DNA from: a virus
Reading direction: 5' to 3' (one strand)
Length of the DNA: 60,674 nucleotides
IMG/VR virus record: IMGVR_UViG_3300003792_000001
Numbering within the stretch: the first letter of the stretch is position 1; the number at the start of each line of letters is the position of its first letter. The notes under the pieces were generated by a model, which worked only from the letters and a program-made list of their open reading frames with translations, ran no database searches and was not told where the DNA came from. The translations under genes and the position numbers were made by a program. This document shows, piece by piece, positions 1 to 60,674 of this stretch.

Positions 1-57
1 GGTTTTTTCTGAGGGAGGGGGGGCATATCGATCTTCGAAAGCCCGCCGCCGTAGGGC
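1..57. repeat. Terminal direct repeat, identical to 60618..60674. This is the overlap of a circular or terminally redundant molecule.
   Basis: The same 57-nt string, ggttttttctgagggagggggggcatatcgatcttcgaaagcccgccgccgtagggc, is read at both window ends. Confidence 0.95.
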
Positions 58-141
58 CCGCGCGGCCCTCATCCGCAGATTATTTTTCTGATCTGAAAAA
101 AATGGGCTGAGGTCCATCACGTTAAAGCAAAAAGAGGATTT

Positions 142-954
142 TTGAAGTCCGTGTTGGAAAAAATGAACTGGGCCGCTTACGAGGTCGAGCGGCGGGCGGT
201 TTCAGCCTTGAAACCCTATGCCCGCAATCCGCGCACACATTCGGATGAACAGGTGGCGCAGATCGCCGCCAGCATCCGCGAGTGGGGATGGACGACGCCG
301 ATCCTGATTGACGAAAAGGGCGGGGTGATCGCCGGGCATGGCCGCCTGATGGCGGCAAAATCGCTGGGCGTGGCCGAGGTGCCGGTCATCATCGCCAAAG
401 GATGGACCGAGGCGCAAAAGCAAGCCTACGTGATCGCCGACAATCAGCTGGCCATCAATGCCGGGTGGGATGAAGGGCTATTGCGGGTCAATATCGGCGC
501 GCTCGATGATTTGGGCTTCGACAGGTCGTTGCTGGGCTTCGGCGAGGATTATCTTGCCGACCTGTTCGCCGAGCCCGCCGAGCCGGAACCGCCGAAGGCA
601 TCGCTTGCCGAGCGTTTCGGCCTGCCGCCTTTCACGGTGCTCAATGCCCGCGAGGGATGGTGGCAGGATCGCAAGAACGCATGGATTGCGCTGGGCATCC
701 AGAGCGAGCTTGGCCGGGGCGAAAACCTTTTGCAGTTTTCCGACACGATCAACGAGCCTGATCCGGCCAAGCGCGCCAAGCGCAAGGCGAACGGCAAGAC
801 CGCCGCGCGGACATTCGGGCAGGATTTGATGCGCGGCGAGCACGTCGTCGGCAATGGCAAGGCAAGCAAGGAAACCGCGAGCCTGAAAGGCGGATTGGTG
901 CGCAATATCACCTCCGATGCCTACCGGGCGCGGGATAAGGAAAAGCTGCAATGA
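142..954 (+). CDS. ParB-like nuclease domain protein
   Basis: The N-terminus (KPYARNPRTHSDEQVAQIAASIREWGWTTPILIDEKGGVIAGHGRLMAAKSLG) matches the ParB/Sulfiredoxin-type nuclease domain pattern. The start is uncertain, with alternatives at GTG 151 and ATG 163. ATGA overlap with the next gene. Confidence 0.75.
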   Translation: MKSVLEKMNWAAYEVERRAVSALKPYARNPRTHSDEQVAQIAASIREWGWTTPILIDEKGGVIAGHGRLMAAKSLGVAEVPVIIAKGWTEAQKQAYVIADNQLAINAGWDEGLLRVNIGALDDLGFDRSLLGFGEDYLADLFAEPAEPEPPKASLAERFGLPPFTVLNAREGWWQDRKNAWIALGIQSELGRGENLLQFSDTINEPDPAKRAKRKANGKTAARTFGQDLMRGEHVVGNGKASKETASLKGGLVRNITSDAYRARDKEKLQ

Positions 955-1796
955 CGCGCAAGGCCAACGGGGCAAAGGCAATCCAGACGCAAGACTGGGT
1001 AAACGACAAGATTTCCGAGGGCGATATCGAAGGCGGCATGTCGGCTGGGCAATCGGGGACATCGATTTTCGACCCGGTGCTGTGTGAACTTGCCTATCGC
1101 TGGTTTTGCCCGCCGGGCGGCCTGATCCTCGATCCTTTCTCCGGCGGCTCGGTGCGCGGGATCGTGGCAAGCGTACTCGGTCGACCATATTTCGGGATCG
1201 ATCTGTCGGCCCGCCAGATCGCCGCCAATATCGATCAGGCGGCGAAGATTTGCCGCGATCCGGCACCGCAATGGACGGTAGGCGATAGCCGCAATATTGA
1301 TCGCCTGGCGAATGGCCTGGCCGCCGATTTCATTTTTTCGTGCCCGCCCTATGCCGACCTCGAAATCTATTCGGACGATCCGCAAGACCTGTCCACGCTC
1401 ACCTATCCTGAATTCCGCGAGGCCTACAGCGAGATCATCGCCAAGGCGTGCGCGCTGCTAAAGCCGGATCGCTTCGCCTGTTTCGTGGTCGGCGACGTGC
1501 GCGGCAAGGATGGCGCTTATTATGGCTTCGTGCCCGATACCGTCGCGGCCTTCCAGGCGGCGGGGCTGAAATATTACAACGAGGCGATCCTTGTGACCGC
1601 CGCCGGATCGTTGCCGATCCGCGCCGCCAAGCAATTCGAGGCGACCCGCAAGCTCGGCAAGACGCATCAGAATGTTCTGGTCTTTTGCAAGGGCGATCCC
1701 AAGAAGGCGACGGCGGCCATCGGGCCGGTGGAATTCGGCGACTTCGGGGCCGAGGCGCCGGAGGGCGGCGACGCGCAATTCGGCGAGGCTTTGTGA
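951..1796 (+). CDS. SAM-dependent DNA methyltransferase (N6-A/N4-C type, variant CPPY catalytic motif)
   Basis: Motif I-like DPFSGGSVRG...GIDLS is followed by FIFSCPPYADLE, a (D/N/S)PPY-type motif IV with Cys in the first position. Translationally coupled to the ParB-like gene, a pairing common in phages. Confidence 0.75.
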   Translation: MTRKANGAKAIQTQDWVNDKISEGDIEGGMSAGQSGTSIFDPVLCELAYRWFCPPGGLILDPFSGGSVRGIVASVLGRPYFGIDLSARQIAANIDQAAKICRDPAPQWTVGDSRNIDRLANGLAADFIFSCPPYADLEIYSDDPQDLSTLTYPEFREAYSEIIAKACALLKPDRFACFVVGDVRGKDGAYYGFVPDTVAAFQAAGLKYYNEAILVTAAGSLPIRAAKQFEATRKLGKTHQNVLVFCKGDPKKATAAIGPVEFGDFGAEAPEGGDAQFGEAL

Positions 1797-2506
1797 CCGC
1801 CGCGCCGATCATTACCGAGCATGACGGAATCCTCGTCGTTCGCGACGATCTATTCCCCGGCGGGACCAAGGCGCGGTTCATTCCGGCGCTTTTCGAGGAT
1901 GCCGACGAACTGGTCTATGCCAGCCCGCCCGAAGGCGGCGCACAGACGGCGATTGCGACATGCGCGGCAGCATTGGGCAAGCGATGCACGATCCTTGTAG
2001 CCAAGCGCCAGCGCCCGCACCCGCGCTCGCTGATGGCCAAGGCGTTGGGCGCCAAGGTGCTGCAAGTATCGCCGGGCTATCTGACGGTTGTCCAAGCCCG
2101 CGCCCGCGCCTATGTCGCGGCCAACGCCGCCCATGGCGCGCGATTGCTGCCGTTCGGCCTTGATGTGGAGATAGCCGGGTCATTCATCGCGGAGGCGGCG
2201 CTGGCGACGGGTGCCCACCCGGACGAAATCTGGTGCGCTGCGGGATCGGGCGTCCTTGCGAGGGGGTTAAAGGCGGCTTGGCCGGATGCCCGCTTGAACG
2301 TGGTTCAGATCGGCAGGGAGGTCAGCGCGGCGCGGGTAGGCGGCACAGTGCACGTCCATCCCCTCGGCTTTTCTGATCGATGCAAGAGCCGCCCGCCATT
2401 CCCAAGCGATCCGCATTACGACGCGAAGGCTTGGGAGATATGCAAAACCCGGCGTGGGGCCGGGTCGGTGCTTTTCTGGAATGTGACCGCCGAGGCGGCG
2501 GTCTAA
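1793..2506 (+). CDS. Short fold-type II PLP-dependent enzyme-like protein (ACC deaminase/D-cysteine desulfhydrase-like)
   Basis: VVRDDLFPGGTKARF resembles the RDDL..GGNKxRK PLP-lysine motif. A later AAGSGV glycine loop is present. The GTG start at 1793 overlaps the upstream stop (GTGA). The 1448-1792 part of the tracked ORF overlaps the MTase and is rejected. Confidence 0.5.
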   Translation: MTAAPIITEHDGILVVRDDLFPGGTKARFIPALFEDADELVYASPPEGGAQTAIATCAAALGKRCTILVAKRQRPHPRSLMAKALGAKVLQVSPGYLTVVQARARAYVAANAAHGARLLPFGLDVEIAGSFIAEAALATGAHPDEIWCAAGSGVLARGLKAAWPDARLNVVQIGREVSAARVGGTVHVHPLGFSDRCKSRPPFPSDPHYDAKAWEICKTRRGAGSVLFWNVTAEAAV

Positions 2507-2583
2507 TCGATATAGATGTCTCGGAAATAAATGGAGGCGGCGATTAAGATGATGATGCCGCCGAAAATGTAGAAAACTTCCAT
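2503..2583 (-). CDS. 26-aa hydrophobic micro-protein (MEVFYIFGGIIILIAASIYFRDIYID)
   Basis: Translated by hand. A strong SD (GAGGGAGCGAA) precedes the ATG. Absent from the ORF track because it is under 60 aa. Single predicted TM helix. Confidence 0.3.
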   Translation of the reverse strand: MEVFYIFGGIIILIAASIYFRDIYID

Positions 2584-2604
2584 TTCGCTCCCTCTCGCGG
2601 ATAA

Positions 2605-2627
2605 GGCGGCGCCTCTCTGGCGCCGCC
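2605..2627. repeat. Perfect 9-bp inverted repeat (ggcggcgcc tctct ggcgccgcc), a hairpin or possible terminator for the minus-strand block
   Basis: Arms at 2605-2613 and 2619-2627 are exact reverse complements. Confidence 0.6.
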
Positions 2628-2653
2628 CTACACACCTATCTCAATCAATGCGG

Positions 2654-2684
2654 GAAGCAACTTCTAATTGCTTGGTTTTGCTCC
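2654..2684. repeat. 31-nt element, copy A (gaagcaacttctaattgcttggttttgctcc)
   Basis: 27/31 identical, in the same orientation, to 4125..4155. An 11-nt core, gaagcaactcc, recurs at 50681-50691. Confidence 0.85.
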
Positions 2685-3074
2685 ACTTTTTGGTCTTTTC
2701 TGATAATGGCTGATACGCATCTGATTGGGGCTGAAATCGACCAGAAGCGGGCTTTCATCGGCGACCGCTTGGCGGATCGCATCGGCCTCGATGAATTCGA
2801 CTCCATCGTCGCCGCCAAAGCTGGCATTCTTCGCCGCCCACCACTCGTCAAAATCCATGGTGGTCGGATCGCACTCGGCGGCATAGACGACGAGCGGCTT
2901 TTCGTCATCGGCAAGCACGGCGTTAGACATCAGATAGACGCCTTGATCGCCGACCAGCCATAGGCCGGGGCCGTCGTTGGGTTCGCCATACCGCTCGCGC
3001 TGACCTTTCGGCCAGCGCGCTTCGGAAAAAATGAGGAGTTCGCGCAGCTGCGCGGCGGGAAAAGTCAATCGCAT
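2664..3074 (-). CDS. Hypothetical protein, DUF3085-like
   Basis: GLWLVGDQGVYLMSNAV resembles the DQGVYLMSNG signature I associate with DUF3085 proteins of plasmid/ICE leading regions. Unverified. Confidence 0.5.
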   Translation of the reverse strand: MRLTFPAAQLRELLIFSEARWPKGQRERYGEPNDGPGLWLVGDQGVYLMSNAVLADDEKPLVVYAAECDPTTMDFDEWWAAKNASFGGDDGVEFIEADAIRQAVADESPLLVDFSPNQMRISHYQKRPKSGAKPSN

Positions 3075-3304
3075 TTTGGCTCCTTTGCTGCGAATGCTTC
3101 GGCTTCGGCAAGGCTCCTGAAAGCGGTGCCGGTATCGCCCACCATAAAGAGCCGTCCGAATCGTGATCCGACCGGGCGGATTTTATGGCCGTTGATGGTG
3201 GAGACAACCGAGGCGGCACAATGCGCCTCGAATTGCCGGTTATATTCCGCCGCGCCCACCCGTTCGATCAGGTGGGCGCGGGCTACGGGATCATCCCAAT
3301 TCAT
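3065..3304 (-). CDS. Hypothetical protein (79 aa)
   Basis: ORF in an operon-like arrangement with a short overlap to its neighbours. Confidence 0.55.
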   Translation of the reverse strand: MNWDDPVARAHLIERVGAAEYNRQFEAHCAASVVSTINGHKIRPVGSRFGRLFMVGDTGTAFRSLAEAEAFAAKEPKCD

Positions 3305-3309
3305 CGGGA

Positions 3310-4053
3310 TCAGCCTTGCGCCGGGGCGGTGGACTCGGCGCCCTCGGCCTCGGTGGCCTTGGGTGCCGATTTCGCGGCCTTGCGCTGTGCCTCAAGGGCG
3401 ATCACCGCAAGGTTCCGATATTTGTCCATAGCCTTCGGCGAGGATGAAATCGGATTGATCGGGAAGGCCTTCAAAGCCTTGATGTCGCCCTTTTCGACGA
3501 GGGCGGCGATCTCATCAAGCCGCTTGCGAAAGCGGGCATGCGTGGCGGCGGAAAAATCCGGCTTTGCGGGCAAAACCCCGGCCTCGGCGGAGGCCAAAAG
3601 TTCGGCGCGCTTGCCATGCTTTTCCGGGGCGGCGGCTTTCGGAGCCTTCGCGGGCTTCGCGGGCTTTTCAGCCTTGGGCGCCTTGCCCTTCGGGCGGGCG
3701 GTTTCCGTGGCCGAGGTGGGCGCGTTGCCGAGATCGGCAAGGATCGCCGCCGGGCCCTTGATCGCCTTTTCCGCCTTGGCCTTGGCTTTCGCCTTGGCCT
3801 TGGCATTGAAGCCCGCGCCGGAGATGACCGTCTGATTTCCGTCGGCGTCGAAGGCCTTGAGGATCGGCTTGGCCTTTGCCGCCGGGTGATCAGCGACCAG
3901 CTTTTCGGCGGCTGCTTCGATTTCCGGGCGGGTCGCTGCCTCGGCGTTGGCATATTCGCCGGTGCCGAGGAAAAGCGATGCGGTAAAGCGGGTGGCGTTC
4001 TCGATGATCGCGGCGGCGTAGGCTTCCGGCGACTTCATGTTCGGAGTGGTCAT
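3310..4053 (-). CDS. Lys/Ala-rich repeat protein (histone H1/AlgP-like tail)
   Basis: Contains AKAKAKAKAKAEKA and KGKAPKAEKPAKPAKAPKAAAPEK tracts. The start is set at MTTPNMKS, with SD GGAAAGGA upstream. Confidence 0.7.
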   Translation of the reverse strand: MTTPNMKSPEAYAAAIIENATRFTASLFLGTGEYANAEAATRPEIEAAAEKLVADHPAAKAKPILKAFDADGNQTVISGAGFNAKAKAKAKAKAEKAIKGPAAILADLGNAPTSATETARPKGKAPKAEKPAKPAKAPKAAAPEKHGKRAELLASAEAGVLPAKPDFSAATHARFRKRLDEIAALVEKGDIKALKAFPINPISSSPKAMDKYRNLAVIALEAQRKAAKSAPKATEAEGAESTAPAQG

Positions 4054-4124
4054 TTCGGTATTCCTTTCCCTCTGGTTTGCCGCGCCAATTTGGCGTGCCT
4101 CCACTCCTATATGGACCGCGATCA

Positions 4125-4155
4125 GAAGCAACTCCTAAGTGGTTGTTTTTGCTCC
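4125..4155. repeat. 31-nt element, copy B (gaagcaactcctaagtggttgtttttgctcc)
   Basis: 27/31 identical to 2654..2684. Lies between the divergent Lys/Ala-rich gene and terS. Confidence 0.85.
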
Positions 4156-4170
4156 GAAAGATGAAAGACC

Positions 4171-4569
4171 ATGAAACAGAAACAGAACAAAGCCGGGCGA
4201 CCGGCGCACGCGCCCGATGCCAAAGACCGGCAGATGGTCGAGGTGCTTGCGGGCTTTGCGGTGCCGACCGCGAAAATCGCGGCGGTCCTGAACATCACTC
4301 AGGCGACGCTATTCAAGCACTATCGCCTGGAAATCCAACGGGGCGGCGCGCTCGTCGAAGCCAAGCTCGTCGGAAACCTCTTGCGGCTCGCGGGCGGCAA
4401 GGATGGCACGGCCCTGAAAGCGATCACCTTTGCGCTGCAATGCCGCTTCGGCTGGTCGCAATATGTGCCGCGCCCTGATCCTGAGCGCCCGCTCGGCAAG
4501 AAAGAGGTGCAACAGATCGCCGCCGAAACCGGCCATGAAAACACCGAGTGGGGCCACTTGCTCCAGTGA
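4171..4569 (+). CDS. terS: Terminase small subunit (HTH)
   Basis: Small basic HTH protein (TAKIAAVLNITQATLFKHYR) immediately upstream of, and overlapping, the large terminase. Confidence 0.7.
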   Translation: MKQKQNKAGRPAHAPDAKDRQMVEVLAGFAVPTAKIAAVLNITQATLFKHYRLEIQRGGALVEAKLVGNLLRLAGGKDGTALKAITFALQCRFGWSQYVPRPDPERPLGKKEVQQIAAETGHENTEWGHLLQ

Positions 4570-6239
4570 CAAAATGGGAATTTGCCTGCCCGGATTGGGA
4601 GAAACGCCTCCAAGCCGGAACCACGCTGATCCCCGATTTGCCGCTCAATGAAAAAGAGGCCGGGCGCGCGGTCGCCATCTTCGACAAGCTGCGCCTGCCA
4701 GACGTCCCCGGCCAACCGACCATGCGCGAGGCGGCTGGGCAATGGCAGCGCGATATGGTGCGGACGATATTCGGCTCGCTGATCGACGGAATCCGCATGG
4801 TGCCGGGCGTCTTTTGCATGGTGCCGAAAAAGAACTCGAAAACCACCGGCGGCGCCGCGATCACCTTGACCGGCCTGCTGATGAATATGCGCCCGCGCGC
4901 CGAATTTATTTACATCGGCCCGACGCATGAGGTCTCCGATCTGGCCTTTCAGCAGACGGTGGGGATGATCGAGGCCGACGAATATCTGACGCAGCGCTTT
5001 CACATCGCGCATCATACCAAGACGATTACCGACCGGCGGAACAAGGCGCGGCTCAAGGTCAAGACCTTCGATATGAAGGTCATCACCGGATCAAAGCCCG
5101 CTTTCGTGCTGCTCGATGAATTGCACCTTATGGCGACGATCAACGGCGCCGCGCGGATCATCGGGCAAATCAGGGGCGGCCTTCTGCCCAATCCAGAAGC
5201 CGTGCTGATCATGATCACGACGCAAAGCGATGAGCCGCCAGCGGGCGCGTTCAAGGCTGAGCTTCAATATGCGCGCGGCATCCGCGACGGGCGGATCAGC
5301 GGCGAGGTGTTGCCGATCCTCTATGAATTCCCCGAAGCGATGCAAAAGGGCGTCGCATGGCGGGAGCCGGATAATTGGCCGATGGTGCTGCCCAATCTTG
5401 GCCGCTCGATCTCGCTTGACCGGCTGATTGCCGATTTCGAATCCGCCAAGGCCAAGGGCGAGGAAGAAGAACGCCGCTGGGCAAGCCAGCACTTGAACGT
5501 CGAAATCGGGCTGGCGCTGCATACCGACCGCTGGATCGGTGCCGATTACTGGCTTTCCGCCGCTGATCCGACCATTTCGCTCGACTCGCTGATCGACGAC
5601 TCCGATTGCATCGTCTTCGGCATCGATGGCGGCGGCCTGGACGACCTTTATGGATTGGCCGCCATTGGCCGACACAAGATTACCCGCGATTGGCGGCTGT
5701 GGACGCATGCGTGGGCGCATGAGGACGTGCTGTTCCGCCGCAAGGAAATTGCCGACCGCCTGCGCGATTTCGAGGCTGATGGTGATCTGACCATCTGCAA
5801 GGACGCGACGCAGGATGTCCGCGACATTGCCAACATCATCGAGCGCGTCCGCGACGCCGATCTCCTGCCGCAAAAGGCGGGCGTCGGCCTCGATCCGGTC
5901 GGGATCGCCGCAATGGTCGAGGCCTTGGCCGCGCGCAATATCACCGGCGAGCAGGTCGTGGCCATCGGCCAGGGCTACCGGCTTTCCGGCTCGGTATGGG
6001 GAATGGAGCGCAAGCTCAAGGACGGCACGCTTTGGCATTGCGGCTCGCCGCTGATGTCGTGGTGCGTCGGCAACGCCAAGGTCGAATTGCGCGGCAACGC
6101 GATAGCGATCACCAAGCAAGCCTCCGGCAAGGCCAAGATTGACCCGCTGATTGCCGCGTTTGACGCAGCGGAACTGATGAGCCGCACGCCGCAGGCGGCG
6201 CGGAAGCCCTCCTACCAAATGATGTTCATCGGGGCCTGA
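4548..6239 (+). CDS. terL: Terminase large subunit
   Basis: Shows a Terminase_1-like pattern: VPKKNSKTTGGAAI (P-loop-like), FVLLDELH (Walker B) and a C-terminal nuclease-like region. An alternative GTG start at 4566 gives a GTGA overlap with terS. Confidence 0.9.
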   Translation: MGPLAPVTKWEFACPDWEKRLQAGTTLIPDLPLNEKEAGRAVAIFDKLRLPDVPGQPTMREAAGQWQRDMVRTIFGSLIDGIRMVPGVFCMVPKKNSKTTGGAAITLTGLLMNMRPRAEFIYIGPTHEVSDLAFQQTVGMIEADEYLTQRFHIAHHTKTITDRRNKARLKVKTFDMKVITGSKPAFVLLDELHLMATINGAARIIGQIRGGLLPNPEAVLIMITTQSDEPPAGAFKAELQYARGIRDGRISGEVLPILYEFPEAMQKGVAWREPDNWPMVLPNLGRSISLDRLIADFESAKAKGEEEERRWASQHLNVEIGLALHTDRWIGADYWLSAADPTISLDSLIDDSDCIVFGIDGGGLDDLYGLAAIGRHKITRDWRLWTHAWAHEDVLFRRKEIADRLRDFEADGDLTICKDATQDVRDIANIIERVRDADLLPQKAGVGLDPVGIAAMVEALAARNITGEQVVAIGQGYRLSGSVWGMERKLKDGTLWHCGSPLMSWCVGNAKVELRGNAIAITKQASGKAKIDPLIAAFDAAELMSRTPQAARKPSYQMMFIGA

Positions 6240-6267
6240 TCCCCGCGCCTTACAGGACACCCAAGCC

Positions 6268-8244
6268 ATGAATCGTGGATATTCGATCCTGACCGTGAAA
6301 GCGGTCGAGGAGGAGCAGCGCATTATCCGGGGTACGGCGACGACGCCGACGCCGGATCGCCTTGGCGATATCGTCGAGCCGCTGGGCGTCAAATTCAAAA
6401 ACCCGATGCCGCTCCTTTGGCAGCACAGGAGCGACAAGCCGGTTGGCACGGTCAAATTCGACAAGCCGACCAAGGACGGAATTACCTTCGAAGCCCGCCT
6501 GCCAAAGATCGACGAGCCGGGCACCTTGAAGGATCGCATCGACGAGGCGTGGCAATCGGTCAAGGCCGGGCTCGTCGCCGCCGTCTCCATCGGCTTTCGC
6601 GCGATGGAATGGTCGTTCATCGAGGCGACCGGCGGCATCCGCTACAGCGAAACCGAGGTCATGGAGCTTTCGCTTGTGACCATCCCGGCTCAGGCCGAGG
6701 CCAGCATTTCCCTAATCAAGTCGATAGACGCCCCTCTGCTCGCCGCGTCAGGCAAGGAGCCGAAGGCACATGATCGACCTGTTGCTCCCGGCGTCACGGG
6801 AAAATCCCAACCCGTAACCACGCGCCTAAAGGACGCTCCGAAAATGAAGACGATTGCCGAACAGATCGCCGCGCTTGAAGCCAAGCGGGCGGCGAATACC
6901 TCCCGCATGGAGGAGGTAATGCAAAAGAGCATGGACGAAGGCCGCTCGACCGATGAGGCCGAACAGGAAGAATTCGACACGCTCGAAACCGAAGTCGATG
7001 CCATCGACAAGGACTTGAAGCGCCTGCGCATCCTCGAAAAGGCCAAGGCCTCGGCAGCAAAGCCGGTGCCGACCGCCACCATCCGCGAGAATGATGGCAC
7101 CCAAGCCCGCGCTGGCGTGATCGTCAAGACCCACGACAGGACCGCTCCAGGCATCCAGTTTGCTCGCATCGTCAAGTGCCTCGGCCTTGCGCAGGGCAAT
7201 CGCCGCGAAGCACTGGAAATGGCGCAGCAGCGCTATCCGAACGACGACGCCGTAATCAACGGCCTCAAGGCGGCGGTCGCGGCAGGCACGGTGGGCCACT
7301 CCACTTGGGCCGGGGCGCTGGTCGGCGACGAAACCACGGCGTTTGCGGATTTCGTGGAATTCCTCCGCCCGCAGACGATCCTCGGCAAGTTCGGCACCAA
7401 CGGCATTCCGTCGCTGCGCAACGTGCCGTTCCGGGCCGCGCTGATCGGCCAGACCTCCGGCGGCAACGCCTACTGGGTCGGCGAAGGCAAGCCCAAGCCG
7501 CTGACGAAGTTCGATTTCAGCCGCACCACGCTTGAGCCGTTGAAGGCCGCCAATATCGCGGTCGTCACCGACGAGGTGCTGCGGGATTCGAGCCCGTCTG
7601 CCGAAACCATCGTCCGCGACAGTCTGGCTGCGGCCCTGCGCGAACGCCTCGATACCGACTTCATCGATCCGGCCAAGGCCGCCTCGGCTGGGGTATCGCC
7701 CGCGTCGATCACCAACGGCGTCTCCGCTATCGCATCCACCGGCAATGATGCCGACGCGATCCGCGAAGATATCCGCCAGCTGTTCGGCGCCTTCATCGCC
7801 GCCAACAACGCGCCGACCTCCGGCGTGTGGATCATGTCGGCGACCACCGCGCTTGCGCTTTCGCAGATGCGCAATCCGCTCGGCCAGAAGGAATTCCCCG
7901 GCGTGACGATGCTGGGCGGTGATTTCGAAGGCCTGCCGGTGATCGTGTCCGAATACCTCTCGCCGGTTTCGGCGGGCGGCTTCGTGGCCCTGGTCAACGC
8001 GCAGGACATCTACCTCGCCGATGACGGTGGCATCCGTATCGACATGAGCCGCGAAGCATCGCTGCAAATGAACGATGCGCCCACCACGCAGGATGCGACG
8101 ACCGGCACCGGCACGTCGCTGGTTTCCCTGTGGCAGACCAACACGGTCGGCTTCCTTGCCGAGCGCACGATCAACTGGGCAAAGCGCCGCGCGTCGGCGG
8201 TGGCCCTGCTGGATGAGGTCAACTGGGGCGTTCCCGGTTCCTGA
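6268..8244 (+). CDS. Fused HK97-family prohead protease and major capsid protein
   Basis: The N-terminal ~165 aa (RIIRGTATTPTPDRLGDIV...LLWQHRSDKPVGTV) look like an S78 protease. A coiled-coil delta-like segment follows (KTIAEQIAALEAKRA...), then an HK97-fold MCP-like C-terminus. A possible internal start lies at ATG 6844. Confidence 0.85.
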   Translation: MNRGYSILTVKAVEEEQRIIRGTATTPTPDRLGDIVEPLGVKFKNPMPLLWQHRSDKPVGTVKFDKPTKDGITFEARLPKIDEPGTLKDRIDEAWQSVKAGLVAAVSIGFRAMEWSFIEATGGIRYSETEVMELSLVTIPAQAEASISLIKSIDAPLLAASGKEPKAHDRPVAPGVTGKSQPVTTRLKDAPKMKTIAEQIAALEAKRAANTSRMEEVMQKSMDEGRSTDEAEQEEFDTLETEVDAIDKDLKRLRILEKAKASAAKPVPTATIRENDGTQARAGVIVKTHDRTAPGIQFARIVKCLGLAQGNRREALEMAQQRYPNDDAVINGLKAAVAAGTVGHSTWAGALVGDETTAFADFVEFLRPQTILGKFGTNGIPSLRNVPFRAALIGQTSGGNAYWVGEGKPKPLTKFDFSRTTLEPLKAANIAVVTDEVLRDSSPSAETIVRDSLAAALRERLDTDFIDPAKAASAGVSPASITNGVSAIASTGNDADAIREDIRQLFGAFIAANNAPTSGVWIMSATTALALSQMRNPLGQKEFPGVTMLGGDFEGLPVIVSEYLSPVSAGGFVALVNAQDIYLADDGGIRIDMSREASLQMNDAPTTQDATTGTGTSLVSLWQTNTVGFLAERTINWAKRRASAVALLDEVNWGVPGS

Positions 8245-8318
8245 TGCCCAGCCATTTGCCCGGTCGCGATCCTGATGGACGCGACCGGGCTTTTCGTTGA
8301 TTTAAGGGAACCGCACCG

Positions 8319-8639
8319 ATGAGATACCAAGGCTACCTCAATCGCGCGCTCAAATCCTCCGACCCGCGATATCTCCAAATCTTTACCCGCATGGGCTACG
8401 GCGTCGCCGCGCCATCATCCCCGCCATATGTCCCGGCGCCTTTGCCCGATCCGCCGCCGCCGATTGAGGACGACGATGATGATGACGACGAGCCCGGCGG
8501 CCCGCCCGATAACCATGGCCAGCAATTGAAGGCCGCCCGCGAGGAATATGAGCGGGTGACCGGCAAGAAGCCGTTCAACGGCTGGGATGTCGCCGAGCTG
8601 CACAAGCGGATCGCCGATTATAAAAAAGCGAACAAATAG
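8319..8639 (+). CDS. Hypothetical protein with Pro-rich and poly-Asp tract
   Basis: ORF between the capsid and portal genes. Contains PPPPIEDDDDDDDEPGGPP and a C-terminal helical KKPFNGWDVAELHKRIADYKK segment. Confidence 0.55.
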   Translation: MRYQGYLNRALKSSDPRYLQIFTRMGYGVAAPSSPPYVPAPLPDPPPPIEDDDDDDDEPGGPPDNHGQQLKAAREEYERVTGKKPFNGWDVAELHKRIADYKKANK

Positions 8640-8651
8640 AAAGCTGCCGCC

Positions 8652-9998
8652 GTGCGCCTATTGGGGTTTCATGTGCCATTTACCGCCGACCGCCAGAAGG
8701 CGATTTCAGCGGTCACCGAAAACCGCTCCGGCTGGTTTCGGGTCTTTGAGAGCTTCGCGGGCGCATGGCAGCGCAATATCACTGTCGACCGCGATCTCGT
8801 CCTTACCTATCACGCCGTCTATGCGTGCATGACGCTGATTGCCGCCGATATCGCAAAATTGCGCATCAAGCTCGTAGAGCAGGATGAAAACGGCATCTGG
8901 ACAGAGGTCAAGAACCCGGCCTTTTCGCCGGTGCTGCGCAAGCCGAACGACTTTCAGAACCGTATTCAGTTTATGGAAAATTGGGTGCTGTCGAAGCTCA
9001 TTCGGGGCAATACCTATGTCCTGAAAGTGCGCGATAATCGCGGCATCGTCGTAAAGATGTATGTGCTCGATCCGAACCGCGTGACGCCGCTTGTGGCCGA
9101 TACCGGCGAGGTGTTTTACCAACTGATGACCGACAATATGGCGGCGATCCAGCAGGATATCGTCGTCCCGGCGCGCGAGATCATCCACGACCGGATGAAT
9201 TGCCTTTACCACCCGCTGGTCGGCACATCGCCGATTTTGGCGGCGGGCGTCGCGGCTACCCAAGGTATCCGCATCCAGAACAATTCGGCCACGTTCTTCG
9301 GCAATCAAAGCCAGCCGGGCGGCATCCTGATTGCGCCGGGCGCGATCTCCGATGAAACCGCCGCACGCCTCAAAGCCACATGGGAGGCGGGCTATACCGG
9401 CGACAATGCGGGCAAGATCGCGGTTGTCGGCGATGGCCTGGAATACAAGCCTTTGGCGATCACCGCCCATGACAGCCAATTGATCGAACAGCTCCGCTGG
9501 ACCGCCGAAGTGGTTTGCTCGGTCTTTCATGTGCCGCCCTATAAGATCGGCGTCGGCGCCATGCCGACCTACAACAATATCCAGTCCTTGAACGTCGAAT
9601 ATTATTCGCAGTGCTTGCAAAAGCTGATCGAGGACGCCGAGCTTTGCCTCGACGAGGGGCTTGGCACCGGCGAAGGCCGGGGCACCGAATTCGATACCGA
9701 AAATCTGCTGCGCATGGACAGCGTAAGCCAGATGGAAGCGCTGGAAAAGGCGAACGGCAAGATGACGCCGAACGAGCAGCGCAAGAAGCTCGATTTGAAG
9801 CCGGTCGCTGGCGGCGACAGCCCCATGATGCAGCAGCAAAACTTTTCGCTCGCCGCCTTGGCAAAGCGCGACGCGAAATCCGATCCGTTCGCCACGGAAA
9901 AACCCGAACCGGAGGCGGCGCCGGAGCCAGCCAACGACAATGAAGCCGAGATGGAAGCCCGCGCTGCCCTGATCGAAATTTTGAAGGGATTCCGCTGA
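8652..9998 (+). CDS. Portal protein (HK97 family)
   Basis: Size, position and sequence pattern typical of Phage_portal (GNTYVLKVRD..., YHPLVGTSPILAAG, acidic C-terminus). Confidence 0.88.
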   Translation: MRLLGFHVPFTADRQKAISAVTENRSGWFRVFESFAGAWQRNITVDRDLVLTYHAVYACMTLIAADIAKLRIKLVEQDENGIWTEVKNPAFSPVLRKPNDFQNRIQFMENWVLSKLIRGNTYVLKVRDNRGIVVKMYVLDPNRVTPLVADTGEVFYQLMTDNMAAIQQDIVVPAREIIHDRMNCLYHPLVGTSPILAAGVAATQGIRIQNNSATFFGNQSQPGGILIAPGAISDETAARLKATWEAGYTGDNAGKIAVVGDGLEYKPLAITAHDSQLIEQLRWTAEVVCSVFHVPPYKIGVGAMPTYNNIQSLNVEYYSQCLQKLIEDAELCLDEGLGTGEGRGTEFDTENLLRMDSVSQMEALEKANGKMTPNEQRKKLDLKPVAGGDSPMMQQQNFSLAALAKRDAKSDPFATEKPEPEAAPEPANDNEAEMEARAALIEILKGFR

Positions 9999-11158
9999 TG
10001 TTCGACGGTAAGGCATTCGGCGCTGAGATCGTCGGCGTCGTCAAAGATTACCTTGAGCGGCAGCTATCGCCGGTGCTTGACCGCATCGAGGCGTTGGAGA
10101 AGCAGCTGGCGGAATTGCCGACGCCCAAGGACGGCAAGGATGCCGACCCGCTCGTCGTCGCCTCGATGGTGGCGGGCGAGATCAAGGCCGATCTCGCGAA
10201 GATGCGGGAGACGCTCGATGCCATCCAACCCGCGCCGGAATTGCCGGACGTGGCGGGCATGATCGAGCGGGCCGTGGGCGCGATCCCGGCGCCGATCAGC
10301 GCCGACGAAATCAAAGGCATGATTGAGGGCGAACTTGCCGCGCTGCCGCCCGCGCCGGAATTGCCCGACGTCTCCGGCATGATCGAGGCGGCGGTCGCCG
10401 CGATCCCGGCCCCGATCAGCCCGGAAGAAATAAAGGCGCTCGCCGCCGAGGTGATCGATGCCCAGCCCGCGCCGGAGCCGGTGGCGATCAACTATTCACC
10501 ATCGCCGGAGCAAATCCGCGAATGGGCGGGAATGGTGGCCGACGTTATCGAATTGCCGGTGCCGAAGGGCATCACGCTTGAAGACGTCACGCCGATGATC
10601 GAGGAGCGGATCGCCAAGGGCTTCGCCGAATTGCCGGTGCCAAAGGACGGCAAGGACGGCAAGGATGGCGAACCCGGCAAGGATGGCGTGGGCATGGCTG
10701 GCGGCATCATCGACCGCGACGGTCATTTGAATTTCACCATGACGGACGGCACCTTGCGCGACCTCGGCAAGGTCTGCGGCAAGGATGGCGAGCCAGGCAA
10801 GCCGGGCGCCGACGGTTTCGGCTTCGAGGATATGTCCGAGGAATTGGCCGACGACGGGCGCACGCTGATCAAACGCTACATCAAGGGCGAGCGGGTCAAG
10901 GAATTCCGCCACGCCCTGTCTGTGGTGCTTTATCAAGGCATCTGGAAGGAAGGCACCGAATACCAGACCGGCGATAGCGTCACATTCAACGGCTCGCAGT
11001 TCATTGCGCGATGCCCGACGACCGCGAAGCCGGAGACCAGCAAGGATTGGCAGCTTTCCGTCAAGCGTGGCCGCGACGGCAAAGATGGGGTGATGAAGGC
11101 CGAAAAGCCGCGCGGCCCGATCAGCGTCGGGGTGCCCGCTAAAAAGGATGGTCAATAA
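9998..11158 (+). CDS. Repeat-containing collagen-like virion protein with a C-terminal carbohydrate-binding-like motif
   Basis: Carries a tandem 40-aa repeat and short G-X-Y runs (GKDGKDGEPGKDG, GKDGEPGKPGADG). The C-terminus, YQGIWKEGTEYQTGDSVTFNGSQFIA, resembles CBM5/12-like repeats seen in phage fibres. Confidence 0.7.
   Translation: MFDGKAFGAEIVGVVKDYLERQLSPVLDRIEALEKQLAELPTPKDGKDADPLVVASMVAGEIKADLAKMRETLDAIQPAPELPDVAGMIERAVGAIPAPISADEIKGMIEGELAALPPAPELPDVSGMIEAAVAAIPAPISPEEIKALAAEVIDAQPAPEPVAINYSPSPEQIREWAGMVADVIELPVPKGITLEDVTPMIEERIAKGFAELPVPKDGKDGKDGEPGKDGVGMAGGIIDRDGHLNFTMTDGTLRDLGKVCGKDGEPGKPGADGFGFEDMSEELADDGRTLIKRYIKGERVKEFRHALSVVLYQGIWKEGTEYQTGDSVTFNGSQFIARCPTTAKPETSKDWQLSVKRGRDGKDGVMKAEKPRGPISVGVPAKKDGQ
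10229..10480 (+). repeat. Tandem ~120-bp coding repeat (2 full copies plus a partial third)
   Basis: cccgcgccggaattgcc restarts at 10229 and 10349, and partially at 10466. The encoded segment is PAPELPDV.GMIE.AV.AIPAPIS..EIK. Confidence 0.8.
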
Positions 11159-11493
11159 TGGTCGCGCTTGTCACGGTTGAGCGCGTCAAGAGCGCGCTGC
11201 GGATCGATACCGATCAGGACGACGAATTGCTTGAGGCCTACATTCAAGCCGCCTCGGCGGCGGTGATTGCCTACCTCAAAGCGCAGGCCACCGTCTTGCT
11301 CGATCTGGATACCGGCGGCGACATCCCATCCGGCTTTGAGGTGCCGCCATCGATCCAGACGGCGACGATCATCCTCGTCGGCCATTTCTATCGGGAGCCG
11401 GATGGCAACACCGACGAGGCATTCGAGCGGGGATACCTGCCCAAGCCGGTCACCGCTTTGCTCTATCCGTTGCGTGATCCCGCCCTCGCATGA
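11158..11493 (+). CDS. Head-tail connector (gp6-like)
   Basis: VERVKSALRIDTDQDDELLEAYIQAASAAVIAYL is the typical gp6/Phage_connect_1 N-terminus. Confidence 0.8.
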   Translation: MVALVTVERVKSALRIDTDQDDELLEAYIQAASAAVIAYLKAQATVLLDLDTGGDIPSGFEVPPSIQTATIILVGHFYREPDGNTDEAFERGYLPKPVTALLYPLRDPALA

Positions 11494-12110
11494 AGCGGCC
11501 CGACTGGTTTCCTGATTGGCAGGGCGAGACGGTGGTGATCGTCGCCTCCGGGCCATCCGCCAAGGACGCCCCGCTGGAAATGGGGCTGGGCCGCGCGCGG
11601 TTCATGGCAATCAATACCTCATGGCAGCTTTGCCCATGGGCCGACATCCTTTTTGCATGCGACGTCGCATGGTGGAACAGCGCCCATGGATGCCCTGAAT
11701 TCGAAGGCATGAAGATTACCATCGATAAGAACGCCGCCCGCAAATATCAGGACATCCGCCTGGTCGAATGCCGCAAGGCCGACGACCGGCTCGTCCTGAA
11801 ACCGCACGGCACGGTCGGCTGGGGCGGCAATAGCGGCTTCCATTGCATCAATCTGGCGGTCCAGTTCGGATGCGCGAAAATCCTGCTGGTCGGCTACGAC
11901 ATGACGGTAGATCACGGCTTGCACTGGCATGGCGCGCACCCGGCGAACATGAACAATCCGAAGGCGGGCAATGTCGCGCGGTGGCGCCGGGCGGTCGATG
12001 CGGCGGCCAAGGTGATCGAGCCGCTCGGTATCCGGGTGATCAATTGCTCGGAGGTCTCGCGGCTGGAAAATTATCCGAAAATGTCGTTCGAGGAGGCAAT
12101 CCTCGGATGA
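11490..12110 (+). CDS. DUF115/Maf-like putative glycosyltransferase
   Basis: ETVVIVASGPSAKD and GGNSGFHCINLAVQFGCAKILLVGYDM match the DUF115 (MptE-like/motility-accessory-factor) pattern as I recall it. ATGA coupling on both sides. Confidence 0.5.
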   Translation: MKRPDWFPDWQGETVVIVASGPSAKDAPLEMGLGRARFMAINTSWQLCPWADILFACDVAWWNSAHGCPEFEGMKITIDKNAARKYQDIRLVECRKADDRLVLKPHGTVGWGGNSGFHCINLAVQFGCAKILLVGYDMTVDHGLHWHGAHPANMNNPKAGNVARWRRAVDAAAKVIEPLGIRVINCSEVSRLENYPKMSFEEAILG

Positions 12111-12709
12111 GCAAGGTGGTCGCCTGCGTCCTTCGATCCGGCGGCGAATATGGGCCGCAGCATGTCACCCGCTTGCGCGATCAGGTCGCCAGGCATTTGC
12201 CAGGCGTGCCATTTCATTGCCTGTCCGATATCGATGTGCCCGGCGTCCATACGATCCCGCTGCGTCACGATTGGCCGGGCTGGTGGGCAAAGATGGAGCT
12301 TTTCGACCCGGCGCATTCCGCCGACTGGCTTTATCTCGATCTCGACAGCGCGATTGTCGGCAGCTTGGCGGTTCTGGCCGCCATCAGGGCCCCGGCGATC
12401 ATGCGCGATATCTACCGCCCCGCCGGGTGGCAAAGCAGCGTCATGTCTATCCCGCAGGCGATCAAGGCGCCGATCTGGAACGCTTTCACGGCGGCGCCCG
12501 AAAAGCATATGCGCGAATTCGCGCTGGGCGGCGATCAAGCCTTCATCGAGGCGCACGGCGCCGACGCTGGATGGCGGTTGTGGCAGGAAATCTGCCCCGG
12601 TCAATTGTGCTCATACAAGGCCGATGTGCGGCGCCTTGGGATAGTCCCCGCCGGGACAAGCGTGGTGGTATTCCACGGCAAGCCCCGGCCATGGCAGGTA
12701 GGGTGGTAA
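12107..12709 (+). CDS. Putative nucleotide-sugar glycosyltransferase (DxD)
   Basis: WLYLDLDSAIVG is a DxD-type motif in a GT-A-like context. The start at ATG 12107 overlaps the upstream stop. Confidence 0.5.
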   Translation: MSKVVACVLRSGGEYGPQHVTRLRDQVARHLPGVPFHCLSDIDVPGVHTIPLRHDWPGWWAKMELFDPAHSADWLYLDLDSAIVGSLAVLAAIRAPAIMRDIYRPAGWQSSVMSIPQAIKAPIWNAFTAAPEKHMREFALGGDQAFIEAHGADAGWRLWQEICPGQLCSYKADVRRLGIVPAGTSVVVFHGKPRPWQVGW

Positions 12710-12901
12710 ATGGAAATCGAAGATATCCGGCGGATTGAATTCAGGCCGGGCGACCGGCTCGTCTTGCGCGTGGCCGGGCGCATCTCCATGGATGCGTGCG
12801 CGCACATCAAAGCCACCATGGAGGGGTTTGCGCCGGGCGTGCCGGTGCTGATCCTTGATGATGGCATGTCGCTGGATGTGCTTTCGGAGGTCGCCGAATG
12901 A
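12710..12901 (+). CDS. Hypothetical protein (63 aa)
   Basis: Tightly packed ORF between the glycosyltransferase and methyltransferase genes. Confidence 0.5.
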   Translation: MEIEDIRRIEFRPGDRLVLRVAGRISMDACAHIKATMEGFAPGVPVLILDDGMSLDVLSEVAE

Positions 12902-13464
12902 GCAAGCCGTTCGAACAGCGCGGAAAGGCAATCATCCGGCGCCTGCCGCCGAACGCGCGGGTGGCCGAGGTCGGCGTGCTGGTTGGCGCTTTGTCCGAAT
13001 ATCTGCTGCGGCAGCGAAAGGACATCACGCTTTATATGGTCGATAGCTGGCAAACGGCTGACAAGCAGCCGGATCATTACCGCGCGACCGGCGACGCCCA
13101 CGCCAACCATTTCGATCCGGCCCGCGTAAAGCGCCATCGCGCCGAGGCCGAGAACCGCGCCCGGCACTTTCCCGGTCGCGCCCGCATCATGGCGATGACG
13201 TCAATTGAGGCCGCCGCGCAATTCCCCGACGCCGCGCTCGATCACGTCTTCGTCGATGCCGATCACAGCTATATCGGCGTCAAAAGCGATCTGAAAGCGT
13301 GGCTTCCAAAGATCAGGCCGGGCGGCTGGATCGGCGGCCACGATTACAACAACCCGGACCCGGCGTTCAAATTCGAGGTCGCCAGGGCCGTGGATGAATG
13401 GGCCGAGGCGACCGGGCGCAAGATTGAGACCGACGCCAATTTTACGTGGTTCGCGAGGGTCTAA
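12898..13464 (+). CDS. Class I SAM-dependent methyltransferase (Methyltransf_24/TylF-like)
   Basis: VAEVGVLVGALSEYL (motif I), FVDADHSY and PGGWIGGHDY are typical of this O-methyltransferase-like family. Confidence 0.65.
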   Translation: MSKPFEQRGKAIIRRLPPNARVAEVGVLVGALSEYLLRQRKDITLYMVDSWQTADKQPDHYRATGDAHANHFDPARVKRHRAEAENRARHFPGRARIMAMTSIEAAAQFPDAALDHVFVDADHSYIGVKSDLKAWLPKIRPGGWIGGHDYNNPDPAFKFEVARAVDEWAEATGRKIETDANFTWFARV

Positions 13465-13844
13465 TGGCAAAGCGCAGCGCCGGGCAGCTTTACGAATATG
13501 TCGCCTTCGACGAGCGGCAAGCGGCAAGCGACGGCTATGGCAACAATACCGGCGGGTTCGCCCAAGTGATCGCCTGCCGCGCCGGATTTACCTATCTCCG
13601 GGGCTCTGAGGCGGTGATCGCATCCCGGCTTGAAGGCAAGCAGCCAATCGTCGTCCGGGTCCGGGCGACGCCGGAGACGCGGCAGATCGAGCCTGATTGG
13701 CGGATGCGGAATTTGCGAAAAGGCACGTGGGCCGACAGTGACGAGACGGAATGGACCGGGCCGATCTATGCGGTGCGATCCACCGCCGAATCGGAGGACC
13801 GCGCGTGGATCGACGTCATGGTCGAAGGCGGCGTAGCGGCATAA
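13464..13844 (+). CDS. Head-tail adaptor (head closure) protein
   Basis: Position and sequence pattern (YVAFDERQ...GGF..V...RAGFTYLRGSEAV) are typical of Phage_H_T_join. TAATG coupling. Confidence 0.7.
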   Translation: MAKRSAGQLYEYVAFDERQAASDGYGNNTGGFAQVIACRAGFTYLRGSEAVIASRLEGKQPIVVRVRATPETRQIEPDWRMRNLRKGTWADSDETEWTGPIYAVRSTAESEDRAWIDVMVEGGVAA

Positions 13845-13859
13845 AGGGAGCAAAACAGG

Positions 13860-14057
13860 ATGGCGTGGGTCAGATTTACGCGCGACTTCGATTGGAAGCC
13901 GACGAGGCAAACCACCATTGCTTACAAGAAGGGCAGCACCCTGATCGTCAAGGCGGCTTGCGCCGAGGCGGCGATCAGCAAGGGCGCCGCGATCCGGGTA
14001 AAGAAAGCCAGCCGCCACGCCGAGCCGGTCCCCGTCGAGGAGCCCGGCGCCGAATAA
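13860..14057 (+). CDS. Hypothetical protein (65 aa)
   Basis: ORF within the head-tail joining cluster. Confidence 0.5.
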   Translation: MAWVRFTRDFDWKPTRQTTIAYKKGSTLIVKAACAEAAISKGAAIRVKKASRHAEPVPVEEPGAE

Positions 14058-14482
14058 TGGCCAAACTCTTTGGCCTTGCCCGGCTTGATCGAAAGCTCAA
14101 GCGCCTGCCCGAACTGGCAAAAGCCGAAATCAAAGCGGCCATGGAAACCGCCGCCGAGGAAATAACCGCCACCATGAGGCGATTGGTCCCGATCAGCCCC
14201 GGCGGCGGCGATTTGCATGACAGCATCGGCTGGACATGGGGCAAGGCGCCGAAGGGCGCGGGCCTGGTCGCCTCCGTCAAGTCGCGCCTCGCCGGTGATT
14301 TGACCATCACGATCTACGCGGGCAACGCGAAGGCATTTTATGCCCGATGGCAGGAATTCGGCACGGTCAATCAACCGGCGCAGCCGTTCTTTTTCGTCGC
14401 CTATCGCGCCAACCGGAAATCAGCCAAGCGCCGCATTAACGGCGCGATCCGCAAGGCCGCTAAGAAGGTCGCCGCCTCATGA
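14057..14482 (+). CDS. HK97 gp10-family tail/neck component
   Basis: MAKLFGLARLDRKLKRLPE...FYARWQEFGT...QPFFF matches the gp10-family signature. Confidence 0.8.
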   Translation: MAKLFGLARLDRKLKRLPELAKAEIKAAMETAAEEITATMRRLVPISPGGGDLHDSIGWTWGKAPKGAGLVASVKSRLAGDLTITIYAGNAKAFYARWQEFGTVNQPAQPFFFVAYRANRKSAKRRINGAIRKAAKKVAAS

Positions 14483-14883
14483 CATCGCCCACCCTCGAAT
14501 TGCAGGGGCGCATCATCCAGCGCCTCAAGGCCGATACCGCGACCGCCGCAATTGTTGGCGCCCGCGTCTATGACAGCGTGCCGCAAGCGGCGGCCTTTCC
14601 CTATGCCGCGCTCGGCCCCAGCGACGAGACCAGCGACGACGCCGATTGCATTACCGGGTTCGACATTGCCTTTCAGATTGACTGCTATTCGCGCGCGGTC
14701 GGCTTCCCGCAGGTTCGGCAATTGGCCGACGCCGTGCGCGAGGCGATCCACGGCTATGAATTCGATCTGACCACCAATGCGCTTGTCTATTTCGAGCACC
14801 GACAGACGCGGTTTTTCCGCGATCCTGATGGGCTGACATCGCATGCCGCCATGACATTCGCCGCGTTCGTCGAGGCGCCGTAA
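14479..14883 (+). CDS. Tail completion protein (DUF3168-like)
   Basis: LQGRIIQRLKADTATAAIVGARVYDSVPQAAAFPY is typical of DUF3168/gp11-like proteins. Confidence 0.7.
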   Translation: MTSPTLELQGRIIQRLKADTATAAIVGARVYDSVPQAAAFPYAALGPSDETSDDADCITGFDIAFQIDCYSRAVGFPQVRQLADAVREAIHGYEFDLTTNALVYFEHRQTRFFRDPDGLTSHAAMTFAAFVEAP

Positions 14884-14972
14884 CCGCCCAACCCCGCATC
14901 AACCGAAATCCACCGATCCCCGCCAGCCGATGACGGGGTGCTTCCCGCTGTTGCCACGAAAGGAAAAATCAA

Positions 14973-15416
14973 ATGGCACCTCCAACCACTGCCCGCTTCG
15001 GCAAATTCCGGGTTCTCCTCGGCGACGGCGATAGCCCGGAAGTATTTGCCGCGCCTTGCGGCTTCACCTCGAAGTCGCTTGTCCTCTCCAAGAACCTGAC
15101 CGACGTCAATCTGCCTGATTGCGACGATCCCGACGCCCCGGCTTGGGTGGGCCGCGATGTCGAAAGCCTCACCGCCTCGATCACCGGCGAGGGCGTCATG
15201 GCGGCGGAATCCGCCCCGGACTGGATGGCGGCCTATGAAAGCGTCGACTCGATCAGCGTGAAGGTCGAGATCGAGTTCCCGCTGGTGACCTACGTCTATA
15301 CCGGCAAAATGCACATCGCCACGATGACGCTGGGCGCCGAGCAAGGTGGCCGCGTGACCAACAACGTCGAAATGCAAAGCGATGGCGAACTCGTGCGGAG
15401 CCAAGAAACCACATGA
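14973..15416 (+). CDS. Major tail protein (TP901-1/GTA gp9-like)
   Basis: Size, position and the FGKFRVLLGDG...PCGFTSKSL pattern. Confidence 0.8.
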   Translation: MAPPTTARFGKFRVLLGDGDSPEVFAAPCGFTSKSLVLSKNLTDVNLPDCDDPDAPAWVGRDVESLTASITGEGVMAAESAPDWMAAYESVDSISVKVEIEFPLVTYVYTGKMHIATMTLGAEQGGRVTNNVEMQSDGELVRSQETT

Positions 15417-15829
15417 GCCGCGACGCCTCGATCACCCTCGCTTGGGCAGACGGAGATTACCATTTCCGTCTGGCTTGGGGCGAACTCAAGCTGTTGCAAG
15501 AGGCGACGAATGCCGGGCCGCCCATCGTCCTCAAACGGCTGGAAAACGACCTGTGGCTCATCGAGGATATTTCCTCGGTGATCCGCTGTGGCCTGATCGG
15601 CGGCGGCATGACGCCGGTGCAGGCTTTGAAGCTGACGCGGGCGTATGTCGAAAGCCGCCCGCCCGCCGAGAATGTCCCCTATGCAATCGCCATCCTCCAA
15701 TGCGGCCTGTTCGGGGCGCCCGATGAGGACGAAACAAAAAAAGACGAGGGTCGGATGACGGCGACCGACTCGATGATCTCCCAAACGGAAAATTCCGGTT
15801 TGGAGCCGTCTATGGCACGGGCGCAGTGA
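15413..15829 (+). CDS. Tail assembly chaperone (GTA gp10-like)
   Basis: ITLAWADGDYHFRLAWGELKLLQEA pattern. Lies directly after the major tail gene. Confidence 0.7.
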   Translation: MSRDASITLAWADGDYHFRLAWGELKLLQEATNAGPPIVLKRLENDLWLIEDISSVIRCGLIGGGMTPVQALKLTRAYVESRPPAENVPYAIAILQCGLFGAPDEDETKKDEGRMTATDSMISQTENSGLEPSMARAQ

Positions 15830-15984
15830 TGGGGTTCACGCCCTCCGAAATCGATAAAATGAGCGTTTGGCAATTTATCCAAGCCTGCGACGGCTTTGCC
15901 AAGGCGCACGACCCTAACGCCGACAAGGAACTATCGTCCGCCGAAGCCGACGACCTTTGGGCGTGGATGCAAACCAAACACTGA
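15829..15984 (+). CDS. Small tail assembly chaperone (rcc01693/Phage_TAC_6-like), 51 aa
   Basis: Translated by hand: MGFTPSEIDKMSVWQFIQACDGFAKAHDPNADKELSSAEADDLWAWMQTKH. TGATG overlap. Absent from the track because it is under 60 aa. Confidence 0.6.
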   Translation: MGFTPSEIDKMSVWQFIQACDGFAKAHDPNADKELSSAEADDLWAWMQTKH

Positions 15985-15996
15985 GGATTTCCCCAC

Positions 15997-18900
15997 GTGG
16001 CAACCGACCTTGAGCGCCTCGTCGTGCAGCTTAGCGCCGACGTGAAATCCTATGAGCGCGGGCTACAGCGTGCGCGCGGCGTGACGAACCGCGAAATGGG
16101 CGCAATCGAAAAGCGCGCCAAGAGCATGAACCGCAACATCAGCGATATCGGCAAGGGCTTCGGGCGCGGCTTGGTCGCGCCTCTTGCCGGTGTCGCTGCC
16201 GCCTTGAGCGTGGCCGAGGTGATCAAATACGCCGACGCCTGGAAGCGCGCCGGAAACGCCCTCAAGGTATCCGGCGTCCCGGCGGGCCAACTTGCGGGCA
16301 CGCTTGACCGGCTATTCGACATCGCGCAAGGCGCGGGCGCCGATCTCGGTTCTACCGTCACCCTCTTTTCCCGCCTTTCCCAATCCGCCAACGAGCTGGG
16401 CGCCAATCAGGAACAGCTTTTCCAGTTCACCAAAGGCGTCGGCGACGCCTTGAAGGTAGCGGGGACCGACGCCGCGTCGGCCAGCGGCGCCTTGCTGCAA
16501 TTGAGCCAGGCGCTCGGCGGCAGCATCGTCCGGGCGGAAGAATTCAATTCGATCAACGAGGGCGCCCGGCCCATCCTGCAAGCCGTCGCCGATGGCCTCG
16601 ACGAGGCGGGCGGGTCGGTCGCAAAATTGCGCGAGATCGTGCTTGAGGGCGGCCTGACCTCGAAAGCCTTTTTCGAGGCGTTCCTGAAAGGATCGAAGGG
16701 GCTGGCAAAGCAGGCCGAACAGGCATCGACGACGTTCGGGCAGGCTTTCCAAAAGATCGAAAACGCCTTCACGAAATACATCGGCTCGACCGACGAAAGC
16801 CTCGGCGCATCGGCGCGGCTGATCGCCGGGCTTGAAGCGCTCGCCGATAATTTCGACGCGACCGCCGACGTCGCCATCGCTTTCGCCAGCATCCTTGCGG
16901 CGGGCCTGCTTGGCCGCGCGATTGGCGGGATGATTGCGCGGATCGGGCTGGGGATCGGCGCCCTCAATAATCTCGTCAAGGCATTCCGTGGCGTGCAGGT
17001 CGCGGCGGGTGCCAGCAGCGGCGCACTCGCAAGCCTTGGCGCTGCCGCCGGGCCGCTTGGCGCCATCGCGGGCCTTGGCGCCCTCGCGGTGACAACGGCC
17101 CTGATCGGCTTCCAGCAGGAGGCGGACGAGGCCGCCGCCAAAGCCGAAAAGATCAACGCCGAGCTGGAAAAGATGGGGCTCCTTGCCCCGAAGGCGGCGG
17201 ATGGTGTCGACGAGGCCGCCAAGTCCGTGGAGGAACTTTCCAAGGGTGCCAAGGCGCGCCAACTGAAAGATTTCAACGATGAGTTGGAACGCCTGCGCGG
17301 CGGTGGCACCGGCGGGAGCCTCGGCGACGAATTGGGCTCCATCGCCGAAAAGGCGCGGGCCGGGATGCGCGGCCTTGTCGGAATGTTTTCCACGTCGGAC
17401 ATCGATAGGGCGGCGCGCGAGTCCATCGCCGGTCTCGCCGATGGTTTCCGCGACGGCAATGTGGCGGCAGAGGCGGCGCTTGCCACGCTGCAAGAAATGG
17501 AAGCAACGGAAATCAGCACGCCGGTCCTTGAACTGAATAAGCAGCTACAGGAGACCATTAAGCGCTACCGCGCCGTGCAAACCGCCGCCGCCGGGCTGGG
17601 CGACACCAAAGAACTGGACCGCTACGCCGCCGCCGTGAAAAAGGCGCGCGACGAGGTGGTGGCGCTGTTCGATCACGCCCTCCGCTCCATCGACCGAAAC
17701 ACCATCTCGCCCGCAGCATTGAAGGAGCTTGAAGACCTGCGCGATGGTCTGGCCGAGGGCACGACCGGCGCCGACGAGGCCAAGGCCGCGCTGCAAAGGC
17801 TGGCGCGCGAAAACTATGGGTTCCAGGCCATCGCCGACGCATTCCAGCCGGTGCTCGATGTGTTCGGCCTTGCCATCAAAGCGCTGGATGAATTCAAGAC
17901 GAAGGCGGCAGGATTTACCATGCCGGGCACGAACGGCCCGCCCGGCTTTATGCGCGAGGGCGCGCAGGAGGAAATCCGCAGGCGCGACGTATCCACCTAT
18001 CTGCAAGAGCGCGAAGCACTGGAATTGCGCACGGCCCACGAAAAGGAACTCGCCGAGCTAACTGAAAAGATCATGAAAGACGCCAAGGAGGCGGGCAAGG
18101 CGATCACCGAGGCCGAGGCGGCGGCATCGGCGCGCAAGCGTTTGGAAAATCGCGAGACGGCGGAAGCGCGGCAAGGCTCGGTATCGAGCGCCGCGTCGAT
18201 GATCAAGCAATATGAAGGGTTCCGCTCGACGCCCTATTGGGACAAGAACGCTTATCGGGTCGGCTTTGGCTCGGATACCGTCACGCTGTCGGACAATTCG
18301 GTTCAAAAGGTGACGAAGGGCATCTCGATTTCGGTGGCCGATGCGAACCGCGACCTCAATCGCCGCATTGAGGAATTTCAGAACGGCATCAAGGGCGACA
18401 TCGGCGCCGAACGCTTCGCGGGCTTCAACGAGGATCAGCAAGGCGTCCTGACCAGCATCGCCTACAATTACGGCTCGCTGCCTGATCGCATCATAAAGGC
18501 AATCAAGGAAGGCACGACCGAGGATATTTACAACGCCATTCGCGGCCTTGGCAGCGACAACGGCGGGATCAATCGCAAGCGCCGCAACAAAGAGGCCGAA
18601 GAATTCCTGTCCGGGGCGCCGGAAGGAATCCGCGAGGACATCACCCTTCGCCGCGAGCAAAACCAGCTGATCAAGGATAAGGTCGCCGCCCTCGCCGAGG
18701 AAACGGCGGGCATCGCCGCTGATACATCGATGATGAGCGCCTCCAATGCGGAGCGCGAACGCGAGCGGGTCATTCGCGAAACCCTCAATGAACTGCAAAA
18801 GGAAGGCATCACGATCACCGACGAGGTGCGCGCTGCTGTCGAGGCCGAGGCCGCCGCCCGCTACGGCGCCGTGGCCGCCTATGATGCCGCCGAAAAGGCC

Positions 18901-19533
18901 GCCGACCGGCTCAAGCAAAGCCAAGAGGATTTGGCCGCCGTCCAGCAGGATATTTCCGGTGCATTCCAAGGCGCAATGAAGGGGTTCATCTCCGATCTCG
19001 TCCACGGAAAGACGGCGACCGAAGCGCTCTATAATGCCGTATCCCAGCTTGCCGACCGCTTGCTCGACATCGCCCTTGATCAGATTTTCAAATCGCTGTT
19101 TTCGCCAAGCACCGGCGCGACCGGCGGCGGCGGCTTCTTCGGCGCGCTGTTCGGCGGCCTTTTCGATAAGGGCGGCTATACCGGCGCGGGCGGCAAGTAC
19201 GAGCCCAAGGGCGTCGTCCATGGCGGCGAATATGTATTCTCCAAGGCGGCCACGAACCGCATCGGCGTCGGCAATCTTGATGCGATGCACAGGGCGGCGA
19301 AACGCGGCGGCTTTGCCGAGGGCGGCTATACCCTGCCGCGAATTCGCGGCGCCGGGGCACAGGTACAAGCTCAGGCCGCCCCGCCGAACGTGGACGCCAG
19401 GACGACGGTCATCAATCGCTTTGACGCCGCGTCGTTCCTTTCCGAAGCGATGGCCCAGCCAGCGGGCGCAAAGACGATCCTCAACGTGATCAAATCACAG
19501 CCCGCCGCGTTCCGGGCGGCGATGCAGGGGTAA
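15997..19533 (+). CDS. Tape measure protein with an internal lysozyme (GH24-like) domain
   Basis: 1178 aa, Ala/Gly-rich and helical. The internal segment IKQYEGFRSTPYWDKNAYRVGFGSDT...SIAYNYGS resembles the phage lysozyme catalytic region. Confidence 0.9.
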   Translation: MATDLERLVVQLSADVKSYERGLQRARGVTNREMGAIEKRAKSMNRNISDIGKGFGRGLVAPLAGVAAALSVAEVIKYADAWKRAGNALKVSGVPAGQLAGTLDRLFDIAQGAGADLGSTVTLFSRLSQSANELGANQEQLFQFTKGVGDALKVAGTDAASASGALLQLSQALGGSIVRAEEFNSINEGARPILQAVADGLDEAGGSVAKLREIVLEGGLTSKAFFEAFLKGSKGLAKQAEQASTTFGQAFQKIENAFTKYIGSTDESLGASARLIAGLEALADNFDATADVAIAFASILAAGLLGRAIGGMIARIGLGIGALNNLVKAFRGVQVAAGASSGALASLGAAAGPLGAIAGLGALAVTTALIGFQQEADEAAAKAEKINAELEKMGLLAPKAADGVDEAAKSVEELSKGAKARQLKDFNDELERLRGGGTGGSLGDELGSIAEKARAGMRGLVGMFSTSDIDRAARESIAGLADGFRDGNVAAEAALATLQEMEATEISTPVLELNKQLQETIKRYRAVQTAAAGLGDTKELDRYAAAVKKARDEVVALFDHALRSIDRNTISPAALKELEDLRDGLAEGTTGADEAKAALQRLARENYGFQAIADAFQPVLDVFGLAIKALDEFKTKAAGFTMPGTNGPPGFMREGAQEEIRRRDVSTYLQEREALELRTAHEKELAELTEKIMKDAKEAGKAITEAEAAASARKRLENRETAEARQGSVSSAASMIKQYEGFRSTPYWDKNAYRVGFGSDTVTLSDNSVQKVTKGISISVADANRDLNRRIEEFQNGIKGDIGAERFAGFNEDQQGVLTSIAYNYGSLPDRIIKAIKEGTTEDIYNAIRGLGSDNGGINRKRRNKEAEEFLSGAPEGIREDITLRREQNQLIKDKVAALAEETAGIAADTSMMSASNAERERERVIRETLNELQKEGITITDEVRAAVEAEAAARYGAVAAYDAAEKAADRLKQSQEDLAAVQQDISGAFQGAMKGFISDLVHGKTATEALYNAVSQLADRLLDIALDQIFKSLFSPSTGATGGGGFFGALFGGLFDKGGYTGAGGKYEPKGVVHGGEYVFSKAATNRIGVGNLDAMHRAAKRGGFAEGGYTLPRIRGAGAQVQAQAAPPNVDARTTVINRFDAASFLSEAMAQPAGAKTILNVIKSQPAAFRAAMQG

Positions 19534-19539
19534 GCCGCC

Positions 19540-20733
19540 TTGGCAACCGTCTGGCCCTATCTCCCGAACATCCGCCGCGAGGCCTATGTGATCGCGCGCG
19601 AATATCGAACCGACATCATCGTGTCGCGATCCGGCAAGGAGCAACGCCGCGCCCTGCGCCAGACGCCGCGCAAGCGGGTCGAATATCTGTCCGGCGTCGC
19701 GGGCGATTGCCTGCGCGCCTTTGATCGCTCGATGGTCACGGCGCAGCGCGAACAGCTCGCTATTCCTGATCGCGTGCGCTTTGTCAGGCTCGCCACCGGC
19801 CTTGGCGGTTCCGCCGACTCCGTGGTGATCAGCCCTGTCCCGTCGTGGATCGTCGCCGATGCCGCCTTGCTGCTGGTATCGGGATCGCGCGTCGCGGCGC
19901 GCACCGTCGAAAGCGTGGTCGGCACTACCGTCACGTTTGTCGAAAGCGAGGCCGCATCATGGCCCGCAGGCACCCGCCTTCATCCCTCCCTGCATGGATA
20001 TCTTGAAGCATCGATCACGGCGCCGGTGATCTCGCCGCGCGGCGTCGTGGATATTTCCGTGGCGTTCGAGGTCGATCCCGGCAGCGAGCCGCCGGAAGAT
20101 ATCGGCTCGGCGGCGGTCACATTCGCATCGCGCGAGGTGTTTTTGACCCGCCCGAACCGCTGGCGGCAGATCACCCTGAATAGGGTCCAAGACGGCGCCG
20201 CCGCCACTGATTATGGCTTTGGGCGGGTGCAAAGGTTCTTCCCCATCGAATTCGCCACCCGCATGTGGGAGGCCGACTATACCGGCTGCGATTTCGACCA
20301 CGCCGATGCCATCCGGCAATTGTTCGACCGCATGCAAGGGCGGCGCGGCGAGTTCTATATGCCGACATGGCAAAGGGATTTTGTCCCGCTTGCCGGGCTG
20401 ACATCCGCCGGGACGACACTGATCGTCGAAGGCACGGCGGCGCAGGCCTATAGCGGAGACACCGTGTTCAAGGCCATTGCCGTCCGCAAGAAAGACGGCA
20501 CGTGGCTATTGCGCACCGTCACCAGCATTGGCCCCTCCGGCGGCACAAATAGCGCCCTGACAGTCAATGCGGCATGGGGCGAGACCGTCGCGCTGGCCAA
20601 TATCGACATGGTTTGCTGGCTCCCGGTCTGGCGCTTCTCATCCGACATCCTGACCATGAGCTGGCCGCGCGAGGATGTCGCCGAAATCAAACTCCCTATT
20701 CAGATGATTGAAAACCTCACGGCGGAAACATGA
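19540..20733 (+). CDS. Distal tail protein candidate
   Basis: Lies between the TMP and the BR0599-type protein, the slot of GTA gp12. No motif recognised. TTG start. Confidence 0.55.
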   Translation: MATVWPYLPNIRREAYVIAREYRTDIIVSRSGKEQRRALRQTPRKRVEYLSGVAGDCLRAFDRSMVTAQREQLAIPDRVRFVRLATGLGGSADSVVISPVPSWIVADAALLLVSGSRVAARTVESVVGTTVTFVESEAASWPAGTRLHPSLHGYLEASITAPVISPRGVVDISVAFEVDPGSEPPEDIGSAAVTFASREVFLTRPNRWRQITLNRVQDGAAATDYGFGRVQRFFPIEFATRMWEADYTGCDFDHADAIRQLFDRMQGRRGEFYMPTWQRDFVPLAGLTSAGTTLIVEGTAAQAYSGDTVFKAIAVRKKDGTWLLRTVTSIGPSGGTNSALTVNAAWGETVALANIDMVCWLPVWRFSSDILTMSWPREDVAEIKLPIQMIENLTAET

Positions 20734-21563
20734 CCTTTCAAGCCCTCGAAACCAGCCGCCAATTGGGCGAGCCGGTCACGCTCTATCGCTTCCGGTATTC
20801 CGAGACCGCGAATTTCGCTTACACCGACGCCGAGCAGGCGATCACCCACGGCGGGATCACCTATGAGCCCATTCCGATCATGCGCGACGCGGTGACGGCA
20901 TCGGGCACGCTGGACAAATCGGCGCTCGCCATCCGCATGCCGCGCGATGTGGAGCTTTCCGAGCTTTTCCGGGTCTATCCACCGGCGCAAGTCGTCGCCC
21001 TGATCATCCGCCAAGGCCACTTGTCCGATACCCCGACGCCGGAATTCCTCGTCGTATGGTCCGGGCGCGTGCTTTCGGTCGGGCGCGAGGGCGAGGAATG
21101 TGTGGTGTCTTGCGAGCCGGTATCATCGTCGCTGCGGCGGCCAGGCTTGCGCAGGCACTACCAATTCGGCTGCCCGCATCAGCTCTACGGTTCGCATTGC
21201 AAGGCGAACAAGGCGACGCACTCGGTCACGGCCACGGTCGCCAGTATCACCGGGACGCTCGTCGTCATGGAGCCCGGATGGAATGGCGCGTTCGATACCG
21301 CCAATTTCCGCGAGGGCATGATCGAATGGACCAATGACGCGGGCGGGACAGAGCGCCGGAAAATCCTCCGGGTAGCGACCAACAATCTGCGCGTCGGCGG
21401 CCTGCTGCGCGATCTGACGGCGGGCGAAACCGTGACCGCCAGCCTCGGCTGCAATCATCAAATGACCGACTGCCAAGACCTTTTCAACAATATCCAGAAT
21501 TTCGGCGGGTGCCCTTGGATACCAACGGACAACCCTATCGGCGTTCGCAACAATTACTATTGA
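20730..21563 (+). CDS. DUF2163/BR0599-family tail protein (GTA gp13-like)
   Basis: C-terminal GCNHQMTDCQDLFNNIQNFGGCPWIP matches the BR0599 signature (GCD..C..F.N..NFGG.P.IP). Confidence 0.8.
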   Translation: MTFQALETSRQLGEPVTLYRFRYSETANFAYTDAEQAITHGGITYEPIPIMRDAVTASGTLDKSALAIRMPRDVELSELFRVYPPAQVVALIIRQGHLSDTPTPEFLVVWSGRVLSVGREGEECVVSCEPVSSSLRRPGLRRHYQFGCPHQLYGSHCKANKATHSVTATVASITGTLVVMEPGWNGAFDTANFREGMIEWTNDAGGTERRKILRVATNNLRVGGLLRDLTAGETVTASLGCNHQMTDCQDLFNNIQNFGGCPWIPTDNPIGVRNNYY

Positions 21564-21575
21564 GGACCGGCGCCG

Positions 21576-21803
21576 ATGGCATGGTTTATCCCACTCCTGC
21601 TGGCAATCATCTTCAATGTGATTGCCTATCTGCTGGCGCCCAAGCCGAAAAAGCAAAAGCCGCCAGAGGCCAAAGACCTCGATAATCCGTCCGCTGATGC
21701 CGGGCGCCCAATCCCGGTCATTTTCGGCACTGTGACAATCAAGGGGCTGAACGTCCTTTGGTTCGGCGACAAGTCGAAAGAGACGAAAAAGGTCTCGGCG
21801 TGA
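21576..21803 (+). CDS. N-terminal fragment of the J-like/GTA gp15-like tail hub protein (TM helix plus PIPVIFGTV motif)
   Basis: MAWFIPLLLAIIFNVIAYLLAPKP...GRPIPVIFGTVTIKGLNVLWFGD corresponds to the N-terminus of gp15/J-type proteins. It is in the same reading frame as 21975..25238 but separated from it by three stops. Confidence 0.6.
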   Translation: MAWFIPLLLAIIFNVIAYLLAPKPKKQKPPEAKDLDNPSADAGRPIPVIFGTVTIKGLNVLWFGDKSKETKKVSA

Positions 21804-22003
21804 GCCTCATCACCATTACCGACATCCGCGCTGCGGGCCACTGCGTAAGCGGCACCCGCAAATGGTTTGAGCGGCATGGGATCGATTTTCGCGCCTTCCT
21901 GAAAGACGGCATTTCCGAAGAAGAATTGCTGGCGACCGGCGACGCCTTGGCGGCCCAAGTCATCAAGCATAAGCGTGAAAGGGATCGCGCCCGTGGGCGG
22001 TAA
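21800..22003 (+). CDS. Embedded 67-aa ORF interrupting the tail hub gene
   Basis: The GTG start overlaps the TGA of the upstream fragment (GTGA). The product is VSLITITDIRAAGHCVSGTRKWFERHGIDFRAFLKDGISEEELLATGDALAAQVIKHKRERDRARGR. The tracked ORF extends upstream to 21758. Confidence 0.45.
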   Translation: MSLITITDIRAAGHCVSGTRKWFERHGIDFRAFLKDGISEEELLATGDALAAQVIKHKRERDRARGR

Positions 22004-25000
22004 GAACGACAAGCCGAAACAGGAGGTGACCCTCTATTATATGTCCGAGCATTTCGGCATTTGCCACGGCCCGCTGGACTATATTTCGAAGATCATCATC
22101 AACGAAAAGACCGCGTGGGAGGGCGAGCGCTCGATCCAGAGCAACATCAGCATCAATAAGCCGGAGCTTTTCGGCGGCGTGAAAAAGGAGGGCGGCGCGG
22201 TGGGCGTCGTCCACTATTTGCCCGGCGGCGCGACGCAGACGATCCCCGAAGAAATCGCCGCCAAGCATGGCAGGACGACGGCAACGATGCCCGCCTATCG
22301 CGGTATATCCACCGCCTTTTTCCATGATGGCCAAGGCCAAGAGGGCTTTTACTGGTCGGCGAATTCGCCCTATTTGCCGGGCGTCTGGATCAAAGCGTCG
22401 CGCGCATCGACGCGGCTGGGCGAAGACTACGCCCGCATCTATCGCGACGGCTCGACTCGCGAAAAGCGAACGGTCGCGAACTTCACCGCCGAAAGCGACG
22501 TTAACGCATGGCGGCTGTACGACGTTTACGGGTCAACGCTGGCGCATTATTCCGCCGATCTCGAACAATTGATTATTGAGGATTTGCGCGCCGGGACGGT
22601 CCACGCGGCCATCACTCTTTCTGATCCGCCAATGTGGGTCTACATCTCGCCGTCGCAAAGCGAGGTTCTGGTGCTGGGCCCTACGGGCGTTCTTGATAGC
22701 TACACGCTGACCGGGGCGGCAAAGGCAAGCGTGTCGCTCGGCATTGACCCGACGCAACCGGGCGACAGCCTCGGACAATTGGACGGCCCGCCTACCGAGA
22801 TCGTCGTCGGCGGCACGACCTATATGTTTTTCATGGTCTACACCGCCGTCGTCTGCTGCAAGAACAGCGGCGGCGGATGGTCGTTCGAATGGATCGACAG
22901 CGGCGGCCCTCAATATGGCGGCGTTGTGGCCGCATCCCCTACGCATCTCGTCGTCCGAAATCCGTTCGGCCATTGCACCTACGTCGCCTGGACGCCGGGC
23001 ATCGCGCCGGTCGGTGGCCTTGGCGCCTACTACACGATTGATTTTGAGACATTGCTTGGATGGAACGTCGGTTTCACGCACGCGATCAATAGCGTGACCT
23101 ATGTCCCGGCGACCGATAGATGGTTTTTCACCGTCGCCACCGGCCCGCTTGCGACGCTCAATTCGGATTGTACCGCCGTCGTGGCCAGCGGCACCACGGA
23201 CGCGGCATTTGGCACGTCCGAGCGACAGCCGGTCAAATCGCGGCGCATCCTTATGGAAGGGGATAGCGTCGCCGCGTTCATCAATGACCGCGCGGTCTAT
23301 TTGTTCGATATCGCGACCTGTGAGCAAATCCAGAAAATCCCTCTGTCGGAGTGGGACTTGGGCGACACGATAGTTGAGGACGACGCCGGATATTCCCCGG
23401 AGGAAAGGGCCTTCTTCCTCGTCACCGGCAATTTCAATGACGGCTACGTCGTCATGCTGCCGAATGGCGATTTTGACAGCAATCCGGCACATATCATTTA
23501 CGACGCCCTGACCAATACCGACTGGGGCATGGCCTCGCCATCCACCGCCATCGATGTCGCCAGTTTCGAGGCCGCCGCCGCCGTCCTTTATGACGAGGCT
23601 TTCGGCCTGTCATTCATTTGGACGAAGCAATCGACCATCGAGAGCTTTATTTCCGAAGTGCTCGATCACATCGAGGCGGTGCTGTTCGTCAATCCGATGA
23701 ATGGCCTGCTGACCCTCAAGTTGATCCGCGATGATTATGAGGTCGATGACTTGCCGGTCTTTACCCCGGACAATTCCGTCGTCACCAAATTCGGGCGCAA
23801 GCTGTGGGGCGAGACGATCAACGAAATTGTGGTGACGTGGACCAATCCAAAGAACGAGGAAGAACAGACCGTCATCGCGCAGGACAACGCCAATATCGAA
23901 GCGCAAGGCGGCATTGTATCGGATGGCCGGAATTACTACGGCGTGCGGGTCCGGGGCTTGGCCATGAAGCTCGCCCAGCGCGATCTGCGCGCTGCGTCCA
24001 CGCCGCTTGCATCCGGGGATATGGAGGTCAATCGCGACGCCTGGAATTTGCTGCCCGGCGACGTGATCGTGCTGAATTCGCCGGAGGATGGCATCGACAG
24101 TATCGTCATGCGCGTGGGCCCGGTCGATTATGGCAAGCCCGGTGATCCCACGGTCAAGGTTCAACTGGTCGAGGATATCTTTTCGCTGCCGCTGGCCGAC
24201 TACGATATTCCGCCGGATACCGAGTGGCAGCCGGTATCCGAGGAGCCGTCGCCCGCCGACGATACGCTGGCTTTCACCTTGCCCTATTATTTGGTGGCCA
24301 ACGAGGTCGATCCGACCGTCCTTGCGCTGGGCGTCGAATATCCCGAAGTCTTTGCCGGGGTGCTCGCCGCCGAAAGCGGGCAGGATACGGCGGAATTCGA
24401 ACTTTACGATTCGGCGGCTGATGATCTCGGCACAAAGACCATTGTCAGCCGCGCCGAACTTGCCGCCGGGATCGATGCCGAGGTGGAAACCGATCTGCCG
24501 ACATTCCCCGACCGGACGCAGGGCAACGCGCCGACGGTTGGCGGCTTTATCCTGATCGAGGGCACCGACGAGACCGACGTCGAGCTTTGCGAAATCACCG
24601 CCTCGGATGATACCGGCTATACGGTCAAGCGCGGCGCGCTCGATACCATCCCGCGCGCTTGGCCATCGGGGACGCCGGTGTGGTTCATCGACGGCAATCT
24701 CGAAAACACCGACGATACGGTCAGATCGGAAGCCGAGGTTGTCGGCTATAAGGTGCTGACGCGCACGTCGCTCGGCTTGCTGGAATTTGCCGCCGCGCCG
24801 ACGATCTCCCTGACGCTGACGGCCCGTCCATATTTGCCGCTGCGGCCCGCCGACGTGAAAGTCAACGGCGACGATGGCTTTGCCGGGATTGTCGACTGCG
24901 ACGGGGTGGACCCGATCCCGGTCACATGGGCCAACCGCAACCGGCTCACCGAGGACTCGGTCATTCTCGCCTGGGACGCGGCAGACGTGACGCCGGAGGA

Positions 25001-25238
25001 TGGTCAGACCACCCGGATCGAAGTGCTCGATTTGGCCGAAACCGTCCTGACCACCCACGATGATCTGACAGGCACCAGCTTTGATGTGCCCGCCGCGTCG
25101 TTCCTTGGCGAGACGGCTGGATACATTCGGGTCAGCTCAAAGCGCGACGGGCTGATTTCCCTGCAAGCGCATCAAATTGAGGTCGTGCTTTCGACCGGCT
25201 ACGGCTACGGCTACGGCCTGAATTATGGAGGGGCATAA
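21975..25238 (+). CDS. Tail hub/host specificity protein (lambda J / GTA gp15-like), main part
   Basis: GGKNDKPKQEVTLYYMSEHFGICHGP and NPAHIIYDALTNTDWGMASPSTAIDVASFE parallel conserved J/gp15 segments. 1087 aa. Confidence 0.85.
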   Translation: MKGIAPVGGKNDKPKQEVTLYYMSEHFGICHGPLDYISKIIINEKTAWEGERSIQSNISINKPELFGGVKKEGGAVGVVHYLPGGATQTIPEEIAAKHGRTTATMPAYRGISTAFFHDGQGQEGFYWSANSPYLPGVWIKASRASTRLGEDYARIYRDGSTREKRTVANFTAESDVNAWRLYDVYGSTLAHYSADLEQLIIEDLRAGTVHAAITLSDPPMWVYISPSQSEVLVLGPTGVLDSYTLTGAAKASVSLGIDPTQPGDSLGQLDGPPTEIVVGGTTYMFFMVYTAVVCCKNSGGGWSFEWIDSGGPQYGGVVAASPTHLVVRNPFGHCTYVAWTPGIAPVGGLGAYYTIDFETLLGWNVGFTHAINSVTYVPATDRWFFTVATGPLATLNSDCTAVVASGTTDAAFGTSERQPVKSRRILMEGDSVAAFINDRAVYLFDIATCEQIQKIPLSEWDLGDTIVEDDAGYSPEERAFFLVTGNFNDGYVVMLPNGDFDSNPAHIIYDALTNTDWGMASPSTAIDVASFEAAAAVLYDEAFGLSFIWTKQSTIESFISEVLDHIEAVLFVNPMNGLLTLKLIRDDYEVDDLPVFTPDNSVVTKFGRKLWGETINEIVVTWTNPKNEEEQTVIAQDNANIEAQGGIVSDGRNYYGVRVRGLAMKLAQRDLRAASTPLASGDMEVNRDAWNLLPGDVIVLNSPEDGIDSIVMRVGPVDYGKPGDPTVKVQLVEDIFSLPLADYDIPPDTEWQPVSEEPSPADDTLAFTLPYYLVANEVDPTVLALGVEYPEVFAGVLAAESGQDTAEFELYDSAADDLGTKTIVSRAELAAGIDAEVETDLPTFPDRTQGNAPTVGGFILIEGTDETDVELCEITASDDTGYTVKRGALDTIPRAWPSGTPVWFIDGNLENTDDTVRSEAEVVGYKVLTRTSLGLLEFAAAPTISLTLTARPYLPLRPADVKVNGDDGFAGIVDCDGVDPIPVTWANRNRLTEDSVILAWDAADVTPEDGQTTRIEVLDLAETVLTTHDDLTGTSFDVPAASFLGETAGYIRVSSKRDGLISLQAHQIEVVLSTGYGYGYGLNYGGA

Positions 25239-25987
25239 TGCCTTCAAGGACACTTCCCGGCCTTGGCCTTACCGGCTTTTGGGATTTGGGGTTCGATGGT
25301 TGGAAAGACCCGATGGACGTCAATTTGCGGCTCCTGTCCGCGCTCGTCCAGCCGCGCGCGATCAGCCGCACCACGGCTTTGCCGGGTTCGCCTACCGATG
25401 GCGATATTTATATTGTCCCGGATGGCGCGGGCAGCAATCCCAACGAGATCGCGATCCGCGACAATGGCGCTTGGGTCTATGTCGTCCCCGCCGAGGGCTT
25501 TACCGCCTATGTCGAGGACGATGCCGAAAACGTCCAGTTCGACGGCACGGATTGGGTGGGGCTTGCCGCCGGGATCGCCGATGCGCCCAGCGACGGCACG
25601 ATCTACGGTCGGAAAGACGGCGCGTGGGAAGCGGTCCCCGATGGCGTGACAAAGATAGAACTTTCGTTCTTTGCGGGCGGCACGTTCGACGCGACGGAAT
25701 TGCTGTTCCGGCATGTGGCCACGCAAGCGTTCACCTTCCCGGCGGGGCTCACGGACTCGCGCGGATCGTCGGCGCTGGCGGCGACCGGCAGCGCCGCCCT
25801 ATCGATCAAAAAGAATGGTTCCGAGGTCGGCACGGCCACATGGTCGGCGGCGGGCACCACGGCGACGATGGCGATGGCCTCGCCGACGAGCTTTGCCGCT
25901 GGCGACGTTCTGTCCGTCACCGGCCCCGCCACGCCGGACGCCACGCTCGGCGACGTCTCTGTTTCACTGATTGGGGAACTGGCATGA
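25238..25987 (+). CDS. DUF2793-type tail fibre protein
   Basis: ALPGSPTDGDIYIVPDGA...IAIRDNGAWVYVVPAEGFTAYVEDD...FDGTDW is the DUF2793 pattern seen in alphaproteobacterial GTA/phage fibres. Confidence 0.7.
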   Translation: MPSRTLPGLGLTGFWDLGFDGWKDPMDVNLRLLSALVQPRAISRTTALPGSPTDGDIYIVPDGAGSNPNEIAIRDNGAWVYVVPAEGFTAYVEDDAENVQFDGTDWVGLAAGIADAPSDGTIYGRKDGAWEAVPDGVTKIELSFFAGGTFDATELLFRHVATQAFTFPAGLTDSRGSSALAATGSAALSIKKNGSEVGTATWSAAGTTATMAMASPTSFAAGDVLSVTGPATPDATLGDVSVSLIGELA

Positions 25988-27006
25988 GCATCCTTTTCGC
26001 GACATCATCCATCGCCGATTTCGACACAATCGTTGGCTGCGTCGCACAGACGTCGTCGACCTATTTCGATAACACGTATGCCACGGAAGCCATTGAGGTC
26101 AACGAGTCGGGCTCATCCAACCTCGCGGTAAAGACGCTGCCGTCGGCGGATACTGATCTCTGGCTAGCGGCCCGCTATTTTTGGTCCTCAGCCCTTGCCT
26201 CATTGAATGGTTCGTGGATCGCCTTTTACGATACCGCCTTCGGCGCGACAGCAATCGCGCGGATTCGCTCCACATTCTCCAGCCCGAACTACATTCACAA
26301 CTTGGAAATCTACAACGGCGCGACCTATGACACCGTGCTGACGTTTAACAATTTAATCGTCGCTGAAAATACCCGACGCCACCTCGCGGTGCATTTGAAG
26401 CTCCACGACACCACCGGCAAATTCGAGGTCTATTTCGACAAGGCGCTGATAGCGTCCTTTACCGGCGATACGATCCGGGCGGGATATACGCAGGTCAACA
26501 AATTCCATCTCGGCAATCCGGCTGGATCAGTCGGCGGTAGCGAGATGGAATGGAGCGAGGTCATCGTTGCGGGCGGTGGCGAGGTTCCCATCGATTATCG
26601 CCTCAAGACCCACACGCCGAACGCCAACGGTGCCAACACCGCATGGACCGGCGACTATACGGCAATCGACGAGACCGGCATCAATGACGCCGACCTGATC
26701 ACCACCGCCGTCGCCAACGACAAGGAAACATACGGCTGCACCGACCTTGTATCCGGCACAACGGATCGCGCGTGCCGGGCTGTGGTGGTCGCCAGCAGGT
26801 GCAAGCTCGGAGCGACCGGGCCGCAAAATCTCAAAAACGCGGTACGGGTCGGCGGCACCGACTACCTGTCCAGCAACGTGGCCGGGCTGACCTCCGCGCA
26901 ATTCGTGCCGACGCAGACGATATGGGAAACGAGCCCCGCAACGAGCGCCAAATGGACAGCAGCGGAAATCAACGCCATGGAAATCGGCGTTCAAGCCATC
27001 GCCTAA
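25984..27006 (+). CDS. Putative receptor-binding/fibre-associated protein, paralog 1
   Basis: ATGA-coupled start at 25984. Shares blocks with 27020..28066 (H..LH.KLH..TG..E.Y.D..L.A.F.G.T; ...GTDY.SS.V...W.T.PAT...W). The 25225-25983 part of the tracked ORF is rejected. Confidence 0.65.
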   Translation: MSILFATSSIADFDTIVGCVAQTSSTYFDNTYATEAIEVNESGSSNLAVKTLPSADTDLWLAARYFWSSALASLNGSWIAFYDTAFGATAIARIRSTFSSPNYIHNLEIYNGATYDTVLTFNNLIVAENTRRHLAVHLKLHDTTGKFEVYFDKALIASFTGDTIRAGYTQVNKFHLGNPAGSVGGSEMEWSEVIVAGGGEVPIDYRLKTHTPNANGANTAWTGDYTAIDETGINDADLITTAVANDKETYGCTDLVSGTTDRACRAVVVASRCKLGATGPQNLKNAVRVGGTDYLSSNVAGLTSAQFVPTQTIWETSPATSAKWTAAEINAMEIGVQAIA

Positions 27007-27019
27007 GAGGGAGTGAATC

Positions 27020-28066
27020 GTGACGATCTATTTTGCAGGTTCCGCGCCGTGCGATTTCAAAAGCATGGGTTTGGCCTTCTCGACGATAGCCGCCGAAATC
27101 GATACCAACTTCGTCCAGGCCGGAGTATCGGTCGACTCTGCGAGTGAAGCGTTCGCTGATCTGAGCACGAGCGGCGTGACCGATGCGTGGTTTCATATCA
27201 GGACGTTCATCAACGCGCTCAATACAGAAAAGTCATTCATCAGAGTGATGACGCTCGCGCAAAGGATGACATCGACAGCCCTAGTGCGGATTCGTTGTTC
27301 GACAGCCGCCAGCGGCTCGTCCAGCTTGTCCGGCACGGCGGCGCTGCAACTTGAATTTCTCGACGCCACCGGGGCGGCCTATACGGCGGTGGATTCCCCG
27401 TTCAACGTGGTGATCGATGTGGTCCACACATTCGATCTGCATGTGAAACTCCACGGATCGACCGGCGTGATCGAGCTTTATATGGACGGCGTGCTCGTCG
27501 CGGATTTCAGCGGCAATACCGCGCCCAGCGCGGCGGCGGCTGATGGGATGTCCATTCTCGCATTGAGGCAAAGTTTTTCTCTCGGCACTGGAAGCCAAAC
27601 CTACACTATCGGCTATTCCGAGGTGATCGTCGCCAACGAAAATACCTTGGATTGGCGGCTGGCCGAATTGATCCCCACCGGCGCGGGCGCAAACAGCGGA
27701 TGGGCTGGGGCTTATACCGATGTCGACGACGTGACCCTGCCGAGCACCGGCGATCTCGACATGATCACCGCCGCCGCCAACGATCTGAAATCGACCTATG
27801 TCATGGGCGACATCAGCGGATCAATCAGCGGAATGGCCATCGTCGCCGTGGGAGTCGTCGCCCGCGCGCGCAAAGGCACGACCGGGCCGCAGCATATGCG
27901 CGGCGTGGTGCGGATTTCCGGCACCGACTATGAAACATCCGACGTCAGCCCGGACATCGCGCTCGCGCCGACGCGGATGATATGGGACACCAATCCGGCC
28001 ACGTCCGGGGCCTGGTCAATCAGCGCCGTCAACGGTGCCGAGTTTGGCATGAAAGCGACGGCGTAA
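27020..28066 (+). CDS. Putative receptor-binding/fibre-associated protein, paralog 2
   Basis: GTG start with SD AAGAGGGAG upstream. Paralogous to the upstream gene. Confidence 0.65.
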   Translation: MTIYFAGSAPCDFKSMGLAFSTIAAEIDTNFVQAGVSVDSASEAFADLSTSGVTDAWFHIRTFINALNTEKSFIRVMTLAQRMTSTALVRIRCSTAASGSSSLSGTAALQLEFLDATGAAYTAVDSPFNVVIDVVHTFDLHVKLHGSTGVIELYMDGVLVADFSGNTAPSAAAADGMSILALRQSFSLGTGSQTYTIGYSEVIVANENTLDWRLAELIPTGAGANSGWAGAYTDVDDVTLPSTGDLDMITAAANDLKSTYVMGDISGSISGMAIVAVGVVARARKGTTGPQHMRGVVRISGTDYETSDVSPDIALAPTRMIWDTNPATSGAWSISAVNGAEFGMKATA

Positions 28067-28067
28067 C

Positions 28068-28322
28068 ATGGTCGATGTCTCCAAGGTCTACGGCTACACC
28101 GTCTATGGCCCGCCGCAAGACGAAATCGCCATCGACAGGGTTCGGGGCTATTCCGTCTCAGGCCAACCGGACGACGCCGAAACAATAACGCAGATGCGCG
28201 CCTTTGCCGTGATGAGCCCCGGCAGCGACCGGCTCGCCGCGTCACAAATGCGGGTCTTTGTCGTCCTGAAACCGGCGGTCAGCGAAAACAAGCGGCGCGT
28301 CCAGAACGTCAACTTTTTCTAA
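28068..28322 (+). CDS. Hypothetical protein (84 aa)
   Basis: Last ORF of the tail module. Confidence 0.5.
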   Translation: MVDVSKVYGYTVYGPPQDEIAIDRVRGYSVSGQPDDAETITQMRAFAVMSPGSDRLAASQMRVFVVLKPAVSENKRRVQNVNFF

Positions 28323-28343
28323 TCCAGATCAGGAGCGCCAGTC

Positions 28344-29210
28344 ATGGTGGCCAGCAGCTTTAAGGCGGCACTCGCTCGCGTGCTCGTCCATGAGGGCGGG
28401 TATGTCAATCACCCGCGCGATCCCGGCGGCGCGACCAATCAGGGGATTACGCAACGAACCTATGACGCCTATCGGCGCGGCAAGAAACTGCGCACCCGGA
28501 ATGTCCGCTCATTGGTGCCGCCGGAGCGCGACGATATCTACCGCCACCAATATTGGGACGCGATCCGGGGCGACAAGCTGCCGGAGGGGCTTGATTACGT
28601 GTTGTTCGACGGCTGCGTCCATTCCGGCCCGAAGCAATCGATCAAGTGGTTACAGCGCGCGCTCGGCGCGGCCTATCGCGGCGAGATTGACGGGGTGATC
28701 GGCCTTGGCACCTTGGCCGCCATCGATGAGACCGAAAATCTTGACGCGCTGATCGACCGGATTTGCGACCGGCGCATGATCTATCTCCGCGCGCTGGATA
28801 CTTGGCGGGATTTTGGGCGCGGCTGGACCGCGCGCGTCGCTGGCGTCCGGTCGGTCGGCCAGGCGATGGCCGATAACAAGAAGGATGCCGAGGAGGTCGT
28901 CGTTTTTGCGGCGGCGGGTTCCGGGGAAAAGGCGCTTATCGAGGATGCGCGCAAATCGCCGTCCAAGGCACCCGCCGACGCGGCCACCGGCGGCGGCATC
29001 GGCGCGGGCGGTATCTCGGCGACGCTACAGGGCTTGCAGGATCAGCTCACGCCCTACAGTTCGGCGGGCGCGTGGATCGGCAATCTCGTCGTCGGGCTCG
29101 CGGTGCTAGGCGCGGCGCTCGCAATCGGCGGCATCGGCTACCGCTGGTATGCTAATCGCCAGCAAAAGCGAATCGCCGACGCGCTCGATGTGGCGGCGGC
29201 GCCGGTATGA
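28344..29210 (+). CDS. Endolysin: GH108 domain, PG_binding_3 domain and a C-terminal TM helix
   Basis: VLVHEGGYVNHPRDPGGATNQGITQRTY (GH108), RRMIYLRALDTWRDFGRGWTARV (PG_binding_3), and the C-terminal hydrophobic stretch WIGNLVVGLAVLGAALAIGGIGY. Confidence 0.85.
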   Translation: MVASSFKAALARVLVHEGGYVNHPRDPGGATNQGITQRTYDAYRRGKKLRTRNVRSLVPPERDDIYRHQYWDAIRGDKLPEGLDYVLFDGCVHSGPKQSIKWLQRALGAAYRGEIDGVIGLGTLAAIDETENLDALIDRICDRRMIYLRALDTWRDFGRGWTARVAGVRSVGQAMADNKKDAEEVVVFAAAGSGEKALIEDARKSPSKAPADAATGGGIGAGGISATLQGLQDQLTPYSSAGAWIGNLVVGLAVLGAALAIGGIGYRWYANRQQKRIADALDVAAAPV

Positions 29211-29491
29211 TCGCCTTCCTTACCGGGCCGCTCGGCAAGGCGCTGGCGGTGGCGCTGATCGCCGTCGCGCTATTCGGCGGCGGCTATTGGAAGGGCCGGG
29301 CGGATAGCCGGGCCGATCAACTCAAGGACACCATAGCCGCGATTGAAAAGCGGGAGAAAATCGATGATCGGGTCAAAGGCTTGGATGGCGTTGCTCTTTG
29401 CAACGAGCTTCTTGGCGGCGGGGTGCACGACGAATGCACTCAATTGCGCGGGGTGGAAGAAGATCGCCGTGGAGCCGGGCGCGGCCATTAA
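29207..29491 (+). CDS. i-spanin-like protein (Rz-like)
   Basis: N-terminal TM helix followed by a charged helical region. ATGA-coupled to the endolysin. Contains an overlapping lipoprotein ORF. Confidence 0.6.
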   Translation: MIAFLTGPLGKALAVALIAVALFGGGYWKGRADSRADQLKDTIAAIEKREKIDDRVKGLDGVALCNELLGGGVHDECTQLRGVEEDRRGAGRGH

Positions 29492-29579
29492 GCTCGCCAG
29501 CGACCCGGTGTTGATCCCCATCGGCCAAGGCGTAGCTGGGCACAATGCATTCGGGCGGGCACGGAAATGCTGGAAATGA
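29343..29579 (+). CDS. o-spanin-like lipoprotein (Rz1-like), overlapping the i-spanin gene in another frame
   Basis: Lipobox FLAAGC follows the hydrophobic signal WMALLFATS. The true start is probably an internal Met (29364 or later). Confidence 0.6.
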   Translation: MKSGRKSMIGSKAWMALLFATSFLAAGCTTNALNCAGWKKIAVEPGAAIKLASDPVLIPIGQGVAGHNAFGRARKCWK

Positions 29580-30040
29580 TGCGCGCAATCCTCTCCCATC
29601 TATGGTTCGGCTTTGCGCAAGCGGCGGGCGTGATCCTGATCGCCGGGGTAATCTCGTTCGGTGTCCTGCATATGTTTTCGGTCGATGGGCCGGTGGTCGA
29701 GGTAATCGAGGGGCCGAGCAATATATCCACATCGGTGCCTTATGGCGGCGTCCTGACCTATCGGATATCGACGAGGCGCAATGCATCCTGTCCCGGCACG
29801 GTGATCGCCAGCTTTTCCTTTCAGGGCGGCGGCCCGCCGGTGACGGTTTTGCTCAGCCGCCCAATCATGTCGACCGAAATCAAGCAAACCGACGATGCCA
29901 CGGTTTATTTCCAATTGCCCGAAAGCGTCTATCCGGGCCGGTGGCTCTATCGGTCGGTGGTCGATAGCGTGTGCCCGACGCGATCCCAGCAAGACGTGAC
30001 GGCGCAATTCCCATTTGAGGTGACCCGTCATGTGGACTGA
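29567..30040 (+). CDS. Membrane-anchored protein of unknown function
   Basis: One N-terminal TM helix (FAQAAGVILIAGVISFGVL) followed by a Cys-containing, beta-rich domain. Confidence 0.55.
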   Translation: MLEMMRAILSHLWFGFAQAAGVILIAGVISFGVLHMFSVDGPVVEVIEGPSNISTSVPYGGVLTYRISTRRNASCPGTVIASFSFQGGGPPVTVLLSRPIMSTEIKQTDDATVYFQLPESVYPGRWLYRSVVDSVCPTRSQQDVTAQFPFEVTRHVD

Positions 30041-30410
30041 TATCCTGAATTTCTTTGGCGCCGAGCGCTATTCGCAACATTCGATCTGCCTGACCAATGA
30101 TCCGGTCATGATCTTCCTTTATGTGCTGTCCGATCTTTCGACGTTCGCCTCCTATTTCGCCATCGGCCTCGCCCTAATTCTCGTCGGGCAAGTGCCGCCG
30201 CAAAGGGTAAGGCCGACGATGCGACTGCTATTCGGCGCTTTCATTTTCCTATGCGGCCTGTCGCACCTGACATCGGTCGTCACGCTATTCGCAGGCGTCT
30301 ATCGGCTGGACATTCTTGTGCGCGCCGCCATGGCCGCCGTCTCGGTCGTGACCGCAATCGCGGTCATTGCCGATTACATAGCCGGGCGCCGGGAGCGGAG
30401 GGCTTCGTGA
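30030..30410 (+). CDS. Stand-alone ethylene-binding-domain (ETR1 N-terminal)-like membrane protein
   Basis: Three TM segments carry LSDLSTFASYFAIGLAL, FGAFIFLCGLSHL and AAMAAVSVVTAIAV. These parallel ETR1 ISDFFIAIAYFSIPLEL, FGAFIVLCGATHL and AKVLTAVVSCATAL, including the Cu-ligand Cys/His positions. Confidence 0.55.
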   Translation: MWTDILNFFGAERYSQHSICLTNDPVMIFLYVLSDLSTFASYFAIGLALILVGQVPPQRVRPTMRLLFGAFIFLCGLSHLTSVVTLFAGVYRLDILVRAAMAAVSVVTAIAVIADYIAGRRERRAS

Positions 30411-30411
30411 T

Positions 30412-30603
30412 ATGGACGTGGAGGCTTATGTGACCGTACTCGCCACGGTCGCCGTGGCCATTGGGTGCGGCATGGTCACATATAGAATATCGATTCGGCA
30501 GGCGAAGAAGGAAATCGCCGAGGCTTTCGAAGCGCATATCCAGCAGATGCATGTCGACCATAAGGAATTCGTCCAGGCGGTGAAATCGGAAAGCAAGGAA
30601 TGA
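30412..30603 (+). CDS. Small single-TM protein (holin-like candidate)
   Basis: 63 aa. TM VTVLATVAVAIGCGMV followed by a charged C-terminus. Confidence 0.5.
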   Translation: MDVEAYVTVLATVAVAIGCGMVTYRISIRQAKKEIAEAFEAHIQQMHVDHKEFVQAVKSESKE

Positions 30604-30606
30604 ATT

Positions 30607-30933
30607 GTGGACCTCGCGCCCTTGCTCACCTTTGGCGGGGCCGTCTTGACGGCGATCTTCACCGTTATCGGCACCATCTATGTCGCCCGGTCAAAGACGC
30701 GCGCCGACATTGGCGCATCGATTACGACGGGTTTCCGCGAGCTGACCGATCAGCTCCAAGAGGAGCGCAATCAGCTAAGCGAGATCATCAAACGGCAGCG
30801 CGACGAACTGAAAGAGGCCGAAAGGGATAAGATGAAGCAAGAGGCGCTCATCCGCCGGATGCGCCGCCAGATTTCGCTGTTGGAGGAAAAGCTGGCAAAG
30901 GCCGGTATCCACATCCCACCGATGAATTTCTAG
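30607..30933 (+). CDS. Single-TM coiled-coil protein
   Basis: GTG start. TM LLTFGGAVLTAIFTVIGTIYV followed by a coiled coil (LQEERNQLSEIIKRQRDELKEAERDKMKQEALIRRMRRQISLLEEKL). Confidence 0.55.
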   Translation: MDLAPLLTFGGAVLTAIFTVIGTIYVARSKTRADIGASITTGFRELTDQLQEERNQLSEIIKRQRDELKEAERDKMKQEALIRRMRRQISLLEEKLAKAGIHIPPMNF

Positions 30934-30974
30934 CCCCGCGCGGGCTCTTTTCTCCTGTTCGCCCGCGCATACTC

Positions 30975-31010
30975 GCCCCGCCTTGGCTTCGGCCTCGGCG
31001 GGGCTTTTTT
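30975..31010 (+). terminator. Rho-independent terminator ending the late/lysis operon
   Basis: Stem gccccgcc (30975-30982) pairs with ggcggggc (30997-31004) and is followed by tttttt (31005-31010). Confidence 0.75.
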
Positions 31011-31121
31011 GCGTTTCGGCCATAGCGGGCCGCTGACGCGCGTTTGCCGGGCGCGGGCATCATTGGGCGCCCATGGGCTGTGCGCGCGCTGACGGCGGCG
31101 ACATGGGGCCAATACGCCGGA

Positions 31122-31493
31122 TTAATCTTTGATTTTCTTTGACGCCTTCACTTGGGCGCGGCGGATAGCATCCGCCTCGTCGCGGCTCTGTTGTCGCGTC
31201 TTTGCTCTTGCGTCCTCCGATGGCCCCAAATTCTCCACCACCGTCGAGTTTCGCGCCCTTTCCAAAAGCACCTCGATATCTGTTTTTTTAGCGGCCTCAT
31301 CGAGGTCTTGGAAATATCCCTCGATCTCCCAGCGATCCCATATCACCCGACTGCCTACCCGCTTCGGCTTTGGCATTCGGCCCTCAGCCACAAGTTTGTC
31401 GAATGTCGATGCGCTGACGCCGATGTAGCGGGCGGCGGTTTCCCGCGACATGCCGCGCGGAGGGTATGAATATCTATCTTCCTTGTTGGGCAT
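31122..31493 (-). CDS. xis: Excisionase/AlpA-family HTH protein
   Basis: MSRETAARYIGVSASTFDKLVAEGRMPKPKRVGSRVIWDRWEI is the HTH_17/AlpA pattern. Adjacent to attP and the integrase. An alternative TTG start lies at 31508. Confidence 0.7.
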   Translation of the reverse strand: MPNKEDRYSYPPRGMSRETAARYIGVSASTFDKLVAEGRMPKPKRVGSRVIWDRWEIEGYFQDLDEAAKKTDIEVLLERARNSTVVENLGPSEDARAKTRQQSRDEADAIRRAQVKASKKIKD

Positions 31494-31506
31494 ACGACTT
31501 TCGCGC

Positions 31507-31541
31507 AAAAATTAAATGGCGATTAAATAGCTGATTTTCAG
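31507..31541. repeat. attP arm-type repeat, left copy (aaaaattaaatggcgattaaatagctgattttcag)
   Basis: Direct repeat of 31727..31757. Contains an internal tandem ATTAAATrG. Confidence 0.8.
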
Positions 31542-31579
31542 TGAGGAGGAAGAATTCCGAATTCATCAAGGAAATCAAA

Positions 31580-31628
31580 TGGCTGGGGAAAGTGGATTCG
31601 AACCACTACTAACGGAGTCAGAGTCCGT
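31580..31628 (-). other. 3' portion of a tRNA-Gln(CUG) gene, the candidate attP core
   Basis: The minus strand reads acgga-ctCTGac-tccgt-tagt-agtgg-ttcgaat-ccact-ttcccca-g-cca (anticodon arm, T arm, 3' acceptor strand, CCA). The sequence where the 5' acceptor strand should be cannot pair with it. Confidence 0.65.
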
Positions 31629-31726
31629 CTCAAGCCAATTCGTTGAAATTCTTTCACATTGATACGCATTGATTTGATTGAGTTATTCTTGCGTTTGCCT
31701 TCGTTCGAATTCGTTCAACTCTTGCA

Positions 31727-31757
31727 TAAAAATTAAATGGTGATTAAATGGATTTCA
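31727..31757. repeat. attP arm-type repeat, right copy (aaaaattaaatggtgattaaatggatttcag)
   Basis: Near-identical direct repeat of 31507..31541, on the other side of the tRNA-like core. Confidence 0.8.
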
Positions 31758-31802
31758 GCGGAGTTGACTCCGTTGGCCTTGATTTCCAGGAGGGGAACCC
31801 AC

Positions 31803-33017
31803 ATGCCGCGACTGACAGAACCCCGCGTATTGCGCGAAACGCTCCCGCCCAAGGGAAAATTGAAGTGGCTGCGTTGCTCTGAGGTTAAGGGTTTTTGCGC
31901 TTGCATCACCCCGAACGGTGCCCGCACATGGTATGTGCTGGTGCGCGAAAAAACTGGCAAGCAAAAGCCATACAGCCTCGGCCCGGTCGGCGTCTTGCCA
32001 TTCGAGGGCCCGCCGGAAGAACCCGGCGCGCGGGACTTGGCCTTGGCGGCGCTGAACGCCGCCCGGCGCGGCGATGACGTGGCGCTGGCGATCAACCTCA
32101 AAAAGGAGCCCGCCGGGCTCACCCTCAATGAAATCTGGAAGGCGCACAAAGAGGCTGGCTTTCCCAAGGTTCGCGGCACAGGCCGCAAGGGGCCCCGCAC
32201 GATCAAAGCCGACTCGGATCGATGGGCTTTGTATGTGGAGAAGGAATTCGGCAAGAAGCCGGTCTCCGAAATCGATAACGCGGCGGTCCTTCGCTGGCTT
32301 GATAAGATCGCCAAGAAGGGTCAGCGGGCGCAATGCCTGACGCTGGTCAAATCGATGCTTTCCTTTGCGGCAAAGCGCGGGCTGGCGACCGTCCACGAAA
32401 TTTCCGAAAAGCCATCCAAGCCGAATAAGATCAACAATTATTATACCGACGCGCAGCTTGCGGCCATCGATCTTACCGCAACGGAGATGGGCGCCGAGAG
32501 CGAGGATCGGCTTCCATATTTCGCCGCTGTCCGGCTTTTGCTTCACACCGGCGCGCGCTCGGAGGAAATTCGCGCCGCCCGCTGGTCTCAGATCAGGGGC
32601 AACGTGCTGATCCGTGATCACCACAAAGGCGGCGAGGATACGAAGGAAATCCTGCTCACCGACGAGGCTGTGGAAATCATCAAGGGATTGCCCCGCCTGC
32701 GCGGGTGCCCTTGGCTGTTCCCCGCCGAGTCCAAGGCCGGGCACATCATGAATATCGAGTCGGCTTGGGATGATGTGTGCAAGCGGGCAGGGGTGCCGCG
32801 CTACCGTCCGCATGATTTGCGGCATTCCTTCGCGTCGGCTTTCATCAGGGCAGGGGGATCGCTGGCGGCTTTGCAAAAGCTGATGGGCCACGCTGATATC
32901 CAGACGACGATGCGCTACGTGCATGTGGAGCAAGAAACCCAACGCCTCCATTTGAACCGGATGGCCGAGGCAAGGCGCGCGGCGCTAAAGCCAGCGGGAT
33001 CGGAAAAGGCCGCGTGA
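31803..33017 (+). CDS. int: Tyrosine integrase
   Basis: C-terminal HDLRHSFASAFIRAGGSLAALQKLMGHADIQTTMRYVHV (R..H.R..Y catalytic pattern). SD AGGAGG lies upstream of ATG 31803. Confidence 0.9.
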   Translation: MPRLTEPRVLRETLPPKGKLKWLRCSEVKGFCACITPNGARTWYVLVREKTGKQKPYSLGPVGVLPFEGPPEEPGARDLALAALNAARRGDDVALAINLKKEPAGLTLNEIWKAHKEAGFPKVRGTGRKGPRTIKADSDRWALYVEKEFGKKPVSEIDNAAVLRWLDKIAKKGQRAQCLTLVKSMLSFAAKRGLATVHEISEKPSKPNKINNYYTDAQLAAIDLTATEMGAESEDRLPYFAAVRLLLHTGARSEEIRAARWSQIRGNVLIRDHHKGGEDTKEILLTDEAVEIIKGLPRLRGCPWLFPAESKAGHIMNIESAWDDVCKRAGVPRYRPHDLRHSFASAFIRAGGSLAALQKLMGHADIQTTMRYVHVEQETQRLHLNRMAEARRAALKPAGSEKAA

Positions 33018-33027
33018 GCGGCCTCTT

Positions 33028-33255
33028 TCATTTGCTTTTCTGTAGGCGCCGGGCTTCCACTTCCTTGATCGACCAAAGCGGGAAAATCAGCCGCTTGCCG
33101 AACCGGGTGCCTTTCAATCCCCATCCCCGCCAGTTGGTAATGATCGTGTTGGGCTCGCAATGCCAGCGCTCTGCCAACTGTGGCACCTCAAGAAAAATGT
33201 CATCCCCTTCGACCTGATCGCGGCCTGCGGAAATATCGTGGATTTTTGCAATCAT
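33028..33255 (-). CDS. HTH_17/excisionase-family DNA-binding protein
   Basis: LEVPQLAERWHCEPNTIITNWRGWGLKGTRFGKRLIFPLWSIKEVE. Confidence 0.6.
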   Translation of the reverse strand: MIAKIHDISAGRDQVEGDDIFLEVPQLAERWHCEPNTIITNWRGWGLKGTRFGKRLIFPLWSIKEVEARRLQKSK

Positions 33256-33521
33256 TTCGCAGCGGCCTCCATAACCTTTTGCATTCGATCATTGTAGAGT
33301 TTGATATTCGCGACGGTGATTTTGACCACCGGCCAGCCGCCGGGCTGCAATTCATCCACCAGCGTCAGATAGCCTTGTTCGACCATCCGCCGCGCCGCCG
33401 CGAATTTCCCGAAGGCCGGGAGGAAATGGCCGTTCCCCACCTTGCTGTAAGCATCGATGCAATCGACGATCACACTCCATTCATAGGCCGTCAGGCCGAG
33501 CGGGTGGCTATGCTTCGTCAT
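33252..33521 (-). CDS. Hypothetical protein (89 aa)
   Basis: ATGA-type coupled ORF in the minus-strand early operon. Confidence 0.55.
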   Translation of the reverse strand: MTKHSHPLGLTAYEWSVIVDCIDAYSKVGNGHFLPAFGKFAAARRMVEQGYLTLVDELQPGGWPVVKITVANIKLYNDRMQKVMEAAAK

Positions 33522-34015
33522 TGCACATCAGGCGGCGCCGCCGCTGCCTCCTTGCGGGCGTCCTTGCCCTCCGGCCTGTCGGTCGTCTGCGCCGTGCGCC
33601 GATGCATGGCGACGTCATGGCCGCTATCCCCGGCGCAAAGCGGGCAGGAATCGGACCCGTCAAACGACGCGGGCAGCACGCTATCGAAGCCGCACTCCGG
33701 GCACTCGAAATAATCAAAGCCGGGCTGTTCCTGTTGCGGATGTCCAGCCGCGCCGAACAGCTCCTCGTCGGCCACGACGGTCAGCTCAGTAATCATCTGA
33801 TGCTGCATCGCCAAAAGCTGCTCGCGCAGGAAAGGCGGGTGCCCGGCAAGCCACGTAGCCGTCAGATCGGCAAGCACCGCGCCCTGGACCTCCGGCGGAT
33901 GTCCGTGGAGCAGCGGCCCGATCTGATTGTAGAGCTTTGTGGAAAGCTCGGCGCCCTCGTCGGCGGTCATCTCGTGAACGGTCATTTTCGGCTCTGTCAT
34001 TTTCGGCTCCCTCAT
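33518..34015 (-). CDS. Hypothetical protein with a C-terminal zinc ribbon
   Basis: CPECGFDSV...CPLCAG. The N-terminal EPKMTEPKMT comes from a 15-bp tandem duplication (gtcattttcggctc x2 at about 33981-34010). The start is uncertain. Confidence 0.55.
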   Translation of the reverse strand: MREPKMTEPKMTVHEMTADEGAELSTKLYNQIGPLLHGHPPEVQGAVLADLTATWLAGHPPFLREQLLAMQHQMITELTVVADEELFGAAGHPQQEQPGFDYFECPECGFDSVLPASFDGSDSCPLCAGDSGHDVAMHRRTAQTTDRPEGKDARKEAAAAPPDVQ

Positions 34016-34278
34016 TTGCGCCCCGCCATTACATCGTCGGCAAAATCGTTCAATTCGTTTTCGAATAGCAGCTTTACCATTTCCAGCCGGTGTTCATTGC
34101 CCAGCCCGGCGAGCGCCTCGACGGTCTTGAGGAGGGCGAGATATCCGTGGCACCCGGCATAGAAGGCGCGGCGCACCTCAATCAACTGATTGCCCTTGAT
34201 CGGGCTGTCGTAAACCTTGCGCACATAGGAATCCCAAAGCTGCTCAATGGGCCGTGGCGATGGAGTGTCCATGATCAT
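34012..34278 (-). CDS. Hypothetical protein (88 aa)
   Basis: Coupled ORF. Confidence 0.55.
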   Translation of the reverse strand: MIMDTPSPRPIEQLWDSYVRKVYDSPIKGNQLIEVRRAFYAGCHGYLALLKTVEALAGLGNEHRLEMVKLLFENELNDFADDVMAGRK

Positions 34279-34286
34279 TCTCCCGG

Positions 34287-35108
34287 TTAAAGCGAGCGCA
34301 GATATTTCCGCGCCTCATCGACGGTGATCTCGCCCCGGATCACCCGCGCGGCGGTCGCACAGCACGTTTTGATGAAGCCTGAATTGTTCGGCAAATGGAC
34401 GAGCCAGCCGGTTTGCACGCTGAGCATATTATCCAGCAGCGTTTCCGGCTTGAGGTTGGGATCGGTCGCATACTGCAAAATCTTGTCGATAGCCTCGGCT
34501 TTCAGCCCATCCAAATGTCCGGGCGGCGGGTTCGACCCGCCGGGCTTATCGGCGATTTGCTGGGCGGCGGATGCGACGGGCACCTCCTGATCCGGGGTGG
34601 CAGCGGTGACGGGGCGTGGGGGCTTGTCACCGCTGCCTTCGTCGGTCGCGGGATGAGGGGGTGTCCCGACCGACGATTCTGCCTCTTTGCCTGATCCGCG
34701 CGATTCTTTCGAGAGGGTTTCGGGATCGACGCCGGTGATCCGATAGAGCAGGTGCATCGCGCCTTCGTAAAAGGATTCGAATTCCGGCTCGGTCAGATCA
34801 TTGAGGCTTTTCGGATAGCGCACCGTGGCGCCGCTGACCGTCAGTCCTTGGTCGACAATGCCAAGGGCGAGTTTCAGCGCTTGGCTGGCCTCGGCGGAGG
34901 TGTTCCAGGGAGACGGACAATCATCGATCACGCGCCGCAGGATCGCCCAATATTTTTTACGCAGCTTGCTTTGCGGATCGGTGACCGGCTGAAAGAACAA
35001 TTCCGAGCCGTTGCGATAGGAGTCGAGCCGTTCCGCCGAATAGGGATCAGCGGGCGTGAGCTTGCCTGAGCTTACGATCATTCGAAAGGGAGGGAGTTCA
35101 TATTTCAT
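34287..35108 (-). CDS. Hypothetical protein (273 aa) with a Pro/Gly-rich linker
   Basis: Long ORF on the coding strand of the operon. No motif recognised with confidence. Confidence 0.6.
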   Translation of the reverse strand: MKYELPPFRMIVSSGKLTPADPYSAERLDSYRNGSELFFQPVTDPQSKLRKKYWAILRRVIDDCPSPWNTSAEASQALKLALGIVDQGLTVSGATVRYPKSLNDLTEPEFESFYEGAMHLLYRITGVDPETLSKESRGSGKEAESSVGTPPHPATDEGSGDKPPRPVTAATPDQEVPVASAAQQIADKPGGSNPPPGHLDGLKAEAIDKILQYATDPNLKPETLLDNMLSVQTGWLVHLPNNSGFIKTCCATAARVIRGEITVDEARKYLRSL

Positions 35109-35749
35109 GATGGCACCGCCTCGTCGAGCAGGTTGTCAAAGCGCCGCCGCATCCGCGCCAGCTCATCAATCGCGGCCCAGCCATCGCGCTTGGCCTCCTC
35201 AATCAGCAACGGGTAGCCGGATGTCACCGACTCCTCGATCTCGGCGCGGGTGGCGGTTCGGCCCCGCGCATAGAATTCGACCGAGTCCGGTTCGCCGATG
35301 ATAAACAGGACGCCGCGCGTGGCGTGCATGAGCTGATAGGAGCGCGTCATCCACAGCGCCGTGACGCCGGGGTTCCGCTCGATCATCGTTCCGGCCACAA
35401 ACTTATTCTCCGGCAAGCCGCGCTCATTGCGCCGGGCGGTGGGCGTCGTCAGGAACGGGCAGTTCGTCGCGGCAAAGATTGCGCAGTCGCGGTGGCTGGG
35501 CGGCTCGGCTGAAATCCGGTTAATGCAGCACATCGGGCCGATGACGAAAGCCTTGTGCGTCCCCATGGGATCGCCGCAAATCCAGCAGGCGTTGCGCTTG
35601 ATGCACTTCGCCATGTGGTTCGGATCGATGATGCGGAAATCAGGCACGCCGTCTTTCCAGTGAACGAACTTGGGGACCGGATAGCCACGCGCATCGCGTG
35701 GGAGGCGATCAATGCGCGCGGTCACATTATTGAGCGGGCGGTTGATCAT
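35105..35749 (-). CDS. Hypothetical Cys-rich protein (214 aa)
   Basis: CWICGDP...GPMCCINR...HRDCAIFAATNCPF suggests metal binding. Confidence 0.6.
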   Translation of the reverse strand: MINRPLNNVTARIDRLPRDARGYPVPKFVHWKDGVPDFRIIDPNHMAKCIKRNACWICGDPMGTHKAFVIGPMCCINRISAEPPSHRDCAIFAATNCPFLTTPTARRNERGLPENKFVAGTMIERNPGVTALWMTRSYQLMHATRGVLFIIGEPDSVEFYARGRTATRAEIEESVTSGYPLLIEEAKRDGWAAIDELARMRRRFDNLLDEAVPS

Positions 35750-36081
35750 GCCGCCACCTCATCGGCGATAATAACCGTCGCCTGGCGACCGCCGATTTTG
35801 TGCGGGCCCTTGCCGAACGCCTCGCGAGCCCGCTTCAATGCATCGCCGAAAGTCCACGGCATGTCGCGCACGATCTCGTTCCACGCGGGCGGCAAAACCG
35901 TCGGCCCGAAGGCGTGCGGCAGGTATGCATATTTGTTATCGACGACCGCGCCATTGAACCCGCGATAGTGCAGGTATTGCGTCAGGGCACAGTGCCGCCC
36001 ATCGATATAATCGTATGTCTCTTTCGGGCTTTTCGACGCCAGAAAATCGATCAGGCTGCTATTGTCGAAAACGGGCTTCAT
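35746..36081 (-). CDS. Hypothetical protein (111 aa)
   Basis: Coupled ORF. Confidence 0.55.
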   Translation of the reverse strand: MKPVFDNSSLIDFLASKSPKETYDYIDGRHCALTQYLHYRGFNGAVVDNKYAYLPHAFGPTVLPPAWNEIVRDMPWTFGDALKRAREAFGKGPHKIGGRQATVIIADEVAA

Positions 36082-36350
36082 TGGCGTAATCCTTCCATGT
36101 CCCCGGCGGGGAAAAACGCTTGCTGGTAATTATCCAAGGCGGTGGTGGTCAAAGCGGTGAGGAACCTGATCGCTGCGGCCTTGGCGTGCGGCGGCGCGTC
36201 GCGAAAGCGGATCGTATAGGCGGCCATCGCCATCTTCACCGCCTCCTCACAGAATTCCTCCTGTTCCAGCGCGTTGGCGCATGCGTTCAGCTCCGCGCAA
36301 AGAAAGGCGTCGATCCTTTTCCGCATTTTCCTAACTGCCGGTTTCATCAT
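36078..36350 (-). CDS. Hypothetical protein (90 aa)
   Basis: Coupled ORF. Confidence 0.55.
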   Translation of the reverse strand: MMKPAVRKMRKRIDAFLCAELNACANALEQEEFCEEAVKMAMAAYTIRFRDAPPHAKAAAIRFLTALTTTALDNYQQAFFPAGDMEGLRQ

Positions 36351-37546
36351 TTTGCTTTCCCCTTGTCCTCAATCATCTTGATCCGGCGCAGCTTGATATT
36401 CAGGCAAATGTCTTGTGCATGATCGTCGCCTTCAAACCGGGCCATCGGGTCAAGGTTGGTCCAGATTTCCTCGACGGTTTCCACGTCGTTCGCCTCGAAC
36501 AGGCGGTCGCGCAATTCATTCACATAGGACTCCCAATCGTCGTCAATTGCCGAGCTGATCCCGCCGCCGATGATTTCGCCGTCCTCTGTGACAGCCTCGG
36601 TGTCCGTGGCGGCCTCGATCTCCGTGGTGGCCTCGGCATTCTCGCCGCCACTTTCGTCGATAGTCTCGCCGTCGATGATCGGGCCGCCCTTATCGCTGTC
36701 CTGCGGGGCATCGTTTGGCGCTTGGCTTGCGTCAGGCCGAGGGCCTGGCCGGGGCGGTCGCGGCGCTGGGGCGGCGGCCTCCGGGGACACAACCCGCATG
36801 TCGCTGTGCTCGGCGGCGTCTTCTATCCTGATAGCCTCGGCGAGTTCCGGGGATTGCGGAATACGCTTCGTCAGACGGCGGATTGCCGTCTTTTTCGACA
36901 TCTCGACTTCATCCGTGGCCCATGGCGTCGATTTGATTTTGCCTTCGGAGAAAGCCTTCCATCCGTCAGACCTATCGCGGATCGCGTGGGCTTGGGCGAC
37001 GGTGAGCGGTTCAAAATCGCTTTCGCCATCCTTGTATTTGACGACGGCGTAATAGCCGACGACGGGGCCACGATCCCCGAATAGATCGGGCTTGTGGACG
37101 AGCTTTTTGTCGTCGCCCAAGCTCGCCTCGAAGAAATCCTTGGCGTGGACCTCATGGGCATACATCATGCTTATCTCACCGGACTGGCGGCCCAGCTTGA
37201 TCAGCCCGCGATATCCGATGCGAAGCTGCGGTTCCTTGCGCTTCGCCTTGCCGTTCCACCCGGCGATCAGATAAGCCTCGCCGAGCTGCGGGTCTAAATA
37301 CAGGCCGAGCGCAGCCGCCTTTGAAATTTCGCGGAAGATGAGGCGCGGATCGAGGTCCATCAATTCCGGCGTCTGCATCATTGCGTTGACAAGGTTTCGC
37401 TCGAACCGCTCCGGCCTGACGTGCGGCGGCATCCCGGCGAAAAGCTCTGTCCGCTTATCAGGCGGTAAAACCTCCATTCGGAACTGATCAAGTCTCGTTT
37501 TCTGTGGCTGATCCTGATTTGTGGTTTTTGCAATTGCCTGATTCAT
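36347..37546 (-). CDS. recT: RecT-family single-strand annealing protein with an acidic C-terminal extension
   Basis: LGLYLDPQLGEAYLI...QLRIGYRGLIKLGRQSGEI...VVGYYAVVKYKDG...KKTAIRRLTKRIP matches the RecT pattern. Confidence 0.85.
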   Translation of the reverse strand: MNQAIAKTTNQDQPQKTRLDQFRMEVLPPDKRTELFAGMPPHVRPERFERNLVNAMMQTPELMDLDPRLIFREISKAAALGLYLDPQLGEAYLIAGWNGKAKRKEPQLRIGYRGLIKLGRQSGEISMMYAHEVHAKDFFEASLGDDKKLVHKPDLFGDRGPVVGYYAVVKYKDGESDFEPLTVAQAHAIRDRSDGWKAFSEGKIKSTPWATDEVEMSKKTAIRRLTKRIPQSPELAEAIRIEDAAEHSDMRVVSPEAAAPAPRPPRPGPRPDASQAPNDAPQDSDKGGPIIDGETIDESGGENAEATTEIEAATDTEAVTEDGEIIGGGISSAIDDDWESYVNELRDRLFEANDVETVEEIWTNLDPMARFEGDDHAQDICLNIKLRRIKMIEDKGKAK

Positions 37547-37560
37547 CGCCTTGCCTTTCC

Positions 37561-38559
37561 TTAAACTGTCCGCTGCTCCTCGACGATAATCATACCCGGC
37601 AGCGTGACCTTGGCGCGGGCGAGACGGTCGGCGAGAGTCTGCGCCGCTTGCTTGATTTCATCGTGATCTTTCACGGCAGCGAGGAAGAGGTCGAAGTCCT
37701 CGATCTTTCCGCTGCGATAGGTGCGCAGCGACGCGGTTCCGCTTTTGGGCCCGGCGCGCGGCTTCTGATATTCCGCGTCCTGCTTGGCCTCCATGGCGGC
37801 GGCGACCATCGCCCCGGCCTTGGCTTCCTCCTCCGGCGTCCTCGCCCTGGCGGCGGCTTCTTTTGCCTCTTGGCGCAGGCGTTCGGCCTCGGCCTCGGCG
37901 GCGGCGACGCGCTCGCGTTCGAGCCGCTGCTGTTCCAACAGCCATTTATCCAGATGCCGCTTTAGCAAGACCTTGTAGCCGTTCGGCTGCTCGCGCAATT
38001 CTTCCCACTTGGCGTCCACGCGCTTGGCCTTGACGATGTGCGGGGCCTTCTCATCGCCATGGAGCTTGTCGGCCCGCTTGGCGATGTCATGGCAGCGCTT
38101 TGACCAAATCGCCGCGCGGCTGGCTTCCTCTTTCGACGTGATCGGGGTTTTGAGAAATGCCTCGACCAACTCCTTTTCGCCGAGCCATTCGATATTCAGC
38201 GCGTCGAATGGATCGGCCTCGCTGAGATTGTGGCCGATGCCCGCCGGAGCTTCCGGCTCATCGGCCCAGCCCTTGCCTTCGGTAGCGCGGTCGAATGCTT
38301 CCTCGCTGATCGGCTGTCGCACGGCCCATTCGAAAAGATCGGATATGCGGTCAGGATCGACCGGCTGGCCGGATCGCGTGGCGTGCCAAAGGCCGAAATC
38401 ATCCTGCCAGAATTGGACCGGCTCCCAGGCTTCGCCCTTGCGGCGCACCCGAAAAAACCCGGTCCACACCTCGCCGGGGTGAATGACCAGCTTTCCGGTG
38501 CCAATCTTGCGCGGATTATCCAGCGCGGCCCGCCATTTTTCCCACGGATCAACCATCAT
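37561..38559 (-). CDS. Hypothetical protein (332 aa), coiled-coil C-terminus, RecT partner position
   Basis: ORF immediately upstream of recT. No nuclease motif recognised. Confidence 0.6.
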   Translation of the reverse strand: MMVDPWEKWRAALDNPRKIGTGKLVIHPGEVWTGFFRVRRKGEAWEPVQFWQDDFGLWHATRSGQPVDPDRISDLFEWAVRQPISEEAFDRATEGKGWADEPEAPAGIGHNLSEADPFDALNIEWLGEKELVEAFLKTPITSKEEASRAAIWSKRCHDIAKRADKLHGDEKAPHIVKAKRVDAKWEELREQPNGYKVLLKRHLDKWLLEQQRLERERVAAAEAEAERLRQEAKEAAARARTPEEEAKAGAMVAAAMEAKQDAEYQKPRAGPKSGTASLRTYRSGKIEDFDLFLAAVKDHDEIKQAAQTLADRLARAKVTLPGMIIVEEQRTV

Positions 38560-38762
38560 GTCGCATCATCCTCATATGCGCCGGGCGGCGCCTCGATCAT
38601 TGGCAAGCCGATCTGTCCGCGATAGCCGTTAAAGCGATCTAGGCAGGCCTTGCACACAAACCGGGGAACACCGGCCAGAATGACCGATGGCACCAGCATT
38701 GGGTTAAAACTGAAAACTCGATTGCATCCGAGGCAGGGCGCGATAGCGAAAACAGACATCAT
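38556..38762 (-). CDS. Small zinc-ribbon protein (68 aa)
   Basis: CLGCNRV...CKACLDRF. Confidence 0.55.
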   Translation of the reverse strand: MMSVFAIAPCLGCNRVFSFNPMLVPSVILAGVPRFVCKACLDRFNGYRGQIGLPMIEAPPGAYEDDAT

Positions 38763-39020
38763 TTGCCATGCCTCCTCGCCTGACTGACCGGCGCGTGTCC
38801 TGCGCCGGTCAGCCTTCCGTCAGCCAACAATCCAAGGAAGTCTTTGTTATGCACACCGCCGGAGCGATATTCGCCGGTGCACCATCATGAAAGCAAATCT
38901 TGCTCTGATGCACAAGGGGCTAGTAAGAAAAAATTGCAAAAGTGATTGGGAGGTTTTTCGCCGGGTAAGATTTCGGACGGCGGGAGGCGAGGCGGTCACC
39001 CGCCTCCCGACGCGAGTGGG

Positions 39021-39467
39021 TTATCGGCTCGCGCGATTGCGAGCGACCCACTGCTTGACGCGGATTAGGTCCATTTCGGCTTCGCTCAGCAGGAGCGGGA
39101 CCGGCGCGCGCTTGGGGAATTGCAGGAGATATCCATAGTCGCCCGTCGCCGGATCATAGGTCACGTGGCTGTGCCTGATATCGGGGTGGGCGCCCCGGCG
39201 GATCATGGCGGCAATCTGCCGCGCGCCGAAGTCGTTCTGTTGCCGGGTATGGAGGACCATAGCGGCGGCATTCTGGCTGGCTTCGTGGTGCACCCACGCG
39301 GCCTCATCAAGATAGCGGATGTGGGCGGCAAGCCGCTGGCCATCCTCGGTCGTCACATGCATGATTGATTGATTGTTTAAGCGGGTAATGCGGAATTCGG
39401 CTAATGCCGGTATATCGTCGGTCCCATCTAAAGCCGGAACCGTCTCGCAAGTTATCATCCGTCCCAT
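39021..39467 (-). CDS. Hypothetical protein (148 aa) downstream of the repressor gene
   Basis: ORF on the same strand as the CI-like gene. Confidence 0.55.
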   Translation of the reverse strand: MGRMITCETVPALDGTDDIPALAEFRITRLNNQSIMHVTTEDGQRLAAHIRYLDEAAWVHHEASQNAAAMVLHTRQQNDFGARQIAAMIRRGAHPDIRHSHVTYDPATGDYGYLLQFPKRAPVPLLLSEAEMDLIRVKQWVARNRASR

Positions 39468-39489
39468 ATTCGTGGCTCCCTTAGTGAAT

Positions 39490-39882
39490 TCAGGGCTTTT
39501 TCTTTTGCGCAGCCGCCTTTTGTTGCTCTAGCCACCGCAGCCGATTATCAATCATCGACTGAAAGTGTTCATAGAGCGGGTCGTATTCCTCCGGCGGCAG
39601 CAGCTCAAGTCTCGCATCTATGCTTTGCCTGCCAATTGGCGTGCCACCTCCGGTGGTCAGCCACACAAGGGATATGTCGAAGACGTCGGATATTCGTTCG
39701 AGATTTGCACGCTTGACGCCTTTCCCGACTTCCCAATTTCCTACCGCTCCGCGCGTCACGCCCAGACGCTCGGCAAAATCGGCCTGACGACCGATGCCAA
39801 GGACTTCCGTTCGCAGATATCGGATACGCTCGCCTAACTCCTGGTCGGCTTGCTGATCCTGTTCTTTTTTCCCCATTTTCAT
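39490..39882 (-). CDS. CI-like repressor (XRE HTH, no S24 peptidase domain)
   Basis: LGERIRYLRTEVLGIGRQADFAERLGVTRGAVGNWEVGKGVKRANLERISDVFDISLVWL. Divergent from a Cro-like gene. Confidence 0.75.
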   Translation of the reverse strand: MKMGKKEQDQQADQELGERIRYLRTEVLGIGRQADFAERLGVTRGAVGNWEVGKGVKRANLERISDVFDISLVWLTTGGGTPIGRQSIDARLELLPPEEYDPLYEHFQSMIDNRLRWLEQQKAAAQKKKP

Positions 39883-39961
39883 TCTTTTTGGCCGCCAATC
39901 TGGCGCAGCGTATGAAGCATGATTGCCCCTCGCTATCCGGTTTTATTGTCTAACCTTGCCA

Positions 39962-39987
39962 CAACCTTGCCACAACCAATACGGCCT
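39962..39987. promoter_or_regulatory. Tandem 11-bp repeats (aaccttgccac x2.4) in the CI/Cro divergent region, candidate operators
   Basis: Read directly: aaccttgccac aaccttgccac aacc. Confidence 0.5.
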
Positions 39988-40049
39988 CGGCAATAATTTT
40001 TCGTAAAAAACGATTGTGCATTTGGGAAAGATTTGCTTTCATCAGGAGC

Positions 40050-40298
40050 ATGGAACCCAGTAAGGAAACATTGCACTCGGACCCCAGCGCCATCGCCTGC
40101 GATGCTGCGAAGGCGCTTGCCGGTGGCGCCAACGCGCTCGCCAAGAAGCTCGGTGTAAAGCACCAAGTGGTCTACGGATGGACGCGGGTTCCTCCAAAAT
40201 GGGTGCTGCGCGTCGAAAAAGAGACCGGCATTTCCCGACACAAATTGCGCCCGGATGTTTTCGGCCCGGCGCCCGATAGCAAAGAAGCGGCGGCCTGA
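40050..40298 (+). CDS. Cro/YdaS-like HTH regulator
   Basis: ALAKKLGVKHQVVYGWTRVPPKWVLRVEKETGISRHKLRPDVF matches the YdaS/Cro-type pattern. SD caggag lies upstream of ATG 40050. Confidence 0.7.
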   Translation: MEPSKETLHSDPSAIACDAAKALAGGANALAKKLGVKHQVVYGWTRVPPKWVLRVEKETGISRHKLRPDVFGPAPDSKEAAA

Positions 40299-40414
40299 TG
40301 GCCGCCTGACACTGTTTCCCGCCGTGGCTCCAAACGACCGGCTGGGAAAGTGGCCACCGCGTTTTCCGGCACCTGCAGCGCGGTGGCCGCTCCAACCCTC
40401 AGAGGAGAACACCG

Positions 40415-40981
40415 ATGCATGCGACCATAGGCGACAATTCCAATGCGCTGACGCCCGGCGAGGCCAAAGCGCTATACATGCACCACTTCAAACTGATCCA
40501 AGCGCAGACGGAAATCGTCAAAGCCGAAAATGCTGCAAGAAAAAAGCTGCGCAAAGAGGCCAAGGCAGACGGAATCGTTCTTGCCGACATTGATTTCGGC
40601 CTCCGGGTGGCAACGCTTGAAGACCCGATGATTGTGGTCGAGGAACAGCGCCGCCGGGCCGAGATCGGGCGCTACTTCGCGCTGCCCATCGGCGCGCAGA
40701 CCGAGCTTGATTTCGGGCGCGAGCCGCTCGTCGAACGCGCCGCCCGCGAGGGCGAGCGGGCTGGCTACGAAGCCAAGAACGCCGACACATGCCCCTATGA
40801 CGCGGCATCCGATGCGGGCCGGGTCTGGCTGGACCACTGGAAGCAGGCACAAGCGCAAATGCTCGCCGACTGGAAATCCGGCATGGATAAGAAGCAGGCA
40901 GAGCGCGCCAGCGCCGCCAATCCTGCCGCCGCCGACAATGGCGAGAACGATCCGCCCGAAGATGACGACGAGATCGCATAA
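40415..40981 (+). CDS. Hypothetical protein with a C-terminal Rmf/CrpP-like motif
   Basis: GERAGYEAKNADTCPYDAASDAGRVWLDHWKQAQ resembles the RMF/CrpP fold signature. Confidence 0.55.
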   Translation: MHATIGDNSNALTPGEAKALYMHHFKLIQAQTEIVKAENAARKKLRKEAKADGIVLADIDFGLRVATLEDPMIVVEEQRRRAEIGRYFALPIGAQTELDFGREPLVERAAREGERAGYEAKNADTCPYDAASDAGRVWLDHWKQAQAQMLADWKSGMDKKQAERASAANPAAADNGENDPPEDDDEIA

Positions 40982-40993
40982 GGAGGCGCCGCT

Positions 40994-41446
40994 ATGCCTT
41001 TCAGCGATGAGGACCGCAGCCGAATTGCCGGGATGATCGAGGCGGGATGGTCGCGGCGCAGGATCGCTGACGTGTTCGGGATGGGGCGTAATGCCTTCAT
41101 TGGAAAATTCCACCGCGACAAACAGCTAAGGGGCATAGCCCCGCCGCCGAAACCACCGGCGAAACCAAGGGAAAGGCGTTCGTCCGTGCCATCTGTGCCC
41201 ATCCTAAAGAAGCACAAATCCGCGCCGGAAGTGGTGCGCAAGGAGCCGCCGCCGCCGGTGCCAGAAATGCGCCGCGTGCCGCTGTTCGAATTGGAACGCG
41301 GAGAATGCAAATGGCCCGTCGAAATGGACAGCAAAGTCCCCGGCGGCCACTTGTTTTGCGGGGCGGCGACGAAAGACCTGCAAGGCTGGTGCCCTTATCA
41401 CGTATTCCGTGGCTATTCCCCGGCGCGCACGCGGGGTGCCTCATGA
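40994..41446 (+). CDS. gcrA: GcrA-like cell-cycle regulator homolog
   Basis: N-terminal HTH (GWSRRRIADVFGMGRNAFIGKFHR) and C-terminal CKWPV...FCG...GWCPYH are as in GcrA. Confidence 0.75.
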   Translation: MPFSDEDRSRIAGMIEAGWSRRRIADVFGMGRNAFIGKFHRDKQLRGIAPPPKPPAKPRERRSSVPSVPILKKHKSAPEVVRKEPPPPVPEMRRVPLFELERGECKWPVEMDSKVPGGHLFCGAATKDLQGWCPYHVFRGYSPARTRGAS

Positions 41447-41580
41447 CCAATCCTGAAAGCCTCCGCACGAAATGCCCGCGATGCGGCAAGCGCTTAGGCG
41501 CGGCGGAACTCATCGAGCAGTTTTGCGACGACTGTGGCGATCTGCGGAATCTCAAGCCGAATGACAGAAAGGCGGCATGA
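41443..41580 (+). CDS. Small zinc-ribbon protein (45 aa)
   Basis: ATGA coupling. CPRCGKRL...CDDCG. Confidence 0.45.
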   Translation: MTNPESLRTKCPRCGKRLGAAELIEQFCDDCGDLRNLKPNDRKAA

Positions 41581-41581
41581 A

Positions 41582-41989
41582 ATGACACTGACCAACGATC
41601 ATATCGCCATCATCAAAGGCATGCTCCTGCGCGGCGATGACATCCACCATGTCGCGGCGCTCTTTGGCGAAAACGCCGGGCGCGTATCCGAGGTAAAAGC
41701 GGGCATTCCAGAATTTGCCGGGCCGCCCAAGCGCGGGAACGGCAAGCGCGTATTGCGGGGCGCGGAAGTGGCGCCTGCGCCGCCGGAGCGATTGCCGCCG
41801 CCGGGGCCATATTTTCTCAATCTGATTGCCGAGCGGGACATCGTACTTGATGGCCTGGAATCCGTCGAGGAGGCGGTCGCCTACTACGTCGATGCCTATA
41901 AGGGCGAAGCGGCGCGGGACATGCAGCGCCGCTATCACAACGCGCTCGCCGAGCGGAAACGCGAACTTTACAAAGGCAGGCTGAGATAA
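41582..41989 (+). CDS. Hypothetical protein (135 aa)
   Basis: ORF with the start set at MTLTNDH. Confidence 0.5.
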   Translation: MTLTNDHIAIIKGMLLRGDDIHHVAALFGENAGRVSEVKAGIPEFAGPPKRGNGKRVLRGAEVAPAPPERLPPPGPYFLNLIAERDIVLDGLESVEEAVAYYVDAYKGEAARDMQRRYHNALAERKRELYKGRLR

Positions 41990-43011
41990 TGACGACGGCT
42001 GATCTGGTCAAATACGATGCGGCCTGCCGCGCCATCGCCGAAGCCAAAAGCATCGATGAGGTCAAGGAAATCCGCGACGTCGCGATTGCGATGAAGGCCT
42101 ATGCCCGGCAAGCACAGAACAAGACGTTGGAGGCCGACGCCGCCGAAATTCGGATGCGGGCGACCAGGCGGCTTGATCAGATGCGGCAGGCGCAGAAGGA
42201 AACTGTCGGACTGGCGAAAGGCGGCCAGCCATATCAGGCTACCGGGTTATTAAAAAACCCAGTAGCACCCACGCTGGCCGAGGCCGGGATCAGCAAGAAC
42301 CTCGCCAATGAGGGGCGCAAGCTCGGCGCCTTGAGCGACGCCGAATTCGAGGTCGCGGTGGCGGAAACCCGCAAGGCCGTCACCAGCGCCACGAAAAATG
42401 TCATCAACAAAATGACCAAGGCGAGCGACCGGGCCGACCGCGAGGCCGCCCTTGGCGAAAAGATACGGGCATCCAAGGATCAGCTCGGACGCGCGGTGAA
42501 AACCTATGGCGTCATCCTCGCTGATCCGCCGTGGCAATTTGAGCCTTATAGCCGCGACACCGGCATGGACCGGGCGGCTGACAACCACTATCCGACGTCG
42601 CCCGTCAGCGAATTGTCCGACCTCAAGCCGCCGAGCGCGAATGATGCGGTGCTGTTCATGTGGGCGACCGTCCCGATGCTACCCGACGCGCTGGAACTGA
42701 TGGAGGCGTGGGGCTTCACTTATCGCTCGCACGTGATCTGGACCAAGGATCGATTGGGCACCGGCTATTGGGCGCGCAATAAGCACGAACTTCTGCTGAT
42801 CGGCACACAAGGGAACGTTCCGGCCCCGGCGCCGGGCCATCAGCCGGAGTCGGTGATCCTCGCCTCGCTTGGGCGCCATTCGGAAAAGCCGGAGGTGTTT
42901 TATGAAATCATCGAGACGATGTTTCCGAGCTTGCCGAAGTTGGAAATGTTCGCGCGTTCGGGGCGCCCTGGCTGGGATCATTGGGGCGCCGAAGCGCCGG
43001 AGGCCGCGTGA
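41989..43011 (+). CDS. MT-A70-family N6-adenine DNA methyltransferase
   Basis: VILADPPWQFEPYSRDTGMDRAADNHYPT (DPPW motif) plus a conserved C-terminal half (HSEKPEVFYEIIE). Confidence 0.85.
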   Translation: MTTADLVKYDAACRAIAEAKSIDEVKEIRDVAIAMKAYARQAQNKTLEADAAEIRMRATRRLDQMRQAQKETVGLAKGGQPYQATGLLKNPVAPTLAEAGISKNLANEGRKLGALSDAEFEVAVAETRKAVTSATKNVINKMTKASDRADREAALGEKIRASKDQLGRAVKTYGVILADPPWQFEPYSRDTGMDRAADNHYPTSPVSELSDLKPPSANDAVLFMWATVPMLPDALELMEAWGFTYRSHVIWTKDRLGTGYWARNKHELLLIGTQGNVPAPAPGHQPESVILASLGRHSEKPEVFYEIIETMFPSLPKLEMFARSGRPGWDHWGAEAPEAA

Positions 43012-43586
43012 TGCTGATCCTCGGCCTCGATCAAAGTATCACGCAAACCGGCTGGGCGCTGTATTCCTATCCCGGCGACGAGCGGCACATAAAATGCGGT
43101 TCGTTCTCGTCCATCGGCGATGATGCTGAGGCTCAGTGCGCGCAGTTTGCTTATCATTTGAAGCGGGTGCTGGGGCCGAAGGATCGGCGCCCGGATTTTA
43201 TCTGCTGGGAGCGCGCCAAGCGCCAGATTTCCGCCTATCGAAAGAAACCAAACGCCGACCTGCTCGGCCTCGGCGGCGATGCCATCATGACCGTCAATGC
43301 CGATCAGCTCTTGCTGCCGGAGATACAGGGCATCATCCGCGCGGCGGCGATCTTTTATCGCATCCCCTATGAATCGGTGTCCCCGGCCACATGGCGGGCG
43401 GCGCTGTATGGCCGGGGCGGCGGCAAGCTCCCGCGCGCCGATGCCAAGGCCAAGGCCAAGGATTACTGCAAGGCGCTCGGCATCCGGTTTGAAAACGAGA
43501 ACGAGGCCGAGGCGGCATGCATCGCCCGCTGGGCGGCGACGTGCTCGATGCAATTCCGGCTCCATATGGCGGGAGCGGCGGCATGA
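43011..43586 (+). CDS. RuvC-like Holliday junction resolvase
   Basis: MLILGLDQSITQTGWALY (RuvC motif 1-like) and C-terminal ENENEAEAACIARWAA. Confidence 0.65.
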   Translation: MLILGLDQSITQTGWALYSYPGDERHIKCGSFSSIGDDAEAQCAQFAYHLKRVLGPKDRRPDFICWERAKRQISAYRKKPNADLLGLGGDAIMTVNADQLLLPEIQGIIRAAAIFYRIPYESVSPATWRAALYGRGGGKLPRADAKAKAKDYCKALGIRFENENEAEAACIARWAATCSMQFRLHMAGAAA

Positions 43587-43828
43587 TGGAAACCCGCAAT
43601 ATCGGTCAAAGGCTGATCCGAAGCGAGCAATTCCTGCTGGGGTGGCTGAGCGCCGCCGACGATAGCGCGCTGGGCGAATGCCATGGCGGGACGCTGGACG
43701 CGCTTGTCGCGCACGGCCTCGTCGAGATCGGGCCGACGCCGCCGGGCAAAGACCGCTTCTATAGCCGCGTGCGGCTCACAAAAACCGGGTGGGAGGTGCT
43801 GGCATGGCTGAGCAGCAGCTCGTCCTAA
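43583..43828 (+). CDS. Hypothetical protein (81 aa)
   Basis: ATGA-coupled ORF. Confidence 0.5.
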   Translation: MMETRNIGQRLIRSEQFLLGWLSAADDSALGECHGGTLDALVAHGLVEIGPTPPGKDRFYSRVRLTKTGWEVLAWLSSSSS

Positions 43829-44502
43829 GCCTTTTCCCCGGCATCGGCCTGCTCGACATGGCATTCGAGGAGGCCGGATTTTGCGTGGTGCGTGGCCCGG
43901 ACCTTCTATGGGGTGGCGATATCCATAAATTCTTTCCGCCGCCGGGCCGCTTTGACGGCGTGATCGGCGGGCCGCCCTGTCAGAAATTCAGCACGGCGGG
44001 CAACATCGTCGGCACCAGCGCAGTCGATCTGATCCCCGAATTTATGCGCGTGGTCGAGGCCGTGCAGCCCCGGTGGATCGTCATGGAGAATGTGCCGCAG
44101 GCTATCGGCCACCCGGCAATCCCGCGCGACTGGTTTCATTTCAAACTGCGCGATTACGATTGCGGCGGCGAGACGTCGCGGGTCCGGGCTTTCTGGACAT
44201 GGCCGTTCATGGCGCTTGTGGCGCCGCGCGCCAATGGCGAGGCCGCGCACTCGGTCATGGCAAGCACCTTCAAGCGTGGCGCCGGGCAATATGCCAAGGA
44301 CAAGGGCTTCTTGCCTGGCAATCTCCCTATTGCCGAATATGCGCGGCTCCAGGGCGTGCCGGAAATCGGCGAGCGCCTCGTCCAATTCAAGTCGTCGCGG
44401 GCTTTCGCAATCCACGTGCTCGGCAACGGCGTGCCGCTTGCCATGGGCCGGGCGGTCGCCAAGACGGTCCGTCAATGCTTGCAAGCGGAGGTGGCAGCGT
44501 GA
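43804..44502 (+). CDS. Compact DNA (cytosine-5) methyltransferase
   Basis: Motif I LFPGIGLLD, motif IV GGPPCQKFS, motif VI MENVP, motif X GNGVPLAMG. Confidence 0.85.
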   Translation: MAEQQLVLSLFPGIGLLDMAFEEAGFCVVRGPDLLWGGDIHKFFPPPGRFDGVIGGPPCQKFSTAGNIVGTSAVDLIPEFMRVVEAVQPRWIVMENVPQAIGHPAIPRDWFHFKLRDYDCGGETSRVRAFWTWPFMALVAPRANGEAAHSVMASTFKRGAGQYAKDKGFLPGNLPIAEYARLQGVPEIGERLVQFKSSRAFAIHVLGNGVPLAMGRAVAKTVRQCLQAEVAA

Positions 44503-44558
44503 CGCGCGGTCCCTGATGATCAGGGATCGGCATTCAAACCAACGGGAGAAAAAGAACG

Positions 44559-45089
44559 ATGCGCCAGCTTTACAAAATTGTCTTTCGGTCGAAGCGCGGT
44601 CCACTCACCGAGATTGGGACGCTACTTGTTTGCGCGGATGATGCCTCATGCGCCGAGGCCACCGTCGCAGCGCACCTCGATATCCCGTTTATGAGCATCG
44701 AATTTACGACCACCCGCGTAAAGCCGTCGATCTACGAGCTGCACCGCAAGGAATACGTGGATACCGAGGCGGTGGCCGCCGCCAAGGAAAACAAGGCGCC
44801 GCCGCCGCCGCCGCCTGTGCGCCCGATCCCATCGTCGCCGCCTTTGGTGCACGACATTACCGTTTCCGCAAATGTGGTGGCCTACTCCGAAAGCGTGGCG
44901 CTGCGGCGGCTGGCCGAAGCGCTTATTGAAAGTGCGTCGGCGCGGCGTTCCGCCTTGCCGCAGCATGTCAGCGACTTTGAGGTTCATGTCGGCATTAGGC
45001 CGTGCCAGCCCAAGCGTTCACGCCTGAGCGAGCAGGGACAGTACAAAGAATCGCGCATATTCCAAGGAGGCGCGGCTCGCCCGCGTTGA
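44559..45089 (+). CDS. Hypothetical protein (176 aa) with a poly-Pro tract
   Basis: ORF with KAPPPPPPVRPIPSSPP. Confidence 0.55.
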   Translation: MRQLYKIVFRSKRGPLTEIGTLLVCADDASCAEATVAAHLDIPFMSIEFTTTRVKPSIYELHRKEYVDTEAVAAAKENKAPPPPPPVRPIPSSPPLVHDITVSANVVAYSESVALRRLAEALIESASARRSALPQHVSDFEVHVGIRPCQPKRSRLSEQGQYKESRIFQGGAARPR

Positions 45090-45094
45090 TCCCA

Positions 45095-45388
45095 ATGATT
45101 ATCAAGCCCACCCTCATCGCCTTTTGCCTGTTGAGCCCCAGCGCTATCGCCCATGAGGCGCCCAGCGGCTGGTCCTATCCATTCAATTGTTGCAGCAATC
45201 AGGATTGCCGGGAGGTCGCCGACGTGCCGGAAATGGCGGACGGCTACCACGCCAGCAATGGCGAGACGATCCCCTATAGCGACCCGCGTATCAAGGAAAG
45301 CCCGGACGGCAAATTCCACCTTTGCACCGTCGCCGGGCAAGCGCAAAGCCGCGCCCTTTGCCTGTTTGTCCCGCCAAGGAGCTTTTAA
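45095..45388 (+). CDS. Secreted Cys-rich small protein
   Basis: Signal peptide MIIKPTLIAFCLLSPSAIAHE, then WSYPFNCCSNQDCREV...HLCTV...ALCLF. Confidence 0.6.
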   Translation: MIIKPTLIAFCLLSPSAIAHEAPSGWSYPFNCCSNQDCREVADVPEMADGYHASNGETIPYSDPRIKESPDGKFHLCTVAGQAQSRALCLFVPPRSF

Positions 45389-45390
45389 AA

Positions 45391-46182
45391 ATGACGGTCA
45401 AGCTGCGGGTCATATCGCTCGGTGCAGGCGTCCAGTCGACCACAATGGCGCTGATGGCTGCGCATGGCGAAATCGGGCCCATGCCTGATTGCGCGATATT
45501 CGCCGATACCGGGTGGGAGCCAAAGGCGGTCTATCAGCACCTTGAATGGCTGCGCTCGCCCAATGTGCTGCCGTTCCCGGTGCATATCGTCAGCAAGGGC
45601 GATCTCAGGGCCGACTCGCTGGCGCGCCGCAATACGGACGGCAAGCGGCACGCCTCGGTGCCATGGTTCCTGCGGATGCCGAACGGCGCCGAGGGCATGG
45701 GGCGGCGGCAATGCACGAATGAATACAAGCTCAAGCCGATCACCCGGCAGATCAAGGAATTGCTCGGCGGGCGGCCCAAGGGCGGCGCCGAGGTCTGGAT
45801 CGGTATCTCCACCGACGAGGCGATGCGGGTAAAGCCCGCCCGCGTTCAATATATGATCAATCGCCACCCGCTGATCGAAATGCGGATGAACCGCCTCGAT
45901 TGCCTCGCGTGGCTGGATCGGCACGGCTACCCGATGCCGCCGAAATCCTCCTGCATCGGATGCCCCTATCATAGCGCCGCGCATTGGCGCGCCATGGGCG
46001 CCGACGAACTTGCCGATGCCATCGAGGTAGACGAGGCGATCCGCAATCAGGCGGGCATGAAGGGGCAGCAATTCATGCACCGCTCGCGCCGCCCGCTGAG
46101 CGAGGTCGATCTGTCCACGGACGAGGATCGCGGCCAATTGAACCTCTTCATCAATGAATGTGAGGGGATGTGCGGCGTATGA
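45391..46182 (+). CDS. PAPS reductase-family (PP-loop) protein
   Basis: VISLGAGVQSTTMALMAAHGEI...CAIFADTGWEP and C-terminal SCIGCPYHS are typical of phage PAPS-reductase-like proteins. Confidence 0.75.
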   Translation: MTVKLRVISLGAGVQSTTMALMAAHGEIGPMPDCAIFADTGWEPKAVYQHLEWLRSPNVLPFPVHIVSKGDLRADSLARRNTDGKRHASVPWFLRMPNGAEGMGRRQCTNEYKLKPITRQIKELLGGRPKGGAEVWIGISTDEAMRVKPARVQYMINRHPLIEMRMNRLDCLAWLDRHGYPMPPKSSCIGCPYHSAAHWRAMGADELADAIEVDEAIRNQAGMKGQQFMHRSRRPLSEVDLSTDEDRGQLNLFINECEGMCGV

Positions 46183-46745
46183 CGAAGGCGGCGCTCAAGT
46201 GGATCAAATTCTATCCGGCCAATTGGCTCGGCGATCCCGGCTTGCGCACGTGCAGCGCCGCCGCGCGCGGTCTGTGGATCGATATGCTTTGCTTGATGGT
46301 CAATGCCAGCCCCTACGGCCACCTCAAGCTGGGCCGCAAAAAGATTGACGTGCCGACGCTCGCCGGGCTGACCAACATCCCGCCTGGCCGGGTCGAAAAG
46401 CTGCTCGCCGAATTGCAGAAAGCGGCGGTTTTCAGCGTCACAAATCACGGCGTGATCTATTCGCGCAGAATGGTTCGGGAGTCCAAGTGGAGGGAAAATG
46501 GAGAAAAAGCGGCGAAAGCCAGATGGTCGCAACCCACTGAAACAGAAGGAGGAATTCAAAAGCGCAATGCGGGGTCTAATGCTAAAGAGTATAAGAGTAA
46601 TAGAATCCAAAAATCTTTACCCCCTGAGCCCGGAGTCGCGCGCGCAAGGCCGGGAGCGAAAGAGCCCACCGATTACAGCAACGAACCAGTCGAACCGACA
46701 GAGGCGCTGATCCGATCACGCCTTGTCAGGAAATACACGCACTGA
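46179..46745 (+). CDS. DUF1376 (YdaU-like) protein
   Basis: WIKFYPANWLGDPGLRTCSAAARGLWIDMLCLM matches the DUF1376 pattern. ATGA coupling. Confidence 0.7.
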   Translation: MTKAALKWIKFYPANWLGDPGLRTCSAAARGLWIDMLCLMVNASPYGHLKLGRKKIDVPTLAGLTNIPPGRVEKLLAELQKAAVFSVTNHGVIYSRRMVRESKWRENGEKAAKARWSQPTETEGGIQKRNAGSNAKEYKSNRIQKSLPPEPGVARARPGAKEPTDYSNEPVEPTEALIRSRLVRKYTH

Positions 46746-46765
46746 AACCGAACAGGAGAAAAATC

Positions 46766-47056
46766 ATGGCTACCACCGAATTGCAGCACACGAGCCTCAA
46801 GCTGATCACCGAACAGGGCCCGGCCCGGACGCGGCTTGAGCGGACGCTCCGCGAAGCCCAAGCGCTGTCCAAGGCGCTCGGCGAACTGTCCATGGCGCTG
46901 ACAGGCGGCAAGTACCAGGAGCCCGCCTCATCGCGATCAGCGGGGCTGAGAAGCCCGGACGGCCTATTGCCGCAGATGGACGCCACCGCCCGCGACATCG
47001 AGACGGAAATCGCCAACATGCGCCAGCTGATCGACCACATCCGGCGCTTGATCTGA
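46766..47056 (+). CDS. Hypothetical protein (96 aa)
   Basis: ORF in the operon. Confidence 0.5.
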   Translation: MATTELQHTSLKLITEQGPARTRLERTLREAQALSKALGELSMALTGGKYQEPASSRSAGLRSPDGLLPQMDATARDIETEIANMRQLIDHIRRLI

Positions 47057-47065
47057 GGCCAGCCC

Positions 47066-47281
47066 ATGCCCGAATTTTTCGACGATCACGACGCCCTCAA
47101 GTTGCTCAAGAGCCACGGCTATCGGGAAACCGCGAACGGCGTCTTGCGCGGGGATTGGCGGGCCATGAACGAGGGATGCCGCGCTGCGGTGCGGTATCTC
47201 TGCGACGAGTGGGATTTTGTTTTTATCCAAGAACCGAAAGGCCAACCCAATGACGACGAGACGCATCAACGAAACAATTGA
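47066..47281 (+). CDS. Hypothetical protein (71 aa)
   Basis: ORF in the operon. Confidence 0.45.
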   Translation: MPEFFDDHDALKLLKSHGYRETANGVLRGDWRAMNEGCRAAVRYLCDEWDFVFIQEPKGQPNDDETHQRNN

Positions 47282-47447
47282 GTTCGTGAAACAATCTATC
47301 ATCGACAACGACCCGCCGATTACAACGCGGGCTGCCCATGAGAAGTTTTTGAATGGATTGCGGGCAGTCGAATCGGAGGCCGCCGCATATCTTGCTGGGG
47401 TCCGGGAATGCATAGCACTCGCCGAACAGGCCATGGTGGAGGATTGA
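47250..47447 (+). CDS. Hypothetical protein (65 aa)
   Basis: The start is set at MTTRRINE. Overlaps the previous ORF, so the boundaries are uncertain. Confidence 0.4.
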   Translation: MTTRRINETIEFVKQSIIDNDPPITTRAAHEKFLNGLRAVESEAAAYLAGVRECIALAEQAMVED

Positions 47448-47452
47448 GACCG

Positions 47453-47743
47453 ATGCACACGAAGGATTTTCTCGCCGGAGAGCTGGAAAAAGCCGGATTG
47501 CCGGCGATGGCCGAAAAGGCTCGGAAAGGCCTCTACCACGATTATCTGTCCCCGCTGGATTTCCCCGAAATGGAACTCGACCGCGATCTGGTCGAAGCGA
47601 TCAAAGCGGGCAACGAAGCGGCGGCGGCCTTGCGGGCGCGGCACCACGAAGGCGAATTCGACGCCTCCATGGAGGAAAGCGACGAGTGGGCCCAAAGCCC
47701 CGAAGGGCGGGCGGCATTGGGCGGATTGCTGGGCAAAAAATGA
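47453..47743 (+). CDS. Hypothetical protein (96 aa)
   Basis: ORF ATGA-coupled to the DpdA-like gene. Confidence 0.5.
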   Translation: MHTKDFLAGELEKAGLPAMAEKARKGLYHDYLSPLDFPEMELDRDLVEAIKAGNEAAAALRARHHEGEFDASMEESDEWAQSPEGRAALGGLLGKK

Positions 47744-48426
47744 TCCACTATCACGGCACACCGCTGACACCGCGCTCGGAACTCCTGAAAATGGCGGGGA
47801 AGCATTTTTGCGTATCCTTTGCCGCGCCGCAGGATGCCGACTGGTGCATGGCCCACGGACAATCGGTCATGTGGGATAGCGGCGCTTTCAGCTCATTCAC
47901 GAAGGGCGATGCCGTCGACTGGGAAAAATACTTCACGTGGCTTCGGGCGCGCTTGGCGCACCCGCATTGGGCGGTGATCCCCGACGCTATCGGCGGCGAC
48001 GTCGATGAGCAAAGGGCGCTCGTCGCCCGATGGCCATTCTCGCGGCGCTTGGGCGCCCCGGTATGGCATATGGCCCTGCCTATCGACTACTTGCTTGAGC
48101 TTGCCGGGGAATGGCCGCGCGTTTGCTTCGGCAGTTCGGCGCAATACTGGCAAGTGGGCTCGGATGCATGGTGCCGCCGATGCGACGAGGCATTCAATGC
48201 GCTTGCCCAGCGCGGCCTTTCGGATTGCTGGATTCACATGCTGCGGGGCTTGGTCCTCGCCGGAGACAAATGGCCCTTTGCATCGGGCGACAGCACCAAC
48301 GTCGCCCAAAATTTCGAACGAAACCGCATATGCCCGGAGCGAATGGCGCGGCGCCTGGACGCCGTGCAATGCCCGCTTTTCTGGACGCCGCGCCCGCAAC
48401 AGAAGGATATGTTCAATGTGGCTTAA
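47740..48426 (+). CDS. dpdA: DpdA-like DNA (7-deazaguanine) transglycosylase candidate
   Basis: VMWDSGAFSSF (compare the MDSGAF motif of DpdA/TGT), IHMLRGL (HGFG-like position) and ASGDSTNVAQN (compare the DSMAW position). Followed by a YhhQ-like transporter gene. Confidence 0.55.
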   Translation: MIHYHGTPLTPRSELLKMAGKHFCVSFAAPQDADWCMAHGQSVMWDSGAFSSFTKGDAVDWEKYFTWLRARLAHPHWAVIPDAIGGDVDEQRALVARWPFSRRLGAPVWHMALPIDYLLELAGEWPRVCFGSSAQYWQVGSDAWCRRCDEAFNALAQRGLSDCWIHMLRGLVLAGDKWPFASGDSTNVAQNFERNRICPERMARRLDAVQCPLFWTPRPQQKDMFNVA

Positions 48427-48943
48427 AACCTCGGCACTGATTGCCGCCTTTGCGGCGACGATCCCGGCGGCAAACTGGCTTATCGGCCACGCCGGATCGC
48501 ATTGTATCGAAGGCGGGCCGTGCCTGATCCCGGTCGGCTTCGGCCTCTATGCGCCATCCGGCGTGCTGATGATCGGCGCGGCGCTCGTCCTTCGTGATCT
48601 AATTCAGGAGGCAGGCGGCCTGCGGGCGGCGCTGGCGGCCATCGGCATCGGGGCGGCCCTGTCATGGCTGATTGCCCCTCCCGCGCTTGTAGCGGCCTCT
48701 GTGGCCGCTTTCCTGCTGGCCGAATTGGCTGACCTTGCGGTCTATACGCCGTTGCGGCGGCGGCAGCTGGGTCTGGCGGTGCTCGCAAGCGGCATGGTTG
48801 GCGCGATCATCGATAGCGCGGTGTTCCTTTGGCTGGCGTTCGGATCGCTGCAATTCATCGAGGGGCAAATCATCGGCAAGGCATGGATGAGCGCGGCGGC
48901 ATCCGTCGCGATAACCTTTCACAAGCAATGGAGGACGGCATGA
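48416..48943 (+). CDS. yhhQ: VUT/YhhQ-family (queuosine-precursor transporter-like) membrane protein
   Basis: ASVAAFLLAELADLAVYTPLRRRQLGLAVLASGMVGAIIDSAVFLWLAFG parallels E. coli YhhQ ASFMAYALGQILDVHVFNRLRQ...STLFGNVSDTLAFFFIAF. The 48005-48415 part of the tracked ORF is rejected. Confidence 0.7.
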   Translation: MWLKTSALIAAFAATIPAANWLIGHAGSHCIEGGPCLIPVGFGLYAPSGVLMIGAALVLRDLIQEAGGLRAALAAIGIGAALSWLIAPPALVAASVAAFLLAELADLAVYTPLRRRQLGLAVLASGMVGAIIDSAVFLWLAFGSLQFIEGQIIGKAWMSAAASVAITFHKQWRTA

Positions 48944-49377
48944 CTTACGCTTGGAAGATCAACCACCCGTCGAACCCGGTATTCTCGGCCACTTGGTTCA
49001 TCAATGCCCCATGGGCGCACCCGCTGTGGCAGCAATACTTGCTGGCGCTCTATGATCTGACCACGCCGACGACCAAGCCGCCGACGCTGCATCTGCGGGA
49101 TGCCACGCACGAATTCATGCTCTATGCGCTCGATCCTGAGCACCCGATTGCCAAGGATGCGATTGTGCAGCCGGAACAGGTCTACAAGTTGAGCCCGCCG
49201 AATTTCGCCTACCAGTTCAAGGCCAAGAGCAACGCCGAGGCCGAGGAGCGGATACAGGCGGTGGTCGATGGCATCGTAGCGCGGCAGATCAGCCCGGACA
49301 CGGATGCGCGATCCTTCTGGAATAACGGGCTATTCCCCGACGCCTATGCGCTGGTCAAATCCGCGTTCGCGGGCTGA
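48940..49377 (+). CDS. Hypothetical protein (145 aa) coupled to the YhhQ-like gene
   Basis: ATGA overlap. No motif recognised. Confidence 0.55.
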   Translation: MTYAWKINHPSNPVFSATWFINAPWAHPLWQQYLLALYDLTTPTTKPPTLHLRDATHEFMLYALDPEHPIAKDAIVQPEQVYKLSPPNFAYQFKAKSNAEAEERIQAVVDGIVARQISPDTDARSFWNNGLFPDAYALVKSAFAG

Positions 49378-49391
49378 GCCCCGGCAAGCAA

Positions 49392-49428
49392 AAAGCCCGC
49401 GCCGGTGCTTGGTCCCGACGCGGGCTTT
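49392..49428. terminator. Hairpin between convergent operons (bidirectional terminator candidate)
   Basis: aaagcccgcg (49392-49401) pairs with cgcgggcttt (49419-49428). Confidence 0.55.
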
Positions 49429-49477
49429 CCATGGGCAATCGTGGGTATCAGCTACTGACTGCCGCGAGCAGGATAGC

Positions 49478-49702
49478 CTATTTTGCAGCCGCGTTCAGCC
49501 GCCGGATTACGTCGGCCAGCAGCGCCATCCGCTCCTCGCAAATGCGCTGCAAATCCGCCGCCATCCCCGGTGATAGATCGGCGGCGCCGGAGGCCAACCG
49601 GCGAACGTGCCGGTCGGACATATCGAGATCGCGGGCGATGTCGGACTGCCAACGGGGCCCATAAAGGGCCTCGCCAGCTTCGTGAAGGATTTTAGAGGTC
49701 AA
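49478..49702 (-). CDS. Hypothetical protein (74 aa)
   Basis: ORF directly after 49705..49905. Confidence 0.5.
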   Translation of the reverse strand: MTSKILHEAGEALYGPRWQSDIARDLDMSDRHVRRLASGAADLSPGMAADLQRICEERMALLADVIRRLNAAAK

Positions 49703-49704
49703 TT

Positions 49705-49905
49705 TTAGCTCCTGCGCCCATGGGGATCATCGGATTCCTCTTTGTAGCCGCGCTCGAATTCATCGTGGCGGCGACCCGGAGGATAGGGGTTTCGCTTGGG
49801 CTTGCGGTTCTCGGCGGCAAACTGACCGGCAATCCAAGCATAATAGACCGGATCGTCTTGTCCGTTTTTGCGAAAAAAGCGCTTTTCCTTGCGAGGGTCT
49901 ACCAT
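49705..49905 (-). CDS. Small basic protein (66 aa), cassette 1
   Basis: Preceded by the conserved leader (see 49906..49945). NPYPPGRRHDEFERGY is faintly Rmf/CrpP-like. Confidence 0.5.
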   Translation of the reverse strand: MVDPRKEKRFFRKNGQDDPVYYAWIAGQFAAENRKPKRNPYPPGRRHDEFERGYKEESDDPHGRRS

Positions 49906-49950
49906 GGGTCTTCTCCCTGTTGCGGCGGGGCCAATCCCCGTCCGTGGTTG

Positions 49951-49977
49951 ATTTCCAAATCCGCCCCGGAGGGCGGA
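49951..49977 (-). terminator. Terminator of cassette 2
   Basis: On the minus strand: TCCGCCC-TCCG-GGGCGGA followed by TTTGG. Confidence 0.55.
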
Positions 49978-49992
49978 TGCGGAAAGCAGCCT

Positions 49993-50202
49993 TTATTTCG
50001 TTTCCTCGATGTAGATTGTGCCCGCATCGCCAAGGCGGCAATGCGCGCCGGAGCGGAGGGTGGCGGCGCATTCGGCGAGCGGCCATTCCGGCTCTTCCCA
50101 GCGGATGATTTGCGCGCCGCGTGCGGCGGCGGCATCGATGCTGGAAAAGTCTTCGATTGCGGCGTCTGCATCGTCGGGCAGGATGAAAAGGCGGTAGGCC
50201 AT
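49993..50202 (-). CDS. Small acidic protein (69 aa), cassette 2
   Basis: Own promoter-like element, conserved leader and terminator. Confidence 0.55.
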   Translation of the reverse strand: MAYRLFILPDDADAAIEDFSSIDAAAARGAQIIRWEEPEWPLAECAATLRSGAHCRLGDAGTIYIEETK

Positions 50203-50255
50203 CGGGTCTTCTCCCGTTTCGCGGCGGGGCCAATCCCCATCCGTCTATGTCCTAA

Positions 50256-50283
50256 AGTTAGGCCATCCGGTCTCAAAATGCAA
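50256..50283 (-). promoter_or_regulatory. Promoter-like element of cassette 2 (TTGCAT-N16-CTAACT)
   Basis: Read on the minus strand. Same spacing and flanks (CTAnnTTTAGGACA) as cassette 3. Confidence 0.45.
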
Positions 50284-50295
50284 CAGAAAAGACCA

Positions 50296-50321
50296 CGGCA
50301 AAGCCCGCCCCGAAGGGCGGG
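50296..50321 (-). terminator. Terminator of cassette 3
   Basis: On the minus strand: CCCGCCC-TTCG-GGGCGGG followed by CTTTG...TCTTTTCTG. Confidence 0.55.
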
Positions 50322-50344
50322 ATCAGATCGGCTTTAAGCGGCGC

Positions 50345-50608
50345 TTAGAGCGCTTGCCATTCCCCGCGCTCGAATGAATAGGAGCCGTCCTCAATATCGA
50401 ATTGGCAGGCTTCCATGGCGAGGTTTCCATCGCCGCCGACCGTGACCAGAACCAACCATTCATCGTGGCCGGGAACGCTCCCAATCAAGGTCTCTTTGGG
50501 CGCATCGGCAAAGATAGCAAATTCATCGTCGCCCATCGGTCTGAATTGCCCTGGCAGCGTCATTGCATGAAAGACTTGGAATGCTGAGAATGAAGGGGCT
50601 TTTGCCAT
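50345..50608 (-). CDS. Small protein (87 aa), cassette 3
   Basis: The start is set at MAKAPSFS, behind the conserved leader/SD GGGAAAGACCC. Confidence 0.55.
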   Translation of the reverse strand: MAKAPSFSAFQVFHAMTLPGQFRPMGDDEFAIFADAPKETLIGSVPGHDEWLVLVTVGGDGNLAMEACQFDIEDGSYSFERGEWQAL

Positions 50609-50659
50609 GTTCGGGTCTTTCCCTGTTACCGGCGGGGCCATTCCCCTGCCGTGTCCTAA

Positions 50660-50687
50660 ATCTAGGGCATCATGGGGCGAGAAGCAA
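50660..50687 (-). promoter_or_regulatory. Promoter-like element of cassette 3 (TTGCTT-N16-CTAGAT)
   Basis: Read on the minus strand. The -35-like part overlaps the 11-nt gaagcaactcc core shared with the 31-nt repeats. Confidence 0.45.
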
Positions 50688-50725
50688 CTCCGCAGACCGG
50701 GGAAAGCCTTTGATAAATCCGCCGC

Positions 50726-50941
50726 TTATCGGAGGAAAAGGCTCCAAAAGCGCGTCATGGGCCCGATTTGCAAAATGATGATCATCGATAGCAGCACCAG
50801 ATTGACGATGATGCACAATTGCATGAACCGGATGCCGCGCTTGATCCGGCGGGCGAGCCACTCCTGATAGGCGATCAGCACCTCAAGGCTTCGGCGCGGA
50901 TCACCGCCCGGCCACGGCGGCGGTCGGAATGGCGCGTTCAT
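50726..50941 (-). CDS. Small membrane protein (71 aa)
   Basis: C-terminal TM FMQLCIIVNLVLLSMIIILQI. Confidence 0.5.
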   Translation of the reverse strand: MNAPFRPPPWPGGDPRRSLEVLIAYQEWLARRIKRGIRFMQLCIIVNLVLLSMIIILQIGPMTRFWSLFLR

Positions 50942-51138
50942 TGGATCGTCGCCCTTGCGGCCTCATTGGCCGCTTCGGTCATTTCCGCGACATAGCAATC
51001 GTCGCATAGCGCCACGACGTCATCGGCGCTGAATAGCCGCCCGAAAGCCTTCGCATATTCGGCGCACGCCTCCTCAAGCGTCCACTCCGATTCGAATTCG
51101 TCGCCGCATCGGGCGCAGCAATAGGCGGTAACAGTCAT
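50938..51138 (-). CDS. Small zinc-ribbon protein (66 aa), paralog of 55843..56034
   Basis: CARCGDEFES.W..EEA.AEY...FG......ALCDDCY parallels CAMCDGEFMSIWPDEEAKAEYEVLFG...TVCDDCF. Confidence 0.55.
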   Translation of the reverse strand: MTVTAYCCARCGDEFESEWTLEEACAEYAKAFGRLFSADDVVALCDDCYVAEMTEAANEAARATIQ

Positions 51139-51533
51139 CGCTGGTTTTCCTTTGCGCGGGCGATCATCGCGACCGTGGCGTCAGCCTCGATTTTCAGGAT
51201 GCGGCGCACCGTCGTATCATGCCCGGCCTCGGCATCGTCCCACGTGCAATAGCGGTGGGTTTCGTGGTCTAGGTCGTCGGTGACAAAATTTTTGAGCAGC
51301 GGCGGCGGCTGGGAAAAGTCGCGTTCAAAGACCATCGTCTCGAATAGCACCGGCGGCCCACGGCCCCAGCTATGATCGAGGCCGAGGAAAACCGTGCTAA
51401 TCCAGAAAAGCTCGGTCGTGGTATCGCCCACATGCCGGTCGTTGACCTGAAACCATTCCGCCCAACCCATTAGATCGGTCTCGGCAACCTGATGATTTGG
51501 CAGGAGGATGTAATGCTTGCCGAAGGCACTCAT
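51135..51533 (-). CDS. Hypothetical protein (132 aa)
   Basis: Coupled ORF. TVFLGLDHSWGRGPPVLFETMVF looks like a conserved phage family of unknown function. Confidence 0.6.
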   Translation of the reverse strand: MSAFGKHYILLPNHQVAETDLMGWAEWFQVNDRHVGDTTTELFWISTVFLGLDHSWGRGPPVLFETMVFERDFSQPPPLLKNFVTDDLDHETHRYCTWDDAEAGHDTTVRRILKIEADATVAMIARAKENQR

Positions 51534-51844
51534 GGCGCATCCTCGTCAAGGCCGAGCCGTTGCCGAAATTCGCGGTTCTCGTCCGCCACCTCCTGCCGCG
51601 CCTTGGCCTTGGCATATTCATCGAGGAATAGGCGGGCGGTGGGCAATTGCCTGACGAACGGCAGCGATTCGAGGATTTGCGCGAGATTGGCAATCGGCCC
51701 GAACGGGGCCCGATATTTCAGCGGCCACGGCTCGGTATCATGGATGCGGTAGCTATCATGGACGACCGCCATTGCGGCCCCGGCCAGAAACGCCAACTGG
51801 CTTTCAAGCGATCTGATTCGCTCCTGATCTGATTCGTCCGTCAT
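51530..51844 (-). CDS. Hypothetical protein (104 aa)
   Basis: Coupled ORF. Confidence 0.55.
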   Translation of the reverse strand: MTDESDQERIRSLESQLAFLAGAAMAVVHDSYRIHDTEPWPLKYRAPFGPIANLAQILESLPFVRQLPTARLFLDEYAKAKARQEVADENREFRQRLGLDEDAP

Positions 51845-52083
51845 GGGTGGGTTACCGGGCGCACCATAGTCGGTCCCCTAACGCGCCTTCGGGGATGGCA
51901 GGCTACGTGGGATTTCCCCTGCCGTTTAACCAACTCGCGTGGCATTCCTTCGCAGGTTTTCACCACGCTCGGCTGCGATCCGCCGCCCGGTAATGCGATC
52001 TGATAGCCCATCGCGCCGCCGCCGCCAAGCCCAAGCGGAGGCGGTGTCATACGGCGAATTATGTAAGGATTTCTGTCCTTCAT
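51841..52083 (-). CDS. Hypothetical protein (80 aa)
   Basis: Coupled ORF (ATGA). The composition is odd (Gly/Pro-rich), so confidence is lower. Confidence 0.4.
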   Translation of the reverse strand: MKDRNPYIIRRMTPPPLGLGGGGAMGYQIALPGGGSQPSVVKTCEGMPRELVKRQGKSHVACHPRRRVRGPTMVRPVTHP

Positions 52084-52108
52084 TAGTGGCCCTATAATTT
52101 AGAGGATT

Positions 52109-52372
52109 CTACTTGGAGATGCGCCCGTCGAACTGGTCGATGTCCTCGCGGCTGGTCAGCGTCGCGATTCGGACAATCCGCTGCTGATGCTCGGCGATCA
52201 GCCGGGCTTGCTCCCTGATGAATTCCAAGCGCCGCGCGTCGGCGGCCACCAAAGGCATCCACGTGCCGTCTATCCGAATCGCGCAGACGCCCTCGCTGCC
52301 ATCATCATCCACAGAAAGCGCCAGCCAGACCTGATCTATCCGGGGCAAAGTATTAATCTGGGGGCTTTTCAT
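52109..52372 (-). CDS. Hypothetical protein (87 aa)
   Basis: ORF in the operon. Confidence 0.55.
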   Translation of the reverse strand: MKSPQINTLPRIDQVWLALSVDDDGSEGVCAIRIDGTWMPLVAADARRLEFIREQARLIAEHQQRIVRIATLTSREDIDQFDGRISK

Positions 52373-52557
52373 GCCGCTCGCTTTCTTTTGGGCTTCTGGT
52401 TAATCAATGCTTGAAGGGCCACGGCGATAAGCCTCGGCGCCCCTTCTACAGCATAGCGTTGCGAGGTCCGGCGCCCGATTCCGAGCGCCTGGGCGGCGGC
52501 GATGTGATCCCACTTTAGCGCAGCAAGTGCGGCTTTATATTCGGTCGCTGTCATCAT
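52369..52557 (-). CDS. Small HTH regulator (62 aa)
   Basis: MMTATEYKAALAALKWDHIAAAQALGIGRRTSQRYAVEG. Start with SD AGGA upstream. Divergent from another HTH gene. Confidence 0.6.
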   Translation of the reverse strand: MMTATEYKAALAALKWDHIAAAQALGIGRRTSQRYAVEGAPRLIAVALQALINQKPKRKRAA

Positions 52558-52710
52558 GTATCCCATCCTAAATGCCAAATTGGCGCAATTCAATATTGAC
52601 TTTGGGCAAAATAACGCAACCATAGGCCGCGCCACATTGGCGTCATGAAAGTAAACAAAAGCGGGCTCAAGGGCGCGTTTTCTGTCCCCCAACAAAGGCG
52701 AGGAAAGCAA

Positions 52711-52989
52711 ATGCAGGTCGTAGAATTCGAATCAGCTCGGCGGTTTAAAGCGGCGCGGGAAAAGCTCGGCGTCCAGGAATACAGTTTTCGCGATACTTAC
52801 GAGCTATGCGATTTCGTAGCGAAAGAAATTCGCGCGTCGAAAATGAAATACAGCAAACTGGCGGATAAGTGCGGCATTTGCTACTCGACCGTCTCCAATA
52901 TCGCAAGCGGCACGACCCGATCCCCGCGCGCCCATACCCTCCTGTCGATCCTCAAAGCCCTCGGCTACGAATTCTTCGTCCGAGGCTGA
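52711..52989 (+). CDS. XRE-type HTH regulator (92 aa)
   Basis: YSKLADKCGICYSTVSNIASGTTRSPRAHTLLSILKALG. SD GAGGAAAG lies upstream of ATG 52711. Confidence 0.65.
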   Translation: MQVVEFESARRFKAAREKLGVQEYSFRDTYELCDFVAKEIRASKMKYSKLADKCGICYSTVSNIASGTTRSPRAHTLLSILKALGYEFFVRG

Positions 52990-52991
52990 TT

Positions 52992-53468
52992 ATGGATATA
53001 GCCAACAAAATACTAGAGCAGATCGCGCATCATCGGGCCGAAATCTTGCGGCTCGAATCGGCCCTGCAGGTGATCATGGAAATGGGCGGCGGCGGCAAAT
53101 CCGCCAAGGGCCAGCAGCCCATGATTACCATCCGCAAGATTACCCCGGAGGCTCAAGCGCAGATCGAGCCGCCCAAGAAGGCGCCAAGCCAAGCGCCGCG
53201 AAAGACCGGGACTGATCGCCTCCGCGATATCGAGGCAAAGAAACGCCTGCGCGAAAACGTCCTCGATGCGCTTTCACGCGGGCCAATGTCGACCAAGGCC
53301 ATGATTGCCCGGTTCGGGCCGAAGAAGCCCAATGCCGCCGACAAGCAGGTCTTTTATGCGCTGATGTATGATCTGCATCAGGCGGGCCTCGTCCATCGCG
53401 AGAAAAACGGACAGGAGCGCATTTTCAGCCTAGTCCAGCAACCCCAGCAAATGGCGACGGCAAGCTGA
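52992..53468 (+). CDS. Hypothetical winged-helix-like protein (158 aa)
   Basis: C-terminal VLDALSRGPMSTKAMIARFG...FYALMYDLHQAGLVHRE. Confidence 0.55.
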   Translation: MDIANKILEQIAHHRAEILRLESALQVIMEMGGGGKSAKGQQPMITIRKITPEAQAQIEPPKKAPSQAPRKTGTDRLRDIEAKKRLRENVLDALSRGPMSTKAMIARFGPKKPNAADKQVFYALMYDLHQAGLVHREKNGQERIFSLVQQPQQMATAS

Positions 53469-53998
53469 TGTCCCGGCGTTGCGGCGAATGCACCCTCTGT
53501 TGCAGATTGCTGCCGGTGCCGGAATTCGACAAGCTGGCGGGCGTGCGTTGCGCCCACCAGCGTTCGCATAAGGGATGCGCGGTCTATGGCCATCATCCGC
53601 TTAGCTGTCGGGTCTGGTCGTGTAGCTGGTTAAGCGATGATGACGCGGGCGATCTAAGCCGCCCGGATCGGGCCCACTATGTAATCGACTGCATGCCGGA
53701 TTTTATCGAAATCGACGCGCATGATGGGCACCCGGCGCAAAAGGTGCCGGTCATTCAAATCTGGATTGATCCGAAATACCCAGACGCGCACCGCGATCCC
53801 GCCTTGCGCGCCTATATCGAGCGGCGGTCTATCCGCGAGGGCGGCATGGCCGCGCTCATCCGCTACGATAATCAAAGGGCGATTGTGCTGTTTCCACCAT
53901 CCGTCACCGACGAGGGGATTTGGCACGAGGAGGGATCGGGGTTAGCCGCCAAGGAGCATACCGCTGCCGAGATCGCGGCGGTGCTCAGGGCCGTTTAA
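53468..53998 (+). CDS. YkgJ-family Cys-cluster (UPF0153) protein
   Basis: N-terminal CGECTLCC motif plus further Cys residues. Confidence 0.65.
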   Translation: MSRRCGECTLCCRLLPVPEFDKLAGVRCAHQRSHKGCAVYGHHPLSCRVWSCSWLSDDDAGDLSRPDRAHYVIDCMPDFIEIDAHDGHPAQKVPVIQIWIDPKYPDAHRDPALRAYIERRSIREGGMAALIRYDNQRAIVLFPPSVTDEGIWHEEGSGLAAKEHTAAEIAAVLRAV

Positions 53999-54022
53999 AG
54001 GAAATCAGGGAGGAAACCGGGG

Positions 54023-54412
54023 ATGGTTCTAAGGACCAGAATACTAATCATGCGCCCTGATGCGCCGCACGAAACGCGGGCCGTCGAATTGCCGGGCCCC
54101 GGCGAGGAGGATTTCCCGCAGCGGCAGTTCGTCGAGAGCGCCTATCAGGCATTAAAGCAGATCGTCGAGCCTATCGTCGGCTATCCGTTGGAGCATGTGA
54201 CCGTGCTCGCCGACTTTTCCGGCGGCGCCAATTTCAAGCGCGCCGATATGTTCGTCAACGAGCTGGGTCATGAAAAACTGCTGCCGCGCAATGAGGCGGC
54301 GACGGAAATCTATCGCCGCAACGCGCTGCTCAATCAGGGCTACAGCGATCCCGAAGAATTGCCGTGGATCGCCGGGCCCGCCGTGCTGTTCGAACATATC
54401 GTCTGGTTTTAA
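54023..54412 (+). CDS. Hypothetical protein, possibly DUF3846-like
   Basis: DMFVNELGHEKLLPRNEAATEIY...IAGPAVLF resembles DUF3846 as I recall it. Unverified. Confidence 0.45.
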   Translation: MVLRTRILIMRPDAPHETRAVELPGPGEEDFPQRQFVESAYQALKQIVEPIVGYPLEHVTVLADFSGGANFKRADMFVNELGHEKLLPRNEAATEIYRRNALLNQGYSDPEELPWIAGPAVLFEHIVWF

Positions 54413-54424
54413 GGGGCGTCGGAA

Positions 54425-54925
54425 ATGCAGCCACGAGTCTACAAAAATGATTTTGTGCCGGGTCTCTCCCGCCGCGACCTACACGAAATGGCGGTCGCTT
54501 ACGCAGTCGTCGAATTCGAGCGCCGGGGCCGCGTGCCATCTATGTGGCTGATCGTCGCCGGGGCCGAGGTCACATGGATTGAAACCCCATGGGAGGACGA
54601 CCGCGAAAAAGAATGGTCCACGCGCGCATTGCGCGGCGTCATGAGGGAAATGGGCGCCCGCGCTTATTCCTTCATCACCGAGGCGTGGGTGGCATCGTAC
54701 CGCACGGATATTGACGATCCCGAAATCCTGCCCAGCGAAAGGCCGGAAAACGAGCGCGACGAAGTTTTGGTGATCATGACCTATGATCTGACGAGCGAAT
54801 TTGAGGCCACGCGATTTCTGGTCACGCCCCGCAAGAATGGCAACAATCTGCTCGGCCCGCGCGATGATGAAACATTCAAGGAATTTACGCTTGAAGGCCG
54901 GATGTTTAACCTGCTGGTGCGCTGA
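54425..54925 (+). CDS. Hypothetical protein (166 aa)
   Basis: ORF in the operon. Confidence 0.55.
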   Translation: MQPRVYKNDFVPGLSRRDLHEMAVAYAVVEFERRGRVPSMWLIVAGAEVTWIETPWEDDREKEWSTRALRGVMREMGARAYSFITEAWVASYRTDIDDPEILPSERPENERDEVLVIMTYDLTSEFEATRFLVTPRKNGNNLLGPRDDETFKEFTLEGRMFNLLVR

Positions 54926-55251
54926 TGCCGATCATTTCCCACGACAGCGAATTCGCGACCCGATGTCCGTTCTGCGGCGATACCCACGACAGGGCATCGC
55001 ACATCGCCGAACGCGGCAAAAGCCAGCATGCGCCCACTGACGGCGATCTGACGCTATGCATCGTCTGCGGCGAGTGGGCTTTCTTTGCCGCCGGTGTGCC
55101 TGGCGGGCTGCGAAAACCAACCGATGCGGAATATGAGGCCATAGCCGGGAATCCGCTGGTGCGCAAAATACGCAGGGCGTGGGTGGAAATGATGAAACAT
55201 CACCGCGCCGGGCCACCGCAAAATCCGAGGCATGCCCATGGCCGAAGATGA
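54925..55251 (+). CDS. Zinc-ribbon protein, paralog of 56632..56883
   Basis: CPFCGDTH...DLTLCIVCGEWAFFAAG..GGLRKP parallels CPSCRRQH...DFALCVRCGEWAAFTASGDLRKP. Confidence 0.55.
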   Translation: MPIISHDSEFATRCPFCGDTHDRASHIAERGKSQHAPTDGDLTLCIVCGEWAFFAAGVPGGLRKPTDAEYEAIAGNPLVRKIRRAWVEMMKHHRAGPPQNPRHAHGRR

Positions 55252-55624
55252 CGACGACAAGATCACAAAGCTGCCTGTCCGCTTCAAATCGCCGCCGTCG
55301 CCTGATGGCCCGATGCTCAAGATTGTCCCCGGCTACGGGCCCGGTGGCTGTAACCATCGCTGGTCCTTTCGCGATGATCCGGCGACGGGCCGCAGCCAAA
55401 GGATCAATGCGCAATATCTGATCCGCGAGGGCGATATCGAGGTGGAATGCAGCCTATGCAAAACGCGGCTCGATCCGATGTTCGTGCTGCGCATCCTTGC
55501 GGTCGAGGAAAACCACTGGAAAGAAACCCGCAGGCACTATCAGGCGGAAATGCAGCGATTGAATGAGCGAGAGAGAACGAAGTGTCAGCATTGCGGCAAG
55601 ATGACAAGGATAAGCAGGCGATGA
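55232..55624 (+). CDS. Hypothetical Cys-containing protein (130 aa)
   Basis: ORF with CSLCKTR...CQHCGK. Confidence 0.5.
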   Translation: MPMAEDDDDKITKLPVRFKSPPSPDGPMLKIVPGYGPGGCNHRWSFRDDPATGRSQRINAQYLIREGDIEVECSLCKTRLDPMFVLRILAVEENHWKETRRHYQAEMQRLNERERTKCQHCGKMTRISRR

Positions 55625-55827
55625 GCTTGGAGCTTTGGGTGGTCTATGACCATCCGATCGATTGGGACGGCTATATCGCCCGGAAATGGATAGGCGAGAC
55701 GCCGACCGGCGACACGATCCGTTCGGAAAGCCTCCGCGACGTGCGTGCCCAGCTGCGCGCGATGGCATTGGTCTGTCTTGGGCGCAGCCACAACGACGAC
55801 CCGAAAATCCTTGAAGTATGGGTCTAA
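55621..55827 (+). CDS. Hypothetical protein (68 aa)
   Basis: ATGA-coupled ORF. Confidence 0.5.
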   Translation: MSLELWVVYDHPIDWDGYIARKWIGETPTGDTIRSESLRDVRAQLRAMALVCLGRSHNDDPKILEVWV

Positions 55828-55842
55828 GGCGGGAGGGCAAAA

Positions 55843-56034
55843 ATGGCTGATCTTTACCGCTGCGCGATGTGCGACGGCGAATTCATGTCGATCTGGCCCG
55901 ATGAGGAGGCCAAGGCCGAATACGAGGTGCTTTTCGGCAAGCCCTACGGCGAAACGGAGGCGGCGACCGTCTGCGACGACTGCTTTTTCTCGGCGCTTGC
56001 CCGGATGTCGGTAGACCCGGAGGAAGAAGCATGA
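55843..56034 (+). CDS. Small zinc-ribbon protein (63 aa)
   Basis: See the paralog at 50938..51138. Confidence 0.55.
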   Translation: MADLYRCAMCDGEFMSIWPDEEAKAEYEVLFGKPYGETEAATVCDDCFFSALARMSVDPEEEA

Positions 56035-56267
56035 AGCCGGGCACCATCCTTAAGCCCGGCGACGTCGTGCAACTTGATCCTGATGCATGCCGCAATCGGA
56101 TGTTTGCCGCCTGCATGATGACGATTACCGAGCCCAAGGATTTCGGCGCGCAGGGCTTTGTCCAAGCCCTCGGCGAAAATGGCGAAATGGGCGGTCGCGC
56201 TTATTACCGCGCGCAATGGGAGGAGATGGAATTGGTCGGCAAAGCGGTATGGGCGCCAGCATCATGA
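56031..56267 (+). CDS. Hypothetical protein (78 aa)
   Basis: ATGA-coupled ORF. Confidence 0.5.
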   Translation: MKPGTILKPGDVVQLDPDACRNRMFAACMMTITEPKDFGAQGFVQALGENGEMGGRAYYRAQWEEMELVGKAVWAPAS

Positions 56268-56635
56268 AGGAAATCTTTGTTTTCGGCAGCAATCTTGCCG
56301 GGCGCCATGGCAAGGGCGCCGCGCTCTATGCCCGCGAGCATCATGGCGCGATCTATGGCAACGGCCACGGCATCCAAGGCAACAGCTATGCGATCCCGAC
56401 CAAGGACGAAAATCTGCGCACCTTGCCGCTCGATTTCATCGCCGCCTATGTGGCCCGCTTCCTGAAATTCGCCCGGCGGCATCCTGAGTGGACATTCAAG
56501 GTCACCGCCATCGGCTGCGGGCTTGCGGGCTACAAGCCGGATCAAATCGCATGGATGTTCCTCCCATGTCCTGAAAACGTGATCCTGCCCGATGAATTCC
56601 TAGCGCTGGGGAATCGTGAAAGAGCGGACCAATGA
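56264..56635 (+). CDS. Rossmann-like protein with a GSN..G.HG.GAA motif (LOG/DprA-superfamily-like)
   Basis: MKEIFVFGSNLAGRHGKGAALYA...GNSYAIPTKD...VTAIGCGLAGY is a recurrent phage family of unknown function. Confidence 0.5.
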   Translation: MKEIFVFGSNLAGRHGKGAALYAREHHGAIYGNGHGIQGNSYAIPTKDENLRTLPLDFIAAYVARFLKFARRHPEWTFKVTAIGCGLAGYKPDQIAWMFLPCPENVILPDEFLALGNRERADQ

Positions 56636-56883
56636 CGGATCACCGGGAAAGAATGATCATCATCCACCAACTTAAATATTGCCCCTCCTGTAGGCGCCAG
56701 CACAGCATGGCGACGCCGGTTGACGTGCCGTCGCCGAAAGAGGGGGATTTCGCGTTGTGTGTCCGGTGCGGTGAATGGGCGGCGTTTACCGCTTCCGGCG
56801 ATCTCCGTAAGCCCGGCGCCCCGGACCTAGAAAAGATGCTTGCTGAATATGATCGATATTCGTGGATGAAGAAGCTGCCATGA
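56632..56883 (+). CDS. Zinc-ribbon protein (83 aa)
   Basis: Paralog of 54925..55251. Confidence 0.55.
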   Translation: MTDHRERMIIIHQLKYCPSCRRQHSMATPVDVPSPKEGDFALCVRCGEWAAFTASGDLRKPGAPDLEKMLAEYDRYSWMKKLP

Positions 56884-57095
56884 AGTATTTCGAAAAGCTC
56901 CGCGTCGCCTGGATTATCGAAAGCATCGAAATCTACGGCTTTATCAATCGAAGCCATGTGGTGAAGAAATTCGGCATCACCGAGCAAGTAGCGTCCAAGG
57001 ATTTCGGGACGGTGCAAAAGCTCCACCCGCATCTGATGCGATATGATCCCAGCGCGAAATGCTATTTTCTCAAGGAACGAGCCGCCCATGAATAA
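56880..57095 (+). CDS. Hypothetical winged-helix-like protein (71 aa)
   Basis: ATGA-coupled. INRSHVVKKFGITEQVASKDF. Confidence 0.5.
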   Translation: MKYFEKLRVAWIIESIEIYGFINRSHVVKKFGITEQVASKDFGTVQKLHPHLMRYDPSAKCYFLKERAAHE

Positions 57096-57255
57096 TCACA
57101 GCAAACCCGATCTGATCGACATGCTGCTGGGCCGCGTCGGGCAAGAGTGGGAAATAGAGCGCTTGCGGCGGTGGGTGAAAATTCATCGGCTGATCAACGT
57201 CGCGCTGGCCGCCCTGCTGGTCTATGCCTATTTCCGCAAGGGAGAATGGTTCTGA
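57088..57255 (+). CDS. Small membrane protein (55 aa)
   Basis: C-terminal TM LINVALAALLVYAYF. Confidence 0.4.
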   Translation: MNNHSKPDLIDMLLGRVGQEWEIERLRRWVKIHRLINVALAALLVYAYFRKGEWF

Positions 57256-57467
57256 TGAAGTCAAAGCTACCCGCCAAGCCGCGCTTGCGGCGCTTGCGCC
57301 TCCGCGACATAGATCGCGAACTCGCCGAGCGCGTCGCCGTCCTCGAAATGGAGAACGCCCTGTTGCGGTCGCAGCGGGACTCGATACAGCGGATCGCCGA
57401 CCGCCGCCTCCAGATGATTTTGGGGTTTGACGGCGCGGAGGAGGACGCGGCGCCCGGTCTGCTATAA
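57255..57467 (+). CDS. Small basic coiled-coil protein (70 aa)
   Basis: TGATG coupling. Confidence 0.45.
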   Translation: MKSKLPAKPRLRRLRLRDIDRELAERVAVLEMENALLRSQRDSIQRIADRRLQMILGFDGAEEDAAPGLL

Positions 57468-58030
57468 TGGGCGCGTTTAGATTCGCTCCCAAGGAACGCG
57501 GCCCCATGGGGAAAACCAAGCCTGCAAGCACTCAGCACCGCGCCCTGCGCGGCGTGACCGTCGAAAATCCATTCTACAGCGGCGCCCATGCTGGCGACCG
57601 GACCAATCCCAAGCACATCGACGCCGTGGTCAATATTCGGGAAAGCGCGATCACCATGCTCGCCTCCCGCAATAAGATCGATGCCGCGCAAGTAGCCGCC
57701 GCCAACAAATTCCGGGCTTTATGGGAGGCCATGGGCGGCAAGGGCGCCAGCGCCATCGACTATGGCCGCGATCATGTAGACGGCGGCAAGCGGGCCGATC
57801 CGATCAGCGAGCGCCAAATCAATGCCGCCGATGAATTGCGCCGCGCCCACCGCAAGCTGGGCGACCAAGGCTATTGGCTGGTGTCCAGGATATGCGGAGA
57901 GGGCTTTTCGCTGCATGAGGTGGTGCGCCCTGGCGGCAGCAAGCGCAGCAAACTCGCCGCCGCCGATAATCTCCGAGCTTGCCTCGATAAGCTCGCCGAA
58001 TTGTGGGGCATCGCCACCCGGCGTCACTAG
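57467..58030 (+). CDS. Putative transcriptional regulator (DUF6456/GafA-C-terminal-like)
   Basis: RQINAADELRRAHRKLGDQGYWLVSRICGEGFSLHEV looks like a sigma-region-4/HTH-type segment. Family recall is unverified. Followed by paired dyad sites. Confidence 0.45.
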   Translation: MGAFRFAPKERGPMGKTKPASTQHRALRGVTVENPFYSGAHAGDRTNPKHIDAVVNIRESAITMLASRNKIDAAQVAAANKFRALWEAMGGKGASAIDYGRDHVDGGKRADPISERQINAADELRRAHRKLGDQGYWLVSRICGEGFSLHEVVRPGGSKRSKLAAADNLRACLDKLAELWGIATRRH

Positions 58031-58081
58031 TGGCGACGGTGCCACTACCTTCGGGCGCCAAAGTAGTGGCAACGGTGCCAC
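58028..58081. promoter_or_regulatory. Two 18-bp sites (tagtggcRacggtgccac), each with a GTGGC-N6-GCCAC dyad, 36 bp apart
   Basis: Copies at 58028-58045 and 58064-58081, read directly. They lie just upstream of the gene starting at 58102. Confidence 0.6.
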
Positions 58082-58101
58082 CATCTGAAAGGGGATCAGA
58101 T

Positions 58102-58461
58102 ATGCGGATATGTGCAAATCATTGGGAAATGTGCTGGAATTCCGTGAAAGATCACGGCCTCGGCGATCTCGTCAATAAGGGCCCGGAGGTCGATGCCGCC
58201 ACCATCATGCAAAACGACATTGTGGAAAATCCGGCCCAATTCGACCCGCTGATCTCGATGCACTGGCATTTCACCAACCAAGCCCTGAAATACGGCGGCG
58301 CCTATCTGCTCGGCCCCGATATGGAGGGAAACCCGCATTGCCCAATCTGCGAATTCGAGCAGCATTCCAAGGGATTTGAGGCAAAGCAAGAGATCGATAA
58401 CGTGGCGGTCCAAATGGCGGTATGGGCCCGCTCGGTCTCCCTGATCCCGCCAATCAGTTGA
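58102..58461 (+). CDS. Hypothetical Cys-containing protein (119 aa)
   Basis: SD GAAAGGGGA lies upstream of ATG 58102. Confidence 0.55.
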   Translation: MRICANHWEMCWNSVKDHGLGDLVNKGPEVDAATIMQNDIVENPAQFDPLISMHWHFTNQALKYGGAYLLGPDMEGNPHCPICEFEQHSKGFEAKQEIDNVAVQMAVWARSVSLIPPIS

Positions 58462-58474
58462 GGGAGCCGATAGA

Positions 58475-58660
58475 ATGCAAAAAGCCCCATGGAGCCCGGA
58501 GACGGTCGAAGCCTTGAACCGCCATCAGCAAGACGGGCGCTTCCATCCCTATACCTGTCCCGGCGATAAGCCGGAATGCCACGCCCAGCGCGATCTGATC
58601 GCTACCGCCGATGGCTGGATTTGCCAGTGCGGCGCCTACAAACAGGATTGGGCACACTAG
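58475..58660 (+). CDS. Small Cys/His-rich protein (61 aa)
   Basis: HPYTCPGDKPECH...WICQCG. Confidence 0.5.
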   Translation: MQKAPWSPETVEALNRHQQDGRFHPYTCPGDKPECHAQRDLIATADGWICQCGAYKQDWAH

Positions 58661-58800
58661 CCGAAAAGCGCGGAAAACCATTAGGGGGAATTGTCTGTTT
58701 TTTTCGGCCAATTCTCCCTAGTTGCGCATATATGCTCCGTTTCCGCTTCCTTGAGGCGCATATCTGCGCTAACGTAAATCATCGAAATGAGGGAAACGGC

Positions 58801-58947
58801 AATGCAAATTACCAAGATTACAAAGCGGGTTTCGGTAGTCACCGGCAAATACGACTCGGTGGTCATTACCCCCTTCGGTCGCTTCACGGTCGATAGCCAC
58901 GAAGCCGGTATTCAGGCCGCGCAGGCCTATGTCGCGCAAAGCAAATA
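58801..58947 (+). CDS. Small protein (48 aa)
   Basis: Translated by hand: MQITKITKRVSVVTGKYDSVVITPFGRFTVDSHEAGIQAAQAYVAQSK. SD GAGGGAAACGG upstream. Confidence 0.4.
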
Positions 58948-58963
58948 AGAGGGAGCCGCCGCA

Positions 58964-59257
58964 ATGACCTACCGCATCGAATTTCCAGATTTTGACCCGA
59001 CCACGATGCCCTCCATTCCGGAGGGCTTTGCTGACGTTTCTTGGCACAATGATGCCTGCCCATCCTTCCACAATGCGGCAATGGGGCTGGTTTTGTTTGT
59101 CGATTATGCCGACGCCCGCAATCGCGAATTCCCCGAAACGCCCCGCTTTCTCCTTTGCGCCTGCGATGCCGAAGGCGCCCCGGAGGATACGCTCCTCGCC
59201 ACCGAATATTGGGCCGAGGTGGTCGATGCGCTTTCCGAAGTCGGGGTGCAGGCATGA
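58964..59257 (+). CDS. Hypothetical protein (97 aa)
   Basis: ORF. Confidence 0.5.
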   Translation: MTYRIEFPDFDPTTMPSIPEGFADVSWHNDACPSFHNAAMGLVLFVDYADARNREFPETPRFLLCACDAEGAPEDTLLATEYWAEVVDALSEVGVQA

Positions 59258-59448
59258 AAGCCGCCGCCCTGATCGCATGGCGCGAGCGCCTGCATCTATC
59301 GCAAGCCGCCGCCGCAGCCCTCTTGGGGTGCGGCAGGCGGTCTGTTCAAGTGTGGGAGAGTGGCGTCAATCCGATCCCGAAATATATAGCCCTTGCCTGC
59401 GCGGCTGTGGCGCTCGGCATTTCGCCGCCGCCCGAATGGGAACGCTAA
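59254..59448 (+). CDS. Small XRE-type HTH protein (64 aa)
   Basis: WRERLHLSQAAAAALLGCGRRSVQVWESGVNPIPKYIALA. ATGA coupling. Confidence 0.55.
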   Translation: MKAAALIAWRERLHLSQAAAAALLGCGRRSVQVWESGVNPIPKYIALACAAVALGISPPPEWER

Positions 59449-59687
59449 GCATCGATCCGCGCGAATAGCTGCCCATCGCATTTGACGTTTTGCTTCATCA
59501 GTTCCACCCGGCGCGCAGCGTCGGCGTGATCGCGCGCCCAAAACTGGAACGAGAATTCAGTGTCGCCGTCCCGATAGCTGGCGGAAAAGGCGAACCATGC
59601 GACGCCATCATAGGTCGCCACGAATTCCTCGTCGGGCTCCTCGCGCTTTGCCCGCTCCCGGCACAGGTCGATGACAAAATCTGTCAT
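59445..59687 (-). CDS. Hypothetical protein (80 aa), convergent with the HTH gene
   Basis: The start is set at MTDFVID, with SD GAGGA upstream. The longer tracked ORF (to 60056) is rejected. Confidence 0.5.
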   Translation of the reverse strand: MTDFVIDLCRERAKREEPDEEFVATYDGVAWFAFSASYRDGDTEFSFQFWARDHADAARRVELMKQNVKCDGQLFARIDA

Positions 59688-59795
59688 GGTGCTTGATCCT
59701 CGATGCACGAATCGGTCCCGAATAGTAGGGCCAAATCGCGGAAATAAATCTTCTGTTTTTGTCCTTGACATCAATTTGCGTGATTTGCTTGCCGA

Positions 59796-59825
59796 TTGAC
59801 AGTCTGTGACCGAACACCATATAAA
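59796..59825 (+). promoter_or_regulatory. Near-consensus sigma70-type promoter (TTGACA-N18-TATAAA)
   Basis: ttgaca at 59796-59801 and tataaa at 59820-59825. A second ttgaca lies at 59765-59770. Confidence 0.5.
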
Positions 59826-59889
59826 GCTGCTATCTCCCGGACTTGCCACTACAGATCGACAGGAAGCCCGCCCTCGGGCGCCCCGACCC

Positions 59890-60267
59890 ATGGCCAAACT
59901 TCGTCTCCTGAAAGCAAATGTGGCGCCGCTTGCGCCCCGCATCGGCTTTGCCCCGGATGATGAGAAGGCGCGCGATAAGCAGCGCCGCACCCACCAGCCT
60001 TGGCGCCAATGGTACAACAGCAAGCGGTGGGCACGCCTGCGGCAGGCGGTATTCATCCGCGATGCCTATATCTGTCAGCGCACCGGGATTGTATGCATGG
60101 GCAAGAGCCCGGCACCGGATAGCGCGGTCGCCAACCACAAGACGCCGCATCGAGGAAACCCTCGGCTCTTTTGGGATATCAACAATATCGAGACGGTATC
60201 CAAGGAAGTCCACGACGGGCTGATCCAGCGCGAGGAGCAAGCGATCCCGCGCGGCCAATGGGATTGA
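59890..60267 (+). CDS. HNH endonuclease
   Basis: WARLRQAVFIRDAYICQRTG...ANHKTPHRGNPRLFWDINNIETVSKEVHD is a phage HNH pattern, of the type associated with packaging. Confidence 0.8.
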   Translation: MAKLRLLKANVAPLAPRIGFAPDDEKARDKQRRTHQPWRQWYNSKRWARLRQAVFIRDAYICQRTGIVCMGKSPAPDSAVANHKTPHRGNPRLFWDINNIETVSKEVHDGLIQREEQAIPRGQWD

Positions 60268-60273
60268 GGGAAT

Positions 60274-60426
60274 ATGGACCGCAAGAACCTTGCTCAGGTG
60301 GCCATCGTGCTCGCCATCCTTTTCGTGGCCTTGCTGATTGTAAGCTGCGCCCAGCGCGGCGCCGCCGATATCGATGACGCCACCGCTGCCGAAATGGCAA
60401 AGACCGTCCAGGGCCAACAGAAATGA
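60274..60426 (+). CDS. Small lipoprotein candidate (50 aa)
   Basis: Translated by hand: MDRKNLAQVAIVLAILFVALLIVSCAQRG..., with lipobox IVSC. Confidence 0.45.
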   Translation: MDRKNLAQVAIVLAILFVALLIVSCAQRGAADIDDATAAEMAKTVQGQQK

Positions 60427-60629
60427 ACGGGGAATGGCAAGGTGCCCAATGGGTGCTGGCTACCCTCCTTGCCGCAAGCGTGATCCTGCCGCCGCTGATC
60501 CGATACGGCGCGATCATGAACGGCTTCGAACCAAAGAATGATTGGCCCGATTTCTTCGGTCGCCGCCTGGCCGATCTGATTGCCAAAATGGTGTTGGTCG
60601 CGATCCTGATTTGGGGTGGTTTTTTCTGA
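60423..60629 (+). CDS. Small two-TM membrane protein (68 aa)
   Basis: ATGA coupling. WVLATLLAASVILPPLI and MVLVAILIWGGFF. The stop lies inside the terminal repeat. Confidence 0.5.
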   Translation: MNGEWQGAQWVLATLLAASVILPPLIRYGAIMNGFEPKNDWPDFFGRRLADLIAKMVLVAILIWGGFF

Positions 60630-60674
60630 GGGAGGGGGGGCATATCGATCTTCGAAAGCCCGCCGCCGTAGGGC
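60618..60674. repeat. Second copy of the 57-bp terminal direct repeat
   Basis: Identical to 1..57 by direct comparison. Confidence 0.95.

Follow-up and report, generated by a model that had tools for sequence, protein, structure and literature searches.

Three overlapping genes at positions 47740-49377 of a viral DNA raise the question of whether they form one system for placing 7-deazaguanines in phage DNA, as an earlier note made from the sequence had proposed, and if not, which of them belong together. The window analysed here is the whole stretch of 60,674 nucleotides (IMG/VR record IMGVR_UViG_3300003792_000001), which is a temperate siphovirus genome.

Layout of the locus

All three open reading frames and both of their overlaps (11 nt between genes 1 and 2, 48416-48426; ATGA between genes 2 and 3, 48940-48943) were confirmed in the window sequence, and independent gene calls on identical contigs agreed on all of these products (228, 175 and 145 aa), in agreement with the overlap reported earlier for each junction. 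The contigs identical to the window were all metagenomic. The features of the locus are as follows:

47453..47743, plus strand: backbone gene preceding gene 1, 96 aa in the calls made on identical contigs; a longer ORF runs from 47408
47740..48426, plus strand: gene 1, DpdA-family (TGT-like) transglycosylase by sequence, singleton subgroup, 228 aa, MIHYHGTPL...
48416..48943, plus strand: gene 2, short YhhQ/QPTR-like (Vut_1/COG1738) membrane protein by sequence, 175 aa, MWLKT...
48940..49377, plus strand: gene 3, conserved phage protein of unknown function, 145 aa, MTYAWK...
49392..49428, no strand assigned: GC-rich hairpin 3' of gene 3, RNA fold -23.4 kcal/mol
49478-49702, minus strand: convergent gene past the hairpin

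An ATGA overlap also joined the stop of the upstream gene to the start of gene 1 (47740-47743). Within a stretch of 20.7 kb surrounding the module, 25 of the 46 same-strand junctions overlapped (14 of these by 4 nt); as overlaps are common throughout the neighbourhood, they give no support for a three-gene unit. The hairpin is likely the terminator of the rightward early operon, and the junction between gene 3 and the convergent gene was preserved in another locus (L016). Two DNA methyltransferases (MT-A70 and C5) were encoded within the same rightward early operon as genes 1 and 2, and the ten largest ORFs scanned in the rest of the window were mostly structural, integration or recombination genes.

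Gene 1 and gene 2 compared with DpdA and YhhQ

As judged by sequence comparison, gene 1 is a genuine remote DpdA homologue, and it falls with the DpdA of Salmonella phage 7-11 into the group that Hutinet 2019 termed singleton DpdA. This assignment drew on: i) a match to phrog_887 in PHROGs (E 6e-43); ii) tblastn matches to DpdAs catalogued in Hutinet 2019 (7-11, SPN3UB, BTP1, SEN1, SE131 and PEAT2; E 1e-20 to 1e-33); iii) hhalign, in which a profile built from gene 1 and 57 diverse homologues aligned with the CAjan DpdA1 family at 98.9% (E 1.2e-17, 186 columns) and a less diverse gene 1 profile aligned with the single CAjan DpdA sequence at 87% (E 4e-6); and iv) conservation at the catalytic positions. 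CAjan DpdA1 is experimentally validated, and its deletion abolishes dPreQ0 (PMC6884629, PMC7544227).

The WDSGAF motif occupies residues 45-50 of gene 1, and the candidate active-site residues are D46 (in DSGAF), D82, H110, G131, H166 and D184. Among 58 diverse gene 1 homologues (30-61% identity) the last five were invariant and D46 was conserved in at least 90%; the stacking Phe of DSGxF (F50) is there in gene 1, and at least 90% of 41 close homologues keep it; gene 1 thereby carries the active-site Asp residues and the stacking Phe expected of a DpdA. Under hhalign D46, H110, G131, H166 and D184 paired with D63, H132, G153, H187 and D206 of CAjan DpdA, and D82 fell within three columns of its D105. 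The motif spacing also paralleled that of the bDpdA active site (D95, D130, H181, G206 and D256), an equivalence read from motif order rather than from structural superposition. Thus the earlier reading of DSGAF and the later motifs as placed in DpdA/TGT enzymes was borne out by the phrog_887, tblastn and hhalign matches and by the conserved positions.

On the other hand, gene 1 matched no Pfam family at E up to 1, including TGT (PF01702) and DpdA (PF23859), and no NCBIfam model. Pfam also misses the validated CAjan DpdA1, and so curated models fail to cover all true phage DpdAs; the DpdA of phage phiLM21 does match PF23859, and neither BLASTP nor the comparison of a profile with the single sequence showed significant similarity between gene 1 and that protein. 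Sequence searches of the PDB with gene 1 and two gene 1 profiles gave nothing meaningful. The AF2 model of gene 1 was of moderate confidence (pLDDT 77.8, with the C-terminal 50 residues poor) and showed alternating strands and helices. In the Foldseek comparison that had been suggested for this 228-aa protein, the top PDB matches were all TIM barrels (transaldolase, TrpA and ribulose-phosphate epimerase), though weak and generic ones (E ~0.02, TM 0.3-0.47), and no TGT or DpdA chain was among the top 50 matches of this moderate model. Of the structural zinc site of TGT/bDpdA, the 58-sequence alignment held neither a conserved Cys/His cluster nor any conserved Cys, and just ~44 residues follow the nucleophile Asp. 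Moreover, the loop predicted to read the 7-substituent is G-S-S-G/A instead of the GGMV of preQ0-specific DpdAs, suggesting that gene 1 may act with a base other than preQ0.

Gene 2 is, by its family matches, a short and divergent Vut_1/COG1738 (YhhQ) membrane protein similar to CAjan gp41. The family name Vut_1 stands for "vitamin uptake transporter". Gene 2 scored 44.2 bits against Pfam PF02592 Vut_1 (cut-off 27.2; profile positions 66-136 of 152), the same family was called in the precomputed Pfam annotation of identical contigs, and phrog_4899 was matched in PHROGs at E 5e-41. It was 40% identical over 92 residues to CAjan gp41, which is itself a putative preQ0 transporter. The statement that gene 2 clearly resembles E. 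coli YhhQ held for family membership, given the Vut_1 match and an hhalign score of 88% (E 3e-6) between the gene 2 family profile and E. coli YhhQ; "clearly" was too strong, as identity to that protein was 28% across 90 residues and gene 2 fell below both NCBIfam equivalog cut-offs (40.3 vs 50.95 bits for TIGR00697 and 22.4 vs 252 for NF008406 (PRK11212)). A PDB sequence search with gene 2 gave nothing meaningful. Kyte-Doolittle analysis, a crude measure rather than a topology predictor, gave ~5-6 hydrophobic segments (~6-24, 35-60, 68-88, 89-111 and 118-148, with 150-170 possible), the pattern of a polytopic inner-membrane protein. Gene 2 is therefore best described as a putative 7-deazaguanine precursor importer, with the caution that deletion of the CAjan yhhQ homologue left modification unchanged.

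Linkage of the pair and the slot beside gene 3

Of 80 viral loci with a gene 1 homologue, 71 had a YhhQ-like gene next to it and on its strand; the YhhQ-like gene lay downstream in 36 and upstream in 35 of these, mostly abutting, and neither gene was found in any of 64 control phage loci (Fisher p 1.6e-31). A functional link between gene 1 and gene 2 is thus supported. The pair is widespread, with counts of at least 586 for IMG/VR contigs and of 589 for clusters at 50% identity, and among annotated phages it was found in RHph_N3_2, RHph_X2_30 and Pam5. In Caulobacter phage DMCA a QueD-like gene abuts the gene 1 homologue, and in phiLM21 a YhhQ 71% identical to gene 2 is paired with a different, PF23859-type DpdA. 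PADLOC returned no match for genes 1, 2 or 3.

A PAPS-reductase/SspD-like gene was considered as a regular hidden third partner and rejected: it lay in just five of the 80 DpdA loci and was also present in relatives that have no DpdA. In L156 such a gene is flanked by DpdA and YhhQ, and in L105 one follows DpdA.

Gene 3 matched nothing in Pfam, PHROGs or NCBIfam, and a PDB sequence search with it gave nothing meaningful, in line with the first impression that this protein resembles nothing recognised. Its AF2 model was a confident fold (pLDDT 93.8), for which Foldseek found no PDB match (best E 0.42) and, in BFVD, the protein's own unannotated homologues only. Residues H27, H57, E58, D120 and D122 were invariant.

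The earlier note had suggested that this 145-aa protein tailors the base, picks targets or regulates the other two, and had proposed a synteny survey of the triad. Its ATGA overlap with gene 2 within a common operon that ends in the hairpin is in favour of such a unit, as are its invariant His, Glu and Asp residues, a possible active site, and one related but diverged contig (L156) in which a gene 3 homologue directly follows YhhQ. The survey upheld the linkage of the pair and not that of the third gene: neither DpdA (three subfamilies tested) nor YhhQ was found within ~5 kb of gene 3 homologues in 64 surveyed loci, gene 3 was found in 0 of the 80 DpdA loci, and the three genes occurred together only in the window lineage and in L156. 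No conserved neighbour of gene 3 was found in more than 10 of its 64 loci, and the protein searches recovered ~29 gene 3 clusters, compared with 2785 of gene 1. Where relatives are without the cassette, homologues of the upstream gene directly precede gene 3 homologues (L017, L018, L019, L022, L035 and L052) or are fused to them (L004); the slot between the two holds an HNH gene in L016 and L157 and nothing in other relatives. With overlaps also being the norm in this genome, a three-gene module is very improbable, with L156 leaving a small probability for a lineage-specific link of gene 3.

Therefore gene 3 is an unrelated conserved backbone gene that flanks the slot at its right, and the upstream gene is the left flank; both are outside the module. 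Since the two are abutting or fused in relatives, the DpdA-YhhQ pair appears to have been inserted beside a backbone gene, in a variable slot that two such genes enclose. Cassette GC and GC3 matched the flanks, and no composition signal of a recent insertion was present; the insertion is thus argued from synteny.

Proposed function and relation to known systems

Taken together, a two-gene DpdA and YhhQ cassette that modifies phage DNA, with gene 3 unrelated, is the best explanation as a whole, and we put its probability at roughly 0.6. Gene 1 would be a minimal TIM-barrel transglycosylase of the DpdA family, which after replication would flip selected guanines out of phage DNA and exchange them for a free 7-deazaguanine base, with D184 forming the covalent intermediate and D46 acting as acid/base. 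Gene 2 would be a short inner-membrane permease of the YhhQ/QPTR type that raises the cytoplasmic level of this base (preQ0, preQ1 or a relative) by uptake from the environment, in addition to the supply made by the host. The modification would presumably shield phage DNA from restriction. Counting against this, the DNA of phage 7-11, the one tested phage with a DpdA of the same subgroup, holds just ~50 dADG per 10^6 nt, and that of Orion, whose singleton DpdA (Mycobacterium) belongs to another cluster, holds no modification.

As to the source of the base, phmmer queries with DMCA QueD and the CAjan proteins FolE, QueD, QueE and QueC found nothing among all window ORFs of at least 40 aa, and no preQ0 synthesis gene appeared in the precomputed Pfam matches of the genes called between ~37.7 and 58.4 kb. 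The reported lack of FolE, QueD, QueE and QueC was thereby sustained within the reach of these searches. The label "salvage-only" fits in that no synthesis genes were found in the phage itself; dependence on import was overstated, as Rhizobiales, the likely hosts, possess the complete pathway for making queuosine de novo (Hutinet 2019 Supplementary Data 3, entries for Rhizobium etli), so that host preQ0/preQ1 is an equally plausible source.

Two other readings keep the pair and change its target or its molecule. The pair might act on RNA and the queuosine economy of the host, for example by coupling precursor import to base exchange in tRNA and so tuning translation. DpdA derives from tRNA-guanine transglycosylases, DNA modification in 7-11 is very low, and Hutinet 2019 suggests a boost of Q in tRNA for phages with pathway genes and that singleton DpdAs are perhaps functionally diverged. 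However, gene 1 as modelled appears to be a bare 228-aa barrel without an added RNA-binding domain or zinc subdomain, CAjan DpdA1 as the closest of its validated relatives works on DNA (PMC7544227), it lies among DNA methyltransferases in a DNA-metabolism/early region, and hosts of the clade possess a TGT of their own; we regard action on RNA as quite unlikely. Alternatively, gene 1 might be a diverged DpdA relative that exchanges another base or serves as a DNA glycosylase, with gene 2 carrying that other molecule. The GSSG/A loop would fit such a role, as would the finding of dADG rather than preQ0 in 7-11, the scores of gene 2 under both queuosine-precursor transporter cut-offs, and the variety of COG1738 substrates (preQ0/preQ1 in E. 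coli vs queuine in Chlamydia; PMC11130926). Against it, gene 1 retains all three catalytic Asp residues and, in DSGxF, the Phe that stacks on the base, QueD adjoins the gene 1 homologue in DMCA, and the same YhhQ-like subfamily accompanies a canonical PF23859 DpdA in phiLM21 and sits in the preQ0 cluster of CAjan. This divergence in substrate or chemistry is unlikely, and DNA modification by the two-gene cassette is the reading we prefer.

A bolder form of that reading, which we offer tentatively and at a low probability, is that the pair is a self-contained and horizontally mobile "import and swap" cassette, with which temperate phages of Alphaproteobacteria and marine bacteria would mark their DNA with a 7-deazapurine scavenged from the environment; going by the loop, the base might be queuine, preQ1 or some derivative not yet described. 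Independently of the cassette, and equally tentatively, gene 3 might be a small enzyme whose fold is new.

The combination of a DpdA-type enzyme and a YhhQ-type transporter is already catalogued in phages. In particular, Supplementary Data 1 of Hutinet 2019 records phiLM21 as having just DpdA and YhhQ, and its YhhQ is close to gene 2, which weakens the claim that a salvage-only, transporter-linked system is new; "DpdA-only" phages were the largest group of that 2019 survey. What the present survey adds is that a large DpdA subgroup is almost always tied to a YhhQ-type permease, in either order, and that the same permease type partners another DpdA subfamily as well. The linkage leads to a testable hypothesis, namely that precursor supply limits modification, in which case feeding of preQ0/preQ1 should raise it, and the cultured rhizobial carriers of the pair (RHph_N3_2, RHph_X2_30 and phiLM21) offer a tractable system. 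It also removes a false lead: gene 3 should not be annotated or studied within a deazaguanine system.

Among known systems, the singleton DpdA group of Hutinet 2019 (7-11, SPN3UB, BTP1 and SEN1; PHROG 887) shares with the window a homologous DpdA (33-36% identity, E 1e-20 to 1e-31) that sits among early/accessory genes of temperate phages, and the absence of preQ0 or G+ synthesis genes. It differs in that the clade of the window (Alphaproteobacteria, marine and soil viral contigs) nearly always has the adjacent YhhQ-like gene, whereas Hutinet 2019 found YhhQ uncorrelated with any phage group. Sinorhizobium phage phiLM21, a rhizobial temperate phage, has the same arrangement of DpdA followed by a YhhQ-like gene (p025/p026) without synthesis genes; its DpdA (274 aa), not detectably similar to gene 1 in the comparisons given above, belongs to another subfamily (PF23859 at 148.7 bits, phrog_1279). 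The cluster of Escherichia phage CAjan (DpdA1 gp35, YhhQ-like gp41 and FolE/QueD/QueE/QueC) likewise unites a homologous DpdA and a short YhhQ-like protein in one DNA-modification locus, but CAjan synthesises its own preQ0, replaces ~32% of G and can dispense with yhhQ, and its DpdA is of 306 aa with a GGMV loop vs 228 aa with GSS(G/A) in gene 1.

The motif layout of gene 1 is also that of TGTs and of the DpdA from the bacterial Dpd restriction-modification system of Salmonella Montevideo (PMC10164549): its acid/base Asp in DSGxF, base-binding Asp, His, Gly loop and nucleophile Asp come in the same order and at corresponding distances. The AF2 model of gene 1, of moderate confidence, also alternates strands and helices as a beta/alpha barrel would. 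Gene 1 is ~190 residues shorter than these enzymes and differs from them in having no Pfam TGT/DpdA match, no PDB sequence match and no conserved zinc site; unlike in the Dpd system, neither a DpdB ATPase partner nor restriction genes lie near it. Finally, E. coli YhhQ/QPTR (COG1738), the preQ0/preQ1 importer, is like gene 2 a multi-pass membrane protein with a homologous core, in the same Pfam family above its gathering score; it is of 221 aa vs 175 aa for gene 2, in whose aligned core ~20 residues are deleted.

The phage, its early operon and the gene junctions

The genome in the window is that of a temperate siphovirus. It encodes structural functions (large terminase, fused protease and major head protein, portal, tape measure and tail), and for lysogeny and recombination it has an integrase, RecT and an exonuclease; it lacks tRNA genes. 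The rightward early operon begins after a Cro-like gene and ends with genes 1-3, and additionally carries a GcrA-like gene, MT-A70 and C5 methyltransferases and a PAPS-reductase/SspD-like gene. Thus, with the methyltransferases and the GcrA-like regulator alongside genes 1 and 2, several DNA-modification functions are stacked in the early operon of this phage.

Features of the early operon and its 3' end
about 40930-41380, +, GcrA-like regulator
41989-43011, +, MT-A70 adenine methyltransferase
43789-44502, +, C5 cytosine methyltransferase
45388-46182, +, PAPS-reductase/DndC/SspD-like PP-loop gene
47740-48426, +, gene 1, ORF of 228 aa, WDSGAF at residues 45-50
about 48130-48141, G-S-S-G/A loop of gene 1, residues 131-134
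48416-48943, +, gene 2, ORF of 175 aa
48940-49377, +, gene 3, ORF of 145 aa
49392-49428, hairpin 3' of gene 3, opposite a convergent gene, -23.4 kcal/mol

The three ORFs and their overlaps (11 nt between genes 1 and 2, ATGA between genes 2 and 3) are present as the earlier note described, and the same 228-, 175- and 145-aa products were called on identical metagenomic contigs. These overlaps carry no special weight: the start of gene 1 is also overlapped (ATGA) by the gene upstream of it, and overlapping same-strand junctions make up 25 of 46 in the surrounding 20.7 kb (14 of those 25 by 4 nt). The reported lack of preQ0 synthesis genes was likewise borne out, as FolE, QueD, QueE and QueC were not found in the window via phmmer (with queries from Escherichia phage CAjan and Caulobacter phage DMCA) and are absent from the precomputed Pfam matches for 37.7-58.4 kb.

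Family assignment of genes 1 and 2

Several lines of evidence place gene 1 in the DpdA family, in agreement with the DpdA/TGT-type enzyme proposed earlier: i) it matches PHROG 887 ("queuine tRNA-ribosyltransferase", E 6e-43); ii) tblastn against phage records matched 105 genomes, among them Salmonella phages 7-11, SPN3UB, BTP1, SEN1 and SE131 and Pectobacterium phage PEAT2, whose proteins appear as DpdA in the DpdA-only group of Hutinet et al. 2019; iii) the gene 1 family aligned with that of CAjan DpdA1, deletion of whose gene abolished dPreQ0 (PMC6884629, PMC7544227), at 98.9% probability in profile-profile comparison (E 1.2e-17, 186 columns); iv) in gene 1 and 57 diverse representatives (30-61% identity; the whole-library search gave 589 representative clusters), D82, H110, G131, H166 and D184 are invariant and D46, G48 and A49 nearly so. 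The residue pairs between gene 1 and CAjan DpdA1 are D46/D63 (in DSGAF), H110/H132, G131/G153, H166/H187 and D184/D206, and active-site residues D95, F99, D130, H181, G206 and D256 of bDpdA (the bacterial DpdA of the Dpd system) parallel those of gene 1 in order and spacing. Gene 1 has no match in Pfam or NCBIfam, nor in the PDB by sequence or profile search; since the validated CAjan DpdA is likewise missed by Pfam, failure to match the curated models does not count against membership.

The AF2 model of gene 1 is of moderate quality (pLDDT 77.8, with a poor C-terminus) and matched only generic TIM barrels in Foldseek (E about 0.02), a result consistent with, though non-specific for, a TGT-like fold. 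The protein is a predicted minimal barrel in which no conserved zinc site was found. Across the gene 1 subfamily, the 7-substituent-reading loop is G-S-S-G/A, in contrast to GGMV in bDpdA and CAjan DpdA1, which hints at a different base specificity. Residues 193-216 (about 48316-48387) include a conserved C-terminal CPERMARRxDAVQCP, poorly modelled (pLDDT below 50) and weakly similar to E. coli ECs2156 (PDB 2kkx, E about 0.5), a likeness that is probably due to chance.

Gene 2 belongs to the YhhQ/QPTR family as a short, divergent membrane protein with about five or six hydrophobic segments. It matches PHROG 4899 (E 5e-41), and its family profile aligned with E. coli YhhQ at 88% (hhalign, E 3e-6). 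Identity is 40% over 92 residues to CAjan gp41 ("putative preQ0 transporter"). The earlier wording, that gene 2 clearly resembles E. coli YhhQ, held at family level (Vut_1 at 44.2 bits, gathering score 27.2) but was an overstatement for the E. coli protein itself, as identity is 28% over 90 residues and both NCBIfam equivalog cut-offs were missed.

Gene 3 and the proposed insertion slot

Gene 3 had been suggested to tailor the base, specify targets or regulate the process, a role that synteny argues against: within about 5 kb around 64 gene 3 homologue loci (genomes, viral contigs and phage RHph_TM16), neither a DpdA of any of three subfamilies nor a YhhQ-like gene was found in any, while gene 3 was found in none of 80 DpdA loci. 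Thus gene 3 is very probably not part of the DpdA-YhhQ system; no other conserved neighbour was found among the 64 loci. That it matches nothing recognisable proved right for annotated entries: Pfam, PHROGs, NCBIfam and PADLOC gave no match, and the confident model (pLDDT 93.8, five strands and two helices) had none in the PDB (best E 0.42) and, in BFVD, matched nothing but its own homologues, themselves unannotated. The family is small (29 clusters, versus 2785 for gene 1). H27, H57, E58, D120 and D122 are invariant in it, and the product may be a small enzyme.

Genes 1 and 2 occupy a slot between an upstream gene (47453-47743, +) and gene 3. The homologues of these two flanking genes are directly adjacent in closer relatives (surveyed loci L017, L018, L019, L022, L035 and L052) and fused into one 242-aa protein in L004 (1427-2155). 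In the closest cassette-free relatives, L016 (4601-4960) and L157 (4652-5011), the slot holds a 119-aa HNH-endonuclease-like ORF, which marks it as an accessory-gene hot-spot. These gene orders are most simply explained by insertion of the DpdA-YhhQ pair at a variable site flanked by two backbone genes. One related contig (L156) is an exception, with the order DpdA-like, PAPS-reductase-like, YhhQ-like and gene 3 homologue, which fits an insertion inherited within the clade. GC and GC3 of the cassette show no anomaly, so the case for insertion is one of synteny alone.

DpdA-YhhQ pairing and comparison with known systems

Pairing was surveyed via iterative HMM search of ORFs in the best 80 of at least 586 IMG/VR loci that carry a homologue of gene 1. 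A YhhQ-like gene lay beside the homologue in 71 of the 80, on the same strand in all 71, and in 0 of 64 control phage loci (Fisher p 1.6e-31). It was downstream of DpdA in 36 (abutting in 31) and upstream in 35 (abutting in 23). Named phages vary in order: RHph_N3_2 (DpdA-like gene, then DUF165), RHph_X2_30 (DUF165, two small genes, DpdA-like gene) and Pam5 ("transglycosylase", small gene, "VUT family protein"). Moreover, in Sinorhizobium phage phiLM21 (L003, 3153-4504) a YhhQ-like protein 71% identical to gene 2 is paired with a PF23859 DpdA (148.7 bits) of a different subfamily, with no BLAST-level relation to gene 1. Thus a single transporter subfamily has two different DpdA partners (gene 1 type and PF23859 type), and its retention in either gene order and with either type of DpdA speaks for a functional tie to the 7-deazaguanine pathway. 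DMCA (L148, 5705-6726) presents another partial-pathway combination: its gene 1 homologue (44% identity) is directly 3' of a 98-aa PTPS/QueD-like gene, and no annotated YhhQ lies in the vicinity.

The PAPS-reductase/DndC/SspD-like gene of the window (phrog_424; PADLOC SspD at 35 bits) is located 1.5 kb 5' of the DpdA gene. Genes of this family also occur between the DpdA-like and YhhQ-like genes in L156 (2220-3119) and immediately 3' of the DpdA-like gene in L105 (1644-2507); they are found in only 5/80 DpdA loci, and relatives without DpdA keep them too.

With a probability of about 0.6, gene 1 is predicted to replace certain guanines of the phage DNA with a free 7-deazaguanine base. The exchange would proceed via the TGT/DpdA double-displacement mechanism, and gene 2 would raise the cytoplasmic amount of that base. 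The "salvage-only" label of the earlier note is too strong, because the complete de novo queuosine pathway is found in rhizobial hosts (Hutinet 2019) and some preQ0 of host origin still enters the DNA of CAjan synthesis mutants. It is uncertain how much modification this phage has and of what kind, given that dADG in phage 7-11 DNA is as low as about 50 per 10^6 nt and Orion DNA has none, that CAjan yhhQ deletion had no effect, and that the loop is altered.

DpdA-only phage genomes, phage-encoded YhhQ and phiLM21 as DpdA plus YhhQ only were already in Hutinet 2019, which noted "no correlation" of YhhQ with any phage group, and yhhQ inside dpd clusters was pointed out in 2016. No description of near-obligate DpdA-YhhQ pairing in the gene 1 subgroup was found in the literature searched. 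With the third-gene hypothesis rejected, the two-gene pair is a known type of system; the comparative finding of its near-obligate pairing in the gene 1 subgroup is new, though modest.
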